Shown here in pieces: positions 1-56,317 of a stretch of 56,317 nt of DNA. Positions within the stretch are counted from its first letter, which is position 1. Every line of letters starts with the position of its first letter. The DNA lies in NCBI GenBank assembly GCA_964629135.1, contig CAZVPY010000001.1, positions 38,011 to 94,327 of the forward strand, read 5' to 3'. This stretch comes from an uncultured Thermotogaceae bacterium (GTDB lineage Bacteria; Thermotogota; Thermotogae; MWEM01). The notes under the pieces are model-generated. The model was given only the letters and a program-made list of their open reading frames with translations, had not been told where the DNA came from and searched no databases. The position numbers and the translations under genes were made by a program.

Positions 1-186
1 TTCGGAAACATAGATAAAAAGTGTTGGGAACCCTTTTGTGCAAAGAAATACCCCAAGAAATCTTCTCTGGGTCTTATTAGGATTAAAAAATCCCTTAAAT
101 GAATATTCGGCAATAGTGTTTTTAAATATTCGTTCAAGATCCTCTGTTACTTTTTTCGGACCCAGTTTTATGAAATCATCACTCAT
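1..186 (-). CDS. hypothetical protein, N-terminal fragment (gene runs off the left edge of the window)
   Basis: This ORF is absent from the track because it is cut by the window edge. The reverse strand has an ATG at 186, with GAGGGAAAGG about 7 nt upstream, 18 nt after the recQ stop. It translates MSDDFIKLGPKKVTEDLERIFKNTIAEYSFKGFF... and stays open to position 1. I recognise no family. Confidence 0.4.
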   Translation of the reverse strand, partial: MSDDFIKLGPKKVTEDLERIFKNTIAEYSFKGFFNPNKTQRRFLGVFLCTKGFPTLFIYVSE

Positions 187-204
187 TGATAATCCTTTCC
201 CTCA

Positions 205-1983
205 TTATTCATGATTTTTGATCAATTCCATAAAACGCTCACCGTATTTGTTCATTTTTTTTTCTCCCACTCCTTTAATCTGGATGAGCTCTTCAGGTGT
301 TTCTGGTTTAGACAAACTCATTTCTTTTAAAGTGTAATCGTGAAATACGATATAAGGCGGTACATTTTCTTCAATTGCAATTTTTTTTCTGAGCCCCTTT
401 AATGCATCGTACAATATGGGATTTTGTTTCCTCGTTGTTTTGATGACGGAAGTCTTTTTAACAACCCCTTTTTCACCTTTCAAAACCTCCCAAGATTTCT
501 TATTGAGTTTAAGTATTGGATATACGCCAGTACTAACATCCAAATACCCCTCTGCTGAAATAAAATTGATGAGGTCTCTAATGTCTTTTTCCTTAAAATC
601 TTGCATGATTCCATACGTTGATAATCGTTCAAAACCTTTGAGTTTGACCTTAGAACTTTTCGACCCTTTTAATACCTTGGCTACTGTTGAAGCTCCATAA
701 TATTGTTGCATTCTGTAAACACATGATAGGATTTTTTGAGTCTCAATCGTGATATCCTTTTCAATAAGATTTTCATCAAGACAATTTCTGCAGTTTTGAC
801 AATCATTTACATCAGATTCACCAAAATACAACGAAATGGCCTTCCATAAACATTCATGAGTATGACAAAAATTGATCATATCCTGCAATTTGGAATTAGC
901 GATTACAAGTCTTTCATCGTTTAAATCGGATTTCTCGATCAAAAACCGTTGTATCCTCTTGTCTATGTCGCTATACAGCAAATACGCCTGTGATGGGTCT
1001 CCGTCACGTCCTGCCCTTCCAATTTCTTGATAATATGATTCCAAGGTTTTAGGCATGTTGTAATGAACGATGTAGCGAATGTTAGGTTTGTCAATTCCCA
1101 TCCCAAAGGCATTAGTGGCAATTATTAATTCAATATCTTCAAGGATAAAAGCGTCTTGCATTTGCTTTCTTTGATCAGGTTCCATACCAGCATGGTATTT
1201 TCCAATATTGGTTTTTTTTCTTTTTAGATGTTGGTATAATTCATCTACAGTTTTTCTGGTGGAACAATAAATAACACCCGATTCTCCACTCTTCTTATCT
1301 AAAATTTCTTCTACAAATCGTCTTTTATTCTTACCCTTAATGACTTCAATATAGATATTTGACCTTTTTAAGCCTAAGTTGAAAATTTTCGGATGATTTA
1401 ATCCCAACAACTTTTGTATATCGTCTTTCACAGCCTGCGTTGCAGTAGCAGTAAAAGCTCCTATTACAGGATTCCCCTTTAGGTTACCGACAAAATCTTT
1501 TATCAATTTATAACTTGGCCGAAAATCATGTCCCCACTGGGAAACACAATGGGCTTCATCAACGGCAACTTGTTCAATTTTAATGGTTGATATACCCGCA
1601 AGAAAATAATTTGTATTCAATCTTTCAGGAGCAATATACAGTATTTTGCAATCACCATTTATGAAGCTATTTGTCCTTTTACGTATCTCTTCATTTGATA
1701 AACTGCTGTTAATATAAGTTGCATTGATATCCATTGATTTCAAATTGTCCACTTGATCTTTCATCAATGAAATCAAGGGTGATATCACAATACTTTTTCC
1801 TTTGAAAAGGAGCGCTGGGATCTGAAAACATAATGATTTTCCGGACCCAGTTGGCATAATTGCTAATATATCTTTTTTATTCATAAGGGTTTCAATAATC
1901 TCTTCCTGACCCTCTCTGAAAAGTTCGTAGCCATAATATCGCTTCAAAATTGTTTTAGGATCTTTGTTTTTTACATTTATCAA
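205..1983 (-). CDS. recQ: ATP-dependent DNA helicase RecQ
   Basis: The 592-aa ORF has the opening FREGQEEII, Walker A PTGSGKSLCFQIPA, the DEAH box VDEAHCVSQWGHDFRPSY, a Cys-rich RecQ-C zinc region (CHTHECLW...CQNCRNC) and a C-terminal HRDC-like segment (PPYIVFHDYTLKEM). The start is TTG. Confidence 0.93.
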   Translation of the reverse strand: MINVKNKDPKTILKRYYGYELFREGQEEIIETLMNKKDILAIMPTGSGKSLCFQIPALLFKGKSIVISPLISLMKDQVDNLKSMDINATYINSSLSNEEIRKRTNSFINGDCKILYIAPERLNTNYFLAGISTIKIEQVAVDEAHCVSQWGHDFRPSYKLIKDFVGNLKGNPVIGAFTATATQAVKDDIQKLLGLNHPKIFNLGLKRSNIYIEVIKGKNKRRFVEEILDKKSGESGVIYCSTRKTVDELYQHLKRKKTNIGKYHAGMEPDQRKQMQDAFILEDIELIIATNAFGMGIDKPNIRYIVHYNMPKTLESYYQEIGRAGRDGDPSQAYLLYSDIDKRIQRFLIEKSDLNDERLVIANSKLQDMINFCHTHECLWKAISLYFGESDVNDCQNCRNCLDENLIEKDITIETQKILSCVYRMQQYYGASTVAKVLKGSKSSKVKLKGFERLSTYGIMQDFKEKDIRDLINFISAEGYLDVSTGVYPILKLNKKSWEVLKGEKGVVKKTSVIKTTRKQNPILYDALKGLRKKIAIEENVPPYIVFHDYTLKEMSLSKPETPEELIQIKGVGEKKMNKYGERFMELIKNHE

Positions 1984-2042
1984 TGGTAAGTTGAACTCCT
2001 TAGTTTAAAGTCATCACATGCGCTCTTTCAATCCTTCAGAAA

Positions 2043-3329
2043 TTACTTACAGACCATAATGTTTAATATGTATTCATCAGTTATTTTCATAGCTTTAGAA
2101 CCGATGTTCGCAAGATTTTTGATGGTGTTTTCAATACCAATTTCGATAATGCCATCATTCTCCGATGCCCCATTTCCTTCAATGGCAAGTTTTGCTGCAA
2201 GATAAGCAGCATTAACTCCAGATGCAACTTTTAAGGCACATCCGGGTTTTGCACCGTCACAAATCATACCAGTAAGATTGGCGATTAAGTTTTTCATTGA
2301 CAGAATTATCTTTGCTTTGCTACCACCCATTAAATATGTCAAACCGGCAGCCACTCCTGTTGAAGCGGCAACCACTCCGCAAAGCGCCGACAACCTACCC
2401 AAATATGATTTGATGTGTATAGCCAATAAATGGCTCATAGCCAGAGCTCTTAGCATTTTTTCTTCTGGAATGCGTGTTTTTTCTGCATACGCATAAATTG
2501 GTATTGTCGCGTTAATCCCCTGATTCCCGCTTCCACTGTTACTCATAGCTGGGAGCACACAACCTGCCATCCTGGCATCAGCTGCCGCTGCTGTTATTGC
2601 TACGATATATGAAGATAAACAGTTACCAAAATCAGGATGATTTGCTTCTAACATCATTGTTTTTCCTATACGTATCCCATAGTCCCCTATTAATCCTTCT
2701 TCAGAAATAGCCATATTTAACTCTACGGCCTTTTTCAGAAAAAAAAGATTTTCAACGTTTACATTTTTTGAAAAATCTACAATTGTTTCAACATTAAGTT
2801 TGGAGTCAAACTTTTCATTCCCGTTTTTAAGATCACCAGGTTCCTTCTTGAATAAGATTTTGTCATCCCGTTCAATGAGTGAAATGTTTGAATGCTCATC
2901 TTGGATAACGACTTTGGTTTCATGCGTCATATTTTTGTTATAGCAAACACATTCCACAAACAAGGGATTTGAATGCTTTTTTATTTCAATTTCGATTTCT
3001 TCTCTTTCAAGCTTTTTCTTAGCACGCTTGATATGTTCAGTTGTTACATGTTTTAAAACTTCCAAGCCAAATTTTGATTCTCCTCCACAAGCTCCCAACG
3101 CTGCTGCTATATGCAAGCCCACCATTCCGGTACCTGGTATACCAACTCCCATACCATTTTTAAAAAGGTTGGGGCTCACAAAAACATGAACTTTCCCAGT
3201 TTCTTCACCAAGTGTTTCTTTGGCTTTTGCAGCTGCAAGTGCTACCGCTATAGGTTCAGTACACCCAAGAGCAGGAACCACTTCTTTTTGTAAGACTTTT
3301 AAAATATTATCCATGGTCTCTTTTTTCAT
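2043..3329 (-). CDS. cyuA: UPF0597 / YhaM(CyuA)-family L-cysteine desulfidase-like protein
   Basis: The 428-aa ORF is colinear with the E. coli YhaM pattern as I recall it: VVPALGCTEPIAVALAAA, VSPNLFKNGMGVGIPGTGMVG, LPAMSNSGSGNQGI, GMICDGAKPGCALK. Confidence 0.75.
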   Translation of the reverse strand: MKKETMDNILKVLQKEVVPALGCTEPIAVALAAAKAKETLGEETGKVHVFVSPNLFKNGMGVGIPGTGMVGLHIAAALGACGGESKFGLEVLKHVTTEHIKRAKKKLEREEIEIEIKKHSNPLFVECVCYNKNMTHETKVVIQDEHSNISLIERDDKILFKKEPGDLKNGNEKFDSKLNVETIVDFSKNVNVENLFFLKKAVELNMAISEEGLIGDYGIRIGKTMMLEANHPDFGNCLSSYIVAITAAAADARMAGCVLPAMSNSGSGNQGINATIPIYAYAEKTRIPEEKMLRALAMSHLLAIHIKSYLGRLSALCGVVAASTGVAAGLTYLMGGSKAKIILSMKNLIANLTGMICDGAKPGCALKVASGVNAAYLAAKLAIEGNGASENDGIIEIGIENTIKNLANIGSKAMKITDEYILNIMVCK

Positions 3330-3470
3330 CTTTTTTCCTTTCAGTTATAATAAATTTCAAAGTTTTTTAATAGCAAAATTCAATGCTGATCCTCAGGTGA
3401 ATGAATGCGTTATTTTAAAAGCATAAAATTGCTAATTTAAGGAGATTGTTCAAAGGGTTATAACCACCAC

Positions 3471-3501
3471 AAAAGCGGACTTGGGGGGATTGTCCGCTTT
3501 T
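3471..3501 (-). terminator. intrinsic terminator downstream of serS
   Basis: The hairpin is AAAAGCGGAC-(loop)-GTCCGCTTTT, with the GCGGAC/GTCCGC stem at 3475-3480/3492-3497. On the minus strand the stem is followed by TTTTG. It lies 95 nt after the serS stop. Confidence 0.6.
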
Positions 3502-3596
3502 AAATGTGAGGGGTTTTAATATATTTTTCTTTTTGAGGGGTTTATTTCTTTTTGATGTTACATCTTTTAGACTCTCAAAAAAGAAAAAGGTTCAAA

Positions 3597-4877
3597 TTAA
3601 CCAAATATCCTTTCAGCCCCTCCCATGTATCCCCTTAATACTTCAGGTACAGTAACTGTCCCATCTTTGTTCTGATAGTTTTCTAAAATTGCCACCAGTG
3701 TTCTACCAACAGCAAGGCCCGAACCATTTAACGTATGTAAGTATTCTAATTTGTTTTCTTTGTTACGATACCGCATATTTGCACGTCTTGCCTGAAAATC
3801 CGTATCATTAGAACAGGATGATATTTCTTTGTAACTTTTATACGAGGGTAGCCAAACTTCAAGGTCATAAGTCTTGGCTGATCCAAACCCCATATCACCT
3901 GTACATAGTAAAAGTTTTCTGTAGGGAAGATCCAATTCGCGTAAGATACTTTCCGCATCATTTGTTAGTTTCTCAAGCTCATCATAAGAATCTTCAGGCT
4001 TTGTATATTTTACTAATTCAACTTTCTCAAATTGATGAACTCTAATCATTCCTCGTACGTCTTTTCCATAACTTCCCGCTTCTCTCCTAAAACATGCTGA
4101 ATAAGCGCAGTATTTTTTGGGGAGCACGCTTTCTTCTAAAATTTCGTCTTTGTGCATTCCTGCTAAAAAGACCTCTGCGGTGGGGATTAAAAACATGTCA
4201 TCGGGTGTTGTCTTATAAGCCTCTTCTTCAAATTTTGGAAGCTGACCCGTTGCAAACATTGTGTCTCGTTTAACAAGATATGGTATGTTAATTTCACTAT
4301 AGCCGTTTTTTTCAGTTTGATAATCAAGCATAAAATTGATTAACGCACGTTCCAGACGGGCAATTCGATCGGAAAGAACTACAAATCTTGCACCACTCAT
4401 TTTTGAAGCCCTTTCAAAATCCATCATTCCCAGTTCAGGACCAATTTCCCAATGGGGTTTAGGATCAAAATGAAAAGTCCTGGGATCTCCCCATTTCATT
4501 ATTTCTTTATTTGATTTTTCGTCTTTACCAACAGGAACCTTTTCGGATGGAATATTTGGTAACTGTGAAATTAAATCTTCTTGTTTTCCCTCTGTTTCTC
4601 TTAACTTATCATTAAACTCCTTTATCTTGTTCCCGATCTCTTTACTTTCTTCAATATTGTTTGCCGCTTCCTCTTTTTTACCAGTTGATTTTAACTTTGC
4701 AACGGCCTTTGACAATTGATTTCTTTTTGCTTTAAGCTCATCCGCTTTTTGTATAAACTCTCTTCTTTTCTCATCTAAGGCTATTATTTCATCAATTTGT
4801 TTTGGATCTTCATTTCTGGATTCCATGGCCTTTTTTATTTGTTGAGTATTTTGTCTCAATTCCTTCACATCTAACAT
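3597..4877 (-). CDS. serS: seryl-tRNA synthetase
   Basis: The 426-aa ORF has an N-terminal coiled-coil arm ([10 protein letters not shown]...) and a class II core with the motifs [21 protein letters not shown] and [19 protein letters not shown]. Confidence 0.95.
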
Positions 4878-4898
4878 TCAACTTTCACCTCTGTTATT

Positions 4899-6065
4899 TT
4901 ATTTCCATTCTCCATAAGTAATCAATTTTGTTTTTTTGTGCTTTACCTCATGCCATTTGTATTTTGCCCCAAACTCCTTGCAATATTTTTCAAAATATGG
5001 AAAAAATCTCTCAATTAGCAAAGGAAGATCCATTTTCCCGGTCTCTGAGAAAAGCACCAATAATACCCTGTTTGTATATGAAAAACGGTCTCCTTTTCTA
5101 ACTTTACTGAACAATTCTTCAGAAAATTTTGGGATATTAATCATTTTCTCGAAACCCTTTTTAAAATGAACAGAAAGTAGTAACGATTTTCTATTTCGAG
5201 CGTTTAGTTCATAGGCAATAATTTTTTGAAATTCACCGATTTCCAAAAAATTCTCCTGTTTCTTAAAATCAGGCGGTACTCTAATGATTTGATTATTTTT
5301 TATAATATCGGACATCATATCTTGAATCATTGCAGGAACAGCAATGGAAAATTCATTTTCCAATCTGTTTTTAAAATCCTGATAAATTTTCATTGATTCC
5401 AATGTCTTGTTTTTTTTATTTAAATACTGTAATTTGCTCATCACAAGTTTTTCATTCAACGGAGCTATGCTCAAGCCTTTTTCATATAATTCTTCAATCT
5501 TATCTTCAGATTGGAAATTATCAATATCAATAAGCTCTAAAATGATACGAACCACTTTTTCCTGGTATTCTTTTCTCTTTCTTTTGGCCCAATTATAATT
5601 GCAAAAAGGTAAATAATCACCTGTGTAAATATCTATTGCATCTAATAGGAAACGCTTTTTAATCTCTTGATTGTTTTGTTTTTCAGCCTGAAAAATACTA
5701 TTCTCAAAAATCTCGAAATCAAAGCCAACCTCCGATGGTTTGTTTAACCAGCACACATGGGAATTTGAACGGATGAAGAATTTCCCGAAAGAATCTTTTT
5801 CGAATATTTTATCCAATCCTTTTCTTAAATAGTATAAATTAGATGATAAATTCTGCTTCGCCTTTTCCTCGTTCATATCCGGCCAAAAAATATCACATAA
5901 TTCCTTTTTTTGGACTTTTCTTTCATAATTCGTTAGCAGATACTTAAAGATATCCAATGATTTCTTTGCTCCTGGAAAATCTTTTTCGATCTCTTTTGAG
6001 TCTTTTAAAAAAATAAATTGTGAAAATGTTTTTATAAATCCATTGTACGATTGTTTATTGAACAT
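4899..6065 (-). CDS. SARP/BTAD-type transcriptional regulator with a degenerate GGDEF-like C-terminal region
   Basis: The winged-helix segment is ELCDIFWPDMNEEKAKQNLSSNLYYLRKGL, followed by a BTAD-like helical region (DAIDIYTGDYLPFCNYNWAKRKRKEY...). The last ~120 aa resemble a GGDEF fold without the GGDEF motif (see findings). I chose the ATG at 6065 (MFNKQ...) because GGAGG sits 6 nt upstream. The track ORF starts at a GTG at 6092. Confidence 0.55.
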   Translation of the reverse strand: MFNKQSYNGFIKTFSQFIFLKDSKEIEKDFPGAKKSLDIFKYLLTNYERKVQKKELCDIFWPDMNEEKAKQNLSSNLYYLRKGLDKIFEKDSFGKFFIRSNSHVCWLNKPSEVGFDFEIFENSIFQAEKQNNQEIKKRFLLDAIDIYTGDYLPFCNYNWAKRKRKEYQEKVVRIILELIDIDNFQSEDKIEELYEKGLSIAPLNEKLVMSKLQYLNKKNKTLESMKIYQDFKNRLENEFSIAVPAMIQDMMSDIIKNNQIIRVPPDFKKQENFLEIGEFQKIIAYELNARNRKSLLLSVHFKKGFEKMINIPKFSEELFSKVRKGDRFSYTNRVLLVLFSETGKMDLPLLIERFFPYFEKYCKEFGAKYKWHEVKHKKTKLITYGEWK

Positions 6066-6088
6066 TTTTGCCTCCGGAAATTCTTTTT

Positions 6089-6814
6089 TCACTGTGTGTG
6101 TTTTTGCAGATATGTTTTTAGAACTTCTAATTGTTCCTCTAATTTGTGTAAAGATTTTTCAACAGATACTTGCTCTCCATTTTTGGCATATGTTTCAATT
6201 CTTTTTAATGTATCTATAACTTGTTCAGCATCAAAATTAGAGACGCTTCCCTTTAATTTATGCACTGAATTCGCCAATTCTTCGTACTGTTTGTTATTTG
6301 CTATTTCTTTTATTAGCTTTAATTGATGAGGATAATAGTCCAAAAAATCAGAAACAATCTCGCGAACATCCTTAGAGTTCTCTAGCAATTCATGAAGTTT
6401 TTCAATATTGGCAATTTTCATTCCATTGGACTCGTTCATTCTATGTTTGTTGATTTTATTTAATAAAACTTTTTCTTCAATTGGCTTTGTTATGTAATCA
6501 TCCATGCCTGCATTTAAACATTTTTCTTTATCACCGATCATGGCATGAGCAGTAACCGCAATGATCGTCACTTTAGATTGTCTTTTTTCTTTTTCATATA
6601 CACGTATCTTTCTTGTACATTCTAAACCATCCATTATGGGCATTTGAATATCCATTAAGATAATATCGTAATGGTCTTTTTTGAAAGCATCAAAAGCCTT
6701 TTTTCCATTCTCAACAACGTTAACCTTATGGCCAAGTTTCTCAATGAGTATTCTTATTAACCTACGACTAATTAAATCATCTTCAGCAAGCAATAAAGAT
6801 AACTGCTTGTCCAT
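6089..6814 (-). CDS. response regulator receiver domain fused to an Hpt phosphotransfer domain
   Basis: The REC domain reads LLAEDDLISRR...DIILMDIQMPIMDGLECTRKIR...IIAVTAHAM. The C-terminal Hpt motif is ANSVHKLKGSVSNF. I chose the ATG at 6814 (MDKQLS), which has GAAGGGA upstream. The track ORF starts at a GTG at 6823. Confidence 0.8.
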   Translation of the reverse strand: MDKQLSLLLAEDDLISRRLIRILIEKLGHKVNVVENGKKAFDAFKKDHYDIILMDIQMPIMDGLECTRKIRVYEKEKRQSKVTIIAVTAHAMIGDKEKCLNAGMDDYITKPIEEKVLLNKINKHRMNESNGMKIANIEKLHELLENSKDVREIVSDFLDYYPHQLKLIKEIANNKQYEELANSVHKLKGSVSNFDAEQVIDTLKRIETYAKNGEQVSVEKSLHKLEEQLEVLKTYLQKHTQ

Positions 6815-6923
6815 GATAACCACGTCCCTTCATGAATCTCATAAAATTCTTAAAAGCATTGTTCCCAACAGAAAAAAAGCATTTTTTGATTATTAACCTA
6901 TTTTACCACATCACTCTGATTAC

Positions 6924-8201
6924 TTATTGTAATAAAGAAAAATAATCACGATAATCTTTATCAAAATCCAACAATTTGAGATAATCTGTAATTGAAAAAC
7001 TTATTTCTTCAGAAAGAATCTGTCCAAATCCTCCCTCTTCAAATTCATTGTATGTTCTGCAGACTTTAGGTATGAGATACGAAATGTATAAAGGTTCTTT
7101 GTAAGGATTTGAAAAATAATTATCCAAACTCAAAGGTGATTCGCCAATAAAAACACCTGTGTTTGTCCTATCACAAAAAGAAATCAGCGCTCTTATATAG
7201 GGATAGACAGAGTACTTTGAAATGAGAAAATACACTTCGCCTTGAAAGGTCTTGTTTTGAGGAAAAATGGCAAAAGCATCCGTTTGTTCATGGTATCTTG
7301 TAACTTGTTTTGGAATCAAATAACCTTCTTTTTGAGTAAGATAAGATAAAAACATTTGCAAATTATAATAATTCTCACCATCTCCCTTTGCATCTGTTAA
7401 ATCAATCAATAACTTTGAAGGGTTTGAATTAATAAGATCATTCATAACTTTTCTTATATCATAGATGTTTTGCTCTGAATACGACAAATCAAGTATCTTC
7501 AATACAGTTAATCCTTCAAAAGTTTTCAGCATATACCAACTTGATTCTATTCGATCCTTCCATGATGAGAATTCATTCCACGGAATGCGTTTGATTGTTT
7601 CTTCAAATTGATTTCCCTTATATGTATATTGAAGTCTGTATTCATTAGCTTTAAAGAATTCAGGATAAAAATTCAACAGATACCTTTCACATGCCCAAAA
7701 CCCTCTTTCTTCTTCTGTTTTTGCATAGATAAATCTCTGAAAATACTTCATAATATCTTCGGTAGATTTCTCGTTTATTGATTTGATAACAGAACCCGCA
7801 GGTATAATATTACCGAGTGATAATTTGATGATCAATTGACCATCTCTATATTTGAATAAAAAAGGAAAGACAGAGGCTGAATGTAGTGCACCTTCCCAAA
7901 AATCCAAGTATGTGAATGTATCCTCAAAATTAGTAAAAGCAGGCGCTAATTTTTCATAATATTCAAAATGACTGATAAATAACTTGATCTCCTCTGATAT
8001 CTTTTCAACATCACGGGAAAATTCTTTGGTCTGATTTTCCGTAACTAAAGGATGTTGTCTGGGTATTTCTGAAAGAATGATTTCGATTTCTTTATCTAAA
8101 TTTGGCTTAAAAAGAAAGTTCATCCAGGACATGGAAAGGAAATACAGTACAATTGCCAGTAACGCAAAGATGATGGTATAAGTAATTAAAGTTTTCTTCA
8201 T
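6924..8201 (-). CDS. membrane-anchored protein with weak peptidase S41 (tail-specific protease)-like C-terminal pattern
   Basis: The ATG at 8201 (MKKTLITYTIIFALLAIVLYFL, one N-terminal TM helix) is preceded by AAGGAGG and overlaps the stop of the upstream MFS gene (ATGA). LLIDLTDAKGDGENY and GEVYFLISKYSVYPYIRALISF...VFIGESP resemble the S41 segments lIiDLRgNgGG and vyvL....SaaE.fa..l...GE.TgG. The functional call is weak. Confidence 0.45.
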   Translation of the reverse strand: MKKTLITYTIIFALLAIVLYFLSMSWMNFLFKPNLDKEIEIILSEIPRQHPLVTENQTKEFSRDVEKISEEIKLFISHFEYYEKLAPAFTNFEDTFTYLDFWEGALHSASVFPFLFKYRDGQLIIKLSLGNIIPAGSVIKSINEKSTEDIMKYFQRFIYAKTEEERGFWACERYLLNFYPEFFKANEYRLQYTYKGNQFEETIKRIPWNEFSSWKDRIESSWYMLKTFEGLTVLKILDLSYSEQNIYDIRKVMNDLINSNPSKLLIDLTDAKGDGENYYNLQMFLSYLTQKEGYLIPKQVTRYHEQTDAFAIFPQNKTFQGEVYFLISKYSVYPYIRALISFCDRTNTGVFIGESPLSLDNYFSNPYKEPLYISYLIPKVCRTYNEFEEGGFGQILSEEISFSITDYLKLLDFDKDYRDYFSLLQ

Positions 8202-9322
8202 TTCAAACCTCCTTTTAAACTGAAAAAATACCAAATAAAAAGTGGGGCAGAAATAACAAACATGATTATAGACAAGGTGTTATACGTGTTAATTAACCCT
8301 ATCAATTCAACTAGAATTCCTCCACCCAGGTATCCAACCAGAAAACCGCCACCTTGAATAATCATCCAAAAAGCAGCTTGTGCTTTATTAGCCTGCTTTT
8401 TAGGGATTTTAAAGTGTATATAATTAAAGATCGAGTAATATATAACAATATAATTCCACCCGTGTAGGACGTGTGTTAATATCAATAGAGTTGGGGTCTG
8501 TGCTAGTGGCGTTATAAACAAACGAATACCGATAGCAAGAATCCCGGTTGCAACAAGAAACAGAGAACCTGTTTTTCTTATGATGGATTTCGCAAATAAA
8601 AGAAAAGGAACTTCACAAATTGATAGTACTGCAAAACTTATACCGACAGTACTTTCCGGAAAACCCTTTTGAGAGACGAGAACGGGTAAAAAGGAAGCGC
8701 AAAAAGAAACACCCATAATACCTACTGTTGCAGTAATTAACATTAAAATAAACGTCCTTGAACTTCCCGAATTGTCTGTAGTGTATTTTCTTTCACTAAC
8801 TATTTCGTAAGTCTTAAGTTTTCTCGAAAAGATAAAAGCTAAGATAAGCGCAGTAGTAGAGATAATAAACATAAAGATGAAGCTAATCTCAAAGAGAAAT
8901 CCCGAAAGGAGTGAAATGGTTGAAAATCCTACTGTACCCATTAACCTGGCCTTATCTAAATGCATCCCCTTTGCCATCAGAGATTCCATAACACCGGCTT
9001 CTCCTATTGGTACAACAGATGTGGCAAAAAATCCGAAAAAGATTAACGCAAATAACTTTGGAAAAAAGCCTGGCAAAAAATAAACAGCCCATACTAATAT
9101 GGCGGGAATCAAAATGAGGAATTTCAAGGTTTTTTTCTCTCCGATCCTATTCTTAAGGCTAAACCAAAAAGGATTTGCAATTAAAGCCATACCAGGTATC
9201 ACAGCCATCAAAGCCCCGATTTGAACTGGAGAAAAACCCGAATTTTCAAAATACTGAGCCATTATATTGATCATAGCTAGATTGGAATAGATAAACCACT
9301 CCACCAATGATTCAAATAACAT
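8198..9322 (-). CDS. MFS-type transporter
   Basis: The 374-aa ORF is hydrophobic throughout, with about 11-12 predicted helices and an MFS-like start (QYFENSGFSPVQIGALMAVIPGMALIANPFW). The substrate is unknown. Confidence 0.7.
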   Translation of the reverse strand: MLFESLVEWFIYSNLAMINIMAQYFENSGFSPVQIGALMAVIPGMALIANPFWFSLKNRIGEKKTLKFLILIPAILVWAVYFLPGFFPKLFALIFFGFFATSVVPIGEAGVMESLMAKGMHLDKARLMGTVGFSTISLLSGFLFEISFIFMFIISTTALILAFIFSRKLKTYEIVSERKYTTDNSGSSRTFILMLITATVGIMGVSFCASFLPVLVSQKGFPESTVGISFAVLSICEVPFLLFAKSIIRKTGSLFLVATGILAIGIRLFITPLAQTPTLLILTHVLHGWNYIVIYYSIFNYIHFKIPKKQANKAQAAFWMIIQGGGFLVGYLGGGILVELIGLINTYNTLSIIMFVISAPLFIWYFFSLKGGLK

Positions 9323-9323
9323 G

Positions 9324-9932
9324 TTATCTTACCTTCTTTAAATGATTATTGTAAAAAGCACGCAATTCTCGTGGTGTAGGTGTGTGAACGCCAACGATAT
9401 TTACATCAAGTGCTGTTTTCACATTCTTTTCAGAATCATCAAAAAAAACTGTTTCCAAGGGATTAAGGTTGTATTCATTTAAGATGTAACGATAAATTTC
9501 CTTTTCCGGTTTTATCATTTTTACATGGGATGAAATGATCAAACCTTCAAACATTTTGAAAAAATCGTATTTATTATAGGCTTTGGTAAAAGATTCCGAA
9601 TGAAAATTGGATAGGACAAACAATCTGTAATTATCTTCAGAAAGCTTATAAACAATCTCAACGTTTTCTTCTATAACAGGCAGATAATCAATAAACCCTA
9701 AAAGCGCAAATTTAATTTCTTCTTTTAGTTCAGGGATATTTTTAGCAAATAATTCAACAGCTTGATCAAAGGAAAGGGTTCCTCTGTCTAACTCAGGCCA
9801 GTACTTTGTATCCATCATGTTTTCTTTTAATAAAACTGCCTTTTCTTTATCAAACATAGTTGTTAACAACTTTAAAGGTTTCCAATCCAGAAGAACCCCA
9901 CCAACATCAAAAACAACATTTTTATAACTCAT
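9324..9932 (-). CDS. HAD-superfamily hydrolase
   Basis: HAD motif I is VVFDVGGVLLDW, motif II is LFVLSN and the motif IV-like segment is VFFDDSEKNV. I chose the ATG at 9932 (MSYKN) because GAGGGGG sits 6 nt upstream. The track ORF is 8 codons longer. Confidence 0.8.
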   Translation of the reverse strand: MSYKNVVFDVGGVLLDWKPLKLLTTMFDKEKAVLLKENMMDTKYWPELDRGTLSFDQAVELFAKNIPELKEEIKFALLGFIDYLPVIEENVEIVYKLSEDNYRLFVLSNFHSESFTKAYNKYDFFKMFEGLIISSHVKMIKPEKEIYRYILNEYNLNPLETVFFDDSEKNVKTALDVNIVGVHTPTPRELRAFYNNHLKKVR

Positions 9933-10013
9933 AAAGTACCCCCTCAAATTATTCAATTTATGCTATCACAAAGTGTATTAAAATGCAATTTTTAACATTG
10001 GTTGATAATCATT

Positions 10014-10045
10014 AAAAAAGGGTGTGATCTCTCACACCCTTTTTA
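10014..10045 (-). terminator. intrinsic terminator (symmetrical, A-run/T-run flanked)
   Basis: GGGTGTGA (10020-10027) pairs perfectly with TCACACCC (10032-10039) around a 4-nt loop. The stem is flanked by AAAAAA and TTTTT, and it lies 4 nt after the stop of the 46-aa ORF. Confidence 0.8.
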
Positions 10046-10048
10046 ATC

Positions 10049-10189
10049 TTACTGTGTAACCTTTACTCCTACTATCTTATCTTTTCCCAATTTCTTTTTG
10101 ATTTTAATCTTTGCTTCTTTCTGATTAACTGCATCAACACTAACAGACTTAATGGTATCTCCGTTCAAATAATCCACGGTGAACCTCAT
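10049..10189 (-). CDS. small hypothetical protein (46 aa), not in the ORF track
   Basis: Hand translation gives MRFTVDYLNGDTIKSVSVDAVNQKEAKIKIKKKLGKDKIVGVKVTQ*. AGGGGG lies 8 nt upstream of the ATG at 10189, and a strong terminator follows immediately downstream. Confidence 0.5.
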   Translation of the reverse strand: MRFTVDYLNGDTIKSVSVDAVNQKEAKIKIKKKLGKDKIVGVKVTQ

Positions 10190-10289
10190 AATACCGACCC
10201 CCTATATGATGATATGGATAATAATTGAACCTACTAATACAAGACGCAAAGAATCAACAACTTACTTCAAAAATTATGAAATAATGAGA

Positions 10290-10718
10290 TTAAACAATCT
10301 CAACAAGTTCTAAATCAAAAACCAATATTCGTCCCACCAGTGGATGATTCCCGTCAAGAATCACTTCATCACCAAGGATATCAACAACAGTAAAAACAGC
10401 AACCTTGTCTCCCTCTCCCTGCATGTTCAATCTCAAACCTGGCTTTAATTCTAAATCCTTTGGAAATTGAGATTTATCAAAAACAAATCGTAGTTTTTCG
10501 TCATATTCACCATATCCTTCAGCCGGTGGTATTTTTATAGTCGTTTTTTCTCCCTCTTCAAGACCAATTACGGCATTTTCAAATCCTGGAATGACTTGTT
10601 TCCCACCAATTGTAAATTCCAAAGGCTCTCTTTCTCTCGATGAATCAAATTCTGTACCATCTTCCAATGTTCCGGTATAATGTACTTTTACCGTGTCTCC
10701 GTTCTTTGCTTTAGACAT
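10290..10718 (-). CDS. FKBP-type peptidyl-prolyl cis-trans isomerase (SlyD-like)
   Basis: The ORF has VKVHYTGTLEDGTEFDSS...PLEFTIGGKQVIPGFENAVIGLEEGEKTTIKIPPAEGYG and an IF-like insert before the last strand (GNHPLVGRILVFDLELVEI). Confidence 0.9.
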   Translation of the reverse strand: MSKAKNGDTVKVHYTGTLEDGTEFDSSREREPLEFTIGGKQVIPGFENAVIGLEEGEKTTIKIPPAEGYGEYDEKLRFVFDKSQFPKDLELKPGLRLNMQGEGDKVAVFTVVDILGDEVILDGNHPLVGRILVFDLELVEIV

Positions 10719-10815
10719 ATACTACCCCTTTCTATTTTGTTATAGCTTTGATAATAATCATCCAAATTCTTAGTTGAATTTTCTGATTTATCTTTTATCC
10801 ATAATTCAGTTATGA

Positions 10816-11904
10816 TCAATTAGCTGATTTTATTATACCATAAACTTCATCAGAGGGTTTTCCAATCGCTGTTGGAACTTGAATCTCGCCTGTTAAAATT
10901 TTCTCTTGGATTTCAGATAATTGCGCTTCAATCTCGGGATTTTTTTCAAGAAAACGGGTAAAGTAGTGGTTATAAGCAAGCCCAATAACTCCTTCTTTTA
11001 TACCCATAGCTACATTTCTCCCAAATTTTAAATCTCCCTTTTCATAAAGCTCTACAGTTTTCACAAGTGATTGACCAATATCTTTCAACATGCTGGTTAA
11101 AATGTGATCGTTATATTCCGGGTGGGAGGATTCAAAAACAAGATGTGCATCTGAATCAACGCCAATTGCCCAAGCGTTGTTTTCTACTGCTGCAGGATAA
11201 ATACCATTCCCAGTATTTGCTGCAACGTTAAATATCACATCCGCTCCATTTTGATACATAACATTTGCCAATTCTCGTCCTTTAGCGGGGTCATTCCATA
11301 TACCAGCATATGAAACAAGCACCTTGATTTCTTGATTTATATATTGTGCACCTTTTATAAATCCAACAATGAAATCGTTAACGATAGGCGAATCAACACC
11401 ACCTAAAACCCCTATTGTATTTAAATCATTGGTAAACTGCAGATTTTCAGATTGAGAAACTAACGCTGCTAGTGCTCCGGCTAAAAAAGCTCCCTCATTT
11501 TGCTTATAGGAAATCGCATAGATATTGGACAAATTCCCTTCTGAAAAATCGATTTTTGCATCATACAATATATACCTGTTCTCAGGATAAAAGCCTGCAA
11601 TTCTAATTAAAGGATCAACCATTGGCCATGTCCCTACCACAAGAATATCATAGTTTCCAAATGCAGAAAGTTCATCAAGGGTCGGTTCCCAGATTGCAGG
11701 ATTGTACGCCATCTCCACAATCTTCGTTTCTGCACCCATATCTTCCTCTAAAACACTTAATCCATGAGCTGCTGAATCGAAAAAGGATTTATCCCCCAAC
11801 TCACCGTTGATCAAACAAGCAATCCTTAAAGGATTGGCAAATACGTTTGTAATAAATAGCAAAAAGATAATGAAAATCATAATCAGGCTATTTTTCATTT
11901 TCAC
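10816..11904 (-). CDS. BMP-family (PnrA/Med-like) substrate-binding protein, exported
   Basis: It has a signal peptide (MKMKNSLIMIFIIFLLFITNVFA) and a BMP-like pattern (ACLINGELGDKSFFDSA..., GAFLAGALAA, GVLGGVDSPIVNDFIVGFIKGAQ, AIGVDSD). GGAGGTG precedes the ATG. No ABC permease or ATPase genes are adjacent. Confidence 0.8.
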   Translation of the reverse strand: MKMKNSLIMIFIIFLLFITNVFANPLRIACLINGELGDKSFFDSAAHGLSVLEEDMGAETKIVEMAYNPAIWEPTLDELSAFGNYDILVVGTWPMVDPLIRIAGFYPENRYILYDAKIDFSEGNLSNIYAISYKQNEGAFLAGALAALVSQSENLQFTNDLNTIGVLGGVDSPIVNDFIVGFIKGAQYINQEIKVLVSYAGIWNDPAKGRELANVMYQNGADVIFNVAANTGNGIYPAAVENNAWAIGVDSDAHLVFESSHPEYNDHILTSMLKDIGQSLVKTVELYEKGDLKFGRNVAMGIKEGVIGLAYNHYFTRFLEKNPEIEAQLSEIQEKILTGEIQVPTAIGKPSDEVYGIIKSAN

Positions 11905-12008
11905 ACCTCCAATTAGTTAAAGGTATTTTATCATATGAAAACCATCTCACTCTTTCTAACCATTAAATGTTATAATACACGAAAGTGCTTTTTGGGAGTT
12001 GATGTTAT

Positions 12009-12356
12009 TTGAAGAATGCTTTTGAAATATTAGTGAAAATTGAGGAGTGTTCAAAAGAAGCGCTGGAAATCATTAAAAAAGGCAAATTTGAAGAACTGCC
12101 AATTATTCTTGATCAAAGGAGTGAATTAATTTCCTCATTATACAAAGCGGAAAGCACTAATCGCGAAACTGAAAAAACCGTGTTACACCGTATTGAAAAA
12201 TTGGAATCAAAAATGCTGGAAATGCTCAAGAACAGTACAAGTGAGACAAAACAATCGATTAACACTGTTTCTGTTGGAAAAAAGGCTGTTAAAAATGGAT
12301 ATTTTAAATCAAAATTAGAATATGAAAAACACAATCGTTTTTTAAAGAGAGGATAA
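12009..12356 (+). CDS. hypothetical helical protein (115 aa)
   Basis: The start is TTG with GGGAG upstream, and the stop lies 3 nt before the mtaD start. The composition is helical and coiled-coil-like. I recognise no family. An extended -10 (TGtTATAAT, 11968-11976) lies upstream. Confidence 0.5.
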   Translation: MKNAFEILVKIEECSKEALEIIKKGKFEELPIILDQRSELISSLYKAESTNRETEKTVLHRIEKLESKMLEMLKNSTSETKQSINTVSVGKKAVKNGYFKSKLEYEKHNRFLKRG

Positions 12357-12359
12357 ATA

Positions 12360-13619
12360 ATGAAAAAAATCATCGATAACTTACATATTTTAAGGGATGA
12401 AACAATCATAGAGAACGGATTCATCGAAATTGAAGACGGATTTATTTCAAATATCGGAGAAGGTTCAACTAGCAAAACTAACGCGGTGATAATTGATTTA
12501 AAAGGAAAACGCGCATTAGCTATTCCCGGAATGATCAATTCTCACACCCATTCAGGTATGGCTGCATTGAAAGGGGCTGGTGATGATTTACCTTTTGAAA
12601 AATGGTTGTTTCAAACGATCGTTCCTCTTGAGGAACAATTAGATGATGAGATGATTTATCTATCTACAATGATATCCCAAATGGAAATGGCAAGAAACGG
12701 GATCACAACATTTGTAGATATGTACATGATGCTTGATTCTATTATTAAGGCTGTTTCTGAATTTGGAATGAGGGCTTACATAACCAGAGGTCTACAAGAT
12801 GATTCTTTAGAAGATGGACAGCGTTTGAAAAAAAATATAAAAGCATATGAAAAATATCACAGGACAGCAAATGGAAGAATTTCTGTGGGTTTTGGACCGC
12901 ATTCTCCGTACCTCTGTTCAAAAGATTACCTAAAAAAGATTGCGGATGTTGCCAAAGGTTTGAATGCCTTGATTCACATTCATTTAAAAGAAACTAAAAA
13001 AGAAAGTCATCAATATAGTTTTAGAGAATTGGCAAATATAGGTTTATTTAATACACAAACTATAGCTGCCCATTGTGTTTACGCCGATTCAGATGACATT
13101 CAAGTCTTGAAAGAATTCAACGTTTCTGTTGCTCATAACCCTTCTTCAAATTTGAAACTGGCAAATGGTATAGCACCAATTGCGAAAATGTATCAAGAAG
13201 GTGTCAATGTATGCCTTGGAACTGATAGTGTATCCAGTAATAATTCTTTAGATTTATTTAAAGAGATGCTATTGGCATCATTGATTCATAAGGGAGAAAC
13301 AAAAGATCCCCAAGCAATTCCCGCAACTGAATCATTTAAAATGGCAACTTCAAATGGTGCAAAAGCAATTGGCCAAAGGAACATAGGGATTCTAGAAAAA
13401 GGGATGCGTGCGGATATCGCCTTTGTGGATATGGATAATATCAATCTTTTTCCTTTAATAAAGCCAATTTCCAATATGGTCTACTCTGGAAGAGGTTCTG
13501 ACGTTATGGCCACAATGGTGGATGGAGATTTCATTTACTATTTCGGGACCTATCCAAAAATCAATGAAGAGGCCATCAAGAAACAATTCATGGAGAAATA
13601 CGTCAAACTTTATAAATGA
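12360..13619 (+). CDS. mtaD: amidohydrolase, 5'-methylthioadenosine/S-adenosylhomocysteine deaminase type
   Basis: The 419-aa ORF has the metal-binding motif INSHTHSGMAALKG, then HIHLKET, HCVY and LGTDSVSSNNSLDLF, which is the MtaD/TM0936-like layout. Confidence 0.82.
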   Translation: MKKIIDNLHILRDETIIENGFIEIEDGFISNIGEGSTSKTNAVIIDLKGKRALAIPGMINSHTHSGMAALKGAGDDLPFEKWLFQTIVPLEEQLDDEMIYLSTMISQMEMARNGITTFVDMYMMLDSIIKAVSEFGMRAYITRGLQDDSLEDGQRLKKNIKAYEKYHRTANGRISVGFGPHSPYLCSKDYLKKIADVAKGLNALIHIHLKETKKESHQYSFRELANIGLFNTQTIAAHCVYADSDDIQVLKEFNVSVAHNPSSNLKLANGIAPIAKMYQEGVNVCLGTDSVSSNNSLDLFKEMLLASLIHKGETKDPQAIPATESFKMATSNGAKAIGQRNIGILEKGMRADIAFVDMDNINLFPLIKPISNMVYSGRGSDVMATMVDGDFIYYFGTYPKINEEAIKKQFMEKYVKLYK

Positions 13620-13629
13620 AGGTTTTTTT

Positions 13630-14313
13630 ATGACATTGTTAGACAATTTCAATTTAACTTTTTTTTTAAGACAAGTTTTGGTTCGTTCTCCTGCCGTTTT
13701 ATTTGCATTGGGTTTACATGAATATGCCCATGCTTTTATGGCAGTTAAACTCGGTGATGACACACCGGTTTTATTAAAAAGAAATACCATCAACCCTTTA
13801 AAGCATATTGATCCTATAGGGTTAATTTGCTTCATTATTTTAAGTTTTGGTTGGTCAAGAAGAATACCCGTTAACAACCTAAGGTTAAAAAACAAAAATA
13901 AAGACACATTTATCATTGCTTTTTCAGGTCCAGCCTTTAGTTTATTATTAGCCATAATAGCGGCTTTTGTTTTTTATGGTTTTGGAATACATAAGTACAG
14001 TTGGTTCTTTAATCCAAATCCAAAAAATACCTTTTTTATTCTTAATTATTTATCCGATGTATTAGGATCGTTTATGGTTATTAATTTAATCATTGCTATT
14101 TTTAATCTAATTCCTATTATGCCTTTGGATGCTTCAGCATTATGGTCTGTATTTGTGACCACAAAGCATATGAAAACAGTAATGAAATATCAAGTTTATG
14201 GCATTCTTCTTTTGTTGATTTTGATTATTATGGGGATTATACAGGCGATAATGTATCCCGTCATTTCGGGTTTTAACACCATGTTTATCAATTTATCCGG
14301 TATCTTTGGATAA
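13630..14313 (+). CDS. site-2 protease family (M50) zinc metalloprotease
   Basis: It has the HExxH motif in LGLHEYAHAFMA, a later FNLIPIMPLDAS motif and multiple TM helices. I chose the ATG at 13630 (MTLLDNF). The longer track ORF (13522) overlaps the mtaD 3' end. Confidence 0.8.
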   Translation: MTLLDNFNLTFFLRQVLVRSPAVLFALGLHEYAHAFMAVKLGDDTPVLLKRNTINPLKHIDPIGLICFIILSFGWSRRIPVNNLRLKNKNKDTFIIAFSGPAFSLLLAIIAAFVFYGFGIHKYSWFFNPNPKNTFFILNYLSDVLGSFMVINLIIAIFNLIPIMPLDASALWSVFVTTKHMKTVMKYQVYGILLLLILIIMGIIQAIMYPVISGFNTMFINLSGIFG

Positions 14314-14328
14314 AGATGGAGGGGTTTT

Positions 14329-15216
14329 ATGAGAAGCGAAAAAAAGATTTATAACTTTTTGCAAATTGAAAATGATATTTACAAAAAGATAGTAGAAGAA
14401 CTTTTAGATGTTTATTTGGAATATATACCATACCCCGTTAATGCCGTGATTAGTGATCATCAAGAGGTCATTCAGGAAGGCACTCATTTGCAAATCATAG
14501 AAGGAAAAGGCTTGTTTGGATTTATTGACGGTGATCAAAAATTCTTTTTGGAAGATTCCATTAATAACAAAAACATTTTTTTGGGAGTTAATTGGTTTTT
14601 GGAACACAATTTGAACGCTAACTTTGATTTTTGTTCGCCTTATTCCATGCGTAGGAGAATCATTTCCGTATTGGAGCCTTTGATAGTTTTGATGGAGGTT
14701 GAGGATTCAAAAGGATACAGTCATTCTCAGCGAGTGGCTTCTCTGTTTACTTCATTTGCAAAATATTTGGGATTGGAGCCAAACGAAAGTGCTTTATTCA
14801 TCCACTATGCCATGTTACATGATGTTGGCAGAATTGGTGTTGAACAATTAATGCTCTACTCCCCAACACGTTTGAGAAATTTTGAGGAAACGGGACAAGA
14901 CCATACAATAACAGGTTCAGTCTATATATCAACCTTGGAAGTGTTAAACGATTTCGTCCCCTATGTCAGAAGTCATCACGAAAGATTTGATGGCAAGGGA
15001 TTTCCTGATAGGCTTAAGGGAGAAGAAATTCCCTATTGGGTCAGGGTATTAACCATTGTGAATTGGTATGATAACGCACTAAATACCGTTGATTCTGAAT
15101 TTTCAATTGGAGTAATGACTGAAAAAGAAGCTTTGGAAGTCATTGAAAATGATAATGGAAAACTCTTTGACCCGGACATTGGCAAGGGATTTATTTCTTT
15201 TATCAAAAAAGGATGA
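14329..15216 (+). CDS. HD-GYP domain protein (putative c-di-GMP phosphodiesterase) with unknown N-terminal domain
   Basis: It has HSQRVASL, MLHDVGRIGV and SHHERFDGKGFPDRLKGEEIPYWVRVLTIVNWYD, with GFP in place of GYP. GGAGGGG lies upstream of the ATG. Confidence 0.85.
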   Translation: MRSEKKIYNFLQIENDIYKKIVEELLDVYLEYIPYPVNAVISDHQEVIQEGTHLQIIEGKGLFGFIDGDQKFFLEDSINNKNIFLGVNWFLEHNLNANFDFCSPYSMRRRIISVLEPLIVLMEVEDSKGYSHSQRVASLFTSFAKYLGLEPNESALFIHYAMLHDVGRIGVEQLMLYSPTRLRNFEETGQDHTITGSVYISTLEVLNDFVPYVRSHHERFDGKGFPDRLKGEEIPYWVRVLTIVNWYDNALNTVDSEFSIGVMTEKEALEVIENDNGKLFDPDIGKGFISFIKKG

Positions 15217-15221
15217 AATGA

Positions 15222-15776
15222 ATGAAACCTTATAATATTTCCAGTATCATAGCAGCAGTATGGAATCCAAGGGATGAACTCGAATATTTAGACACTTACA
15301 GCGGTAACACCGTCTTTCTTCTTAGTTCAGATTTGGTGAATCTTGGAAATCACATCAAAAAAATCAAAAAAAAGGGGTTTAAGGTTTTTTTGGATATTGA
15401 TTTTTGTGATGGTTTAGGAAACGGAGAATACGCCTTCAGATATTCCACTTTGCAAGGAGTGGATGGAATTATTACGGTCAAACCTAAGATGATAGATATC
15501 GCCAACAGTTATGGCGTACCAAATGTGTTAAGAAGTTTTGCCCTTGACAGCAATTCTCTCTTGAGAATCAACGAAATGATCACAAATATTAATCCAATGT
15601 TTTTGGAAATACTTCCTGGTAGTGCGTTTCCCAAGGTTTTTCATTATCTTACTTCAAATGGGTTAAAAACAGACAACATGATTGCGGCTGGGTTAATTGA
15701 AACAAAAAAAGAAACGGAAGAACTTTTTAATTGTGGCGCTAAAGCTATTTCTACAAGCAAAACACAATTATGGTGA
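15222..15776 (+). CDS. glpP: GlpP-family (glycerol-3-phosphate responsive antiterminator-like) protein
   Basis: It is colinear with B. subtilis GlpP as I recall it: IIAAV..., DIDFCDGLG, GIITVKP, FALDSNSL, LEILPG, and a C-terminus AISTSKTQLW (B. subtilis AVTTSNTKLW). Confidence 0.8.
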   Translation: MKPYNISSIIAAVWNPRDELEYLDTYSGNTVFLLSSDLVNLGNHIKKIKKKGFKVFLDIDFCDGLGNGEYAFRYSTLQGVDGIITVKPKMIDIANSYGVPNVLRSFALDSNSLLRINEMITNINPMFLEILPGSAFPKVFHYLTSNGLKTDNMIAAGLIETKKETEELFNCGAKAISTSKTQLW

Positions 15777-15791
15777 TAGGAGGAAAATAGT

Positions 15792-17060
15792 ATGAAAAAA
15801 ATCATGATATTGATAATGAGTTTGATCTTTTTATCAGTTTTTGGTCGTGAGTTTTTAATGATCTATCCCAATGGATTATCTATCAAGGGTGATAGTGTTG
15901 TTGTAAATTCTGAAAGTTTTCAGTTAGATCTTCCTGACAGCTGGATTGCAGATTCCTTTACATCAGAACCCTACCCACAAAGTTATCAATATGTGGTTCA
16001 AAAAACTTTCGATTATTCAGACACACTAAAAGAAGCGAAAGGAAAAAAGATTAAATGGCGTTTTGAGGATGGCACAATTAAGGAGTATAAGCTTCTTCTG
16101 GATGATCCTATATTATTATCTGATGAAAACGGTGTTTTTTCACCTAAAAGTGGCACCGCTGTTTTTGATGATGTACAGATAAAAGAACCACAACAATATC
16201 TTGATTTACATTTTAACGATGACATTAAACATTTGAATTTTTCATACATGTTTAACAACCTTTCCTATTCAACTGTTTATATTATGAACTTGAATGATGA
16301 AAAAGAACAAGCTGAAATCATTGGAACAATAATCATTAATAACGCGACTAAGAAACAATTTCAAACTGACCATTTGTATATTTTTTCGGGAGAAATTAAT
16401 ACAGTTTCAACTGATTATGCCGTTAAAGCCCTGAGAAGTTTTAACTATGAAGCAGATTCTAATAATGGTGGATCTACAATGGAAAGCTTCAGTGATTATA
16501 AGATTTATTCTATACCGGGTACCTATTCTTTTAATCGTTTTTCAAAAGACTATATTCAATTCTTACATTCTATAGAATCTTATGACATGATTTATACTTT
16601 TAATGCCTACTATACCAATCGGAGTACAGAATTTCAGACTTTCGATCAAACCATTAAATTCTCGAAACTTTCACAACCATTAATGGCAGGAAAGGTAAGA
16701 ATTCAGAAAAGCGATCAAGAAAAAACTGTCTTTTTGGGCGAAAATACCATCAACAATAACAGTAAAGGTCAAGCCTTGGAAATTAGTTTTGGAAAAGCTT
16801 ATGATTTGCAAGGAAAGGTGGAGTTAATCCAATCAAACCGGAGTGGAAATACCTACTTTGAAGCATACAAATTCACGGCGAAAAATTACGCGACTGAAGG
16901 TAAAAACATACAACTAAACTTTACAATTCCAAGAGATTCTGATGTAGAAGTAGACGTATACGATTTTTCCAGACCAACAGCAACTTTACTTCAAATCCCC
17001 TTGACACTACATGGGAAAATGGAAGTTGAGGTTACTTTTGAAATCAGATATGATCGTTGA
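15792..17060 (+). CDS. hypothetical exported protein (422 aa)
   Basis: It has a signal peptide (MKKIMILIMSLIFLSVFG) and GGAGG upstream of the ATG. The composition is beta-rich. I recognise no family confidently. Confidence 0.6.
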   Translation: MKKIMILIMSLIFLSVFGREFLMIYPNGLSIKGDSVVVNSESFQLDLPDSWIADSFTSEPYPQSYQYVVQKTFDYSDTLKEAKGKKIKWRFEDGTIKEYKLLLDDPILLSDENGVFSPKSGTAVFDDVQIKEPQQYLDLHFNDDIKHLNFSYMFNNLSYSTVYIMNLNDEKEQAEIIGTIIINNATKKQFQTDHLYIFSGEINTVSTDYAVKALRSFNYEADSNNGGSTMESFSDYKIYSIPGTYSFNRFSKDYIQFLHSIESYDMIYTFNAYYTNRSTEFQTFDQTIKFSKLSQPLMAGKVRIQKSDQEKTVFLGENTINNNSKGQALEISFGKAYDLQGKVELIQSNRSGNTYFEAYKFTAKNYATEGKNIQLNFTIPRDSDVEVDVYDFSRPTATLLQIPLTLHGKMEVEVTFEIRYDR

Positions 17061-17643
17061 AGAAATCTTAGAAAGAATCAAAAAAAACCTTAATCCAAAA
17101 CGCCTGGAGCATACAATGGGAGTTTTGGATTATTCAATTTTGCTGGCTGAAAAGCATGATGAAGAGATCTTACCCGTTAAAATTGGCGCCCTTTATCATG
17201 ATGCATACAGGAATCATAAAAAGGGTGAATTGATAGAAATGGCAAAAAATCATCAGCTTCATATAACAAAAGAAGAAAAGTATAATCCGATTCTGTTACA
17301 TGGAAAATTGGCAGCCAACGAATTAAGACAAAAATACCCAACCCTATTAAGAATTGATGAAATAGCCCAAGCAGTTGAGTATCATACCAGTGGATATGTT
17401 TTTAATTCAAAAATAGGTAAAATCATTTTTATTGCGGATTCTTTGGAAAAGAACCGAATTTATCCTGGTGTAGAGGAACTAAGAAAACTTTCAATAGAAG
17501 ATTTGAATGCAGCTTTTTTCCTTATTCTTAAGGGAAAAGTCAGATTGGCATTAGAAAAAAATCATTTGATACTAAAAGAAACCTTAAAGGCTTATAATAG
17601 AGCGTTAATAAATAGGGAGAGCATAAATGATCAACATTCTTGA
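17050..17643 (+). CDS. yqeK: YqeK-type HD-domain hydrolase (bis(5'-nucleosyl)-tetraphosphatase family)
   Basis: It has RLEHTMGV, LYHDAYR, EYHTSG and IADSLEKNRIYPGVEELRKL, which are colinear with B. subtilis YqeK. I chose the ATG at 17050 (MIVEEIL) by length comparison. An alternative ATG lies at 17011. Confidence 0.78.
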   Translation: MIVEEILERIKKNLNPKRLEHTMGVLDYSILLAEKHDEEILPVKIGALYHDAYRNHKKGELIEMAKNHQLHITKEEKYNPILLHGKLAANELRQKYPTLLRIDEIAQAVEYHTSGYVFNSKIGKIIFIADSLEKNRIYPGVEELRKLSIEDLNAAFFLILKGKVRLALEKNHLILKETLKAYNRALINRESINDQHS

Positions 17644-18661
17644 ATTCGATTTGAATGAACTAAAACAACATTTAAAAAAAAGGGGTGTCAAACCTTTTAG
17701 GGCACTGCAGGTTTTTGATTGGATATTCAAAAAACATATTTTTGATTTTTCAAAAATGCTTAATCTCCCAAAAGATTTCCGGGATATGTTGAAAAAGGAA
17801 TATGTCATTGGCTTACCAGAATTATCTAATAAGCAGATTTCTTCTGTAGATGGCACAAAAAAATATCTTTGGAATCTGAATGACGGAGAAAAGATCGAAT
17901 CTGTGTTACTTCTCCATAAAGACAGAAATACAGCTTGTATTTCAACTCAGGTAGGTTGCAGCCTCAAATGCAGCTTTTGTGCCACAGGAAAATCCGGTTT
18001 TTCTCGAAATCTGAAGGTATCGGAAATTGTCGGGCAAGTATTGGCAATGTCTGTAGAGCATGGAGAAAGAATAGGAAATATAGTTTATATGGGAATGGGA
18101 GAACCTTTTCTTAATTACGATAATCTGAAGAAATCCATTCAAATACTTAATTCCAATGAAGCGTTTGATATTTCAAAAAGAAGAATTTCAGTATCCACAG
18201 CCGGAATCATACCCGGTATCCTAAAAATGGCAGAAGATTTCCCTGAAGTTGTACTGTCTGTCTCGTTACATGCACCCAACAACAGGGTCAGAGAAAGATT
18301 AATGCCAATTAGTCAAACTTACCCATTCCAGCAGTTGATTCATACAATTAAGCGATACAATGAAATCACTGGTAAACGTGTGACTATTGAATATTTGTTA
18401 ATCAAGGAAGTAAACGATTCTTTGGAAGATGCCGTTTTATTGACAAAAGCACTGAAAGATTTAAAGGTAAATCTTAATTTAATTCCTGTTAATCCGGTTA
18501 ATCCTGACTTTGAAAGACCAAGTTTCAGACATATAGCAGCTTTTAAAGAAATTATTGAAAAAAGCGGAGTAGATACTGTTATTAGACAAGAGAAAGGAAC
18601 GGATATCGCCGGAGCTTGCGGGCAGCTAAAATCTCAAAGTATCAAGGGGGAAATGTTTTGA
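17627..18661 (+). CDS. rlmN: 23S rRNA/tRNA (adenine-C2)-methyltransferase RlmN (radical SAM)
   Basis: It has FRALQVFDWIFKK, the radical SAM cluster motif GCSLKCSFCATG, MGMGEPFLNYDN and a C-terminal DIAGACGQL. Confidence 0.92.
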   Translation: MINILEFDLNELKQHLKKRGVKPFRALQVFDWIFKKHIFDFSKMLNLPKDFRDMLKKEYVIGLPELSNKQISSVDGTKKYLWNLNDGEKIESVLLLHKDRNTACISTQVGCSLKCSFCATGKSGFSRNLKVSEIVGQVLAMSVEHGERIGNIVYMGMGEPFLNYDNLKKSIQILNSNEAFDISKRRISVSTAGIIPGILKMAEDFPEVVLSVSLHAPNNRVRERLMPISQTYPFQQLIHTIKRYNEITGKRVTIEYLLIKEVNDSLEDAVLLTKALKDLKVNLNLIPVNPVNPDFERPSFRHIAAFKEIIEKSGVDTVIRQEKGTDIAGACGQLKSQSIKGEMF

Positions 18662-19545
18662 AAAAGATTGCTGTAGGTATTTTAATTGTTGTCGTATTTA
18701 TTGGAATGTTTTTCTTCTTAAAGGCGAGTTTCGCCAATGAAATCTTTATTGATCCCGTGATTTTCACCGTTGGACCTTTTGAAATCCATTGGTACGGAGT
18801 CATTATCGCCACCGGTATCATCATTAGTTATCTTATCGGAAGAAGCCTTGCGATGAAAGAGGGGATAGATGACGAACATGTTGCTGAAGCGTTAATAGTT
18901 GGTGTGATTACTGGAATTATAGGTGCAAGATTGTATTATGTTTTCTCCAGATGGGATATTTATTCCCAGGTACCAGGAGAAATCTTTAAGACTTGGCATG
19001 GTGGAATGGCCATTCATGGTGGGGTTATTGGTGCCATGATAGGTGTTTTTATTTATACAAAACTCAGAAAAAAATGTACCTTCACTTTTTTGCAGGGTTT
19101 TGATATTGCCGCTCTTATGCTTCCCTTAGCACAGGCTATAGGAAGATGGGGGAACTTTTGTAACCACGAGGCTTATGGTAAACCCACCGATTTACCTTGG
19201 AAAATGTACATACCTCTCAGATTCAGAATGCCTGGGTATGAATCTTTTGAGTTCTTTCACCCGACATTTTTATATGAATCTCTCTGGAATATCGGAGTGT
19301 TTGTCTTTCTTTTCTGGTTTTATAAAAATAAAAGGAAAAATTTTGGTGAAATTCTCGCATTATATATGATTTTGTATTCTATTGCAAGGTACTTCATAGA
19401 GGGGTTAAGATTGGACAGTCTGTATTGGGGTGAATATCGTGCAGCCCAAATTACAAGTGTTTTATTGATCGTTTTGGGTATTATTTTATTTATTTTAGTG
19501 AGAAAATTTGGAAAAGACAATCACTCTAAAAAACTGCAGTCATAA
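18658..19545 (+). CDS. lgt: prolipoprotein diacylglyceryl transferase
   Basis: It has DPVIFTVGPFEIHWYG, HGGMAIHGGVIG and AIGRWGNFCNHEAYGKPT. I chose the TTG at 18658 because AAGGGGG lies ~8 nt upstream and it overlaps the rlmN stop (TTGA). An alternative ATG lies at 18706. Confidence 0.88.
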   Translation: MKKIAVGILIVVVFIGMFFFLKASFANEIFIDPVIFTVGPFEIHWYGVIIATGIIISYLIGRSLAMKEGIDDEHVAEALIVGVITGIIGARLYYVFSRWDIYSQVPGEIFKTWHGGMAIHGGVIGAMIGVFIYTKLRKKCTFTFLQGFDIAALMLPLAQAIGRWGNFCNHEAYGKPTDLPWKMYIPLRFRMPGYESFEFFHPTFLYESLWNIGVFVFLFWFYKNKRKNFGEILALYMILYSIARYFIEGLRLDSLYWGEYRAAQITSVLLIVLGIILFILVRKFGKDNHSKKLQS

Positions 19546-19569
19546 TAACAGAAAGGAAGCATAGAGTAT

Positions 19570-20964
19570 ATGCAAGAAATTAAACGGATTCCACCAAATG
19601 ATTCGGAGGCTGAAAGGGCTGTTCTCGGTTCAATTTTATTAGACCCTGAAGTCGCAGGTGATGTATTTGAAATACTGAGGCATGAAGATTTTTACGTTCA
19701 TTCTCATCAACTAATCTATAATTGTATGGAATTGTTATATGATGATGCTGAGGCGATTGATCCTTTAACTGTTTCTGATTTACTTAGAAAACAAAAGCAT
19801 CTGGAAACAGTTGGAGGCGAATTAACCATTGCACAATTGGCAGATAGTGTTCCAACATCTGCACATGCTACGCATTACGCAAAGGTTGTTAGAGAAAAGT
19901 CAATCTTAAGAAATCTGATTAATTCCGGTGGAAAAATTGTAGAGAGTGCATTTAGTTTAGATGATGTAGACAACATTTTAGATCAAGCGGAAAGAAGCAT
20001 CTTAAGTATTGGCGAAAGGTATATTGAAAAATCTTACGCCCCCATTGGAAAAATCGTACACGATGCCTTTGATAAACTGGATCAAATAAAAGTACGACAT
20101 GATTCTCCGGAAGGTTCTCTTCTTGTGACTGGACTTGCAACAGGCTTTAGATCTTTAGATGAAATGACAACTGGTTTTCACCGCTCTGATTTAGTCATTG
20201 TTGCAGCAAGACCTTCCATGGGGAAATCGGCATTAGCCCTTCAGTTGGCAAGAAACATGGCTGTAGATCATGGTTATAAAGTGGGGATATTTAGCCTGGA
20301 AATGTCCTCTGAACAGATTGCTTTAAGATTGCTCAGTCTTGAATCAAAGGTAAATTTTGAAAAACTCAGAAAAGCGGACATTTCAGCCGATGAGTGGAAC
20401 AGGCTGACTGCTGCAGCGAGTAAATTTATGAAAGCCTCTATCATCATCGATGATGACTCTATGCTGGATCCCAGAGGATTAAGAACAAAGGTCAGAAGAA
20501 TAAAGAAGGAATACGGATTAGACGCTATCGTGATCGATTATCTTCAACTGATGAATAGTGGGAGAAATCGCGAAAATCGACAACAAGAAATTTCAGAAAT
20601 TTCCAGAAGTCTTAAAGTGCTTGGTAGGGAAATGGATATTGCCGTAATCGCCGCCTCTCAGCTTTCTCGTTCTGTGGAACAACGCGAAGATAAAAGACCG
20701 AGATTATCCGATTTAAGAGAATCAGGAGCCATTGAGCAAGATGCCGATACAGTTATTTTTATTCATAGAGAGTCTTATTACAAACGGGCAAAGTTTGAAG
20801 AGGATGAAGATGTAGGAGAAGTGCAAATGCTCAATCACCCGCATCCTGCTGAAATTATTATTGGGAAACAACGAAACGGACCTGTTGGCAGCATTAACCT
20901 TATCTTTGATCCAACTGTAGTGGGTTTCTTCTCCATGGAAAAATCCTTTACCCCAAAAGTATAG
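19570..20964 (+). CDS. dnaB: replicative DNA helicase DnaB
   Basis: It has PPNDSEAERAVLGSILLD, Walker A ARPSMGKSALAL, IDYLQLM and SQLSRSVEQREDKRPRLSDLRESGAIEQDAD. There is no intein. Confidence 0.95.
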   Translation: MQEIKRIPPNDSEAERAVLGSILLDPEVAGDVFEILRHEDFYVHSHQLIYNCMELLYDDAEAIDPLTVSDLLRKQKHLETVGGELTIAQLADSVPTSAHATHYAKVVREKSILRNLINSGGKIVESAFSLDDVDNILDQAERSILSIGERYIEKSYAPIGKIVHDAFDKLDQIKVRHDSPEGSLLVTGLATGFRSLDEMTTGFHRSDLVIVAARPSMGKSALALQLARNMAVDHGYKVGIFSLEMSSEQIALRLLSLESKVNFEKLRKADISADEWNRLTAAASKFMKASIIIDDDSMLDPRGLRTKVRRIKKEYGLDAIVIDYLQLMNSGRNRENRQQEISEISRSLKVLGREMDIAVIAASQLSRSVEQREDKRPRLSDLRESGAIEQDADTVIFIHRESYYKRAKFEEDEDVGEVQMLNHPHPAEIIIGKQRNGPVGSINLIFDPTVVGFFSMEKSFTPKV

Positions 20965-20977
20965 GGACATTAGAGTA

Positions 20978-22360
20978 ATGAAAATTCTTCTTATCAATCC
21001 TTGGATTTACGATGTCGCTTCTTTTGATTACTGGTTAAAACCCTTAGGATTATTGATTTTGGCCAGAAAGCTTCAAGAAAGTGGTCATGAATTAAAATTG
21101 ATCGATTGTTTAGACAGATATGATCCGGATTTGATTCAATACACCGGAAAATCAACAAAAAGTAAATGGAATGGTACGGGAAAATTTTATTCAGAAAAAG
21201 TTAAAAAACCACCTCAAATGTCACACATACCCAGATATTTTAAACGCTACGGTTTACCAAAAACCTTATTTGATCAAAAACTAAAGGAGTTAGTCGAATC
21301 AGGATTTAACCCTGACTGTACTTTTGTTACTTCCGCAATGACTTATTGGTATCCGGGACCATTTGAAGCCATTAAAAGTGTAAAAAAAATTATCCCAAGT
21401 ACAAAGGTGTTCCTCGGTGGAAACTACGCTAATCTGATGATGAATCATTCAAAGCTTTCTGGTGCAGATTTTGTTTGTAAGAAAAGTAAGATGTCAGAAG
21501 TACTTGGCTTTCTTAATTCTCATGGAATTAGCATCAAAAACACCTTCCAAAAAGAACAGGATTTGATTCCCCTCTATGAATTATATAAACACCCAATGAG
21601 CCACTTAGTCTTTCTTAGTTCATTAGGATGTCCTTACAGATGCACTTATTGTGCAACTCCATTTTTACAGGATTTTGTACAGGAAGATCCCACTCGATTA
21701 GTACAAGCCATCGATCATTATGCCTCTATGTTTAAGGTCAAAAATATCGCCTTTTTTGATGACGCCATACTGATTAACCATAACAATCATTTTGATCAAA
21801 TTTTACAGAAATTGATCGATAAAGGGATAAAACAACGTGGTATAATGGTTCATATACCGAACGGCATTCATGCCAAATTGTTGAAAAAAAATACCGCTGA
21901 GCTGATGATGCAAGCAAATGTAAAAACAATCAAAGTCGCATTGGAAACCATTAACCCAAAGCTCCAAGCTTCCACAGGGGGGAAAGTAACGAATGAAGAT
22001 TTTTACCGTGCCGTCAGCCTATTAAAAGAAGTAGGATTCACCAAAGATGAAATTGCGGCATTTATCATGATTAACCTTCCCGGACAAGGTTTTAAAGAAG
22101 CAATTGAGGTACATGATATTTGTCGGGATTTGAAAATACTTCCTGAAATCAACGAATACACTCCAATTCCAGGTACCATCGATTTTCAAAGGGTCTTTGG
22201 TGATAATCAACTACCAATTGGATTTGATCCCCTTTTATTGAATAACACCATTCTCAGCTTTTCTTGGAACAAAGGACTAACAATTGAAGAGATAGAACTC
22301 ATTAAAAATTACAATAAAAAGGTGGTCAACGAAATAAAAAACGGAGGGTTTGACAGATGA
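20978..22360 (+). CDS. radical SAM protein with B12-binding-like N-terminal domain
   Basis: It has MKILLINPW...LGLLILARKL (a Rossmann-like N-terminal domain) and the CxxxCxxC motif GCPYRCTYCATP. Its stop overlaps the tldD start (ATGA, 22357-22360). Confidence 0.8.
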   Translation: MKILLINPWIYDVASFDYWLKPLGLLILARKLQESGHELKLIDCLDRYDPDLIQYTGKSTKSKWNGTGKFYSEKVKKPPQMSHIPRYFKRYGLPKTLFDQKLKELVESGFNPDCTFVTSAMTYWYPGPFEAIKSVKKIIPSTKVFLGGNYANLMMNHSKLSGADFVCKKSKMSEVLGFLNSHGISIKNTFQKEQDLIPLYELYKHPMSHLVFLSSLGCPYRCTYCATPFLQDFVQEDPTRLVQAIDHYASMFKVKNIAFFDDAILINHNNHFDQILQKLIDKGIKQRGIMVHIPNGIHAKLLKKNTAELMMQANVKTIKVALETINPKLQASTGGKVTNEDFYRAVSLLKEVGFTKDEIAAFIMINLPGQGFKEAIEVHDICRDLKILPEINEYTPIPGTIDFQRVFGDNQLPIGFDPLLLNNTILSFSWNKGLTIEEIELIKNYNKKVVNEIKNGGFDR

Positions 22361-23739
22361 AAAGAAAATTGATTGAGAAAGCCCTGGCAGTTATGAAAAA
22401 AGGCGGGGCTGATTTTGCGGAACTATTTTTAGAAAAACGCAACAGTAACAACATGGAGATGAACAACGGGAAATTGGAACAGGTTAACTCTGGACTCATT
22501 CACGGTGTGGGGTTACGTGGAATAGCGGGTAAAAAGGCAATATACGCCTATACAAATGATTTATCTGAAGAAGCTGTACTTAACGCATCAAAAAGAATCG
22601 CTCAAGTAATTGAGGATGAGGGAAAAGATGATGTAGAGATGAATCTGACAAAACTAAAAAAGGGTAATTTGAGCCCCATTCTATTGTTTCCGGATAAAAT
22701 CAAAAAAGAAGAAAAATACCATGTCATGAAACTCGCCAATGAAGGTGCTGCTTCATACTCAAAACAAATCAGCGAAGTTCGGATCAATTATTTTGATTAT
22801 CGGCAAAATATCGTTATTGCAAACTCTGACGGCCTATTAACCGAAGATGAAAGAATAAGGACCCGTTTGATGGTATTTGCAGTGGCTACTAAAGGTAACG
22901 AGAAAGAAACTGGTTTTGTTGGACCAGGAGCAGGTATGGGTTTTGAATTCTTCAACACATTCGATGTAAAAGAATCAGGAAAAGAGGCTGCAAGAATTGC
23001 AGTGAAAATGATCAACGCAGAATTTGCCCCTGCAGGTAAAATGCCGGTCATCATTTCAAACAAATTCGGAGGTGTGATTTTCCATGAAGCTTGTGGACAT
23101 GCACTTGAAGCCACCTCAGTTGCCAAAGGGGCTTCAGTTTTTGCCGATAAATTAGGACAAAAAATTGCCAATGAATGTGTTTCCGCTGTAGATGATGCCA
23201 CGATACCAAATGCATGGGGCTCTGCCAATATAGATGATGAAGGAACACCGACACAAAGAACCCTTTTAATCGAAAATGGTATCTTAAAAAGTTATCTCAT
23301 CGATAAACTGGGAGGCATTCGTATGAATATGCAATCCACAGGGAGTGGTAGAAGGCAAAATTATACTTATGCCCCAACTTCACGAATGTCCAATACATTC
23401 ATCCTCCCAGGTAATTTCCTACCCGAAGAAATTATTGCCAACACACCGAAGGCTTTATACGCCAAAAAAATGGGCGGTGGGTCGGTCAATCCCTCTACCG
23501 GAGAATTCAATTTTTCTGTTAGAGAAGGTTATTTAGTCGAAAACGGTAAAATAGCAAAGCCTGTTCGAGGGGCTACATTAATCGGAAAAGGTTTTGAAAT
23601 ACTCAATAAGATTGACATGATCGGTAACGATTTAGCGCGAGATGAGGGTATGTGTGGGTCATTATCCGGATCGATTCCTGCAGATGTGGGACAACCAACT
23701 ATTAGGGTATCTGAACTGTTAGTAGGGGGGAGAAACTGA
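22357..23739 (+). CDS. tldD: TldD metalloprotease
   Basis: The 460-aa ORF has the HExxxH motif in FHEACGHALE, a GSGRRQ segment and a C-terminal GMCGS...G.PT.RV pattern. Confidence 0.9.
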   Translation: MKRKLIEKALAVMKKGGADFAELFLEKRNSNNMEMNNGKLEQVNSGLIHGVGLRGIAGKKAIYAYTNDLSEEAVLNASKRIAQVIEDEGKDDVEMNLTKLKKGNLSPILLFPDKIKKEEKYHVMKLANEGAASYSKQISEVRINYFDYRQNIVIANSDGLLTEDERIRTRLMVFAVATKGNEKETGFVGPGAGMGFEFFNTFDVKESGKEAARIAVKMINAEFAPAGKMPVIISNKFGGVIFHEACGHALEATSVAKGASVFADKLGQKIANECVSAVDDATIPNAWGSANIDDEGTPTQRTLLIENGILKSYLIDKLGGIRMNMQSTGSGRRQNYTYAPTSRMSNTFILPGNFLPEEIIANTPKALYAKKMGGGSVNPSTGEFNFSVREGYLVENGKIAKPVRGATLIGKGFEILNKIDMIGNDLARDEGMCGSLSGSIPADVGQPTIRVSELLVGGRN

Positions 23740-25094
23740 TGAAGATAAGAGAGTTTAAAAAACTGGTATTTAAAAACGCCCAGAAAAAAGGAATCGAAAA
23801 TTTTGAGCTATATCACATGAGCTCTCATGAATTTGAATGCTCAATCAATAAAGGAGAAATTCAAAGTTATAAGGATGCAGAAAATGGCGGTGCCAGTTTT
23901 AAAGCCTTGAAAAATGGTAAAGCCGGATACAGTTTCACGGAGGATTATACAGAAGATGAAGCAGCAAGAATCGTAACTGATGCTCTGGAAAATCTAGAGT
24001 TGATCGACTCTGATGATGCAGAAGTCATTGGGACAACCAAATTTAAAATTGAAAACTGGAAAGATTATGATATGCGTTTTGATGAAATATCCCCAAAACA
24101 AAAAATAGATGATACAAAGCAATTGGAGAAAAAGATTCTGGAAAAAGATCAACGAATCGTTATGGTACCTTATTGCTTCTACAACGACATGTATAATGAG
24201 ATTTACTTTGCAAATTCAAACGAATTAGAGTATTCCTATAAAAACGGTGGCGGTGGTATGTATGCCGGTGCAATGGCAACCAATGGTAAACAAAACAAAT
24301 TTGGAATGGATTTTATGTTCACAACCGATCCTAAACAAATTGATATTGAAAAACTTGCTTCATCTGTTGCCAAAAAATCCATCGGTTTACTGGATGCCAA
24401 AAGTATCAAAAGTGGAAAATACCCTGTGGTCTTAAATTACAATGTACTTGGCAATATTCTCGGACTCTTGGTTCAGATGATATCAGCAGAAAATGTGCAA
24501 AAAGGCTTTTCATTGTTAAAAAACAAACTCGGTGAAAAAATTGTATCAGATAAGATTACCATAACGGACAAAAGATTCTATCAAGACAGTATTTTCAATT
24601 GTCCTGCTGATTCTCAAGGCACTTTGACAAAAGACAAAGAGATTATTTCAGGGGGTGTCCTCACCACTTACCTTCACAGTTTAAAGACAGCGCTTAAAGA
24701 TGGCATTTCACCAACCGGGAATGCATTTAGAGGCAGTTATAAAGGCATTGAATCAATTCTCCCCGTAAACATCGATTTTGCGGCTGGAGAAATGAGTCTT
24801 GAGGAACTTTTTGAACAAATGGATTCAGGATTATACATTACAGGTGTACAAGGAATGCACTCAGGAGCAAATCCAGTATCTGGTGAATTTTCTCTTGGTG
24901 CTGAAGGATACAAAATTGAAAATGGAAAAGAAGCTTATCCTATTGAACAAATAACATTATCGGGAAATCTGCTTAGAATGCTTCAAAATGTAGAATTAAT
25001 CGGATCAGACAAACAAATGGCGATGGTTATGTCTCATGGAATGTATACGCCTTCAATTTTGATCAGCGAAATGGATATAGCGGGAAACGAATAA
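23739..25094 (+). CDS. pmbA: PmbA/TldE, partner of TldD
   Basis: The 451-aa TldD paralog lacks HExxxH. It shares 1 nt with the tldD stop (TGATG). It has GLYITGVQGMHSGANPVSGEFS. Confidence 0.85.
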   Translation: MKIREFKKLVFKNAQKKGIENFELYHMSSHEFECSINKGEIQSYKDAENGGASFKALKNGKAGYSFTEDYTEDEAARIVTDALENLELIDSDDAEVIGTTKFKIENWKDYDMRFDEISPKQKIDDTKQLEKKILEKDQRIVMVPYCFYNDMYNEIYFANSNELEYSYKNGGGGMYAGAMATNGKQNKFGMDFMFTTDPKQIDIEKLASSVAKKSIGLLDAKSIKSGKYPVVLNYNVLGNILGLLVQMISAENVQKGFSLLKNKLGEKIVSDKITITDKRFYQDSIFNCPADSQGTLTKDKEIISGGVLTTYLHSLKTALKDGISPTGNAFRGSYKGIESILPVNIDFAAGEMSLEELFEQMDSGLYITGVQGMHSGANPVSGEFSLGAEGYKIENGKEAYPIEQITLSGNLLRMLQNVELIGSDKQMAMVMSHGMYTPSILISEMDIAGNE

Positions 25095-25095
25095 G

Positions 25096-25698
25096 ATGCT
25101 TACATCAATCCACATCAGTGTGGGTTTAACCGGTTTAATGGGATCGGGTAAAAGTGAAGCAGCCAATTATTTAAAAAGGACCGGTTTTCCGGTCCTTTTT
25201 ATGGATCAGGTTGGACATGGTTGCCTTCAAGATCATGAAGTTTTTCAAACCCTTGTAAACACTTTCGGTTTAAAGATTTTGGATGAAGGGGGAAAAATCA
25301 ACCGAAAAAAACTATCCCAAATTGTTTTTAAAGATCACCAAAAACTCAAACGATTAAACGCTATTTTGCACCCAAAAATGAATCAAAGAGCGCAAAATTG
25401 GATTAAACAACACTTTCAAAAGGGGCAAGAAATAGTTTTTATCGAAGCAGCTATTCTATTCGAAATGAAGATGAACTTTTTTCTTGATTATATAGTCTTA
25501 ATAAAAGCTTCGGATAAAGAAATAATCGATCGCATTAAAAAACGAGATCAAAAATCTGAAGTTGAAATTCAGCAAATTCTTGAAACACAGAAAACGAATA
25601 TGGATAAAGTTGATTACGTCATTAACAATGATGGTTCTTTGGGAGAGTTATACAAAAGTTGTGATCAATTAATCAACAGATTAAGGCTTAAGTTATAG
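25096..25698 (+). CDS. coaE: dephospho-CoA kinase
   Basis: It has the P-loop GLTGLMGSGKS and NAILHPKM, and is 200 aa long. It starts 1 nt after the pmbA stop. Confidence 0.9.
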   Translation: MLTSIHISVGLTGLMGSGKSEAANYLKRTGFPVLFMDQVGHGCLQDHEVFQTLVNTFGLKILDEGGKINRKKLSQIVFKDHQKLKRLNAILHPKMNQRAQNWIKQHFQKGQEIVFIEAAILFEMKMNFFLDYIVLIKASDKEIIDRIKKRDQKSEVEIQQILETQKTNMDKVDYVINNDGSLGELYKSCDQLINRLRLKL

Positions 25699-25699
25699 T

Positions 25700-25728
25700 T
25701 TGCAAAATCAGCTAATTTGTGGTAAAAT
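25700..25728 (+). promoter_or_regulatory. sigma70-type promoter for ssrA
   Basis: TTGCAA (25700-25705) is followed by a 17-nt spacer ending in TGg, then TAAAAT (25723-25728). This is an extended -10 about 30 nt upstream of the mature tmRNA 5' end. Confidence 0.55.
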
Positions 25729-25759
25729 ATCTCTCTGTTAAAGGATTTAAACCCCTATA

Positions 25760-26114
25760 GGGGGCGATCAGGGTTCGACGGAAGTTGACGGATCTAAGGA
25801 AGCGTGCCGAGTTTTCATCAGACTCGTTAAACGGGTGAACAATCAAATTAATTGACGAAACAGAATTTGCTTTAGCGGCCTAAAAAAGGCTGCCGTTCTT
25901 CTGACTGTTTAGCTCGAGACGGGCTGAAAGAGCGACGATAATTCGAGCTTACTCCCTTTCATTTCCGTGATGTTTTGGAGGACATTTTAGCGGATAGGAT
26001 GAGCTAGGTTTGCTTTTGTACCCGGTGATTCTGAAATTTAAACAAAAGCTACGCACGTAGAGGCCTTTTATACGCTGCTTTCGGACGGGGGTTCAATTCC
26101 CCCCGCCTCCACCA
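25760..26114 (+). ncRNA. ssrA: tmRNA (transfer-messenger RNA), one-piece, CCA encoded
   Basis: The 5' GGGGGCG pairs with the 3' CGCCTCC-ACCA, including the G3:U alanine identity pair. The 5' end continues ..GATCAGGGTTCGACGG. The T-arm is GGGGGTTCAATTCCCCC. The internal tag frame reads ..GAC GAA ACA GAA TTT GCT TTA GCG GCC TAA (..DETEFALAA*), with the stop at 25881-25883. Confidence 0.93.
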
Positions 26115-26117
26115 TTT

Positions 26118-27527
26118 TTATTCCTCTTTTTCCAATGTTTTATAGAAGGAAGTAAGATCGATTTCTTTCGGTTGAAAATCTAATATCTTTGCTTTTATTT
26201 CCTTTAAATAGTCTTCAGCTGTTTTCTTCCAAGTGTATTTTTCTAATACCCGCATAATTGAGAGATCCGAAAATTTTTGGTAATTTTTCTTAGGCACCAA
26301 GGACTTTTTCAATGTATCAATAATAGAATCCACATCTTCAGGATCAAACAGAAAACCATATTTAAAACCATTTTCCCGCAAAATTTCACTTGGACCGCCA
26401 TTTCGAGTTGCTGCCACCGGTAACCCGCAAGACATTGCTTCAATAACTGTTAAACCAAAGGGTTCATACACAGCAGGATTACAAAATACAGATTGTTTTT
26501 CTTTTGCAGATCTGTAAAGTGATGCTAAATCATTCTGATTTTCAGCATTGTAAAAGGATATGTGATTTTTCAGTTTAAATTCTTTAATATAGGCTAACCA
26601 CTCTTTAACAATTTTTCTTTCGCTTTCTTTTAATTGATCTATACTCTCATAGACATCTTGTATTCCTCTGACGACAATCAGCAAATGAGCTTTTTCCCTT
26701 AATTCTTTATCCTTTGCAAAGGCTTTTATAACACCTATGTGGTTCTTCTTGCCATCAATTCTGCTGGAAAGAATAATTAAAGGTTTTTCGTAATCTTTGA
26801 TAGAATCACAGGCCGACTGATCATCCATGGATTTAAACTCGTTGAAAATTCTTCTGTTTACCCCCGGGGGAACAACTTTAAAATGAACATCATCCTTAAC
26901 ATCAATCCATTTCTCGTATTTTTGATGTCCGTACTGCTCAAATCTTTCCATTTCAGTACTGACAAAATTAACACAGGAATATTTCATGGATATCCTCTCA
27001 GCTGCCAGGCGTTTGCTAAAATGAAAGATTCTTTCAAAATCATTTATGTTTTCACGGTTGATCCCCAGCTTGTCCATTTTTAAAGCACCGAGAGAATGGG
27101 CGGTAAATGAATAGGGGATTTTTTCTTTCTCAGAGATCATGGCGCATGCTATACCACCATCACCATAATGTCCCGTTAAAAAATCAGGTTTCTCTCCCTC
27201 ATCTTTATAAAATTCAATGATATTATCAGACCATTCTTCCAAGTAAGGCCACAAATCTTCTTTTCTTAGAAAATGCCCAGGCCCACACGGTATTCGAATG
27301 ATGCGCAAATGATCAATGCCTTCGTATACATCACTTTCAGTTTCAAACTCTGGCCATTTTGAATCCCTTATTTTTCGAGTAAGAATATCTGTTTTTATCC
27401 CCATTTCTGACATTGCAGAAGCTAATTCTTTGACATATACCAACTGTCCACCAAAATCTGGATGTTCAGTCCAATAACTATTTTTAGAGTCAAAATTACC
27501 TTGTGGATTTAAAAAAGCAATTCTCAT
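26118..27527 (-). CDS. sucrose-phosphate synthase-like glycosyltransferase (GT4, no phosphatase domain)
   Basis: The N-terminus MRIAFLNPQGNFDSKNSYWTEHPDFGGQLVYVKELASAMSEMG is the pattern I recall from bacterial single-domain SPS (Halothermothrix type). The C-terminal GT-B motif is EPFGLTVIEAMSCGLPVAATRNGGPSEI. Confidence 0.78.
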   Translation of the reverse strand: MRIAFLNPQGNFDSKNSYWTEHPDFGGQLVYVKELASAMSEMGIKTDILTRKIRDSKWPEFETESDVYEGIDHLRIIRIPCGPGHFLRKEDLWPYLEEWSDNIIEFYKDEGEKPDFLTGHYGDGGIACAMISEKEKIPYSFTAHSLGALKMDKLGINRENINDFERIFHFSKRLAAERISMKYSCVNFVSTEMERFEQYGHQKYEKWIDVKDDVHFKVVPPGVNRRIFNEFKSMDDQSACDSIKDYEKPLIILSSRIDGKKNHIGVIKAFAKDKELREKAHLLIVVRGIQDVYESIDQLKESERKIVKEWLAYIKEFKLKNHISFYNAENQNDLASLYRSAKEKQSVFCNPAVYEPFGLTVIEAMSCGLPVAATRNGGPSEILRENGFKYGFLFDPEDVDSIIDTLKKSLVPKKNYQKFSDLSIMRVLEKYTWKKTAEDYLKEIKAKILDFQPKEIDLTSFYKTLEKEE

Positions 27528-27567
27528 TTTTTCACTCCCTTTTTGGGCTTATAGCTGTTACTTTTTA

Positions 27568-28491
27568 TTACATCAAAAATTCAGACTTGATGACTTCCAT
27601 GGAAGGCAAGGGAAGATCTGAGCCAACGGTTCTCAATCTGAAAGCCGCCACGGCACTGCCCCACTTCGCTGCAGTAAATATATCTTGATCGTTTAATATA
27701 CCGCAATAAACACCAGACCAAAATCCATCCCCGGCTCCCGTTGTATCAACAACAATTTGACTAACCGATTTTTGATGAATTGTCTTTTCCCCATTTGAAA
27801 CAAGTGCGCCATCTTTGCCCATGGTCAGAATAACATTCTGCGCTCCCAGCTTATGAAAAGCTTGGATATATTCTTTATTATGCATTCTTCCAAAAATGTG
27901 AAAAGCATCATCGTCAGAAGGCTTACAAAGATAGGTTTTTTTTAAAACTTCCTTTATTGTTTGCATGGGATCTTCATCTTTTTCCCATAATATCTTTCTA
28001 AAGTTAGGGTCAAAACACAATTTTGTATTTGTATCCTCAACATCATCCATTATACTAAACACCGTTTTACGAGATGGATTATGTGAAATGCTCCAGGAAC
28101 TGATATGAAAAAAATGAGTTTCTTTTAATAGCTGAACGATGTCCTTAGGTTTCTCTATACAGTAATCAGCTGATCTAAAGGGCAAGAATTTGGGATTCCC
28201 TTTTGATTTTGCAACAAAAACCATTGATGTGTTCTTTTCCTTATCCACTTGTACATAAGTTGTATCAATTCCCTTTTCTTTAAATGTTTTTTTTAGATAC
28301 TCTCCAAAAGGGTCATCTCCTATTCTTGTTATTAATATCGCCTTTTCGCCCAAATTCAGAAGATTTGCCGTTATGTTCGCAGGAGAACCTCCTGCATGCC
28401 TTATAAAGTTCTGGACTTGGGATAAACTTTCCGAATAGTCATCTGAAAGAAAATCGATGAGTGCTTCTCCAAGTAATAACACCCTTTTCAT
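27568..28491 (-). CDS. PfkB-family sugar kinase, probable fructokinase
   Basis: It has LLLGEALIDFL, GGSPANI and the C-terminal motif DTTGAGDGFWSG. I chose the ATG at 28491 (MKRVLLLGE) because GGAGGG sits 6 nt upstream. The track ORF is 9 codons longer. Confidence 0.8.
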   Translation of the reverse strand: MKRVLLLGEALIDFLSDDYSESLSQVQNFIRHAGGSPANITANLLNLGEKAILITRIGDDPFGEYLKKTFKEKGIDTTYVQVDKEKNTSMVFVAKSKGNPKFLPFRSADYCIEKPKDIVQLLKETHFFHISSWSISHNPSRKTVFSIMDDVEDTNTKLCFDPNFRKILWEKDEDPMQTIKEVLKKTYLCKPSDDDAFHIFGRMHNKEYIQAFHKLGAQNVILTMGKDGALVSNGEKTIHQKSVSQIVVDTTGAGDGFWSGVYCGILNDQDIFTAAKWGSAVAAFRLRTVGSDLPLPSMEVIKSEFLM

Positions 28492-28514
28492 TGTGATCCC
28501 TCCATTTTTAAATC

Positions 28515-29666
28515 TCAAGACTGAAAAAAGGTTTTTATCGCGTTGGCAATATGCTGTGCTATCCCTTTTTCAAAAGGATAAGGCAGGATTTTGTCCACGG
28601 ATATTTGATCCTCAGGTAGAAATGATGCCAAAGCTTGGGCAGCTTTCATCTTTACTTCATCTGTAATTTGCTTTCTAGCTTCAACAGCCGCTTTCATAAT
28701 CCCCGGAAAGGCTAACACATTGTTTACTTGATTGGGGAAATCAGATCTGCCTGTCCCAACAATCACAGCACCTGCTTTTAAAGCTTCTTGAGGGGATATT
28801 TCCGGAACAGGATTTGCCATAGCAAATACAATAGCATCTCGGTTCATACTGCTAATCATCTTCCCATCAACGACATCTGGTGCTGATACGCCGATAAAAA
28901 TATCTGAATTAACAATGATTTTCCTCAGATCACCTTTTTCATTTTGAGGGTTGGTTCTCTTTGCCATTAAAATTTGTTCTTCATTTAAATCATTTGCCCC
29001 TCTATAAATGGCACCGTTGATGTCACATAAAACAACCTTTTCAAAACCATAACCAATCAACAATTTTGCTATGGCAATCCCAGCTGCACCAGCACCATTA
29101 ATAACGACTTTACAGTCTTTGACAGGCTTATGAACAAGCTTTAGTGCATTGATGATTGCAGCAAGTACAACGACTGCAGTCCCATGTTGATCATCATGAA
29201 ACACCGGTATATTAAGGACTTCCTTCAATCTTTTTTCTATATAAAAACATCTTGGAGCTGAAATATCTTCCAAATTAATTCCACCAAAAACAGGAGAAAT
29301 ATTGATCACGGTTTGAATAATCTCCTCGCTGTTTTGTGTTTTCAAACAAAGGGGAAATGCATTGAGATCTGCAAATTCCTTGAAAAGAACTGCTTTCCCC
29401 TCCATAACCGGTAAAGCGGCTTGAGGACCAATGTTTCCCAATCCCAAAACTGCTGAACCATCACTGACTATGGCAATTGTATTGCCTTTTATTGTATAAT
29501 CATATAGATTGCCAGGATTCTTTACAATTTCTTTGCAGGGAGCGGCAACTCCGGGGGTGTAAGCTATACTAAGATCTTCTTTGTTTTGAACGATTGATTT
29601 TACATGGGTGGAAATCTTTCCTTGCCACTTTTTATGGCGTTCAAGAGATTTTTTGTAAATATCCAA
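28515..29666 (-). CDS. NAD(P)-dependent malic enzyme (short bacterial form)
   Basis: It has LSIAYTPGVAAPC, GLGNIGPQAALPVMEGKAVLFKEFA, FGGINLEDISAPRCF, VFHDDQHGTAVV, VINGAGAAGIA and ANPVPEI. The start is TTG, with AAGGGGAGGAAG upstream. Confidence 0.9.
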   Translation of the reverse strand: MDIYKKSLERHKKWQGKISTHVKSIVQNKEDLSIAYTPGVAAPCKEIVKNPGNLYDYTIKGNTIAIVSDGSAVLGLGNIGPQAALPVMEGKAVLFKEFADLNAFPLCLKTQNSEEIIQTVINISPVFGGINLEDISAPRCFYIEKRLKEVLNIPVFHDDQHGTAVVVLAAIINALKLVHKPVKDCKVVINGAGAAGIAIAKLLIGYGFEKVVLCDINGAIYRGANDLNEEQILMAKRTNPQNEKGDLRKIIVNSDIFIGVSAPDVVDGKMISSMNRDAIVFAMANPVPEISPQEALKAGAVIVGTGRSDFPNQVNNVLAFPGIMKAAVEARKQITDEVKMKAAQALASFLPEDQISVDKILPYPFEKGIAQHIANAIKTFFQS

Positions 29667-29743
29667 ATTCTTCCTCCCCTTAGTTTTTTTTATTATATAT
29701 TAATTTTCCCAAAATGCAAAGAATCAAAGGGAGGTTTTTTACC

Positions 29744-32251
29744 ATGAAAAGATTTATATTGATTATTATAGTCCTGTTAACCTGCATTTGTTCCTTCTCA
29801 CAACAGTATTATCACTTTCCAACAGAACATTTTGATGTATATTATCAAAAGGCTTCCAGAGAATCAGCCGTTCAGTTGATACAAGAGGGTAAAAAAATAT
29901 TCGAAACTTTGACCGATTTTTATGGCATTCAACCCAAAAAGAGATTAAAGGTTTACTTGCTGGATACCGTTGATTTTTCCAATGCCTATGCCGACATCTT
30001 TTCTAATGCTATCATTATTTACATCAACCGAAATGGTTCTGATTATTACAGCAACACCTATAAATGGTGGGTCCCTTTTGTCTTTTCTCATGAATTAACC
30101 CATATTTTAGTAGCCAATAAATCAGATTGGACGAAAGATCTCCTGGGAATTTTCGGTCATCCTGTTTCTGTTCTCTACGATACCGCCTTCACACCTTCTC
30201 ATTTCCACGAAGGAGTATCCATCTATTCAGAATCCCTTCTTTTCCAAGAAGGAAGACTCAATGATCATCGGTATCTCTCCTATCTAAAAGCTGAAATTCA
30301 GGATAATGGTTTCAAGGGATTATCTTTAGCCGGTGGGATGACATCTCCTGAGTTTACTCCAACGGGATTTAATTATCTATATGGATCCTATTTTATTCAG
30401 TATATAGAAGAAGAATTTGGTTCTCAAGCGGTTTCAACTATTGTGAATCAATATGGCCAAAAATACAGATTCAACTTTATTCACGCCATGGAAGAGATCA
30501 GTCAAAAGCCTTATCCTGAATTGATTGCACATTGGAAATCATGGCTGTATGAGATCACTGCTAAGCAACCAGCTTCTGACAACTATCAATTTGAAAACAT
30601 CACTAATGCAGGTTATTATTCAGGAATCAGCGATGTTTCAGATCATTACCTTTATTATTTTTCACAAGCTAAAGGAACCCAAACTACGCTGTATAGAAAA
30701 GATGATTCTGAAATTTCTTCAATGATTTTACCCATACCAACAGATTTTGCCGTCTCACCATCGGATCATATCGCCCTTATTTACGCAAATTCTAATGGTT
30801 ATGAACAATATGACCTAAACCTATATACCGGAAGGTTTATGGGGTCATTTAAACGGTTAGAAGAGATAAAAAGACCCGTATCTGTTGAATGGTTAGATGA
30901 TGACACATTGGTTTATTGTTTTTTGGAAAATGGGGGCACGGGTCTGGCTACTTATAATTTGTTAGATAAAAAAACAACCTATCTTCTGTCGCCAAGTCCG
31001 GATTTTTACATCAACGACATCAGTTGCTATCAAGGGCGGCTCATTTTATCCATTACTTATAACGGAACCGCTGACATTTATGAGTTAGATATCGAAGAAA
31101 ATAAACTTCGGGTTTTATTTCAAACTGTATCCGATGAAATTGATGTTTTTCTATGTTCAAAAGGTATCTTATTTGCCAGCGATCAAGAAGGTGAATTTGA
31201 CATTTATCTCTATGATGAATCAGATTCTTCTCGGAACAAGTTAACTGATTCTCAGTATGGAGCTTTTAATCCAATTTGTTTCAATGATACAGTTTATTTT
31301 AGGACTTATTCTGGAATGGGCTTTGATTTTATTCGACTGATCCAAGGGGTTGATAAGCCTGTTGTTTTTAATGGTCAATCATATGATTATCCTGAAATAA
31401 ATATTAAAGAAGATCCGGTAATCAAAAATGTTCTTGAAAAATGGCATTATAAACATACACCGTTACCTACCCCTCGGTTCGGAATTCCAGCGCTTTTCAT
31501 TCTAAATAATCAACTTACAGGCATTGCGGGTTTTGCTGGATGGGATGACTTAAAAGAATGGATATGGTATGGATATCTTGGGGGAATAGGAGAATATTTT
31601 GCATGGGATTATTCTCTCATGCACAGAGGATTTCCCGATTTCCAGTTGACTTGGAATGGAAACCCTAATTATGAAGAATTACGGGCTGCTTTTCATTTTC
31701 CTTTTGCTTTGAGAGAAGATGAAAGGGCTGCTTACATTGAACCAGCCATCAATTTGGGAGTCAATCATACACGAAATGATTTGCCATGGAAAGTAATCAC
31801 AGACTTTTATTTACATCAAGCTTTTAACCCGATTGTCTATCCGGATAATCCTGTTTCAGTACCTCAATTCCTTCAAGTTATTCAATTAGGGACATCAGGT
31901 TTTTTCTCCCAGACAGGTATTGGATTGGCACTTCCTTATTCTATGACAGGAATGATTAGCCAGAGAACGGCATATTCAAACACCTCATTACAGGCAGAAA
32001 CATGGTATCCTATGAATTTTATACCATCTGTGGGTACTTCTGAAGGGAAATTTAAATTATCATCTCCGATTCTTCATCTCGGAATAAATACTGATTTATC
32101 AAAAAAAATGCCCTTTGCTGGGATTATTGGTCTTTGGATTGATGTTGGACTTCAATATTGGCTGGATTTCAGATTAACAATTGATTTCTACATAGGAGAA
32201 GAAATACAACCAAAAATTGGAATACAAAATACTCTTTTGGGAATGATCTAA
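29744..32251 (+). CDS. large exported protein: Peptidase_MA-like HExxH domain + TolB/PD40-like repeats + C-terminal beta-rich domain
   Basis: I chose the ATG at 29744 (MKRFILIIIVLLTCICSF, a signal peptide) because GGGAGG sits 7 nt upstream. It has FSHELTHIL (HExxH) followed by HFHEGVSIYSES. The middle region has repeats of the type DIYLYD....KLTDSQYGAFNP. The functional call is tentative. Confidence 0.55.
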   Translation: MKRFILIIIVLLTCICSFSQQYYHFPTEHFDVYYQKASRESAVQLIQEGKKIFETLTDFYGIQPKKRLKVYLLDTVDFSNAYADIFSNAIIIYINRNGSDYYSNTYKWWVPFVFSHELTHILVANKSDWTKDLLGIFGHPVSVLYDTAFTPSHFHEGVSIYSESLLFQEGRLNDHRYLSYLKAEIQDNGFKGLSLAGGMTSPEFTPTGFNYLYGSYFIQYIEEEFGSQAVSTIVNQYGQKYRFNFIHAMEEISQKPYPELIAHWKSWLYEITAKQPASDNYQFENITNAGYYSGISDVSDHYLYYFSQAKGTQTTLYRKDDSEISSMILPIPTDFAVSPSDHIALIYANSNGYEQYDLNLYTGRFMGSFKRLEEIKRPVSVEWLDDDTLVYCFLENGGTGLATYNLLDKKTTYLLSPSPDFYINDISCYQGRLILSITYNGTADIYELDIEENKLRVLFQTVSDEIDVFLCSKGILFASDQEGEFDIYLYDESDSSRNKLTDSQYGAFNPICFNDTVYFRTYSGMGFDFIRLIQGVDKPVVFNGQSYDYPEINIKEDPVIKNVLEKWHYKHTPLPTPRFGIPALFILNNQLTGIAGFAGWDDLKEWIWYGYLGGIGEYFAWDYSLMHRGFPDFQLTWNGNPNYEELRAAFHFPFALREDERAAYIEPAINLGVNHTRNDLPWKVITDFYLHQAFNPIVYPDNPVSVPQFLQVIQLGTSGFFSQTGIGLALPYSMTGMISQRTAYSNTSLQAETWYPMNFIPSVGTSEGKFKLSSPILHLGINTDLSKKMPFAGIIGLWIDVGLQYWLDFRLTIDFYIGEEIQPKIGIQNTLLGMI

Positions 32252-32305
32252 AAAAAGGTATTTGATTAAACCATTCTGATTAAACTCTCATAATAAGGAG
32301 CAAAT

Positions 32306-33082
32306 ATGATCAAAATTAATAACCTGACATTTTCATACGATGTAAAAGCAAAACCCGTTTTAAAAGACCTGTCTCTGGAAATCAAACAAGGAGAATTTTT
32401 TGGAATAATTGGGCCAAACGGAGCGGGTAAAACAACCCTCTTTAAACTTTTACTGGGTTTTTTATCCCCATCAAAAGGGTTTATTGAACTTCTGGGAAAA
32501 CCATTAAACAAAATGAAAAGGAAAGAAATAGCAAAAAAACTTTCAGCAGTTATGCAAGAGTTCTACCCGGCTTATGATTTTACCGTTGAAGAAATTGTTC
32601 ATTTAGGAAGAACACCTTACTTAAATATGTTCTCGGATGAATCTAAAGATGACTGTATGATGGTTAAAAAAGCGATAGAAGAAACCGAATTGGAGGGTTT
32701 TGAAGAAAAATTGTTTAATCATCTGAGTGGCGGTGAAAAGCAACGTGTCTTAATTGCCAAATGTTTTGCCCAAAATACCCCGATCATTTTACTAGATGAA
32801 TTTGTTGCGCACCTTGATATTGGACATGTACAACAGTTAATTAAACGTGTCTATAAAAAAAATAGGGATGATGGCATCACAGTAGTTGGTATTTTTCATG
32901 ATATCAACATAGCCTCTCTTTACTGTGATAGAATAGCTGTTTTAAATGATTCGAAACTAGAAACGGTTGGCCAACCATCGGAAGTTATTAATAATAAGTT
33001 GTTGGAACTTGTTTATCATGCTGATTCATACATCTTCCAACACCAAGATGATCACAAACCGCAGATTGTTTTAAGGAAATAA
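32306..33082 (+). CDS. ABC transporter ATP-binding protein (FepC/BtuD-like), no adjacent permease
   Basis: It has Walker A GPNGAGKTT, the signature LSGGEKQRV, Walker B ILLDEFVAHLD and the H-loop GIFHDIN. AAGGAG lies upstream of the ATG. Confidence 0.85.
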   Translation: MIKINNLTFSYDVKAKPVLKDLSLEIKQGEFFGIIGPNGAGKTTLFKLLLGFLSPSKGFIELLGKPLNKMKRKEIAKKLSAVMQEFYPAYDFTVEEIVHLGRTPYLNMFSDESKDDCMMVKKAIEETELEGFEEKLFNHLSGGEKQRVLIAKCFAQNTPIILLDEFVAHLDIGHVQQLIKRVYKKNRDDGITVVGIFHDINIASLYCDRIAVLNDSKLETVGQPSEVINNKLLELVYHADSYIFQHQDDHKPQIVLRK

Positions 33083-33086
33083 ATGT

Positions 33087-33371
33087 ATGTTTATTCTGAC
33101 TAAACTGATTTTAACGATACGAGTGGATCAAGTTTTTTCACTCAAACAAAAAAGATCCATAATAAATAAAATAAAAACACATATACTTAATACTTATAAT
33201 GCCTGCTTTGCAGAAAGTCACCAACAAGATTCACTTAGATATTTGGGAATTACTATTGGAATATTATCAAACAAAAAAAACGGACTTAAATCACTTTTAG
33301 AAAAGCTGATGGAAGAGATAGAAATCATCAGTGAAGGTTTTATCGAAAAAGATGAAATCGACAATATTTAA
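33087..33371 (+). CDS. DUF503 (YlxP-like) protein
   Basis: The 94-aa ORF has SLKQKRSIINKIKTHILNTYNACFAESHQQDSLRYLGITIGILS, colinear with B. subtilis YlxP (SLKEKRAVLKRI...FNVSISEIGHQD). Confidence 0.78.
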   Translation: MFILTKLILTIRVDQVFSLKQKRSIINKIKTHILNTYNACFAESHQQDSLRYLGITIGILSNKKNGLKSLLEKLMEEIEIISEGFIEKDEIDNI

Positions 33372-33400
33372 ACGGGCGAAAGGATTTCGCCCGTTTATTT
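33370..33400. terminator. bidirectional intrinsic terminator between convergent DUF503 and fur-family genes
   Basis: AAACGGGCGAA (33370-33380) pairs with TTCGCCCGTTT (33386-33396) and is followed by ATTT on the plus strand. It starts at the last base of the DUF503 stop codon. Confidence 0.7.
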
Positions 33401-33407
33401 GTAGCTT

Positions 33408-33845
33408 TTATTTCTGATTCTTTATGCAACTCGCACATTTACCGTAAAATTTTATATTGTGGTCTTCCGGTTCAAAGCCCGTTTCCTGTATTACCATTTC
33501 TTCAATCTTTTCGACTAGTTCATCTGGGATCGTCATTGTTTCACCACAATCGGTACAAATTAGATGATGTTTACCATGTTTGTTACTATCGGCTAATTCG
33601 AATCGTACAATTCCTTCATCAATCTCAATTTTTCTTAATAAACCGAGATCACTTAGCAACTCTACCGTTCTGTACACCGTTGCCTTACTAATTCTTGATC
33701 GTTTATCAAGTAATTTCCTGTAAACTTCTTCAACACTAAGATGATCTTCAGGAGATTCAGCAAAAATTCTCATAATAAGCTCTCTTTGAGCCGTGATTCT
33801 AAAATTTCTATCCTTTAATTCTTTTCTCAAAATATCATTAACCAT
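33408..33845 (-). CDS. Fur-family metalloregulator
   Basis: It has RITAQRELIMRIF, VEEVYRKL...ISKATVYRTVELL, HHLICTDCGE and a C-terminal CASC (Cys4 site). The start is uncertain. The ATG at 33845 follows GGGAGGTG by 13 nt, while the track start at 33866 overlaps that SD-like sequence. Confidence 0.85.
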   Translation of the reverse strand: MVNDILRKELKDRNFRITAQRELIMRIFAESPEDHLSVEEVYRKLLDKRSRISKATVYRTVELLSDLGLLRKIEIDEGIVRFELADSNKHGKHHLICTDCGETMTIPDELVEKIEEMVIQETGFEPEDHNIKFYGKCASCIKNQK

Positions 33846-33939
33846 CTTTTTCTCAGCACCTCCCATATGCTATATCTTAATCATTTATAATTTTATCAGT
33901 TTTACGTTTAAAATGAAATACGATTATATTATATTTTTG

Positions 33940-34188
33940 TTAATTTTTGCTATTGTATCTTGAAATAATTATTGTCCCAACCACATTTAAAACCAATAAA
34001 ACAAGGATAATGTCTAAAATGTACGGTAAATCGTTTAACATCGCATATAACATAAACAAGGTCAGGACTTTCATACCAATAGAATTCATTTGCACGAGTA
34101 TATTCCAATTATTCCTTTTTCTTAGTGCATTTACTAGCTGAAATCCAAGAAGAACGACTATTGAAAAAAATAAGACAAACTCACTCAA
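33940..34188 (-). CDS. small hypothetical membrane protein (82 aa, ~3 TM)
   Basis: The TTG start overlaps the queD stop (TTGA at 34185-34188), with CAGGGG 8 nt upstream. It has three hydrophobic segments. I recognise no family. Confidence 0.45.
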   Translation of the reverse strand: MSEFVLFFSIVVLLGFQLVNALRKRNNWNILVQMNSIGMKVLTLFMLYAMLNDLPYILDIILVLLVLNVVGTIIISRYNSKN

Positions 34189-34547
34189 ACTTCATCGCCC
34201 CTGTATGTAACATAGCTTGTTTCAGTTTCAAACACCCTTATTTCATAAAGATGGTAAAGAGGATTACTCAAGCATAACACCAATCGTTCCCAAATCCATA
34301 TGGCGATTGATTCAGCGGTTGGTTGCTTTATGTGATCGTTTAGGTAAGAATGATCGAGAATATCCAAAACCTGCTCTTTTACAACGCTCTTTAACACCAA
34401 AAAATCTATGATCATTTGCTCCTCATCTAATTTCCCTTCGACCGTTACATCCAAACGATAAGTATGACCATGTAATTTCTCACATTTACCATGGTATTTT
34501 ATCAAATTATGGGCTGCATCAAATTTAAAGGTTTTAGTAATTAGCAT
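34185..34547 (-). CDS. queD: 6-carboxy-5,6,7,8-tetrahydropterin synthase
   Basis: It has FKFDAAHNL..YHGKCEKLHGHTYRLDV and is 120 aa long. GAGAGGG lies upstream of the ATG. Confidence 0.9.
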   Translation of the reverse strand: MLITKTFKFDAAHNLIKYHGKCEKLHGHTYRLDVTVEGKLDEEQMIIDFLVLKSVVKEQVLDILDHSYLNDHIKQPTAESIAIWIWERLVLCLSNPLYHLYEIRVFETETSYVTYRGDEV

Positions 34548-34550
34548 CCA

Positions 34551-36989
34551 TTAACCCTCTCTCAACTCTAATCCTTCCTCTTTAAATATCTGGATTACAC
34601 CATTGAAGTTACGATTGAGTTCTGATTCGGTCAGCGTATGATTGGTTGATCTGAACAATACTGAGAGGGTGATACTATTATAGCCTTTTGGTATGTTTTT
34701 CCCGCTGTAAACATCAATGATGGTTACATTCTCAACAAAATCGATATGTTTAATCTTTTTAATAATATGACCCATTTCAGTTCCTTTACCTACTAAAACT
34801 GAAAAATCTTTTCTGCTGGCGGGGAAATTTGTTCCCAAAATGGACCTCCATTTTCTCTGAGTTACGTTTTGGAGTTGTTGAATTCTTTCCAGATCCAGTT
34901 CGCAAAAGAAAGTAATGTCTGTTACGGCAAACGCATCAAGTATTTCTTGTCTAATCATCCCAAAAACACCTATTTGCTCACCATTTAACAAAATACTTGC
35001 CGATTGTCCCGGATACATGATCTGTGTATAAATGGTATCATTTTTTAGCCTATCAAAGACAATTTTTTCATTATCTATTTCCAGATGCCACAAAATCTCT
35101 TCTATTGAACCTTTAAAATTAAAAAAATCTACGCGTTGTTTACTCTGATAATCTTCCGGGTCAATTTTACCTGTAGCAGCCATTATAAGTCTTTCACGCT
35201 CTTGAAAACATCCATTTTCATCAAGCAGAAAAGATGATCCGGTCTCAAAGAGTTTTAAATCGTACTGTTGATGTGAATGATTATATCCCAGTGTTTTTAA
35301 CATAGTAATAAACAATGAAGGACGTAGAATTGACATGTCTTTTGACAATGATTTCATAATCTCAATCTTGTCTTTATTCCAAGAAAAATTCTTATCTTTA
35401 GATATCTTCAAAATATCATCTGGATCGATCAACGAAATGGGAATAATTTCGTTGTACCCAGCAGCCATTACCAACTCTCTAATATTGTATCTAAAAGTTT
35501 GAAAAGAGTCTCTCGATTTTGAATAACCTCTTAAATAAGGAATTCTCGAAGGAATCTTATCATAACCAACGACTCTTCCAATCTCTTCAATCAGATCGAC
35601 TTCTCTTTCAATATCCGGTCTGAAGGTTGGTATGTTTACCTCCCACCTATCGCCATCTGAACTTCTTTTAATGTCAAAATCTAAATGAATCAAACAGTCT
35701 TCGATTTGTGAAGTAGTATAATTGATTCCTAACAATTTTTCAACTTTTTCTTTTCTCAATAATACCTGCTTGGATTTTATGGGATTATGATACACATCCA
35801 ATAACTCTTTGGCTGGGTTTCCAGATGCCAGTTGTGATATCAAATGGGCTAATCTTTTTAAAACATATTCTGCGTCATTTGGATCTACACCTCTTTCAAA
35901 GCGATATGAAGAATCACTCATGATATTCAACCTTCGAGCGATTTTTCTAATCTTAACAGGATTAAAATAGGCAACTTCCAAAAATACCGTTTTTGTCTTT
36001 TCGGTTACTCCTGTACCTTCACCACCCATTATACCGGCCAATGCAAGGGGATTTTTCCCATCAGTAATTAATAACTCATCACCCGTAAACTCCGGAGTTT
36101 CCTCATTTAATAACTGTAAGGTTTCTTTTTCTTTTGCCAATCTCACCACGATCGATTTATTTTCAAGTTTATCGTAATCAAAAGCATGTACCGGATGCCC
36201 GGTTTCCATTAAAATATAATTGGTGATATCTACTACGTTATTTATCGGCCTGATACCAATTGACATCAAATCTCTCTTTAACCAGAGAGGTGAAGGTTGA
36301 ACCTTTACATCCTCAATAATCAATCCAGAATAACGATTACAAAATTCAGGGTTTTCAATTTTGATGGACATAAAATCAGATGTTGTTTTCTCACTGGTTT
36401 GATAAGAAACAGGTTGGTCTTTTATATTTCTGTGATCATTTATAAGTGCCCTTATTTCTCTTGCAACACCCAAAAACGACAATTCATCGGGTCTGTTAGC
36501 AGTTATTTCAAGATCATAGATACTATCATCAAGATCGAATAATTGAACAACATCTAACCCATTTTCAACTCTTTCTGAAAATCGATAAACCCCTTGTGAT
36601 TTCTGTTCCAGTTTCAGTTCTTCAAGAGAACACATCATTCCCTCAGAAGATTCTCCACGCAATTTGGCCTTTTTGATTTTAAATCCATCTTTTAAAGTTG
36701 CACCGATCTTGGCCAAAGGAATAATATCTCCTTCTTTTAAGGAAGTGTCACCGGTTACAATCTGATACTGATTATCCTTTGTATCCACCTTGCAGATAAT
36801 CAGTTTATCGGCATTAGGATGGTTTGTAATCTGTGTAATTGTCCCCGTATAAACACCGGAAATTTCTTGCCAAGGTTTATCGATACTTTCCACAGATGTT
36901 CCACTTAGACTTAGCAAGCTATCCAACTTTTCATCCTCTATATCTAATACATCGATATATTTATTCAACCATTTTTTGGAAATAAGCAT
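34551..36989 (-). CDS. pheT: phenylalanyl-tRNA synthetase beta subunit
   Basis: The 812-aa ORF has an N-terminal tRNA-binding OB domain (HPNADKLIICKVD), a B3/4 domain, a B5 domain and a C-terminal FDX-ACB domain. It lies immediately downstream of pheS. Confidence 0.95.
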   Translation of the reverse strand: MLISKKWLNKYIDVLDIEDEKLDSLLSLSGTSVESIDKPWQEISGVYTGTITQITNHPNADKLIICKVDTKDNQYQIVTGDTSLKEGDIIPLAKIGATLKDGFKIKKAKLRGESSEGMMCSLEELKLEQKSQGVYRFSERVENGLDVVQLFDLDDSIYDLEITANRPDELSFLGVAREIRALINDHRNIKDQPVSYQTSEKTTSDFMSIKIENPEFCNRYSGLIIEDVKVQPSPLWLKRDLMSIGIRPINNVVDITNYILMETGHPVHAFDYDKLENKSIVVRLAKEKETLQLLNEETPEFTGDELLITDGKNPLALAGIMGGEGTGVTEKTKTVFLEVAYFNPVKIRKIARRLNIMSDSSYRFERGVDPNDAEYVLKRLAHLISQLASGNPAKELLDVYHNPIKSKQVLLRKEKVEKLLGINYTTSQIEDCLIHLDFDIKRSSDGDRWEVNIPTFRPDIEREVDLIEEIGRVVGYDKIPSRIPYLRGYSKSRDSFQTFRYNIRELVMAAGYNEIIPISLIDPDDILKISKDKNFSWNKDKIEIMKSLSKDMSILRPSLFITMLKTLGYNHSHQQYDLKLFETGSSFLLDENGCFQERERLIMAATGKIDPEDYQSKQRVDFFNFKGSIEEILWHLEIDNEKIVFDRLKNDTIYTQIMYPGQSASILLNGEQIGVFGMIRQEILDAFAVTDITFFCELDLERIQQLQNVTQRKWRSILGTNFPASRKDFSVLVGKGTEMGHIIKKIKHIDFVENVTIIDVYSGKNIPKGYNSITLSVLFRSTNHTLTESELNRNFNGVIQIFKEEGLELREG

Positions 36990-37000
36990 TCTTTACCTCC

Positions 37001-38023
37001 TTAAAGTTCCTGTCTCAAGAATCTGATATCGCCTCTTATAAGATCTCTGATATCAGTTAGGCCGTATTTTAACATGGTTAAACGCTCTATACCGGCTCCA
37101 AAAGCAAATCCACTCCAGACTTCAGGATCATAACCAACTGCCTTAAAGACATTGGGATCAACCATTCCCGCTCCAAGAACTTCAAGCCATTGTATCTTCC
37201 CATATTTATCTTTCCAACTGATATCCACTTCAAAACTGGGCTCAGTAAACGGGAAGAACGAAGGTCTAAGTCTAATGGTGATATCTTCTGAAAAAAGCTC
37301 TCTCATGAAATGTTCCAGAGTGCCTTTTAGATGTCCCACATTTACATTCTTATCCACAAATAATCCCTCTGTTTGATGAAACATGGGCAGATGCGTGGCA
37401 TCATAATCACTTCTGTAAACTTTTCCAGGTGCAATTACCGCAATCGGGGGCTCTTCTTTTTCCATAGTACGAATTTGAACAGGAGAAGTATGTGTACGGA
37501 GTAAATATTCGTTTTCTTTCAAATAAAAGCTGTCATGTTCATCCCTGGCAGGATGCCAGTCAGGTGTATTTAAGGCTTCAAAATTGTAAAAAACATTCTC
37601 AATTTCAGGACCCTCTTTAACAGCATAGCCTAAAGATATAAAGATCTCTTCGATTTCCTTCTGTGTTTTCTTTAGCAGATGCTCATAACCAGTCCTTCTT
37701 CTCGCCCCTGGCCTGGTAATATCAACATAAAGCTCTTCTTCCCGCTTTTCTTTGTCTTCAATAACCAACGCTTCTTTTTTTTCACTAAGATTTTCATTAA
37801 TCAAATCTTTACAAATATTTGTTTCCTGTCCTACTTGCGGGCGTAGTTCAGGATCTAATTTACCAAGTTGTTTTAGAAATCGAGTTGTCAAAATACCCTT
37901 TTTTCCCAAATATTTGACCCTTATCTCTTCAAGCTCTTTTTGACTGTGTACACCTATGATCTCATGGATTGCTTGTTGTTTCACCTTTTCCAGTTCTTCA
38001 AATATCTCGTTTTTTTTCTCCAT
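37001..38023 (-). CDS. pheS: phenylalanyl-tRNA synthetase alpha subunit
   Basis: It has the class II motifs HPARDEHDSFY, LLRTHTSPVQIR, GKVYRSD, FHQTEGL, FPFTEPS and GFAFGAGIERL. Confidence 0.95.
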   Translation of the reverse strand: MEKKNEIFEELEKVKQQAIHEIIGVHSQKELEEIRVKYLGKKGILTTRFLKQLGKLDPELRPQVGQETNICKDLINENLSEKKEALVIEDKEKREEELYVDITRPGARRRTGYEHLLKKTQKEIEEIFISLGYAVKEGPEIENVFYNFEALNTPDWHPARDEHDSFYLKENEYLLRTHTSPVQIRTMEKEEPPIAVIAPGKVYRSDYDATHLPMFHQTEGLFVDKNVNVGHLKGTLEHFMRELFSEDITIRLRPSFFPFTEPSFEVDISWKDKYGKIQWLEVLGAGMVDPNVFKAVGYDPEVWSGFAFGAGIERLTMLKYGLTDIRDLIRGDIRFLRQEL

Positions 38024-38044
38024 ACATGCCTCCCGAATCGTTCT

Positions 38045-39571
38045 TTATGCGTAATGTCTTCTGTCAAATTCGTATAATGAAATACCTTTCTCTTTCACAT
38101 ATTCAATAATTGCTTTTTGGTCCATTTTGTTTTTAGGCTTGATGATACAAGCAATTTGCCATTCTTCATAAGCTTTTTTGATCGCATCAATTCCTGCATC
38201 AGAATCAAGTCCTAAAACGCCCCCTTTGATTTGCCTTGTTAACATCTTAAATCTTGATATCGCTACCTCTATTGCTTCTTCAGAATTAAGCATGCCACTT
38301 GAAACAGATACTATTCTTCCATCTTTTAACCTAACAACAGAGTTGGTCTCAAGAAAACGAATCATTTGCATTGCAAGAAGCAAATCATCTTTTAATTGAG
38401 AATCGTCTGATGCAGAATATCTCATCTCAATATTACCAAAATCTTCTAAACTGTCTTTTTGTTGAAGCAACACCTCATTTTCCAAAAACGTTCTTTGGGT
38501 TTTATCATAATCAAAGCTTTGACATTTAGCTAAAATCTTTATACCAGATGATTTAAGGAGTTCCTTGGCTTCTGCTGCAAAATCAGCGGCAACAACTGTC
38601 TTGATATTATTTCTAAGGATGAATTCAGCCGTTGATAATTGAATACTCTCTTTGCTGATCAATGCTGAATTACTGTTAGAGCGTTTTTGTAAATCCTTTT
38701 CAATCATTTGTAAATACACTTCATCATTTTCTTTTTGAGAAAAGAAAACGGGGGTAAGGTTGATGAGTATTGTAAATCCCCCTGATGACAAATTTTTCAT
38801 AAAACTGATCCCGTTAAAAATTTGACGATACAGTCTTAAGGTGAGATAATTCTTGGTTATAAACTCAACATGATCGTACAAAGAATCTTCTCCTGCAATT
38901 TTCATTAAAAAAGCATCCTGATGCGGGTTATCTCCGTATTTAAAGTCTTCAAGTCTTTCTAAGGTCAGATGTTGGTATTTCTCCTCTGCAAATAAAAAGG
39001 ATAAGGCTTCATGGATGCTCTCTTCATATTTCATGGTACTGTAAAACGCCTTTAAGGCATATTTTCTTCTTGACTGAAGGGGTACATCACCACAAAAATC
39101 AAAGCTATTGATCACCTTTTTGTAATCAGCAGGATCCACAATGGGAAGTACATCCCTGTAATTCTTAGCTGCTGAACGAATGATATTAATACCGCCTATA
39201 TCAATCTTGTCAATCAATTCAAACTCGTCAAAGGTTTCTTTTGAAAATTCCTTGAACGGACAAAGATTAACAACAATCATGTCTATATTGGGAATGTTTG
39301 CTTTTATCATCTGATCAAGATGTTCTGTTTTGGAACGGTCAGCAAGAATGCCACCGGCAATTCTTGGGCTGATAGTTTTAATTCTTCCATCAAACATTTC
39401 AACAATCCCAGTGTAATCTTCCACAGATTGAACCTTTATCCCATATTTCTTTAAATATTCATAAGTTCCTCCTGTTGATATGATATCCACACCGTTATTG
39501 TTTAAATAGGATGCAAGATGTTCAATTCCCGTTTTATCATAGACCGATATCAAGGCACGTTCAATATTCAT
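38045..39571 (-). CDS. PurH-like protein (IMP cyclohydrolase/MGS-like N-domain plus divergent AICAR-transformylase-like C-domain)
   Basis: The N-terminal domain is clearly PurH-like: ALISVYDKTG, STGGT, DGRIKTISPRIAGGIL, DMIVVNLCPF, IDIGGINIIRSAAKN. The C-terminal domain is colinear with PurH, but the conserved motifs are replaced (see findings). Confidence 0.72.
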   Translation of the reverse strand: MNIERALISVYDKTGIEHLASYLNNNGVDIISTGGTYEYLKKYGIKVQSVEDYTGIVEMFDGRIKTISPRIAGGILADRSKTEHLDQMIKANIPNIDMIVVNLCPFKEFSKETFDEFELIDKIDIGGINIIRSAAKNYRDVLPIVDPADYKKVINSFDFCGDVPLQSRRKYALKAFYSTMKYEESIHEALSFLFAEEKYQHLTLERLEDFKYGDNPHQDAFLMKIAGEDSLYDHVEFITKNYLTLRLYRQIFNGISFMKNLSSGGFTILINLTPVFFSQKENDEVYLQMIEKDLQKRSNSNSALISKESIQLSTAEFILRNNIKTVVAADFAAEAKELLKSSGIKILAKCQSFDYDKTQRTFLENEVLLQQKDSLEDFGNIEMRYSASDDSQLKDDLLLAMQMIRFLETNSVVRLKDGRIVSVSSGMLNSEEAIEVAISRFKMLTRQIKGGVLGLDSDAGIDAIKKAYEEWQIACIIKPKNKMDQKAIIEYVKEKGISLYEFDRRHYA

Positions 39572-39575
39572 TAGA

Positions 39576-40802
39576 TCACCAGCTTGATAGATATTTCTTT
39601 TGTTCCTCAGTCAATTCATCAATGGCAATCCCCATTGTTTTCAGTTTTATCACTGCTAATTCCTTGTCTATACTTTCAGGTACAGTCATTAAGTGATTTT
39701 CGAGTTTACCCTTGTTTTCCCACAGATATTTCAAACTCATCAATTGTACGCCAAAAGAGGTATCCATAATTTCAATTGGATGACCATCAGCTGCTGCCAA
39801 ATTAACGAGTCTTCCTTCGGCAATTACATAAATACTCTTTCCGTTTGGAAGCTTGTATCCCCTAACGTTAGGTCTTGCTTCCCATTGCTCAACACTAAAT
39901 TCACGAAGCTGCTTCATTGAAATTTCAACATCAAAATGCCCTGCGTTTGCCAATATGGCGCCTTCCTTCATCAAGGGGAAGTGCTCTTTAGTGATGACAT
40001 TGATGTCCCCGGTCAGCGTGGCAAAGATGTCTCCAAGAGGGGCAGCATTAATCATGCTCATGACTTCGAATCCATCCATAACTGCTTCGATTGATTTTAT
40101 GGGATCAACTTCTGTAACAATTACTTTTGCACCAAGTCCCTTGGCTCTTAAAGCAACCCCTCTACCGCACCAACCATAACCTGCTACAACAACTGTTTTA
40201 CCTGCAATTGATACGTTTGTACTTCGAATAATGCCATCCCAAGTGGATTGACCCGTCCCGTACCGATTGTCAAATAAATATTTCATCATACCATCATTTG
40301 CTGCGATTGCCGGTACTTTCAGTTTACCGGCTACATCAAGTGCTCTAAGTCTGTGAACACCTGTAGTAGTCTCTTCAGAGATTCCCTTGAGATTTTTCAG
40401 ATAATTGGTATATTCTGTATGTACAATAGTTGCCAAATCTCCACCGTCATCTAAAATCAAATCGGGTTCCAATTCCAAGACTTTATATAAGTTTTTCCTG
40501 AACGCTTCATCATCATTCGTGTGTTTGGCATGCACGGTTACACCGTAATGTTCTCTTAAGGCATCCGCTATATCATCTTGTGTGGATAAGGGGTTTGAAC
40601 CGGTTACCCAAACCTCGGCACCAAGGTCACCAATCAATCTCCCCAGATTAGCCGTTTTGGCTTCTAGATGACAACAAACAACCACTTTTGAACCCTTAAA
40701 AGGTTTTTCATCAATATATCTCTCTTTAATTGCTCGCAGGACATCCATGTATTGCCATGCCCATTCCATTTTCTTGACACCCAATTCAACACTTTTATTC
40801 AT
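39576..40802 (-). CDS. ahcY: adenosylhomocysteinase (S-adenosyl-L-homocysteine hydrolase family)
   Basis: It has CCHLEAKTANL, SNPLSTQDD, ISEETTTGVHRL, NDGMMKYLFDNRYGTGQS, the NAD site VVAGYGWCGRGVA and GHFDVEI. I chose the ATG at 40802 (MNKSVELG) because AGGAGAGGTG lies upstream. The track ORF is 25 codons longer and overlaps the upstream gene. Confidence 0.92.
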   Translation of the reverse strand: MNKSVELGVKKMEWAWQYMDVLRAIKERYIDEKPFKGSKVVVCCHLEAKTANLGRLIGDLGAEVWVTGSNPLSTQDDIADALREHYGVTVHAKHTNDDEAFRKNLYKVLELEPDLILDDGGDLATIVHTEYTNYLKNLKGISEETTTGVHRLRALDVAGKLKVPAIAANDGMMKYLFDNRYGTGQSTWDGIIRSTNVSIAGKTVVVAGYGWCGRGVALRAKGLGAKVIVTEVDPIKSIEAVMDGFEVMSMINAAPLGDIFATLTGDINVITKEHFPLMKEGAILANAGHFDVEISMKQLREFSVEQWEARPNVRGYKLPNGKSIYVIAEGRLVNLAAADGHPIEIMDTSFGVQLMSLKYLWENKGKLENHLMTVPESIDKELAVIKLKTMGIAIDELTEEQKKYLSSW

Positions 40803-40815
40803 TTCATCACCTCTC

Positions 40816-41283
40816 CTATTTTCTGTTCGCTTTGAAAGAACCAGATTTTGCAAAGGTACCACTACTGGAAGCAACACCTTGCATATTATTTGAATCTTTT
40901 AATGTGGCATCAAAGGATATGACGCCATTGTGGAATGATTTCCCTTGAAATTTTATCTCCCTTTCGTTTAAAACAGTTATGGGGTACTTTTCATCAGAAA
41001 AAGTCCCGTGCCACAAGACAACATAAGAACCGTTTTCAAGATGAATATCCATATCAAAACTTTCATCAAAGATACCAATCGTAAAAGAAATCGTCCAGGA
41101 ACCGGTAATATCATACATTAATCGTGGCTGAGGTGAAGGACTTGGTTGAGGTTGATTGAGCCATTCCCAAGTACCGTTGTTGTTGAGTACAACTCTTCTG
41201 CCATCGTCAGTTGTTGCCATTATTGCAGAAAAAATGACTGAAGCCATTACTACTAAAACCAATAAAATGATTCTTTTTTTCAT
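40816..41283 (-). CDS. small exported hypothetical protein (155 aa)
   Basis: I chose the ATG at 41283 (MKKRIILLVLVVMASVIFSA, a signal peptide) because GGAGGGTG sits 5 nt upstream. It has a PQPSPSPQP linker between a short DGRRVVLNNNGTWEW module and a beta-rich domain. Confidence 0.55.
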   Translation of the reverse strand: MKKRIILLVLVVMASVIFSAIMATTDDGRRVVLNNNGTWEWLNQPQPSPSPQPRLMYDITGSWTISFTIGIFDESFDMDIHLENGSYVVLWHGTFSDEKYPITVLNEREIKFQGKSFHNGVISFDATLKDSNNMQGVASSSGTFAKSGSFKANRK

Positions 41284-41315
41284 ACTGACACCCTCCAAAA
41301 ATAGTTGATAGGATA

Positions 41316-41342
41316 ATTCTAACATATGTTCTGTTCTGTCAA
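41316..41342 (-). promoter_or_regulatory. candidate sigma70 promoter upstream of the 155-aa gene / ahcY block
   Basis: The minus strand reads TTGACA (41342-41337), a 15-nt spacer ending in TGt, then TAGAAT (41321-41316). It lies in the 75-nt gap after the Hsp70-like gene. Confidence 0.4.
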
Positions 41343-41358
41343 AGTTACTAATAGTTTT

Positions 41359-43389
41359 CTAATCGTATACATCAACGATATTTGCGTAACTAATCTCCTG
41401 TATTTGCTCATCGATTAACCTCTCAAGCTTTTGATCACTTTCTCTTAATACCGATAAAAAGTTCTCATAAATCTTTTTCTCAGATTCCTTTAAATCCACT
41501 TTCAGTGTTGACTTAGCTTTTTTTATCAATCTTTTTCTTGAAACATAAAGCATCTTTACAACCCATTTAGGGATACGGATTTTTTTCGTTTTCTCTGCTA
41601 CTTGTTTTTTTAATCCCATGGCTGAAGCAACTGCTAAGACTACACCACCGATAAATCCACTTAACCACCCCAAAGGACCCGAAGCGAGTAAAGCAATACC
41701 TCCTCCCCCAAGAATTGCCCCAGATATTAAGCCAACGGCTACTGATGAAATCGCCGTTATCATGTTAAAGAATAGAAGATTTAATGGATTTATTTCACTA
41801 CCCGACTGAGTTAACTGATCGTAGGCAAAGTTGTTGTGATTTAAAAGTTCGTATTTAACCAAAGAACGGTTGAACCATCGGCTTAGTTCCTCTTTTGTTG
41901 ATTTTTCTATTTGATAATTGATCTCCTTAAGAAAACCATTGTTTAAACTGATTAATTCAGGTTGTCTTGCCAAAAAAGCACGTTTTAATCGATTTTCCAA
42001 TTCAACAATAGTTCCCCCTTCGTTCAGAAATTTCATGATGGCATTTTCAATTTCCGTAGAAAAGATTGAATAAATGGTTTGGGTATACTGAGTTAATGCG
42101 TCTTTAAAAAGTTTTCTATAGGATTCTTTTAATCTTTTTTCCAGTTCATCCTTATTTGCACTTAATTCAGCTCTGACTCTTTTTTCATATAGCTTTGCAG
42201 AATAAGATAATCCCAATCCTCTGCTAATTGTAGACTCCGGATCGGATGAAGCCAATATTCTTGTGTAAGGGAATTCTCGTTCTATCATATCCACAAAAAA
42301 TTTCCATCGGCTACTTCCACCGGTAAGAATGATCAAAGAAATAGAATCAGGTCTTATGTCATACTCTTTTTGGCCTCTCAGCACTTCAGAGGTGATAATA
42401 CTTGGTAAATCAATACATTCCTCAACTTCTAATTTTTTAGAATAAACTGACCCTTTTAAGTCGTGTTTTAGTTCATCGCTCATTTTGTAAGTAGTCATCT
42501 GCTCGTACAGGTAATCAAAATTTGGGATAGACAATGTGCCGTAGGAGTGCTGACCAAATACAATGTTTTCATTCATTTGATTATGCCGTGAAGTTGCATG
42601 GAGTACAGAGTATTTTTCTTTCAAATTTTTAAACAAAACGGTACGAAGATAACCACTCAAGCCTTCCTTTTCAACCAACGATTTTACGCCTTTATTCTGT
42701 CGGAGGAATAAATTGTAAAATAAATCATCAAATAACACACCACCAATAACAGGTGATCCCCATACTTTTTGGATTTTGAAGTTTTTTATATAAGCAAGGT
42801 CAAGGGTACCCCCACCGAAATCAATCACCAATACTCCACCTCGTCCATCTTCCTTGGTGATATCCTTTCTTACGATATGATAGTAAAGAGCTCCCAATGG
42901 CTCCTCAATCAAAACCGGCGTTTTGCCTATTAACTTAGAAAGTATTGCGATCATCTTTTCCGAATGCTTTTCATGTGTTTTAGAAGGCACACCACATACC
43001 ATTTCCGTGTTGTTGATAAAAGTTTTAATATCAAAAATCCGCTGTTTATCGAGATTAGTAAATAAAGCATTTAAAAACAATTCTGTCTCTGTCTCAGCCC
43101 TTTTATTAAAAGATAGCCGTTGTTTAAATCCCGTTCCCAATGTATATTTTCGTCTCTGAGATCGACTCATGGAATGCCATTCTTCAAGAGCCGGTTGGCC
43201 AAAACCCAATACTTCAAAATTTCTTTCGTCATATAAAATCACAGAAGGTACAGAGGCGTTGGATTCTATTTTGACATCATCAACAATAGGAACAGCTTCA
43301 GCCGCAGTGGAAATACTCATATGTGTATTTGAAGTTCCAAAATCAAGCCCAAATATATGTCTTATGTTTTGATCCAAATCATTTTTCAT
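41359..43389 (-). CDS. atypical Hsp70/actin-fold ATPase with C-terminal helical region and glycine-rich membrane hairpin
   Basis: It has IFGLDFGTSNT (phosphate-1), VLVIDFGGGTLDLAYI (phosphate-2) and LIILTGGSSRWKFF (adenosine motif). There is no DnaK-type substrate-binding domain. It has the hydrophobic Gly-rich stretch LLFFNMITAISSVAVGLISGAILGGGGIALLASGPLGWLSGFIGGVVLAVASAMGL. Its start overlaps the upstream stop (ATGA). Confidence 0.75.
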   Translation of the reverse strand: MKNDLDQNIRHIFGLDFGTSNTHMSISTAAEAVPIVDDVKIESNASVPSVILYDERNFEVLGFGQPALEEWHSMSRSQRRKYTLGTGFKQRLSFNKRAETETELFLNALFTNLDKQRIFDIKTFINNTEMVCGVPSKTHEKHSEKMIAILSKLIGKTPVLIEEPLGALYYHIVRKDITKEDGRGGVLVIDFGGGTLDLAYIKNFKIQKVWGSPVIGGVLFDDLFYNLFLRQNKGVKSLVEKEGLSGYLRTVLFKNLKEKYSVLHATSRHNQMNENIVFGQHSYGTLSIPNFDYLYEQMTTYKMSDELKHDLKGSVYSKKLEVEECIDLPSIITSEVLRGQKEYDIRPDSISLIILTGGSSRWKFFVDMIEREFPYTRILASSDPESTISRGLGLSYSAKLYEKRVRAELSANKDELEKRLKESYRKLFKDALTQYTQTIYSIFSTEIENAIMKFLNEGGTIVELENRLKRAFLARQPELISLNNGFLKEINYQIEKSTKEELSRWFNRSLVKYELLNHNNFAYDQLTQSGSEINPLNLLFFNMITAISSVAVGLISGAILGGGGIALLASGPLGWLSGFIGGVVLAVASAMGLKKQVAEKTKKIRIPKWVVKMLYVSRKRLIKKAKSTLKVDLKESEKKIYENFLSVLRESDQKLERLIDEQIQEISYANIVDVYD

Positions 43390-44483
43390 TTTTTTACCTT
43401 TTTGACCTTCCCTTTAAAAACACATCTTCCTTCTTCATCCACCCACGCATCATAAACCTGTTCAACCAAATCTCCTTCATTAATAATACCAAAACTGTCA
43501 AAATATTCAGTATCGGAAGGGGAATATTGAAAGGTGTGTTCTTTTTCTTTTTCATGAATCCCCATTGAATGCAAACTATTCAAGAAACTTGAAATCGATG
43601 ATAAAGCAGCTTCTTTATCTTCGTGGTTTTCTGCAAACTTCATTTGTTGAATAGAAGGCGTCAATTTTCTACTCTGTTGAATTGATATCCATGGAGTTTT
43701 ATCATTAACATGTTCTATACCATCTATAACGACTTTTTCAGGTAAAAACGCTATCATTTGTTGACTAAAAGCATGTACATCGTATAATAAAATAGCCAAC
43801 TGCGCTTCTAATACCTGTTTTGTTGCTTCAGCATCTACTACTCTTCTTGGTTTAAACAGATTAAGAATCCAAAAAGTCAAGACCGTAAGGAGAGCCAACC
43901 AAATCCATTGTATAAATGAAATCTTAGGTTTAAGTAAAAACTTATTTTTAAGTCCAGTAAAAACCGCTCCTATTGTAATAACAGCCAAACCCGTAATGGA
44001 AGACCACTTTATCATTTTTGTGATGAAAGGATGACGAATAGCCTTTGAAAATAAATAAACAAAAAGTGCTGCTCCAAAAGGCATACCTATTATCGGAGCG
44101 TATAAAGCATCTTTAAAAAAATCTCCCAAACTATAAAAAAAGATGATTCCAAAAAGAATTGCGCCAATAAATGCAGGAATTAAAAGTCTTTCATAAGCAG
44201 TAAATTCAACTTTCATTTTAGGAATATAAAATAAAGGTAATCCTTGCATTTTTTTATCGATTTGTGTGGTCAACGCATACCTTATTCGTTCTTTTGTCTC
44301 ATCATCAGATTTTTTTATCTCACTGTTGATCGTTTCGGGAATAAGCTTGTTATTGATCACTTTTTGGGTCTTTACTAATACCACAGAAGATAGATTATCC
44401 AAATGACTGAAATCAACATCTGATAGAATGGAAGCTTGACAGTCTTTTATAAGTTGACGTTCGACTTTGTCTTCAACCAACAT
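43386..44483 (-). CDS. four-helix membrane protein, partner of the Hsp70-like ATPase
   Basis: I chose the ATG at 44483 (MLVEDKVERQ) because AGAGGTG sits 7 nt upstream. It overlaps the 3' end of the phosphorylase gene by 11 nt. It has four hydrophobic helices (LLIPAFIGAILFGIIFFYSL, APIIGMPFGAALFVYLF, SSITGLAVITIGAVFTGL, FIQWIWLALLTVLTFWILNLF) flanked by soluble N- and C-terminal domains. I recognise no family. Confidence 0.6.
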   Translation of the reverse strand: MLVEDKVERQLIKDCQASILSDVDFSHLDNLSSVVLVKTQKVINNKLIPETINSEIKKSDDETKERIRYALTTQIDKKMQGLPLFYIPKMKVEFTAYERLLIPAFIGAILFGIIFFYSLGDFFKDALYAPIIGMPFGAALFVYLFSKAIRHPFITKMIKWSSITGLAVITIGAVFTGLKNKFLLKPKISFIQWIWLALLTVLTFWILNLFKPRRVVDAEATKQVLEAQLAILLYDVHAFSQQMIAFLPEKVVIDGIEHVNDKTPWISIQQSRKLTPSIQQMKFAENHEDKEAALSSISSFLNSLHSMGIHEKEKEHTFQYSPSDTEYFDSFGIINEGDLVEQVYDAWVDEEGRCVFKGKVKKVKK

Positions 44484-46182
44484 GAATAACACCTCTTTGG
44501 GGTTTAAGCCAATAAAAACTATAGGGTGCAAGTCTTAAGGTTTCACTAAAGTCATATCCTGTCAGTAAATCCTTGTAATGACCTTTCCCATTTATTTGTG
44601 AAAGATTAATAACTTGTGATTCCTCTGAAAGATTCACGATAACCAATAATTCTTCATCATCATAGCTTCTTTTAATAATAAACACTCTGGGATTTTCAAT
44701 TATACATTTTTGTTTAGCTTTGTAGGAAAGAGATTTTTGAGAAGCTCTTAATTCCAACATCTTTTTTAGGTTATTAAAAATCTGATGACGCTTGGACAAT
44801 TTGTTTGATAATGCTTGAGATATTGATTTAAAATCGATTTTTTCTCTGTTAATCGCCCGATTATGACCATTTTTTAGTATGCCCTCTTCCCAATTTTGTG
44901 AACCTAAAAGGCTGTGAATGTATATCCCCGGTATTCCTTTGAGAGAAATGGCTACTGCATATGCGCCTAAAAACTTTTTGATATTGTATTCCTCAGAATG
45001 AGAACAATCTGACAACGCGTCAAAATAATTAATATTCATTTCATAGGGGATCTCTGTTCCATCGGTATTTTGTTTATAGGATATTCTACCGTGATTTTTA
45101 AGACATTTTTGTACTAAGCTGTCAACTTCATCAGGTTTAATTAACCCCTTCAACGGCATCAACCCGATTCCATCATGTGAGGCTAAAAAATTAAAGTATG
45201 TCGCCTCTAAACCCGGGTCTTCAAGATTGGTTACCCATTGATTTAACTCATTGGAAGATTGCTGCAAATAAGCGTGTAGTATTAACGGTGGCAAAGAGAA
45301 GTTGTAAACCATATGTGCTTCATTTGTTCCATTCCCAAAATAGCTGATATTTTCAGAATGAGGGACATTCGTTTCAGTAATCAACAATGCGTTTTTATTT
45401 AAAGCATCCACAATGGACCGAAATAATCTAACAATTTCATGGGTTTGAGTCAAGTGAATACAGGATGTTGCCAATTCTTTCCAGAGATAACCAATGGCAT
45501 CCAACCTGATTAAGCTTGCCCCTTTTTCTATATAGAAAAGAAGTATATCAATAATTTTTAACAGGAGTTTTGGATTCTTATAATTTAAATCAATCTGATC
45601 TGAAGAAAATGTTGTCCATACCTTTTTTTTACCATTCTTTGTTTCAAAACTTGTTAATAAAGGGGTCGCTCTTGGTCTGGTAACTTGAGAAAGACCTTCT
45701 TCACTTTCTAATTCTATAAAAAAATCTTCATAATCCATTTTTGAATTTAAGAAGCCCTGAAACCAATCGCTTTTTTGTGAAATGTGGTTAATGACAGCAT
45801 CAAACATCAAATGATAATGTGCAGAAAGTTCTTCAACATCTTCCCAATTACCACACTGTGGATTGACCTTTTTATAATCAATAACGGAAAAACCATCATC
45901 GGATGAATAAGGGAAAAAAGGCAAGATATGAATGGTGTTAAATGCAGAACCGCAATATTTTAAGAGAAAATCCGTTAAAACACTCAAAGGGGAAGCTTCC
46001 CCTTTGAGTGTATCGGCATAAGTAATCAATATTCCATTGATATCTTCTAATTTTGTTCTATGACACTGTTTATGTTTTTTATTAAAGCAATCAATTTTTC
46101 TTATCACAACATCAAATAGTTCATCTACATCGTTGGGGTATACTTTTTTAAGACTCTTATAAATAGCCTCATCGTTATTCAT
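44473..46182 (-). CDS. GH13_18 sucrose-phosphorylase-family glycoside phosphorylase (YcjM-like length class; specificity unresolved)
   Basis: It has ILITYADTL, FNTIHILPFFPYSSDDGFSVIDY, the nucleophile segment IRLDAIGYLWKE, ITETNVPHSENISYFG and FLASHDGIGL. I chose the ATG at 46182 (MNNDEA), which has GGTGAT upstream. The track start is a GTG at 46194. Confidence 0.8.
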   Translation of the reverse strand: MNNDEAIYKSLKKVYPNDVDELFDVVIRKIDCFNKKHKQCHRTKLEDINGILITYADTLKGEASPLSVLTDFLLKYCGSAFNTIHILPFFPYSSDDGFSVIDYKKVNPQCGNWEDVEELSAHYHLMFDAVINHISQKSDWFQGFLNSKMDYEDFFIELESEEGLSQVTRPRATPLLTSFETKNGKKKVWTTFSSDQIDLNYKNPKLLLKIIDILLFYIEKGASLIRLDAIGYLWKELATSCIHLTQTHEIVRLFRSIVDALNKNALLITETNVPHSENISYFGNGTNEAHMVYNFSLPPLILHAYLQQSSNELNQWVTNLEDPGLEATYFNFLASHDGIGLMPLKGLIKPDEVDSLVQKCLKNHGRISYKQNTDGTEIPYEMNINYFDALSDCSHSEEYNIKKFLGAYAVAISLKGIPGIYIHSLLGSQNWEEGILKNGHNRAINREKIDFKSISQALSNKLSKRHQIFNNLKKMLELRASQKSLSYKAKQKCIIENPRVFIIKRSYDDEELLVIVNLSEESQVINLSQINGKGHYKDLLTGYDFSETLRLAPYSFYWLKPQRGVIHVG

Positions 46183-46231
46183 TTTTATCACCAACGAGAT
46201 TATAACAGAAATCTCTCGTTGTGAACAGGTA

Positions 46232-47539
46232 TTAATAATGCATATGAATCCATTCGCTTAACGATTCAATAACCTTTTCATCAACAAACCCAGGTTTATT
46301 GTATTCATCAGTCCAATGAAAAACCCCTTCTTCAGTTTTCAAAAATAAATGATTAAGAGTTGGGAACGAAAGGAAAGTAAAGTTATCGTATTGACCGTAT
46401 TTTTCTCTGAAGGGCAGGTAATCACCTTCCATCGTTACCTGAAAATCTTCTTCACCTTGTAAGATTAATACCGGCTCATCATAGTTTTCCAAGTCTTCCA
46501 GTGGGCTATATTCATCCAACTCATAATAATATTTTGCTGTTAAACCAGATTGAATTGGATAATCATCAGGAAGTTCATGGTTCAAAATCATACTGAAAAA
46601 TGCTTCAACCTGTTCCATTTGTTCATCGGTTATTCCTAAATAATCCTTTACATAACGGTTCTGATCGAGACTAATCTGAGCCAATCTCCTTATGCCTGGT
46701 GCAAGTAAGATTATTCCGTTTACCAATTCTGAATTAGTGGCAATCTTTGGTACAACTGTTCCTCCAAGGCTGTGACCTGCCAAGATGATACTGTCTACTT
46801 TTTCAATGTTTGTAGCATATGCAATGGCCAATAAAATATCTTCTGCATATTCAAAGTCAACCATATTTTCTATTTCACCCGTCATGTTACTTACTTTTTG
46901 ACCATGCTGCGCAGCTCGTTTGTTATACCTCATTACCGCTATACCGGAGGATGCTAATCCTTCTGCAATATCTTTATATGGCGTGTTTGGTCCTACCGTG
47001 CCATCCATATCAGTAGGCCCTGATCCTCCCACAATAATTACCATGGGGTAACTTTCTTTGTTCACAGGTAACGTCAATACACCATCTAATTCCCAACCAT
47101 CTTTTCCAAATTTAACAGGTTGTTCCTTAAAAGAATTATTATCCACATAAGATAGCTTCTTTCTGGGATCAGGAGCTGGGGCAGCATAAAACCCTGCGAT
47201 TTTCAGATCTTGATCCACTGTAACAGTGAATTTGAGATATCCTTTGGTTGTCTTCATAAGCTTCATGTATATTTTGTATTGGTCTTGTTCCATAATATCG
47301 GTGTTATAGGTTGTTTCGGGTTTTCCATACTGATTAATAATCATATTGGCGGATTGCTCCATTGCCTGAACACCGAAAGCATTTGTTAACTGCTCATTTT
47401 GAAGTTCCACTGCCCGTTGGTAATTTCCGTTCAAAAAGGCGTTGAGATATTCTTCAAATACGACTGAACGCTCATCATTCGCAAAACTAAAAATAGTCAC
47501 TATACAAAAAACCATACCGATGATCAACTTAATTCTCAT
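46232..47539 (-). CDS. secreted alpha/beta hydrolase with N-terminal accessory domain
   Basis: It has a signal peptide (MRIKLIIGMVFCIVTIFSFA), the nucleophile elbow LAGHSLGG and a later ILQGEEDFQV and LNHLF (Asp and His regions). GGAGG lies upstream of the ATG. Confidence 0.75.
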   Translation of the reverse strand: MRIKLIIGMVFCIVTIFSFANDERSVVFEEYLNAFLNGNYQRAVELQNEQLTNAFGVQAMEQSANMIINQYGKPETTYNTDIMEQDQYKIYMKLMKTTKGYLKFTVTVDQDLKIAGFYAAPAPDPRKKLSYVDNNSFKEQPVKFGKDGWELDGVLTLPVNKESYPMVIIVGGSGPTDMDGTVGPNTPYKDIAEGLASSGIAVMRYNKRAAQHGQKVSNMTGEIENMVDFEYAEDILLAIAYATNIEKVDSIILAGHSLGGTVVPKIATNSELVNGIILLAPGIRRLAQISLDQNRYVKDYLGITDEQMEQVEAFFSMILNHELPDDYPIQSGLTAKYYYELDEYSPLEDLENYDEPVLILQGEEDFQVTMEGDYLPFREKYGQYDNFTFLSFPTLNHLFLKTEEGVFHWTDEYNKPGFVDEKVIESLSEWIHMHY

Positions 47540-47565
47540 TATATCAACCTCCTATTATTTAGTGT

Positions 47566-47594
47566 ATTATAACAGATAGTACAGCGAATGTCAA
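47566..47594 (-). promoter_or_regulatory. consensus sigma70 promoter for the hydrolase-phosphorylase-TM-Hsp70-like gene string
   Basis: The minus strand reads TTGACA (47594-47589), a 17-nt spacer ending in TGt, then TATAAT (47571-47566). It lies about 27 nt upstream of the ATG at 47539. Confidence 0.55.
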
Positions 47595-47683
47595 TCAAAA
47601 CTTGTCCAAACCTTGTAGAAAATGGGGAAATTATATTCAAATATGATAAAATGTATCTTGAGTATTGTTGAAGGAGTCGTGAT

Positions 47684-48868
47684 TTGAAAACACTTAACAG
47701 GTATATTTGGAAGAATGGAATATCCCCATTTTTTTTGGGTTTTTTTGGATTTATCATATTCGTCAGTGTCAATCTGCTTTACTTTCTTTCTTTGAACATC
47801 ATTGATTATGGTATTCCACCGTGGAGATTGTTTCAACTCCTATATTTTTTCTTGCCTGAACTAAGTGCTGAAGCAATTCCTGTTGGGGTTTTGTTGTCAA
47901 TCTTTTGGATACTATCTCAAATGTCTACCAAAAATGAGCTGATGGCGTTACAGGTTCACGGTGTGTCCTTTAAATCAGTGGTGATTCCTTTTTTAATATT
48001 TGGTCTCATGTTGAGTTTTTTCACTTTTTTGTTAAATGATTATCTGATTCCTGAATTTAATGCCCAGAAAGAAAAAGAACTCACAGATTTTATGTCAGAA
48101 AATATTGGTTATTCTACCATATCCAACAAATTCTTACCAATTACAGGCAATAAGTATTTTTACGTTAAACAACCCATTGATGATAAAACACTTGATGATG
48201 TCATTGTATATGAAATCCAAGAGTCAGCACTTAAAACAATATTTGCAGATGAACTTCGAAAAGAAGTGGATGATGACAGTTGGACAATGGTAGATGGTCA
48301 AGTGGTCAATCTGGATGATGAAAGAGGATTAACACTAAACGTCGATTTTGATGTGACAGAGTTTGAAGAACTATCCGATGAATTGAGTGATTCCCTAAAA
48401 GATGCCATGAGTATCTTCTCGGAGGTCAATATATACGGTCAACAAGATAACAATGAACAGACACCTTATAAGTATTCAACTTCTTCACAATTGTTTAAAA
48501 TGCTAGGTGAGACTGATAAAAAAGAAAGGGCGTTTATGGAACTGAATTCCAGATTTGCTAAATCTTTGAGCCCATTTATTATCGCGTTACTTGGGACTTC
48601 TATTTGCCTCGTCTCGAATATTAGAAGTAAATCCTGGAGTATCGTAATAAGCTTTCTTTTAATCGGTAGTTTTAAATCCGGAGAGATTTTTATGCAAAGT
48701 GTAGCATTACACAATGTTGCTTCCCATTCAAATACACGCTATCAGTTGAATCCATCTTTAGCAGTATGGGCACCTGATTTGATTTTCTTGTTTTTGGGTA
48801 TTGTGTTGTTCATCTTGTTAGATTCCAAGATCATGTACTATATTAAAGAAAGATTTGTTAGAAAATAA
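47684..48868 (+). CDS. LptF/LptG-family (YjgP/YjgQ) permease
   Basis: It has the characteristic start LNRYIWKNGISPFFLGFFGFI, then AIPVGVLLSIFWILSQMSTKNELMALQVHGVS, a central soluble beta domain and C-terminal TM helices. The start is TTG, with GAAGGAG 7 nt upstream. Confidence 0.8.
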   Translation: MKTLNRYIWKNGISPFFLGFFGFIIFVSVNLLYFLSLNIIDYGIPPWRLFQLLYFFLPELSAEAIPVGVLLSIFWILSQMSTKNELMALQVHGVSFKSVVIPFLIFGLMLSFFTFLLNDYLIPEFNAQKEKELTDFMSENIGYSTISNKFLPITGNKYFYVKQPIDDKTLDDVIVYEIQESALKTIFADELRKEVDDDSWTMVDGQVVNLDDERGLTLNVDFDVTEFEELSDELSDSLKDAMSIFSEVNIYGQQDNNEQTPYKYSTSSQLFKMLGETDKKERAFMELNSRFAKSLSPFIIALLGTSICLVSNIRSKSWSIVISFLLIGSFKSGEIFMQSVALHNVASHSNTRYQLNPSLAVWAPDLIFLFLGIVLFILLDSKIMYYIKERFVRK

Positions 48869-48883
48869 GAATGGAGGAAGAAT

Positions 48884-50017
48884 TTGTTGAGTATCTTAAA
48901 AAGATACATCTTTAAATCTTCAATATTACCTTTTATCCTCGGTTTTGGAGGTTTTTTACTGTATGCAAATGTCTTTATTTTAATAGAAGTTTCTTCTGAA
49001 ATCATTCGGAATGATCTTTCGTTTTGGAAAATGTTTCCCTTCATTCTTTATCAAATTCCAAGATATATTCCACAAGCCATTCCGGTCGGTGTGTTATTGT
49101 CTATCTTTTGGTTGCTGTCAAAATTAGAATCAAATAACGAAATAATCGCTTTACAGGTCCATGGTGTTAAGTTAAAGAGACTTGTAACACCCTTTTTGAT
49201 CTTAGGGATTCTTCTCTCTTTATTCACGTTTTTTCTTAAGGAATTCGTTGTTCCGCAAATTTACAGGAACAGACAAGCAGAAATATACCTCTCTTCAGGT
49301 ATCGATAAATTCCAATTGCTTAAAGATAATCGCTATCTGTTTATGAAAAGGGTATATGCCAATAGGAGAGAATTAAGTGGTGTTTTTATATACGACATCG
49401 ATTCAGAATCAAATAGTATGAATATCTTTTATGCAGATGAAATAACATTTGATGATGAAAATGATCGTTGGGATCTAACCAATATGAAAGTGTACAGCGC
49501 TTTAGAAGATTCAAGAATGATACAACAACCAATAACGGAAATGCAAAAACAAATGATAATGCATGACATCGACTATTATTTCCTATTAACCAATAAAAAT
49601 ATGTACAACATGACATCTCAAGAATTACTCTACATCATCCAAGAGAATAAAAGAAGGGGTGTCAGCAATCGAGAAAGCTTTACATTTGAAGTGGAATTGC
49701 ATACACGCTATGCACAATCCTTAGGCCCGCTTGTAATTGCCATATTAGGTGTCCCTCTTTCTTTGGCACTAAATATTAAAAGCAAGGCTTGGAGTGTTAT
49801 CTTCACCTTTTTACTCATTGCTCTCTATCAAGGGTCAACACAGTGGATGGCCGCCATGGGACGAGCCGATCGTTGGAGTCCGTGGCATATTAACCCCATT
49901 TTGGCTACATGGGGGCCTGATCTCTTGTTTGTAATCATCGGTACTGTGTTCTATTTGTTACTTGATACGCAAGTATTGTATGTATTTAAAGAATGGATTT
50001 CAAAGTTTTCGGGATAA
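48884..50017 (+). CDS. LptF/LptG-family (YjgP/YjgQ) permease, paralog of the preceding gene
   Basis: It has LKRYIFKSSILPFILGFGGFL, AIPVGVLLSIFWLLSKLESNNEIIALQVHGVK and the same topology as the preceding gene. The start is TTG, with GGAGGAAG upstream. Confidence 0.8.
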   Translation: MLSILKRYIFKSSILPFILGFGGFLLYANVFILIEVSSEIIRNDLSFWKMFPFILYQIPRYIPQAIPVGVLLSIFWLLSKLESNNEIIALQVHGVKLKRLVTPFLILGILLSLFTFFLKEFVVPQIYRNRQAEIYLSSGIDKFQLLKDNRYLFMKRVYANRRELSGVFIYDIDSESNSMNIFYADEITFDDENDRWDLTNMKVYSALEDSRMIQQPITEMQKQMIMHDIDYYFLLTNKNMYNMTSQELLYIIQENKRRGVSNRESFTFEVELHTRYAQSLGPLVIAILGVPLSLALNIKSKAWSVIFTFLLIALYQGSTQWMAAMGRADRWSPWHINPILATWGPDLLFVIIGTVFYLLLDTQVLYVFKEWISKFSG

Positions 50018-50050
50018 GTTTTTTAGAAGATTTTTTCGTTTGTGTTAAGT

Positions 50051-52051
50051 TTAACGATTCAACAGGTTGAAAAATTCCTGCTCATTGATGATTTTCACAT
50101 TCAACTGCTTTGCCTTGTCCAATTTTGACCCAGGGTTTTCACCACAAAGTAAATAATCGGTCTTTTTGGATACAGCGCTTGTAGTCTTGCCACCCTGTAA
50201 TTCGATTTTCTCCTTGATCTCTGATCTGGTTAATGACTCCAGTTCCCCTGTAATCACGAACTTCAAACCATTAAGGCTTGTTCCTATTAGTTCTTCTTGT
50301 TCTTCGTAAAGACTTACATTGGCCTCTTTGAGTTTTTTGATGATTATTTTAATCTTATCGTTGGCAAAAAAACGTACAATTCCTCGGGCCATTTCTTCTC
50401 CCACACCATCTATGGCTTTCAGATCATCAACATTGGCTTTTAAAATTTTATCTAAGGAATTAAATGTTGCAGAAATTTCTTTTGCCATCTTTTTGCCCAC
50501 GTTAGGAATTCCCAACCCGGTTAAAAGGTGATGTAATTGCTTTTGTTTACTTTTCTCAATTTCATCCATTAAATTTTTTGCTGATTTCTGACCCACTCTT
50601 TCCAAAGAAATCAATTGCTCTTCCCTGATATAATAAATATCAGCAATATCCTCAACCATTTCCCTCTCAACCAGTTGATCGATGAGTTTTTCTCCTAAAC
50701 CTTCAATATTCATTGCTTCTCTGGATGAAAAAGTTTGTAAAGCCCGTTTTACTTTTGCAGGACAAACGGGGTTCAAACACCTAATAGCAACTTCATCACT
50801 CTTGGCCTTTCCAACTTCACCACCACATACAGGACATTCTTCTGGTGGATCAATCTCTTGTTCAGAACCTGTTCGTTTCTCTTTAATCACACGAACGACC
50901 TGTGGAATGATCTCCCCTGCCTTTTCTATGATGACCTTATCATTGATCTTTATATCTTTTTCCCTAATATTGTCAATGTTGTGAAGATTCGCATTTTTTA
51001 CGGTGGTTCCAGCAAGATTGACAGGTGTAAGATGTGCCACAGGTGTGATCACCCCAGTCCTTCCTACACTCCAAGTAAGAGATTCAAGTGTTGTTTCTTT
51101 TTGCTCAGCGGGAAATTTGAAAGCAATAGCCCATCTTGGGCTATGAGATGTACTGCCTAATTCCTTCTGTAAATTAAGCTCGTCTACTTTCACTACCAAT
51201 CCATCTATGTCGAAATTTAACTCATGGCGTTTTTCAGTCCAAGTAATCCAATAGTCAATTACATCACCTATGGACTCCAGACTCTTATGATGGTTTTCTA
51301 TTGTAAAACCCAAAGCTTTAAGTCGTTCAAGCATCTGAGTCTGTGATTTTATTCCATATTTTTCAGGTTCAACAACAGAATAGGTAAACGACCCGATTCC
51401 CCGTTTCCTCACCTCTATGGTATTCAACTGCCGAAAAGTTCCCGCTGTAGCATTTCTTGGATTGGCAAAAACCTCCAAGCCATTTTCTTCTCTAACTTTA
51501 TTCACATGGGCAAAAACATCCTCCGGCATATACACTTCTCCCCGGACCTCGATATCGATCTCTTGGTTTAATTCCCTCGGTAACCCTTTAGTCTGCCTTA
51601 AATGCTCGGTAATATCTTCTCCAATGACACCATTTCCCCTTGAGATACCTCTGTCAAGTTTTCCGTTAAGGTATCTGGCAGCAAAAGACACACCATCAAT
51701 TTTAAGTTCAACGCAGTATTTAAAGGGGTTATCAATGTTTTTTTTAAGCCTCTCTGAAAAGGCATAAATATCTTCTTCATTATAAGTATTATCAAGAGAT
51801 AACATGGGCTGTGAGTGTTTTACTCGTTTAAACTCTTTTAGTACTTTTGAGCCTACTTTTTGAGTCGGGGAGTCCTTTGAAAGAAATTGGGGATATTCTT
51901 GTTCCAGCCTTTCCAATTCTTTATAAAGCTGATCGTATTCTTGATCACTAATCTTTGGAGAAGCCAAGACATAATAATTATAGTCGTGTTCTTCAATTTC
52001 TTTTCTAAGATAATCTATCCGTTCATAGATCTTTTTTTCCTCTTGTGTCAT
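50051..52051 (-). CDS. ligA: NAD-dependent DNA ligase
   Basis: It has YYVLASPKISDQEYD, the adenylation motif VELKIDGVS, the Zn finger CPVCGGEV...CLNPVCPAK, HhH repeats and a C-terminal BRCT domain (FVITGEL). Its start overlaps the rpe stop (ATGA). Confidence 0.95.
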   Translation of the reverse strand: MTQEEKKIYERIDYLRKEIEEHDYNYYVLASPKISDQEYDQLYKELERLEQEYPQFLSKDSPTQKVGSKVLKEFKRVKHSQPMLSLDNTYNEEDIYAFSERLKKNIDNPFKYCVELKIDGVSFAARYLNGKLDRGISRGNGVIGEDITEHLRQTKGLPRELNQEIDIEVRGEVYMPEDVFAHVNKVREENGLEVFANPRNATAGTFRQLNTIEVRKRGIGSFTYSVVEPEKYGIKSQTQMLERLKALGFTIENHHKSLESIGDVIDYWITWTEKRHELNFDIDGLVVKVDELNLQKELGSTSHSPRWAIAFKFPAEQKETTLESLTWSVGRTGVITPVAHLTPVNLAGTTVKNANLHNIDNIREKDIKINDKVIIEKAGEIIPQVVRVIKEKRTGSEQEIDPPEECPVCGGEVGKAKSDEVAIRCLNPVCPAKVKRALQTFSSREAMNIEGLGEKLIDQLVEREMVEDIADIYYIREEQLISLERVGQKSAKNLMDEIEKSKQKQLHHLLTGLGIPNVGKKMAKEISATFNSLDKILKANVDDLKAIDGVGEEMARGIVRFFANDKIKIIIKKLKEANVSLYEEQEELIGTSLNGLKFVITGELESLTRSEIKEKIELQGGKTTSAVSKKTDYLLCGENPGSKLDKAKQLNVKIINEQEFFNLLNR

Positions 52052-52695
52052 AATTGCCCTTTCATTTGCTTGATGGTTTTTGTGGGGTCAATGGATTTGA
52101 AAATTGCGCTACCGGCAACAATAATATCTGCTCCCGCTTCGATAACCTTTTTCACATTATCAACATTTATTCCTCCATCAACGGCTATAGACATTGAGGG
52201 ATTGATCCGATTTTTCAATTTAAAGAGCTCATGAATACGTTGGATGGAATTACCGATAAATTTTTGTCCTCCAAACCCCGGATTAACACTCATTATCAAT
52301 ACTCCATCCAAATATTCCACAATATCATTGAGTAAGTGAATAGGTGTATGAGGGTTCAAGGAAACAAAGGCTTTCATACCTAAGGATTGGATGTGATTAA
52401 TCGTACGGTTTAAGTGGTTGCAGACTTCATAATGTACCGTTAGAAGATTAGCTCCGGCTTTTGCGAAATCATCAATATATTCATCTGGATTTGTTATCAT
52501 CAAATGGACATCAAGGGGTAGGGCAAATTTAGAATGGATAGCTTTCACAATTGGAAGACCAATACTAATATTTGGTACAAAATGACCATCCATTACATCG
52601 ATATGTAACATGTCCGCATCTTCTAAAACAGTATTAATGCTTTTTTCAAGGTTAAGAAAATCAGCAGATAATATGGATGGTGAAATTCTAATCAT
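52048..52695 (-). CDS. rpe: ribulose-phosphate 3-epimerase
   Basis: It has ISPSILSADF, LHIDVMDGHFVPN, DVHLM, MSVNPGFGGQKF and VDGGIN. Confidence 0.93.
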   Translation of the reverse strand: MIRISPSILSADFLNLEKSINTVLEDADMLHIDVMDGHFVPNISIGLPIVKAIHSKFALPLDVHLMITNPDEYIDDFAKAGANLLTVHYEVCNHLNRTINHIQSLGMKAFVSLNPHTPIHLLNDIVEYLDGVLIMSVNPGFGGQKFIGNSIQRIHELFKLKNRINPSMSIAVDGGINVDNVKKVIEAGADIIVAGSAIFKSIDPTKTIKQMKGQL

Positions 52696-52719
52696 AATTC
52701 CTCCGAGAAAAAATAATGA

Positions 52720-52750
52720 GGGGGGCGTGTTTTTTTATTCACGACCCCCG
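52720..52750 (-). terminator. possible terminator/attenuator hairpin between the ACP gene and rpe
   Basis: GGGGGCGTG (52721-52729) pairs with CACG(A)CCCCC (52740-52749), with one bulge. On the minus strand the T-run (TTTTTT) lies 7 nt after the stem, so this is not a textbook terminator. Confidence 0.35.
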
Positions 52751-52771
52751 TGTTGTATGCTACTTTACTGT

Positions 52772-53068
52772 TTAATTGAGTTCATCTTCCTCGTCATCAT
52801 CGATGATATCTTCTTCGTCTGCTGAGCCACCCATTTCTTCAAAGATAAAGTTAACGGCATCTTCAACGCAGGTAATTTTGTCTGTATCATCTTCGTCTAT
52901 TCTTATCCCAAATTCATCCTCAATCGCCATTACAAAGTCAACTAAATCTAATGAATCAGCACCAAAATCATCAACAAATGTGGATTCCAACTTTACATCA
53001 TCACTTTCAAGATTAAACTTCTCCATTAGCATCTTTTTTAAATGCTTAAAAATCTCGCTCTTTGTCAT
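52772..53068 (-). CDS. acyl carrier protein with acidic C-terminal extension
   Basis: It has the phosphopantetheine site DDFGADSLDLVDFVMAIEDEFG. I chose the ATG at 53068 (MTKSEIF) because GGGGTGAT sits 5 nt upstream. The C-terminal tail is GGSADEEDIIDDDEEDELN. Confidence 0.85.
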   Translation of the reverse strand: MTKSEIFKHLKKMLMEKFNLESDDVKLESTFVDDFGADSLDLVDFVMAIEDEFGIRIDEDDTDKITCVEDAVNFIFEEMGGSADEEDIIDDDEEDELN

Positions 53069-53136
53069 GTATATCACCCCGATTTGTTTTTAATTCCTGG
53101 AATTATAACACAAGCTCGCTCATTTGTAAAAAAAGA

Positions 53137-53493
53137 CTACATACCACCTTTTGGTATGACACATATGAATTCAAAGTCTTCGTTTTTAGATGTGTTGAGA
53201 AATTGATGCTCAAGGTTTTCAGGAACGAAAACCGCATATCCCTCGGATACATTCATAAATTCCTCGCCAAGTAGGACCTTTCCTTCCCCGCGAAGTACAA
53301 ATACCTCATGCTCCCAGGGATGGCTGTGTTTTGGTGAGTGTCCCCCTCCAGAAACGGTAAAAACTCTAAGGATAAAGTTTTGGGCTCCCTCATTTTCTCC
53401 AATAACAACTCTTTTATGAACGCCCTTAATCTCTTGGGTATTGATGATTTCAGGGTCAATATCTCTCCATTTGATAACTTTTCCCTTTTTCAT
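53137..53493 (-). CDS. cupin-domain protein
   Basis: The 118-aa ORF has the cupin motifs GGHSPKHSHPWEHEVFVLRGEG and VFVPENLEHQF. Its start overlaps the jag stop (ATGA). Confidence 0.75.
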   Translation of the reverse strand: MKKGKVIKWRDIDPEIINTQEIKGVHKRVVIGENEGAQNFILRVFTVSGGGHSPKHSHPWEHEVFVLRGEGKVLLGEEFMNVSEGYAVFVPENLEHQFLNTSKNEDFEFICVIPKGGM

Positions 53494-54167
53494 CTTTCAT
53501 TCCTCCTATAATTTCTTCTTGTTGAACCAGTTTTATCTCTTTTTTGCGGCTCAATAACCACAAATCTGTAAGGTTCTAATCCCTTTGAATAACTCCTTAC
53601 GCCATTCATCTTTTTGATGGTTTCATGAACAATTCTTCTTTCAAAAGAAAACATGGGGTCTAATTCAATTCTTTCTCCTTGATATTTTGCCTTTTTGGCA
53701 TTTTGTAAAGCGATCTTCTCTATGATCTCTTTCCTTCTATCTTTGTAATCCCCAACTTCTAACAAAACGACTGCCTTTACATCAGTAATTCTGTTGACGT
53801 AAATATTGGCAATATGCTGTAAAGCACTGATTGTTTTTCCGTGTTTTCCAATAATTCTCCCCATTTCTTCTCCAAAAAGGTTAATATAGATTTTTCCATT
53901 TCTTATTTTATACTTGATTTTGAGATCCTGGCTGATCCCATTTGAAAAATTCAAAATACCCGCAATATAATCACATGATTTTCGGGCAAAAAAAACTGTT
54001 TTCATGGTTAATTTTAACAGAGCATCTCTGGAGCCGATTTTCAAAAAACCCTTGGAGCCAGGATCTAATACTTCGTATTCATATTCGTTATGATTCAGAT
54101 CCCATTTTTTTTCTATTTCTTCCAAAGCCATCTCAATTGTTCTACCTGTTATCTCAAGTTCTTTCAT
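53490..54167 (-). CDS. jag: Jag/KhpB-type RNA-binding protein (Jag_N + KH + R3H)
   Basis: It has the KH segment IIGKHGKTISALQHI and the R3H segment ERRIVHETI. It lies downstream of yidC. I chose the ATG at 54167 (MKELEITG) because GAGGTG sits 6 nt upstream. The track start is a GTG at 54176. Confidence 0.85.
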   Translation of the reverse strand: MKELEITGRTIEMALEEIEKKWDLNHNEYEYEVLDPGSKGFLKIGSRDALLKLTMKTVFFARKSCDYIAGILNFSNGISQDLKIKYKIRNGKIYINLFGEEMGRIIGKHGKTISALQHIANIYVNRITDVKAVVLLEVGDYKDRRKEIIEKIALQNAKKAKYQGERIELDPMFSFERRIVHETIKKMNGVRSYSKGLEPYRFVVIEPQKRDKTGSTRRNYRRNER

Positions 54168-54177
54168 CAATGACACC

Positions 54178-55584
54178 TCATCGTTTTTTCAAGCTGGAAA
54201 AAAAATCTTTAGCGGACAAACCATGGATATCGTTTTTCTTGTATGCGTAATAGGTCACAACAAACTGATATAGTGTAGATGTTACCCAATAAAGTTGCAA
54301 CCCGGTAGGCAGCATAATAAACAAGAACGGGAACAACGCTCCCATCAATACTCCTTGCAAGGCCATCTTGGAATCTGATGTGGTAATTAGACTGTTAAAG
54401 AATCCAATCACAGCTGAAATTAAAACAAGCGGTATATTCTGAAGGAATCCACCTACAGAAAGGTCTTGCCAAATGAGGAATCCTGGACTGTAAATAAAAA
54501 GCTCTGATTCATATCGAATAACCGCAAAAAGTAAAAAGAAAAAAGGCATCTGAATGAGCATGGGTAAACATCCACCTGCAAGACTGACTTTTTTCTCTTT
54601 GTAGAATTTCATCAAAGCCTCTTGTTTTTTCTGTTTGTCTTCAATTTTCATGATCTTTTTGTATTCAGGATCACTTTCAAGTTTTTTTCTATCGATCATT
54701 GACTTTGTTTGCATATGAAACAAAGGGTACATTAAGGTTCTAATAATTAGAGTGAACAAAATAATAGCCCAACCGTAATTACCGGTCACATTCTTAAGCC
54801 AATCGATTAACCCTACAAAAAGATAAAAAATCGGGTCGTACCAACTTGAAGCGCCCGGGTAACTGTTAACAACTCTAGATATCCAAACATTTTCTTCAGG
54901 AAAGGCTCTATTAATAAATGTCATCTTTTTTGCAGGTCCAATATAACCCGAAACACGAAGACCATGATAAGTTACTTCTAATGTATTCGCCTCTTCAGAT
55001 CCATCAATTTTAAAATGTGAAGAACCTTGACCTTCTAATTTCCAAATAGCCAGAGATTTTGTTTTTTCATAATAGCTAGTCATTATCAATCCATCATCTT
55101 TAACATTATCCTCTGATACATATCCAACTCTTGGAAAAGTCAATTCAAGATTTGATGGTATTTCACCCGTTATTTCCAGATCGATTTCATACAAAGGCCC
55201 AAAGGGGATGGTGACATTCTTCTGAAAGCTTCCGTAATTAAAAGAAACAACTACATCCTGGGCAAATTCCTGCGTTGTATTCAGAAATTCAGTAACTTCT
55301 TTTCCATTCACTGTTATCTGCGAAGGATAAACAGGGCTTGCATCCATTGTAGTGTAAAAACCGTCTTTATCATTTCTATATATGAGTTTTTGATTTTCCA
55401 TTGTTAATGTTACTTCACTTAACACACCTTGTTGTGCATTAAAAATATAATGTGCAATTCTTGTTTTAATACTAATCATGCCGTCCAGATAGGTTACATT
55501 GATTTCGTTAGTAGCAAATATTACAGAAACAAATATTGACGTAAACAGGATTAGAATTAAAAACAGGATCTTATTTAATTTCAT
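54178..55584 (-). CDS. yidC: membrane protein insertase YidC (long form with periplasmic P1 domain)
   Basis: It has an N-terminal TM helix, a ~230-aa beta-rich P1 region and a conserved core (GWAIILFTLIIRTLMYPL, GGCLPMLIQMPFFFLLF, LQLYWVTSTLYQ). Its start overlaps the yidD stop (ATGA). Confidence 0.9.
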   Translation of the reverse strand: MKLNKILFLILILFTSIFVSVIFATNEINVTYLDGMISIKTRIAHYIFNAQQGVLSEVTLTMENQKLIYRNDKDGFYTTMDASPVYPSQITVNGKEVTEFLNTTQEFAQDVVVSFNYGSFQKNVTIPFGPLYEIDLEITGEIPSNLELTFPRVGYVSEDNVKDDGLIMTSYYEKTKSLAIWKLEGQGSSHFKIDGSEEANTLEVTYHGLRVSGYIGPAKKMTFINRAFPEENVWISRVVNSYPGASSWYDPIFYLFVGLIDWLKNVTGNYGWAIILFTLIIRTLMYPLFHMQTKSMIDRKKLESDPEYKKIMKIEDKQKKQEALMKFYKEKKVSLAGGCLPMLIQMPFFFLLFAVIRYESELFIYSPGFLIWQDLSVGGFLQNIPLVLISAVIGFFNSLITTSDSKMALQGVLMGALFPFLFIMLPTGLQLYWVTSTLYQFVVTYYAYKKNDIHGLSAKDFFSSLKKR

Positions 55585-55817
55585 CGATTTTTTCCTCCTC
55601 TTTTGATTCGAATATTGGTGGGGACTGGATCGTAACCACCTTTTCCAAAGGGGTTACATCGGATAATTCTCCAAAAACTTAAAACCGTTCCCAAAAAAAA
55701 ACCATGCCTTTCATAGGCTGTCAAGGCATAGGTTGAACATGTGGGATAAAATCTACAGGTTGGAGTACGTTTCATAGGAGATAACCATTTTTTATAATAC
55801 TTTATGATGAAGATCAT
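55581..55817 (-). CDS. yidD: membrane protein insertion efficiency factor YidD
   Basis: It has YKKWLSPMKRTPTCRFYPTCSTYALTAYERHG...RIIRCNPFGKGGYDPVP. I chose the ATG at 55817 (MIFIIKYY). The longer track ORF overlaps rnpA in another frame. Confidence 0.85.
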   Translation of the reverse strand: MIFIIKYYKKWLSPMKRTPTCRFYPTCSTYALTAYERHGFFLGTVLSFWRIIRCNPFGKGGYDPVPTNIRIKRGGKNR

Positions 55818-55833
55818 CAATTTACTTGGTAAT

Positions 55834-56187
55834 TTAAACAAGTCCTTTGAACAACTCCTCCAATTCAACGGCGATTTCTCTGTAGTGTAACCCATCAAAC
55901 TTTTTTGATAATCTCTTTCTTGGTAAAACAAAGACATCGATACCTGAGGGGAACTTCATTTTATGTAATCTGAAATATTCACGGCAATACCTTTTCAATC
56001 TATTCCTTTTGACCGCATTGCCAAATTTTTTTTTGACACTTACTCCAAATCTTCTTTTTTCAGTACAGTTTTTTTTAATAAAAGCGATAAAATCATCTGT
56101 CTGAAAGATTTCACCCGTTTGAACGATGTCTTTGATCTCTGCATTTAACCTTAATCTTTCCGCTTTAGAAAAAGAATAAACACTCAG
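55834..56187 (-). CDS. rnpA: ribonuclease P protein component
   Basis: This ORF is absent from the track. Hand translation gives (L)[75 protein letters not shown]...ELFKGLV*, with the RNR motif [11 protein letters not shown]. It sits between rpmH and yidD. The start codon is uncertain (see findings). Confidence 0.8.
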
Positions 56188-56317
56188 AGTGCGAGTCGCT
56201 TCCTTCCTTTTCTTCTTCTATTCGCCAAAATTCTTCTTCCGCTGCTCGTTTTTTTTCTCGCAAAAAAACCGTGTGTGTTCCTTCTTTTCCTGCGTGACGG
56301 CTGATAAGTTCTTTTCA
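56184..56317 (-). CDS. rpmH: 50S ribosomal protein L34 (first base of the start codon lies just outside the window)
   Basis: The reverse strand reads (A)TG AAA AGA ACT TAT CAG CCG..., giving [44 protein letters not shown] (44 aa). Confidence 0.88.

Follow-up and report, generated by a model that had tools for sequence, protein, structure and literature searches.

E. coli HscC and the tail-anchored J-proteins DjlB and DjlC are thought to act at the membrane. Many uncharacterised nucleotide-binding domain (NBD) paralogues derived from DnaK and carrying non-canonical C-termini exist (PMC13580251). For Hsp70 paralogues, an action at the plasma membrane has a precedent, and Hsp70s of the HscA/HscC type work without GrpE (PMC8215388). 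On the side of the bacterial dynamin-like proteins (BDLP), a Gly-rich dynamin-like paddle has been described (PMC4159319), and cyanobacterial BDLPs of the "chaperone group" adjoin a gene encoding a DnaK domain (PMC5827413). Here we analysed a pair of genes located in 56,317 nucleotides of DNA from an uncultured Thermotogaceae bacterium (this whole stretch is called the window hereafter). One gene encodes an Hsp70-type ATPase and the other a membrane protein, referred to as the partner. In the original prediction this architecture was not recognised as a described system, and it remains so: no characterised family covers either protein, and neither a curated family nor a published description of the pair was found. 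The anatomy and synteny of the pair are very probably as described below. The explanation that we prefer, for which the chances as a whole are about even, is that of a self-contained two-gene membrane machine, in which an Hsp70-type ATPase would work with its own membrane-embedded GrpE-like exchange factor.

The two ORFs that had been announced, of 676 aa and 365 aa, are both present on the minus strand (Table 1). The predicted ATGA overlap is confirmed by the reading of the junction (...AAAAAATGAAAAAT), where bases 43389-43386 are common to the TGA of the partner gene and the ATG of the ATPase gene; the two genes are translationally coupled. The partner gene is preceded by a Shine-Dalgarno-like AGAGGTG, 7 nt away from its ATG (44483), and the region of this ATG shares 11 nt with the end of the upstream GH13 gene (stop at 44473). 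An alternative start of the partner gene, a TTG at 44531 upstream of the ATG, would lead to a protein of 381 aa.

Table 1. Features of the gene pair, in coordinates of the window
Feature	Residues	Positions	Strand	Basis
ATPase gene, whole ORF including stop		41359..43389	minus	ATG start, 676 aa
ATPase: Hsp70-type NBD, complete catalytic set	1-395	42205..43389	minus	Foldseek, HHalign, conservation
ATPase: ascending helical stalk	396-533	41791..42204	minus	AF2, conservation
ATPase: charge-free Gly-rich hydrophobic hairpin, predicted membrane hairpin/"paddle"	534-593	41611..41790	minus	hydropathy, family statistics
ATPase: K/R-rich segment next to the membrane, then the descending stalk helices (618-650, 652-664)	594-676	41359..41610	minus	AF2
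Partner gene, whole ORF including stop		43386..44483	minus	365 aa from ATG
Partner: N-terminal three-helix cytoplasmic domain	1-95	44199..44483	minus	AF2 helices 2-20, 28-55, 61-81, pLDDT 83-93
Partner: membrane region	96-210	43854..44198	minus	hydropathy, AF2, family statistics
Partner: long juxtamembrane helix (218-246), then disordered linker (250-263)	211-263	43695..43853	minus	AF2
Partner: probable GrpE-like module	264-365	43389..43694	minus	Foldseek, hhalign
ATGA overlap (partner stop TGA, ATPase start ATG)		43386..43389	minus	read from sequence
AGAGGTG, Shine-Dalgarno-like, for partner gene		44490..44496	minus	read from sequence, within 3' end of upstream GH13 gene

The ATPase consists of an NBD of the Hsp70 type, whose catalytic site is intact, fused straight to a helical stalk. 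Its structure was modelled with AF2 (pLDDT 83.4, pTM 0.76). When the NBD was compared with the PDB by Foldseek, every one of the best 50 matches was an Hsp70 NBD (E 3e-15 to 5e-13), with a target-normalised TM of 0.42-0.70, and of about 0.63-0.70 for NBD-only entries. HHalign aligned the ATPase with residues 2-377 of E. coli DnaK (probability 98.6 %, E 6.5e-16), and the three signature segments on which the original prediction of an Hsp70-type NBD was founded, IFGLDFGTSNT, VLVIDFGGGTLDLAYI and LIILTGGSSRWKFF, are indeed present, on invariant columns. Without exception, the homologues (52/52) have D16, T19, K89, E163, D190, G192-194, T195, D197, G357 and G358; among these residues, D16, K89, E163, D190, T195 and D197 correspond to the catalytic D8, K70, E171, D194, T199 and D201 of DnaK. 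The Pfam HSP70 score of the ATPase is 20.9, barely over the cut-off (20.6), the NCBIfam models of DnaK, HscA and HscC give 11-25 bits for cut-offs of 331-1019, and the score of the YegD-type NCBIfam model (PRK11678) is far under its cut-off. As predicted, there is no DnaK-type substrate-binding domain: neither this domain nor a DnaK-type linker was found, the HHalign alignment ends at residue 394 of the ATPase (377 of DnaK), and the AF2 model is entirely helical beyond residue 384. As an Hsp70-NBD protein with a non-canonical C-terminus, the ATPase resembles the paralogues without substrate-binding domain or with a modified one (YegD, the Myxococcus "derivates", HscC) and, like HscC with its membrane J-proteins, it probably acts at the plasma membrane. 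However, no stalk, membrane hairpin or GrpE-like membrane protein dedicated to them has been described for any of these proteins.

A helical segment, a Gly-rich hydrophobic hairpin and a K-rich tail had been proposed beyond the NBD, and this layout is supported by AF2, hydropathy and family statistics. AF2 places the stalk helices at 384-411, 413-457, 461-474 and 476-508 (pLDDT 84-93 up to residue 508); GG458-459 is invariant in the stalk and W505 near-invariant. The tip of the stalk bears a conserved charge-free Gly-rich segment of ~50 aa, predicted from the sequences to be a hairpin with both ends in the cytoplasm. The longest charge-free stretch of the C-terminal half has a median length of 50 aa in the family, and lies between 44 and 61 aa in 48/52 homologues. 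The turn motif of the hairpin (GG.G.A...SGP.GW..G) is kept in the family, with 0.06 K+R, 0.04 D+E and 4.3 Gly for the turn, and K+R residues are more numerous after the hairpin (4.3) than before (1.6). The confidence of AF2 is low in the hairpin (pLDDT 44-60), and amounts to 82-87 for residues 621-670.

A nucleotide-hydrolysing head, an ascending stalk, a Gly-rich paddle and descending helices follow one another in the same order in LeoB/LeoBC (Eleos) and in Nostoc BDLP1. The head of the ATPase is nevertheless of the Hsp70 type, not a dynamin GTPase, and the partner is not a second dynamin-like protein. With PADLOC, residues 402-667 of the ATPase in forward sequence match positions 326-561 of the LeoBC profile. 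The profile is matched by 33/52 members (best 8.4e-11) at positions about 326-567 of 601, i.e. past the GTPase part. Shuffled sequences gave no matches and reversed sequences still match in 7/9 cases, with E down to 5e-7; HHalign to the genuine LeoB keeps 22 columns only, in the Gly-rich paddle helix 457-478, matched at residue level. Because reversed sequences match and HHalign keeps no more than these 22 residues, we read the similarity to Leo and dynamin as one of architecture, not as evidence of common descent. The ATPase C-terminal profile found no BDLP in the PDB, and the ATPase has no match to dynamin in Pfam. The cyanobacterial "chaperone-group" BDLPs provide an earlier hint of a functional link between Hsp70-like ATPases and dynamin-like membrane remodellers, but there the activities are on separate proteins and the dynamin retains its GTPase. 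The cyanobacterial NBD-only relatives that we retrieved have no dynamin neighbour and no hairpin.

The partner (AF2 model, pLDDT 82.9) is a polytopic membrane protein with 2 or 4 hydrophobic helices and a cytoplasmic C-terminal helix-plus-beta module. Its first 95 residues match no family or fold in Pfam or, by Foldseek, in the PDB. The four hydrophobic helices of the original prediction are seen by hydropathy as well as by AF2 (97-122, 128-150, 152-179 and 190-209). The first two form a TM1-TM2 hairpin in which Gly107, Gly112 and Gly137 are near-invariant; TM3 and TM4 are missing from about 15 % of the members of the partner family, these members having two hydrophobic helices, not four. The TM3-TM4 loop of the partner encoded in the window is Lys-rich, a poor fit to a periplasmic loop. 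The helix that follows (218-246) could be the counterpart of the long N-terminal helix of GrpE. In the C-terminal module, the helices (264-306) end at the invariant G308, at the position of the GrpE "GVE", and a small beta-domain follows (309-362), with the family motif Y..FG.I.EGD.V.V...PV...G.V.KG.VRKVR.

This module is most similar to GrpE both in fold and in sequence profile, each line of evidence being marginal. Foldseek ranks GrpE (3a6m_A) first for the partner among 350,542 PDB chains, with a probability of 0.99, E 0.039 and 157 columns (target-normalised TM 0.42, rmsd 18 A); the second-best match has a probability of only 0.14. Using 81 genuine GrpE sequences, hhalign aligned partner residues 291-364 onto EcGrpE 121-194 with a score of 23.8 (P 0.003, probability 10.5 %). 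This score is higher than every control: 15.0 and 13.1 for reversed sequences, at most 20.3 for 120 shuffles, 15.2 and 14.0 for unrelated families. The aligned span covers the last bundle helix and the beta-domain in the order and register of GrpE, as had been proposed: G308 is equivalent to GrpE G138, a Gly ahead of the first beta-strand also corresponds, and [KR]G matches GrpE R186. The two lines are not fully independent, because both draw on one family alignment. None of 43 partners matches the GrpE family of Pfam (PF01025), and the partner family HMM detects no GrpE in the PDB at E <= 10. The original suggestion of a GrpE-like C-terminus, presented there as the weakest link of the argument, has gained support from the fold and from the profile alignment, marginal in each case. 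A GrpE-like fold of the partner C-terminus is in our opinion probable, and whether the partner acts as a putative nucleotide-exchange factor is evenly balanced. On the ATPase side, the column matching the G32 loop of DnaK has a Gly in 30/52 homologues, which is only suggestive for a GrpE-type contact.

The pair shares with DnaK-GrpE the Hsp70 fold of the NBD, in which no catalytic residue is missing, and the adjacency and presumed co-transcription of the two genes, as for dnaK and grpE in many bacteria; the second protein ends in a bundle of helices and a beta-domain, for which GrpE is, marginally, the closest match in both fold and profile. It differs by the lack of interdomain linker, substrate-binding beta-sandwich, lid and linked J-protein, and by the output part of the ATPase, a helical stalk with a predicted membrane hairpin. 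Both proteins are predicted to be integral in the membrane and, unlike GrpE, the partner is not recognised by any GrpE sequence model and adds an N-terminal domain and 2-4 TM helices.

ATPase homologues of 650-700 aa number 273. A homologous partner with the C-terminal motif is located directly upstream in about 45 of 54 loci, with a gap of -4 to about +60 nt; in other phyla, a -4 overlap or a gap <= 9 nt is common. The pair was found in at least nine bacterial phyla, the taxa concerned including Thermotogota, Calditrichota, Planctomycetota, Synergistota, Spirochaetota and Chlamydiota as well as Halanaerobiales, Desulfovibrionaceae, and Alpha- and Gammaproteobacteria. The partner is therefore the conserved neighbour across phyla, a point that the original prediction had left to be checked, and since the gene pair recurs in this way the observation is far beyond chance. 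Only the ATPase and its partner are kept in the compared neighbourhoods, which contain no third conserved gene. The other neighbours are variable and of the housekeeping type (PheS, PurH, AhcY, GH13, Mfd, D-Ala-D-Ala ligase and others), which suggests envelope maintenance, not defence; no defence genes are present among the neighbourhoods examined. The predicted absence of a nearby J-domain gene was borne out by a phmmer scan (E <= 0.01) that used the genuine DnaJ and GrpE of E. coli: neither the 56-kb window nor the homologous loci, about 60 in number, contain a linked J-domain, GrpE or DnaK gene. The columns at the J-site of DnaK are variable in the homologues (K/R/V at R167, E/P/D at N170, V/L/K at T173). 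The ATPase may still use a J-protein encoded elsewhere in the genome.

In the mechanism that we propose, ATP binding and hydrolysis would alter the angle between the lobes of the NBD, and its exit helix would relay this motion to the stalk, then to the membrane-inserted hairpin. In the bilayer, the partner would be kept next to the ATPase, probably because Gly-rich helices of the two proteins pack together; the GrpE-like domain of the partner, positioned on NBD lobes IB/IIB, would free ADP and so return the ATPase to the start of its cycle. As output, the pair would do work on the membrane itself or on one of its components (bending, tethering, fusion, fission, repair), not fold soluble clients. 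Membrane remodelling as the output, by analogy with bacterial dynamin-like proteins, is conceivable but doubtful. Somewhat unlikely is a reading in which the two genes encode an ATP-driven equivalent of the bacterial dynamins, with an Hsp70 engine that would replace the GTPase head on a stalk and paddle and be reset by a membrane-built exchange factor derived from GrpE. If true, prokaryotes would possess a class of membrane fusion, fission or repair machines that has so far gone unrecognised; for the first time, GrpE would have a relative integral to the membrane and an Hsp70 would have a lipid bilayer as "client".

The role given to the partner depends on the nature of its beta-domain. A generic small beta-barrel (SH3-, Tudor- or bPH-like) merely resembling GrpE would make the partner a membrane scaffold or regulator, not an exchange factor. 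The weak GrpE statistics, the lack of a sequence-level GrpE match in Pfam and the PDB, weak matches to bPH_10 (Pfam) in three partners (E about 0.07) and the fact that HscA/HscC-type Hsp70s need no GrpE (PMC8215388) go in this direction. However, GrpE had been named in advance before coming out at rank 1 far ahead of the next chain, the HH alignment respects its order and register and does better than the shuffles and reversed controls, and a GrpE-like module beside an Hsp70 NBD is functionally coherent; we consider the generic barrel rather unlikely. A membrane-proximal chaperone or quality control system would accommodate the GrpE-like partner, as exchange factor and/or client adaptor, together with the intact catalytic site of the NBD: the ATPase would handle polypeptides, such as the partner or the loops that membrane proteins expose in the cytoplasm, with the stalk in place of the substrate-binding domain, in a way comparable to that supposed for E. 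coli HscC with DjlB and DjlC. Hsp70 paralogues at the plasma membrane (PMC8215388) and the numerous DnaK-derived NBD paralogues (PMC13580251) are in its favour. It is unlikely all the same, as the ATPase has no substrate-binding domain or hydrophobic linker and no J-domain gene is linked to it, the J-site residues are not conserved, and what is conserved past the NBD consists of a helical bundle and a predicted membrane hairpin, with no peptide-binding groove.

Two other explanations bear on the ATPase itself. A membrane-anchored actin-like polymerising ATPase (MreB/FtsA/ParM-type), forming NBD filaments on the membrane with the partner as receptor, would agree with weak Pfam matches to MreB_Mbl and ParM_N, with PF06723 precomputed on many homologues, and with FtsA and MreB, which bind membranes directly. 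But no MreB, FtsA or ParM appears among the best 50 fold matches, the NBD has the size of an Hsp70 NBD (about 395 aa) and aligns with DnaK at the E-value given above, and the partner resembles an Hsp70 cofactor, which makes this possibility very improbable. No defence profiles other than LeoBC, LeoB and LeoA are matched repeatedly by the C-terminal half, as would be the case for an anti-phage defence system akin to Eleos (LeoA + LeoBC) with the GTPase swapped for an Hsp70-like ATPase. Such a system is in our view very improbable: the pair lacks a GTPase domain as well as a second gene resembling LeoA, the partner matches nothing in PADLOC, the Leo match persists on sequence reversal, the neighbourhoods are of the variable housekeeping type described above, without defence genes, and the genes follow phylogeny closely, unlike patchy defence islands.

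The distances of the ATPase and of the partner were also compared with each other by a mirror-tree analysis. The correlation is r = 0.95, a value reached by 0/2000 permutations: the ATPase and its partner co-evolve.

The two genes of the original prediction are both present on the minus strand, and their junction AAAAAATGAAAAAT shows the ATGA-type overlap it had described, the TGA of the upstream gene sharing bases with the ATG of the downstream one. The phosphate-1, phosphate-2 and adenosine motifs it had quoted were all found in the downstream product, an Hsp70-like protein referred to below as the ATPase. The upstream product, a membrane protein, is referred to as the partner. Its ATG is preceded at 7 nt by a Shine-Dalgarno sequence (AGAGGTG) and overlaps by 11 nt the stop of a GH13 gene. 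Because a perfect sigma-70 consensus precedes the hydrolase gene, the hydrolase, GH13, partner and ATPase genes may form a single operon (the G+C content of the window is ~35 %). This packing is common only to two Thermotogota loci (L006 and L007). A small ORF lies 33 nt 3' of the ATPase gene and begins with a hydrophobic signal-like segment; its sole family match is a weak one to DUF3157, and it is not kept beside the pair in other phyla.

Coordinates of the gene pair and of neighbouring features in the window
Feature	Position	Strand	Remark
ATPase gene, 676 aa	41359..43389	minus	ORF
Partner gene, 365 aa from ATG	43386..44483	minus	ORF
Sucrose-phosphorylase-like GH13 gene	44473..46194	minus	just upstream of partner
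Alpha/beta-hydrolase gene	46232..47539	minus	upstream of GH13 gene
Perfect sigma-70 consensus TTGACA-17-TATAAT with TG extension	47594-47566	minus	5' of hydrolase gene
169-aa ORF	40816-41325	minus	3' of ATPase gene

The conservation of the pair was analyzed in homologous loci of other genomes. Few partner relatives are retrieved by sequence (9 by a word-indexed search, to which a deeper search of this type added 1 new sequence, and 41 by an exhaustive profile search among 1.84 billion representatives), yet gene context shows that the partner is conserved. In three distant genomes, the gene immediately 5' of the ATPase gene is unannotated, runs in the same direction and encodes 259-363 aa, and a partner-type gene is found at this place in about 45 of 54 loci. 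These genes are typically 330-430 aa long, with a gap of -4 to ~+60 nt, hydrophobic helices in the middle of the protein and the C-terminal motif Y..FG.I.EGD.V.V...PV...G.V.KG.VRKVR. The pair occurs in Thermotogota, Calditrichota, Planctomycetota, Synergistota, Spirochaetota, Chlamydiota, Halanaerobiales, Desulfovibrionaceae, Alphaproteobacteria and Chromatiaceae, and cultured carriers of the family include Thiocystis, Allochromatium, Thiobaca and Dethiosulfovibrio. Clustering of all neighbouring ORFs leaves the ATPase and the partner with no third conserved gene; conservation of the neighbours GH13, hydrolase, AhcY and PurH is confined to Thermotogota. Pairwise distances of the two proteins are correlated (r = 0.95, reached by 0 of 2000 permutations; 0.77 among distant pairs), the partner evolving faster (median identity 20 % vs 28 % for the ATPase).

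In this unsystematic sampling, the full-length pair was seen exclusively in diderm lineages, among them the Halanaerobiales, which are diderm Firmicutes, and neither Actinobacteria nor Bacilli appear among the full-length matches listed. Several carriers (Planctomycetota, Chromatiaceae, Thermotogota) have membranes that are unusual or form elaborate internal systems. The 3' end of the ATPase gene of Dethiosulfovibrio salsuginis shares 14 nt with a gene for a soluble lytic transglycosylase (SLT; L005:7946-8548), possibly a sign of a link to the envelope; this arrangement is absent from the other lineages seen.

The ATPase is barely recognised by curated libraries. Its Pfam HSP70 score is 20.9 bits for a cut-off of 20.6, it also weakly matches the ParM, MreB and Ppx models of Pfam, and the NCBIfam models of DnaK, HscA and YegD type score far under their cut-offs. 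Its nearest named relatives are proteins of Thermotogota MAGs (67-69 % identity), and NCBI names are limited to "Hsp70 family protein" or "hypothetical". The AlphaFold2 model, built from a 52-sequence alignment of the family (A1), has a pLDDT of 83.4 and a pTM of 0.76. The best 50 PDB fold matches of this model are all nucleotide-binding domains (NBD) of Hsp70 proteins, i.e. DnaK, BiP, Hsc70 and mortalin (E 3e-15 to 5e-13; target-normalised TM ~0.63-0.70 for NBD-only entries). Using HHalign, residues 10-394 of the family profile were aligned to residues 2-377 of genuine E. coli DnaK (probability 98.6 %, E 6.5e-16) and no further alignment to this protein was obtained beyond residue 394; the ATPase is therefore devoid of the linker and of the substrate-binding domain. 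Equivalents of DnaK D8, T11, E171, D194, T199, D201 and G341-G342 are invariant in all 52 homologues, as is K89, a less securely aligned candidate for DnaK K70. The J-domain contact positions of DnaK show no conservation in the same 52 sequences. ATP hydrolysis is therefore expected of this protein, which is not a canonical chaperone.

What follows the NBD (residues 1-395) is all-helical in the model (384-411, 413-457, 461-474 and 476-508), and leads to a hydrophobic region of low AlphaFold2 confidence (535-590), after which come helices at 618-664. This region is a hallmark of the family: its longest run without charged residues has a median length of 50 aa. Since the turn (GG.G.A...SGP.GW..G) is essentially uncharged and contains 4.3 glycines on average, and since lysines and arginines are concentrated in the following flank (4.3 after vs 1.6 before), the charge pattern fits a predicted membrane hairpin at the tip of a helical stalk, with both ends cytoplasmic, which may either span the bilayer or insert as a wedge into a single leaflet.

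Homology of this C-terminal half to dynamin stalks was considered. With PADLOC, residues 402-667 match positions 326-561 of the 601-position LeoBC profile (E 6.5e-10), and among the 52 homologues 33 match LeoBC, 11 LeoB and 3 LeoA, always past the GTPase part of the profile. The equivalent region of LeoB, a bacterial dynamin-like protein, comprises the middle domain, a glycine-rich membrane-binding paddle and the GED (PMC4159319). Fully shuffled C-terminal halves of the family give no Leo match, but 7 of 9 reversed ones still do (lowest E 5e-7); five proteins obtain a LeoBC score both ways, and in these the forward score exceeds the reversed one by 3-26 bits. With genuine LeoB (ETEC H10407), HHalign gives a score of 46 (E 7e-6) over just 22 columns, corresponding to the glycine-rich paddle helix (reversed controls, 28-31), and no score against genuine LeoA. 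The C-terminal profile retrieves no dynamin-like protein from PDB and Pfam, only coiled-coil and apolipoprotein noise, and plasmids, searched for sequences to build a LeoB family profile, gave matches at the GTPase level only. Homology to a dynamin stalk, which looked strong initially, was downgraded to an architectural resemblance because the reversed controls also match and HHalign supports the paddle helix alone. What is truly dynamin-like is the order head-stalk-paddle-stalk, together with the chemistry of the paddle.

The partner model (41 sequences; pLDDT 82.9, pTM 0.49) contains an N-terminal three-helix domain, four hydrophobic helices, a long helix (218-246), a disordered linker, further helices (264-306) and a small beta-domain (309-362). 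The TM1-TM2 hairpin is universal in the family, with near-invariant glycines, and TM3-TM4 are missing in ~15 % of its members, which implies a predicted helix number that is always even and soluble domains on one side. Partners of Phycisphaerae/Planctomycetota (L010-L012, L017, L019, L027, L036) have the TM1-TM2 hairpin only, with ~20 aa in place of the TM3-TM4 region (~58 aa); the minimal partner anchor is therefore one glycine-rich hairpin. In two Deltaproteobacteria MAGs (L052 and L057), the GrpE-like C-terminal motif closes far longer upstream ORFs (585-608 aa), for which 5-7 TM helices are predicted; either the partner is fused or extended there, or the extra length is an artefact of choosing the most upstream start codon. 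A 1981-aa protein (P0139) with 11 matches to the partner profile, all at positions 84-126 (TM1 region), is probably a repetitive glycine-rich hydrophobic protein and not a relative.

The C-terminus of the partner had been proposed to recall GrpE. Membership of the GrpE family by sequence was dropped, since no GrpE was retrieved from PDB with the partner family HMM or from Pfam with 43 partners. By structure, the rank-1 PDB match of the model is Thermus thermophilus GrpE (3a6m_A; probability 0.99, E 0.039, 157 aligned columns, target-normalised TM 0.42), all remaining matches having a probability <= 0.15. A GrpE profile was then made from the genuine E. coli grpE and 80 real diverse metagenome GrpE genes; two GrpE sequences served only to derive search patterns and form no part of the evidence, and homologous loci and viral contigs yielded no GrpE sequence, or E. 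coli copies only. Profile-profile alignment reproduced the register originally proposed, partner 291-364 corresponding to E. coli GrpE 121-194, i.e. the last bundle helix and the beta-domain (score 23.8, P 0.003). Controls scored lower: 15.0 and 13.1 with GrpE or partner reversed, at most 16.5 in 60 column shuffles and 20.3 in 60 block shuffles, 15.2 and 14.0 with two unrelated families. The fold and profile lines are each marginal, yet they converge on one pre-stated hypothesis. We consider a GrpE-like fold of this module probable, and give an even chance to the partner acting as a nucleotide-exchange factor.

In our classification, the pair is an Hsp70 and its putative exchange factor, remodelled into a membrane machine. 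Hsp70 is understood as a protein-folding engine in which an NBD and a substrate-binding domain are combined with a J-protein and an exchange factor. Compared with it, the pair keeps only the NBD and an apparent GrpE-type exchange factor, no J-protein gene is linked to it, and both proteins would be membrane-embedded. In the proposed mechanism, the nucleotide cycle in the NBD would shift the stalk and hence the membrane hairpin; the partner would sit beside the ATPase in the bilayer, where the glycine-rich helices of the two proteins could pack, and its GrpE-like domain would reset the NBD. The likely output would be membrane work, by analogy with dynamin-like proteins. If so, the Hsp70-GrpE nucleotide cycle has been reused as a motor, and an ATP-driven member would be added to the few prokaryotic membrane-remodelling systems. 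These comprise dynamin-like proteins and PspA/Vipp1/ESCRT-III. Since just two genes are needed, reconstitution is feasible.

Membership of a defence system was rejected, the context being unfitting and components missing; gene contexts are housekeeping and variable, which argues for envelope maintenance instead. A 2018 review mentions that DnaK-domain genes adjoin some cyanobacterial dynamin-like genes, and nothing more (PMC5827413); following this lead retrieved NBD-only relatives without dynamin neighbours. The Hsp70-like units of CoCoNuT systems (NBD/SBD fused to McrB/McrC) have an unrelated architecture. The pair is covered by no Pfam, NCBIfam or PADLOC family, and no description of it was found in the full-text literature searched, the coverage of which is incomplete. 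DnaK-derived paralogues of this sort are an open question according to a 2026 review (PMC13580251), and the proposed mechanism, if true, would give one among many a concrete, testable function. Remoter NBD-only Hsp70-like paralogues of 564-600 aa, without hairpin, are present in Clostridia (L064:5974-11731 and L078:6010-9659), where the overlapping next gene encodes a large product (1333 and 652 aa) that starts with a J-domain; in a Victivallales locus (L063), the follower gene encodes a HerA/FtsK-like ATPase. These loci resemble further Hsp70-NBD modules, likewise uncharacterised, whose partners differ.
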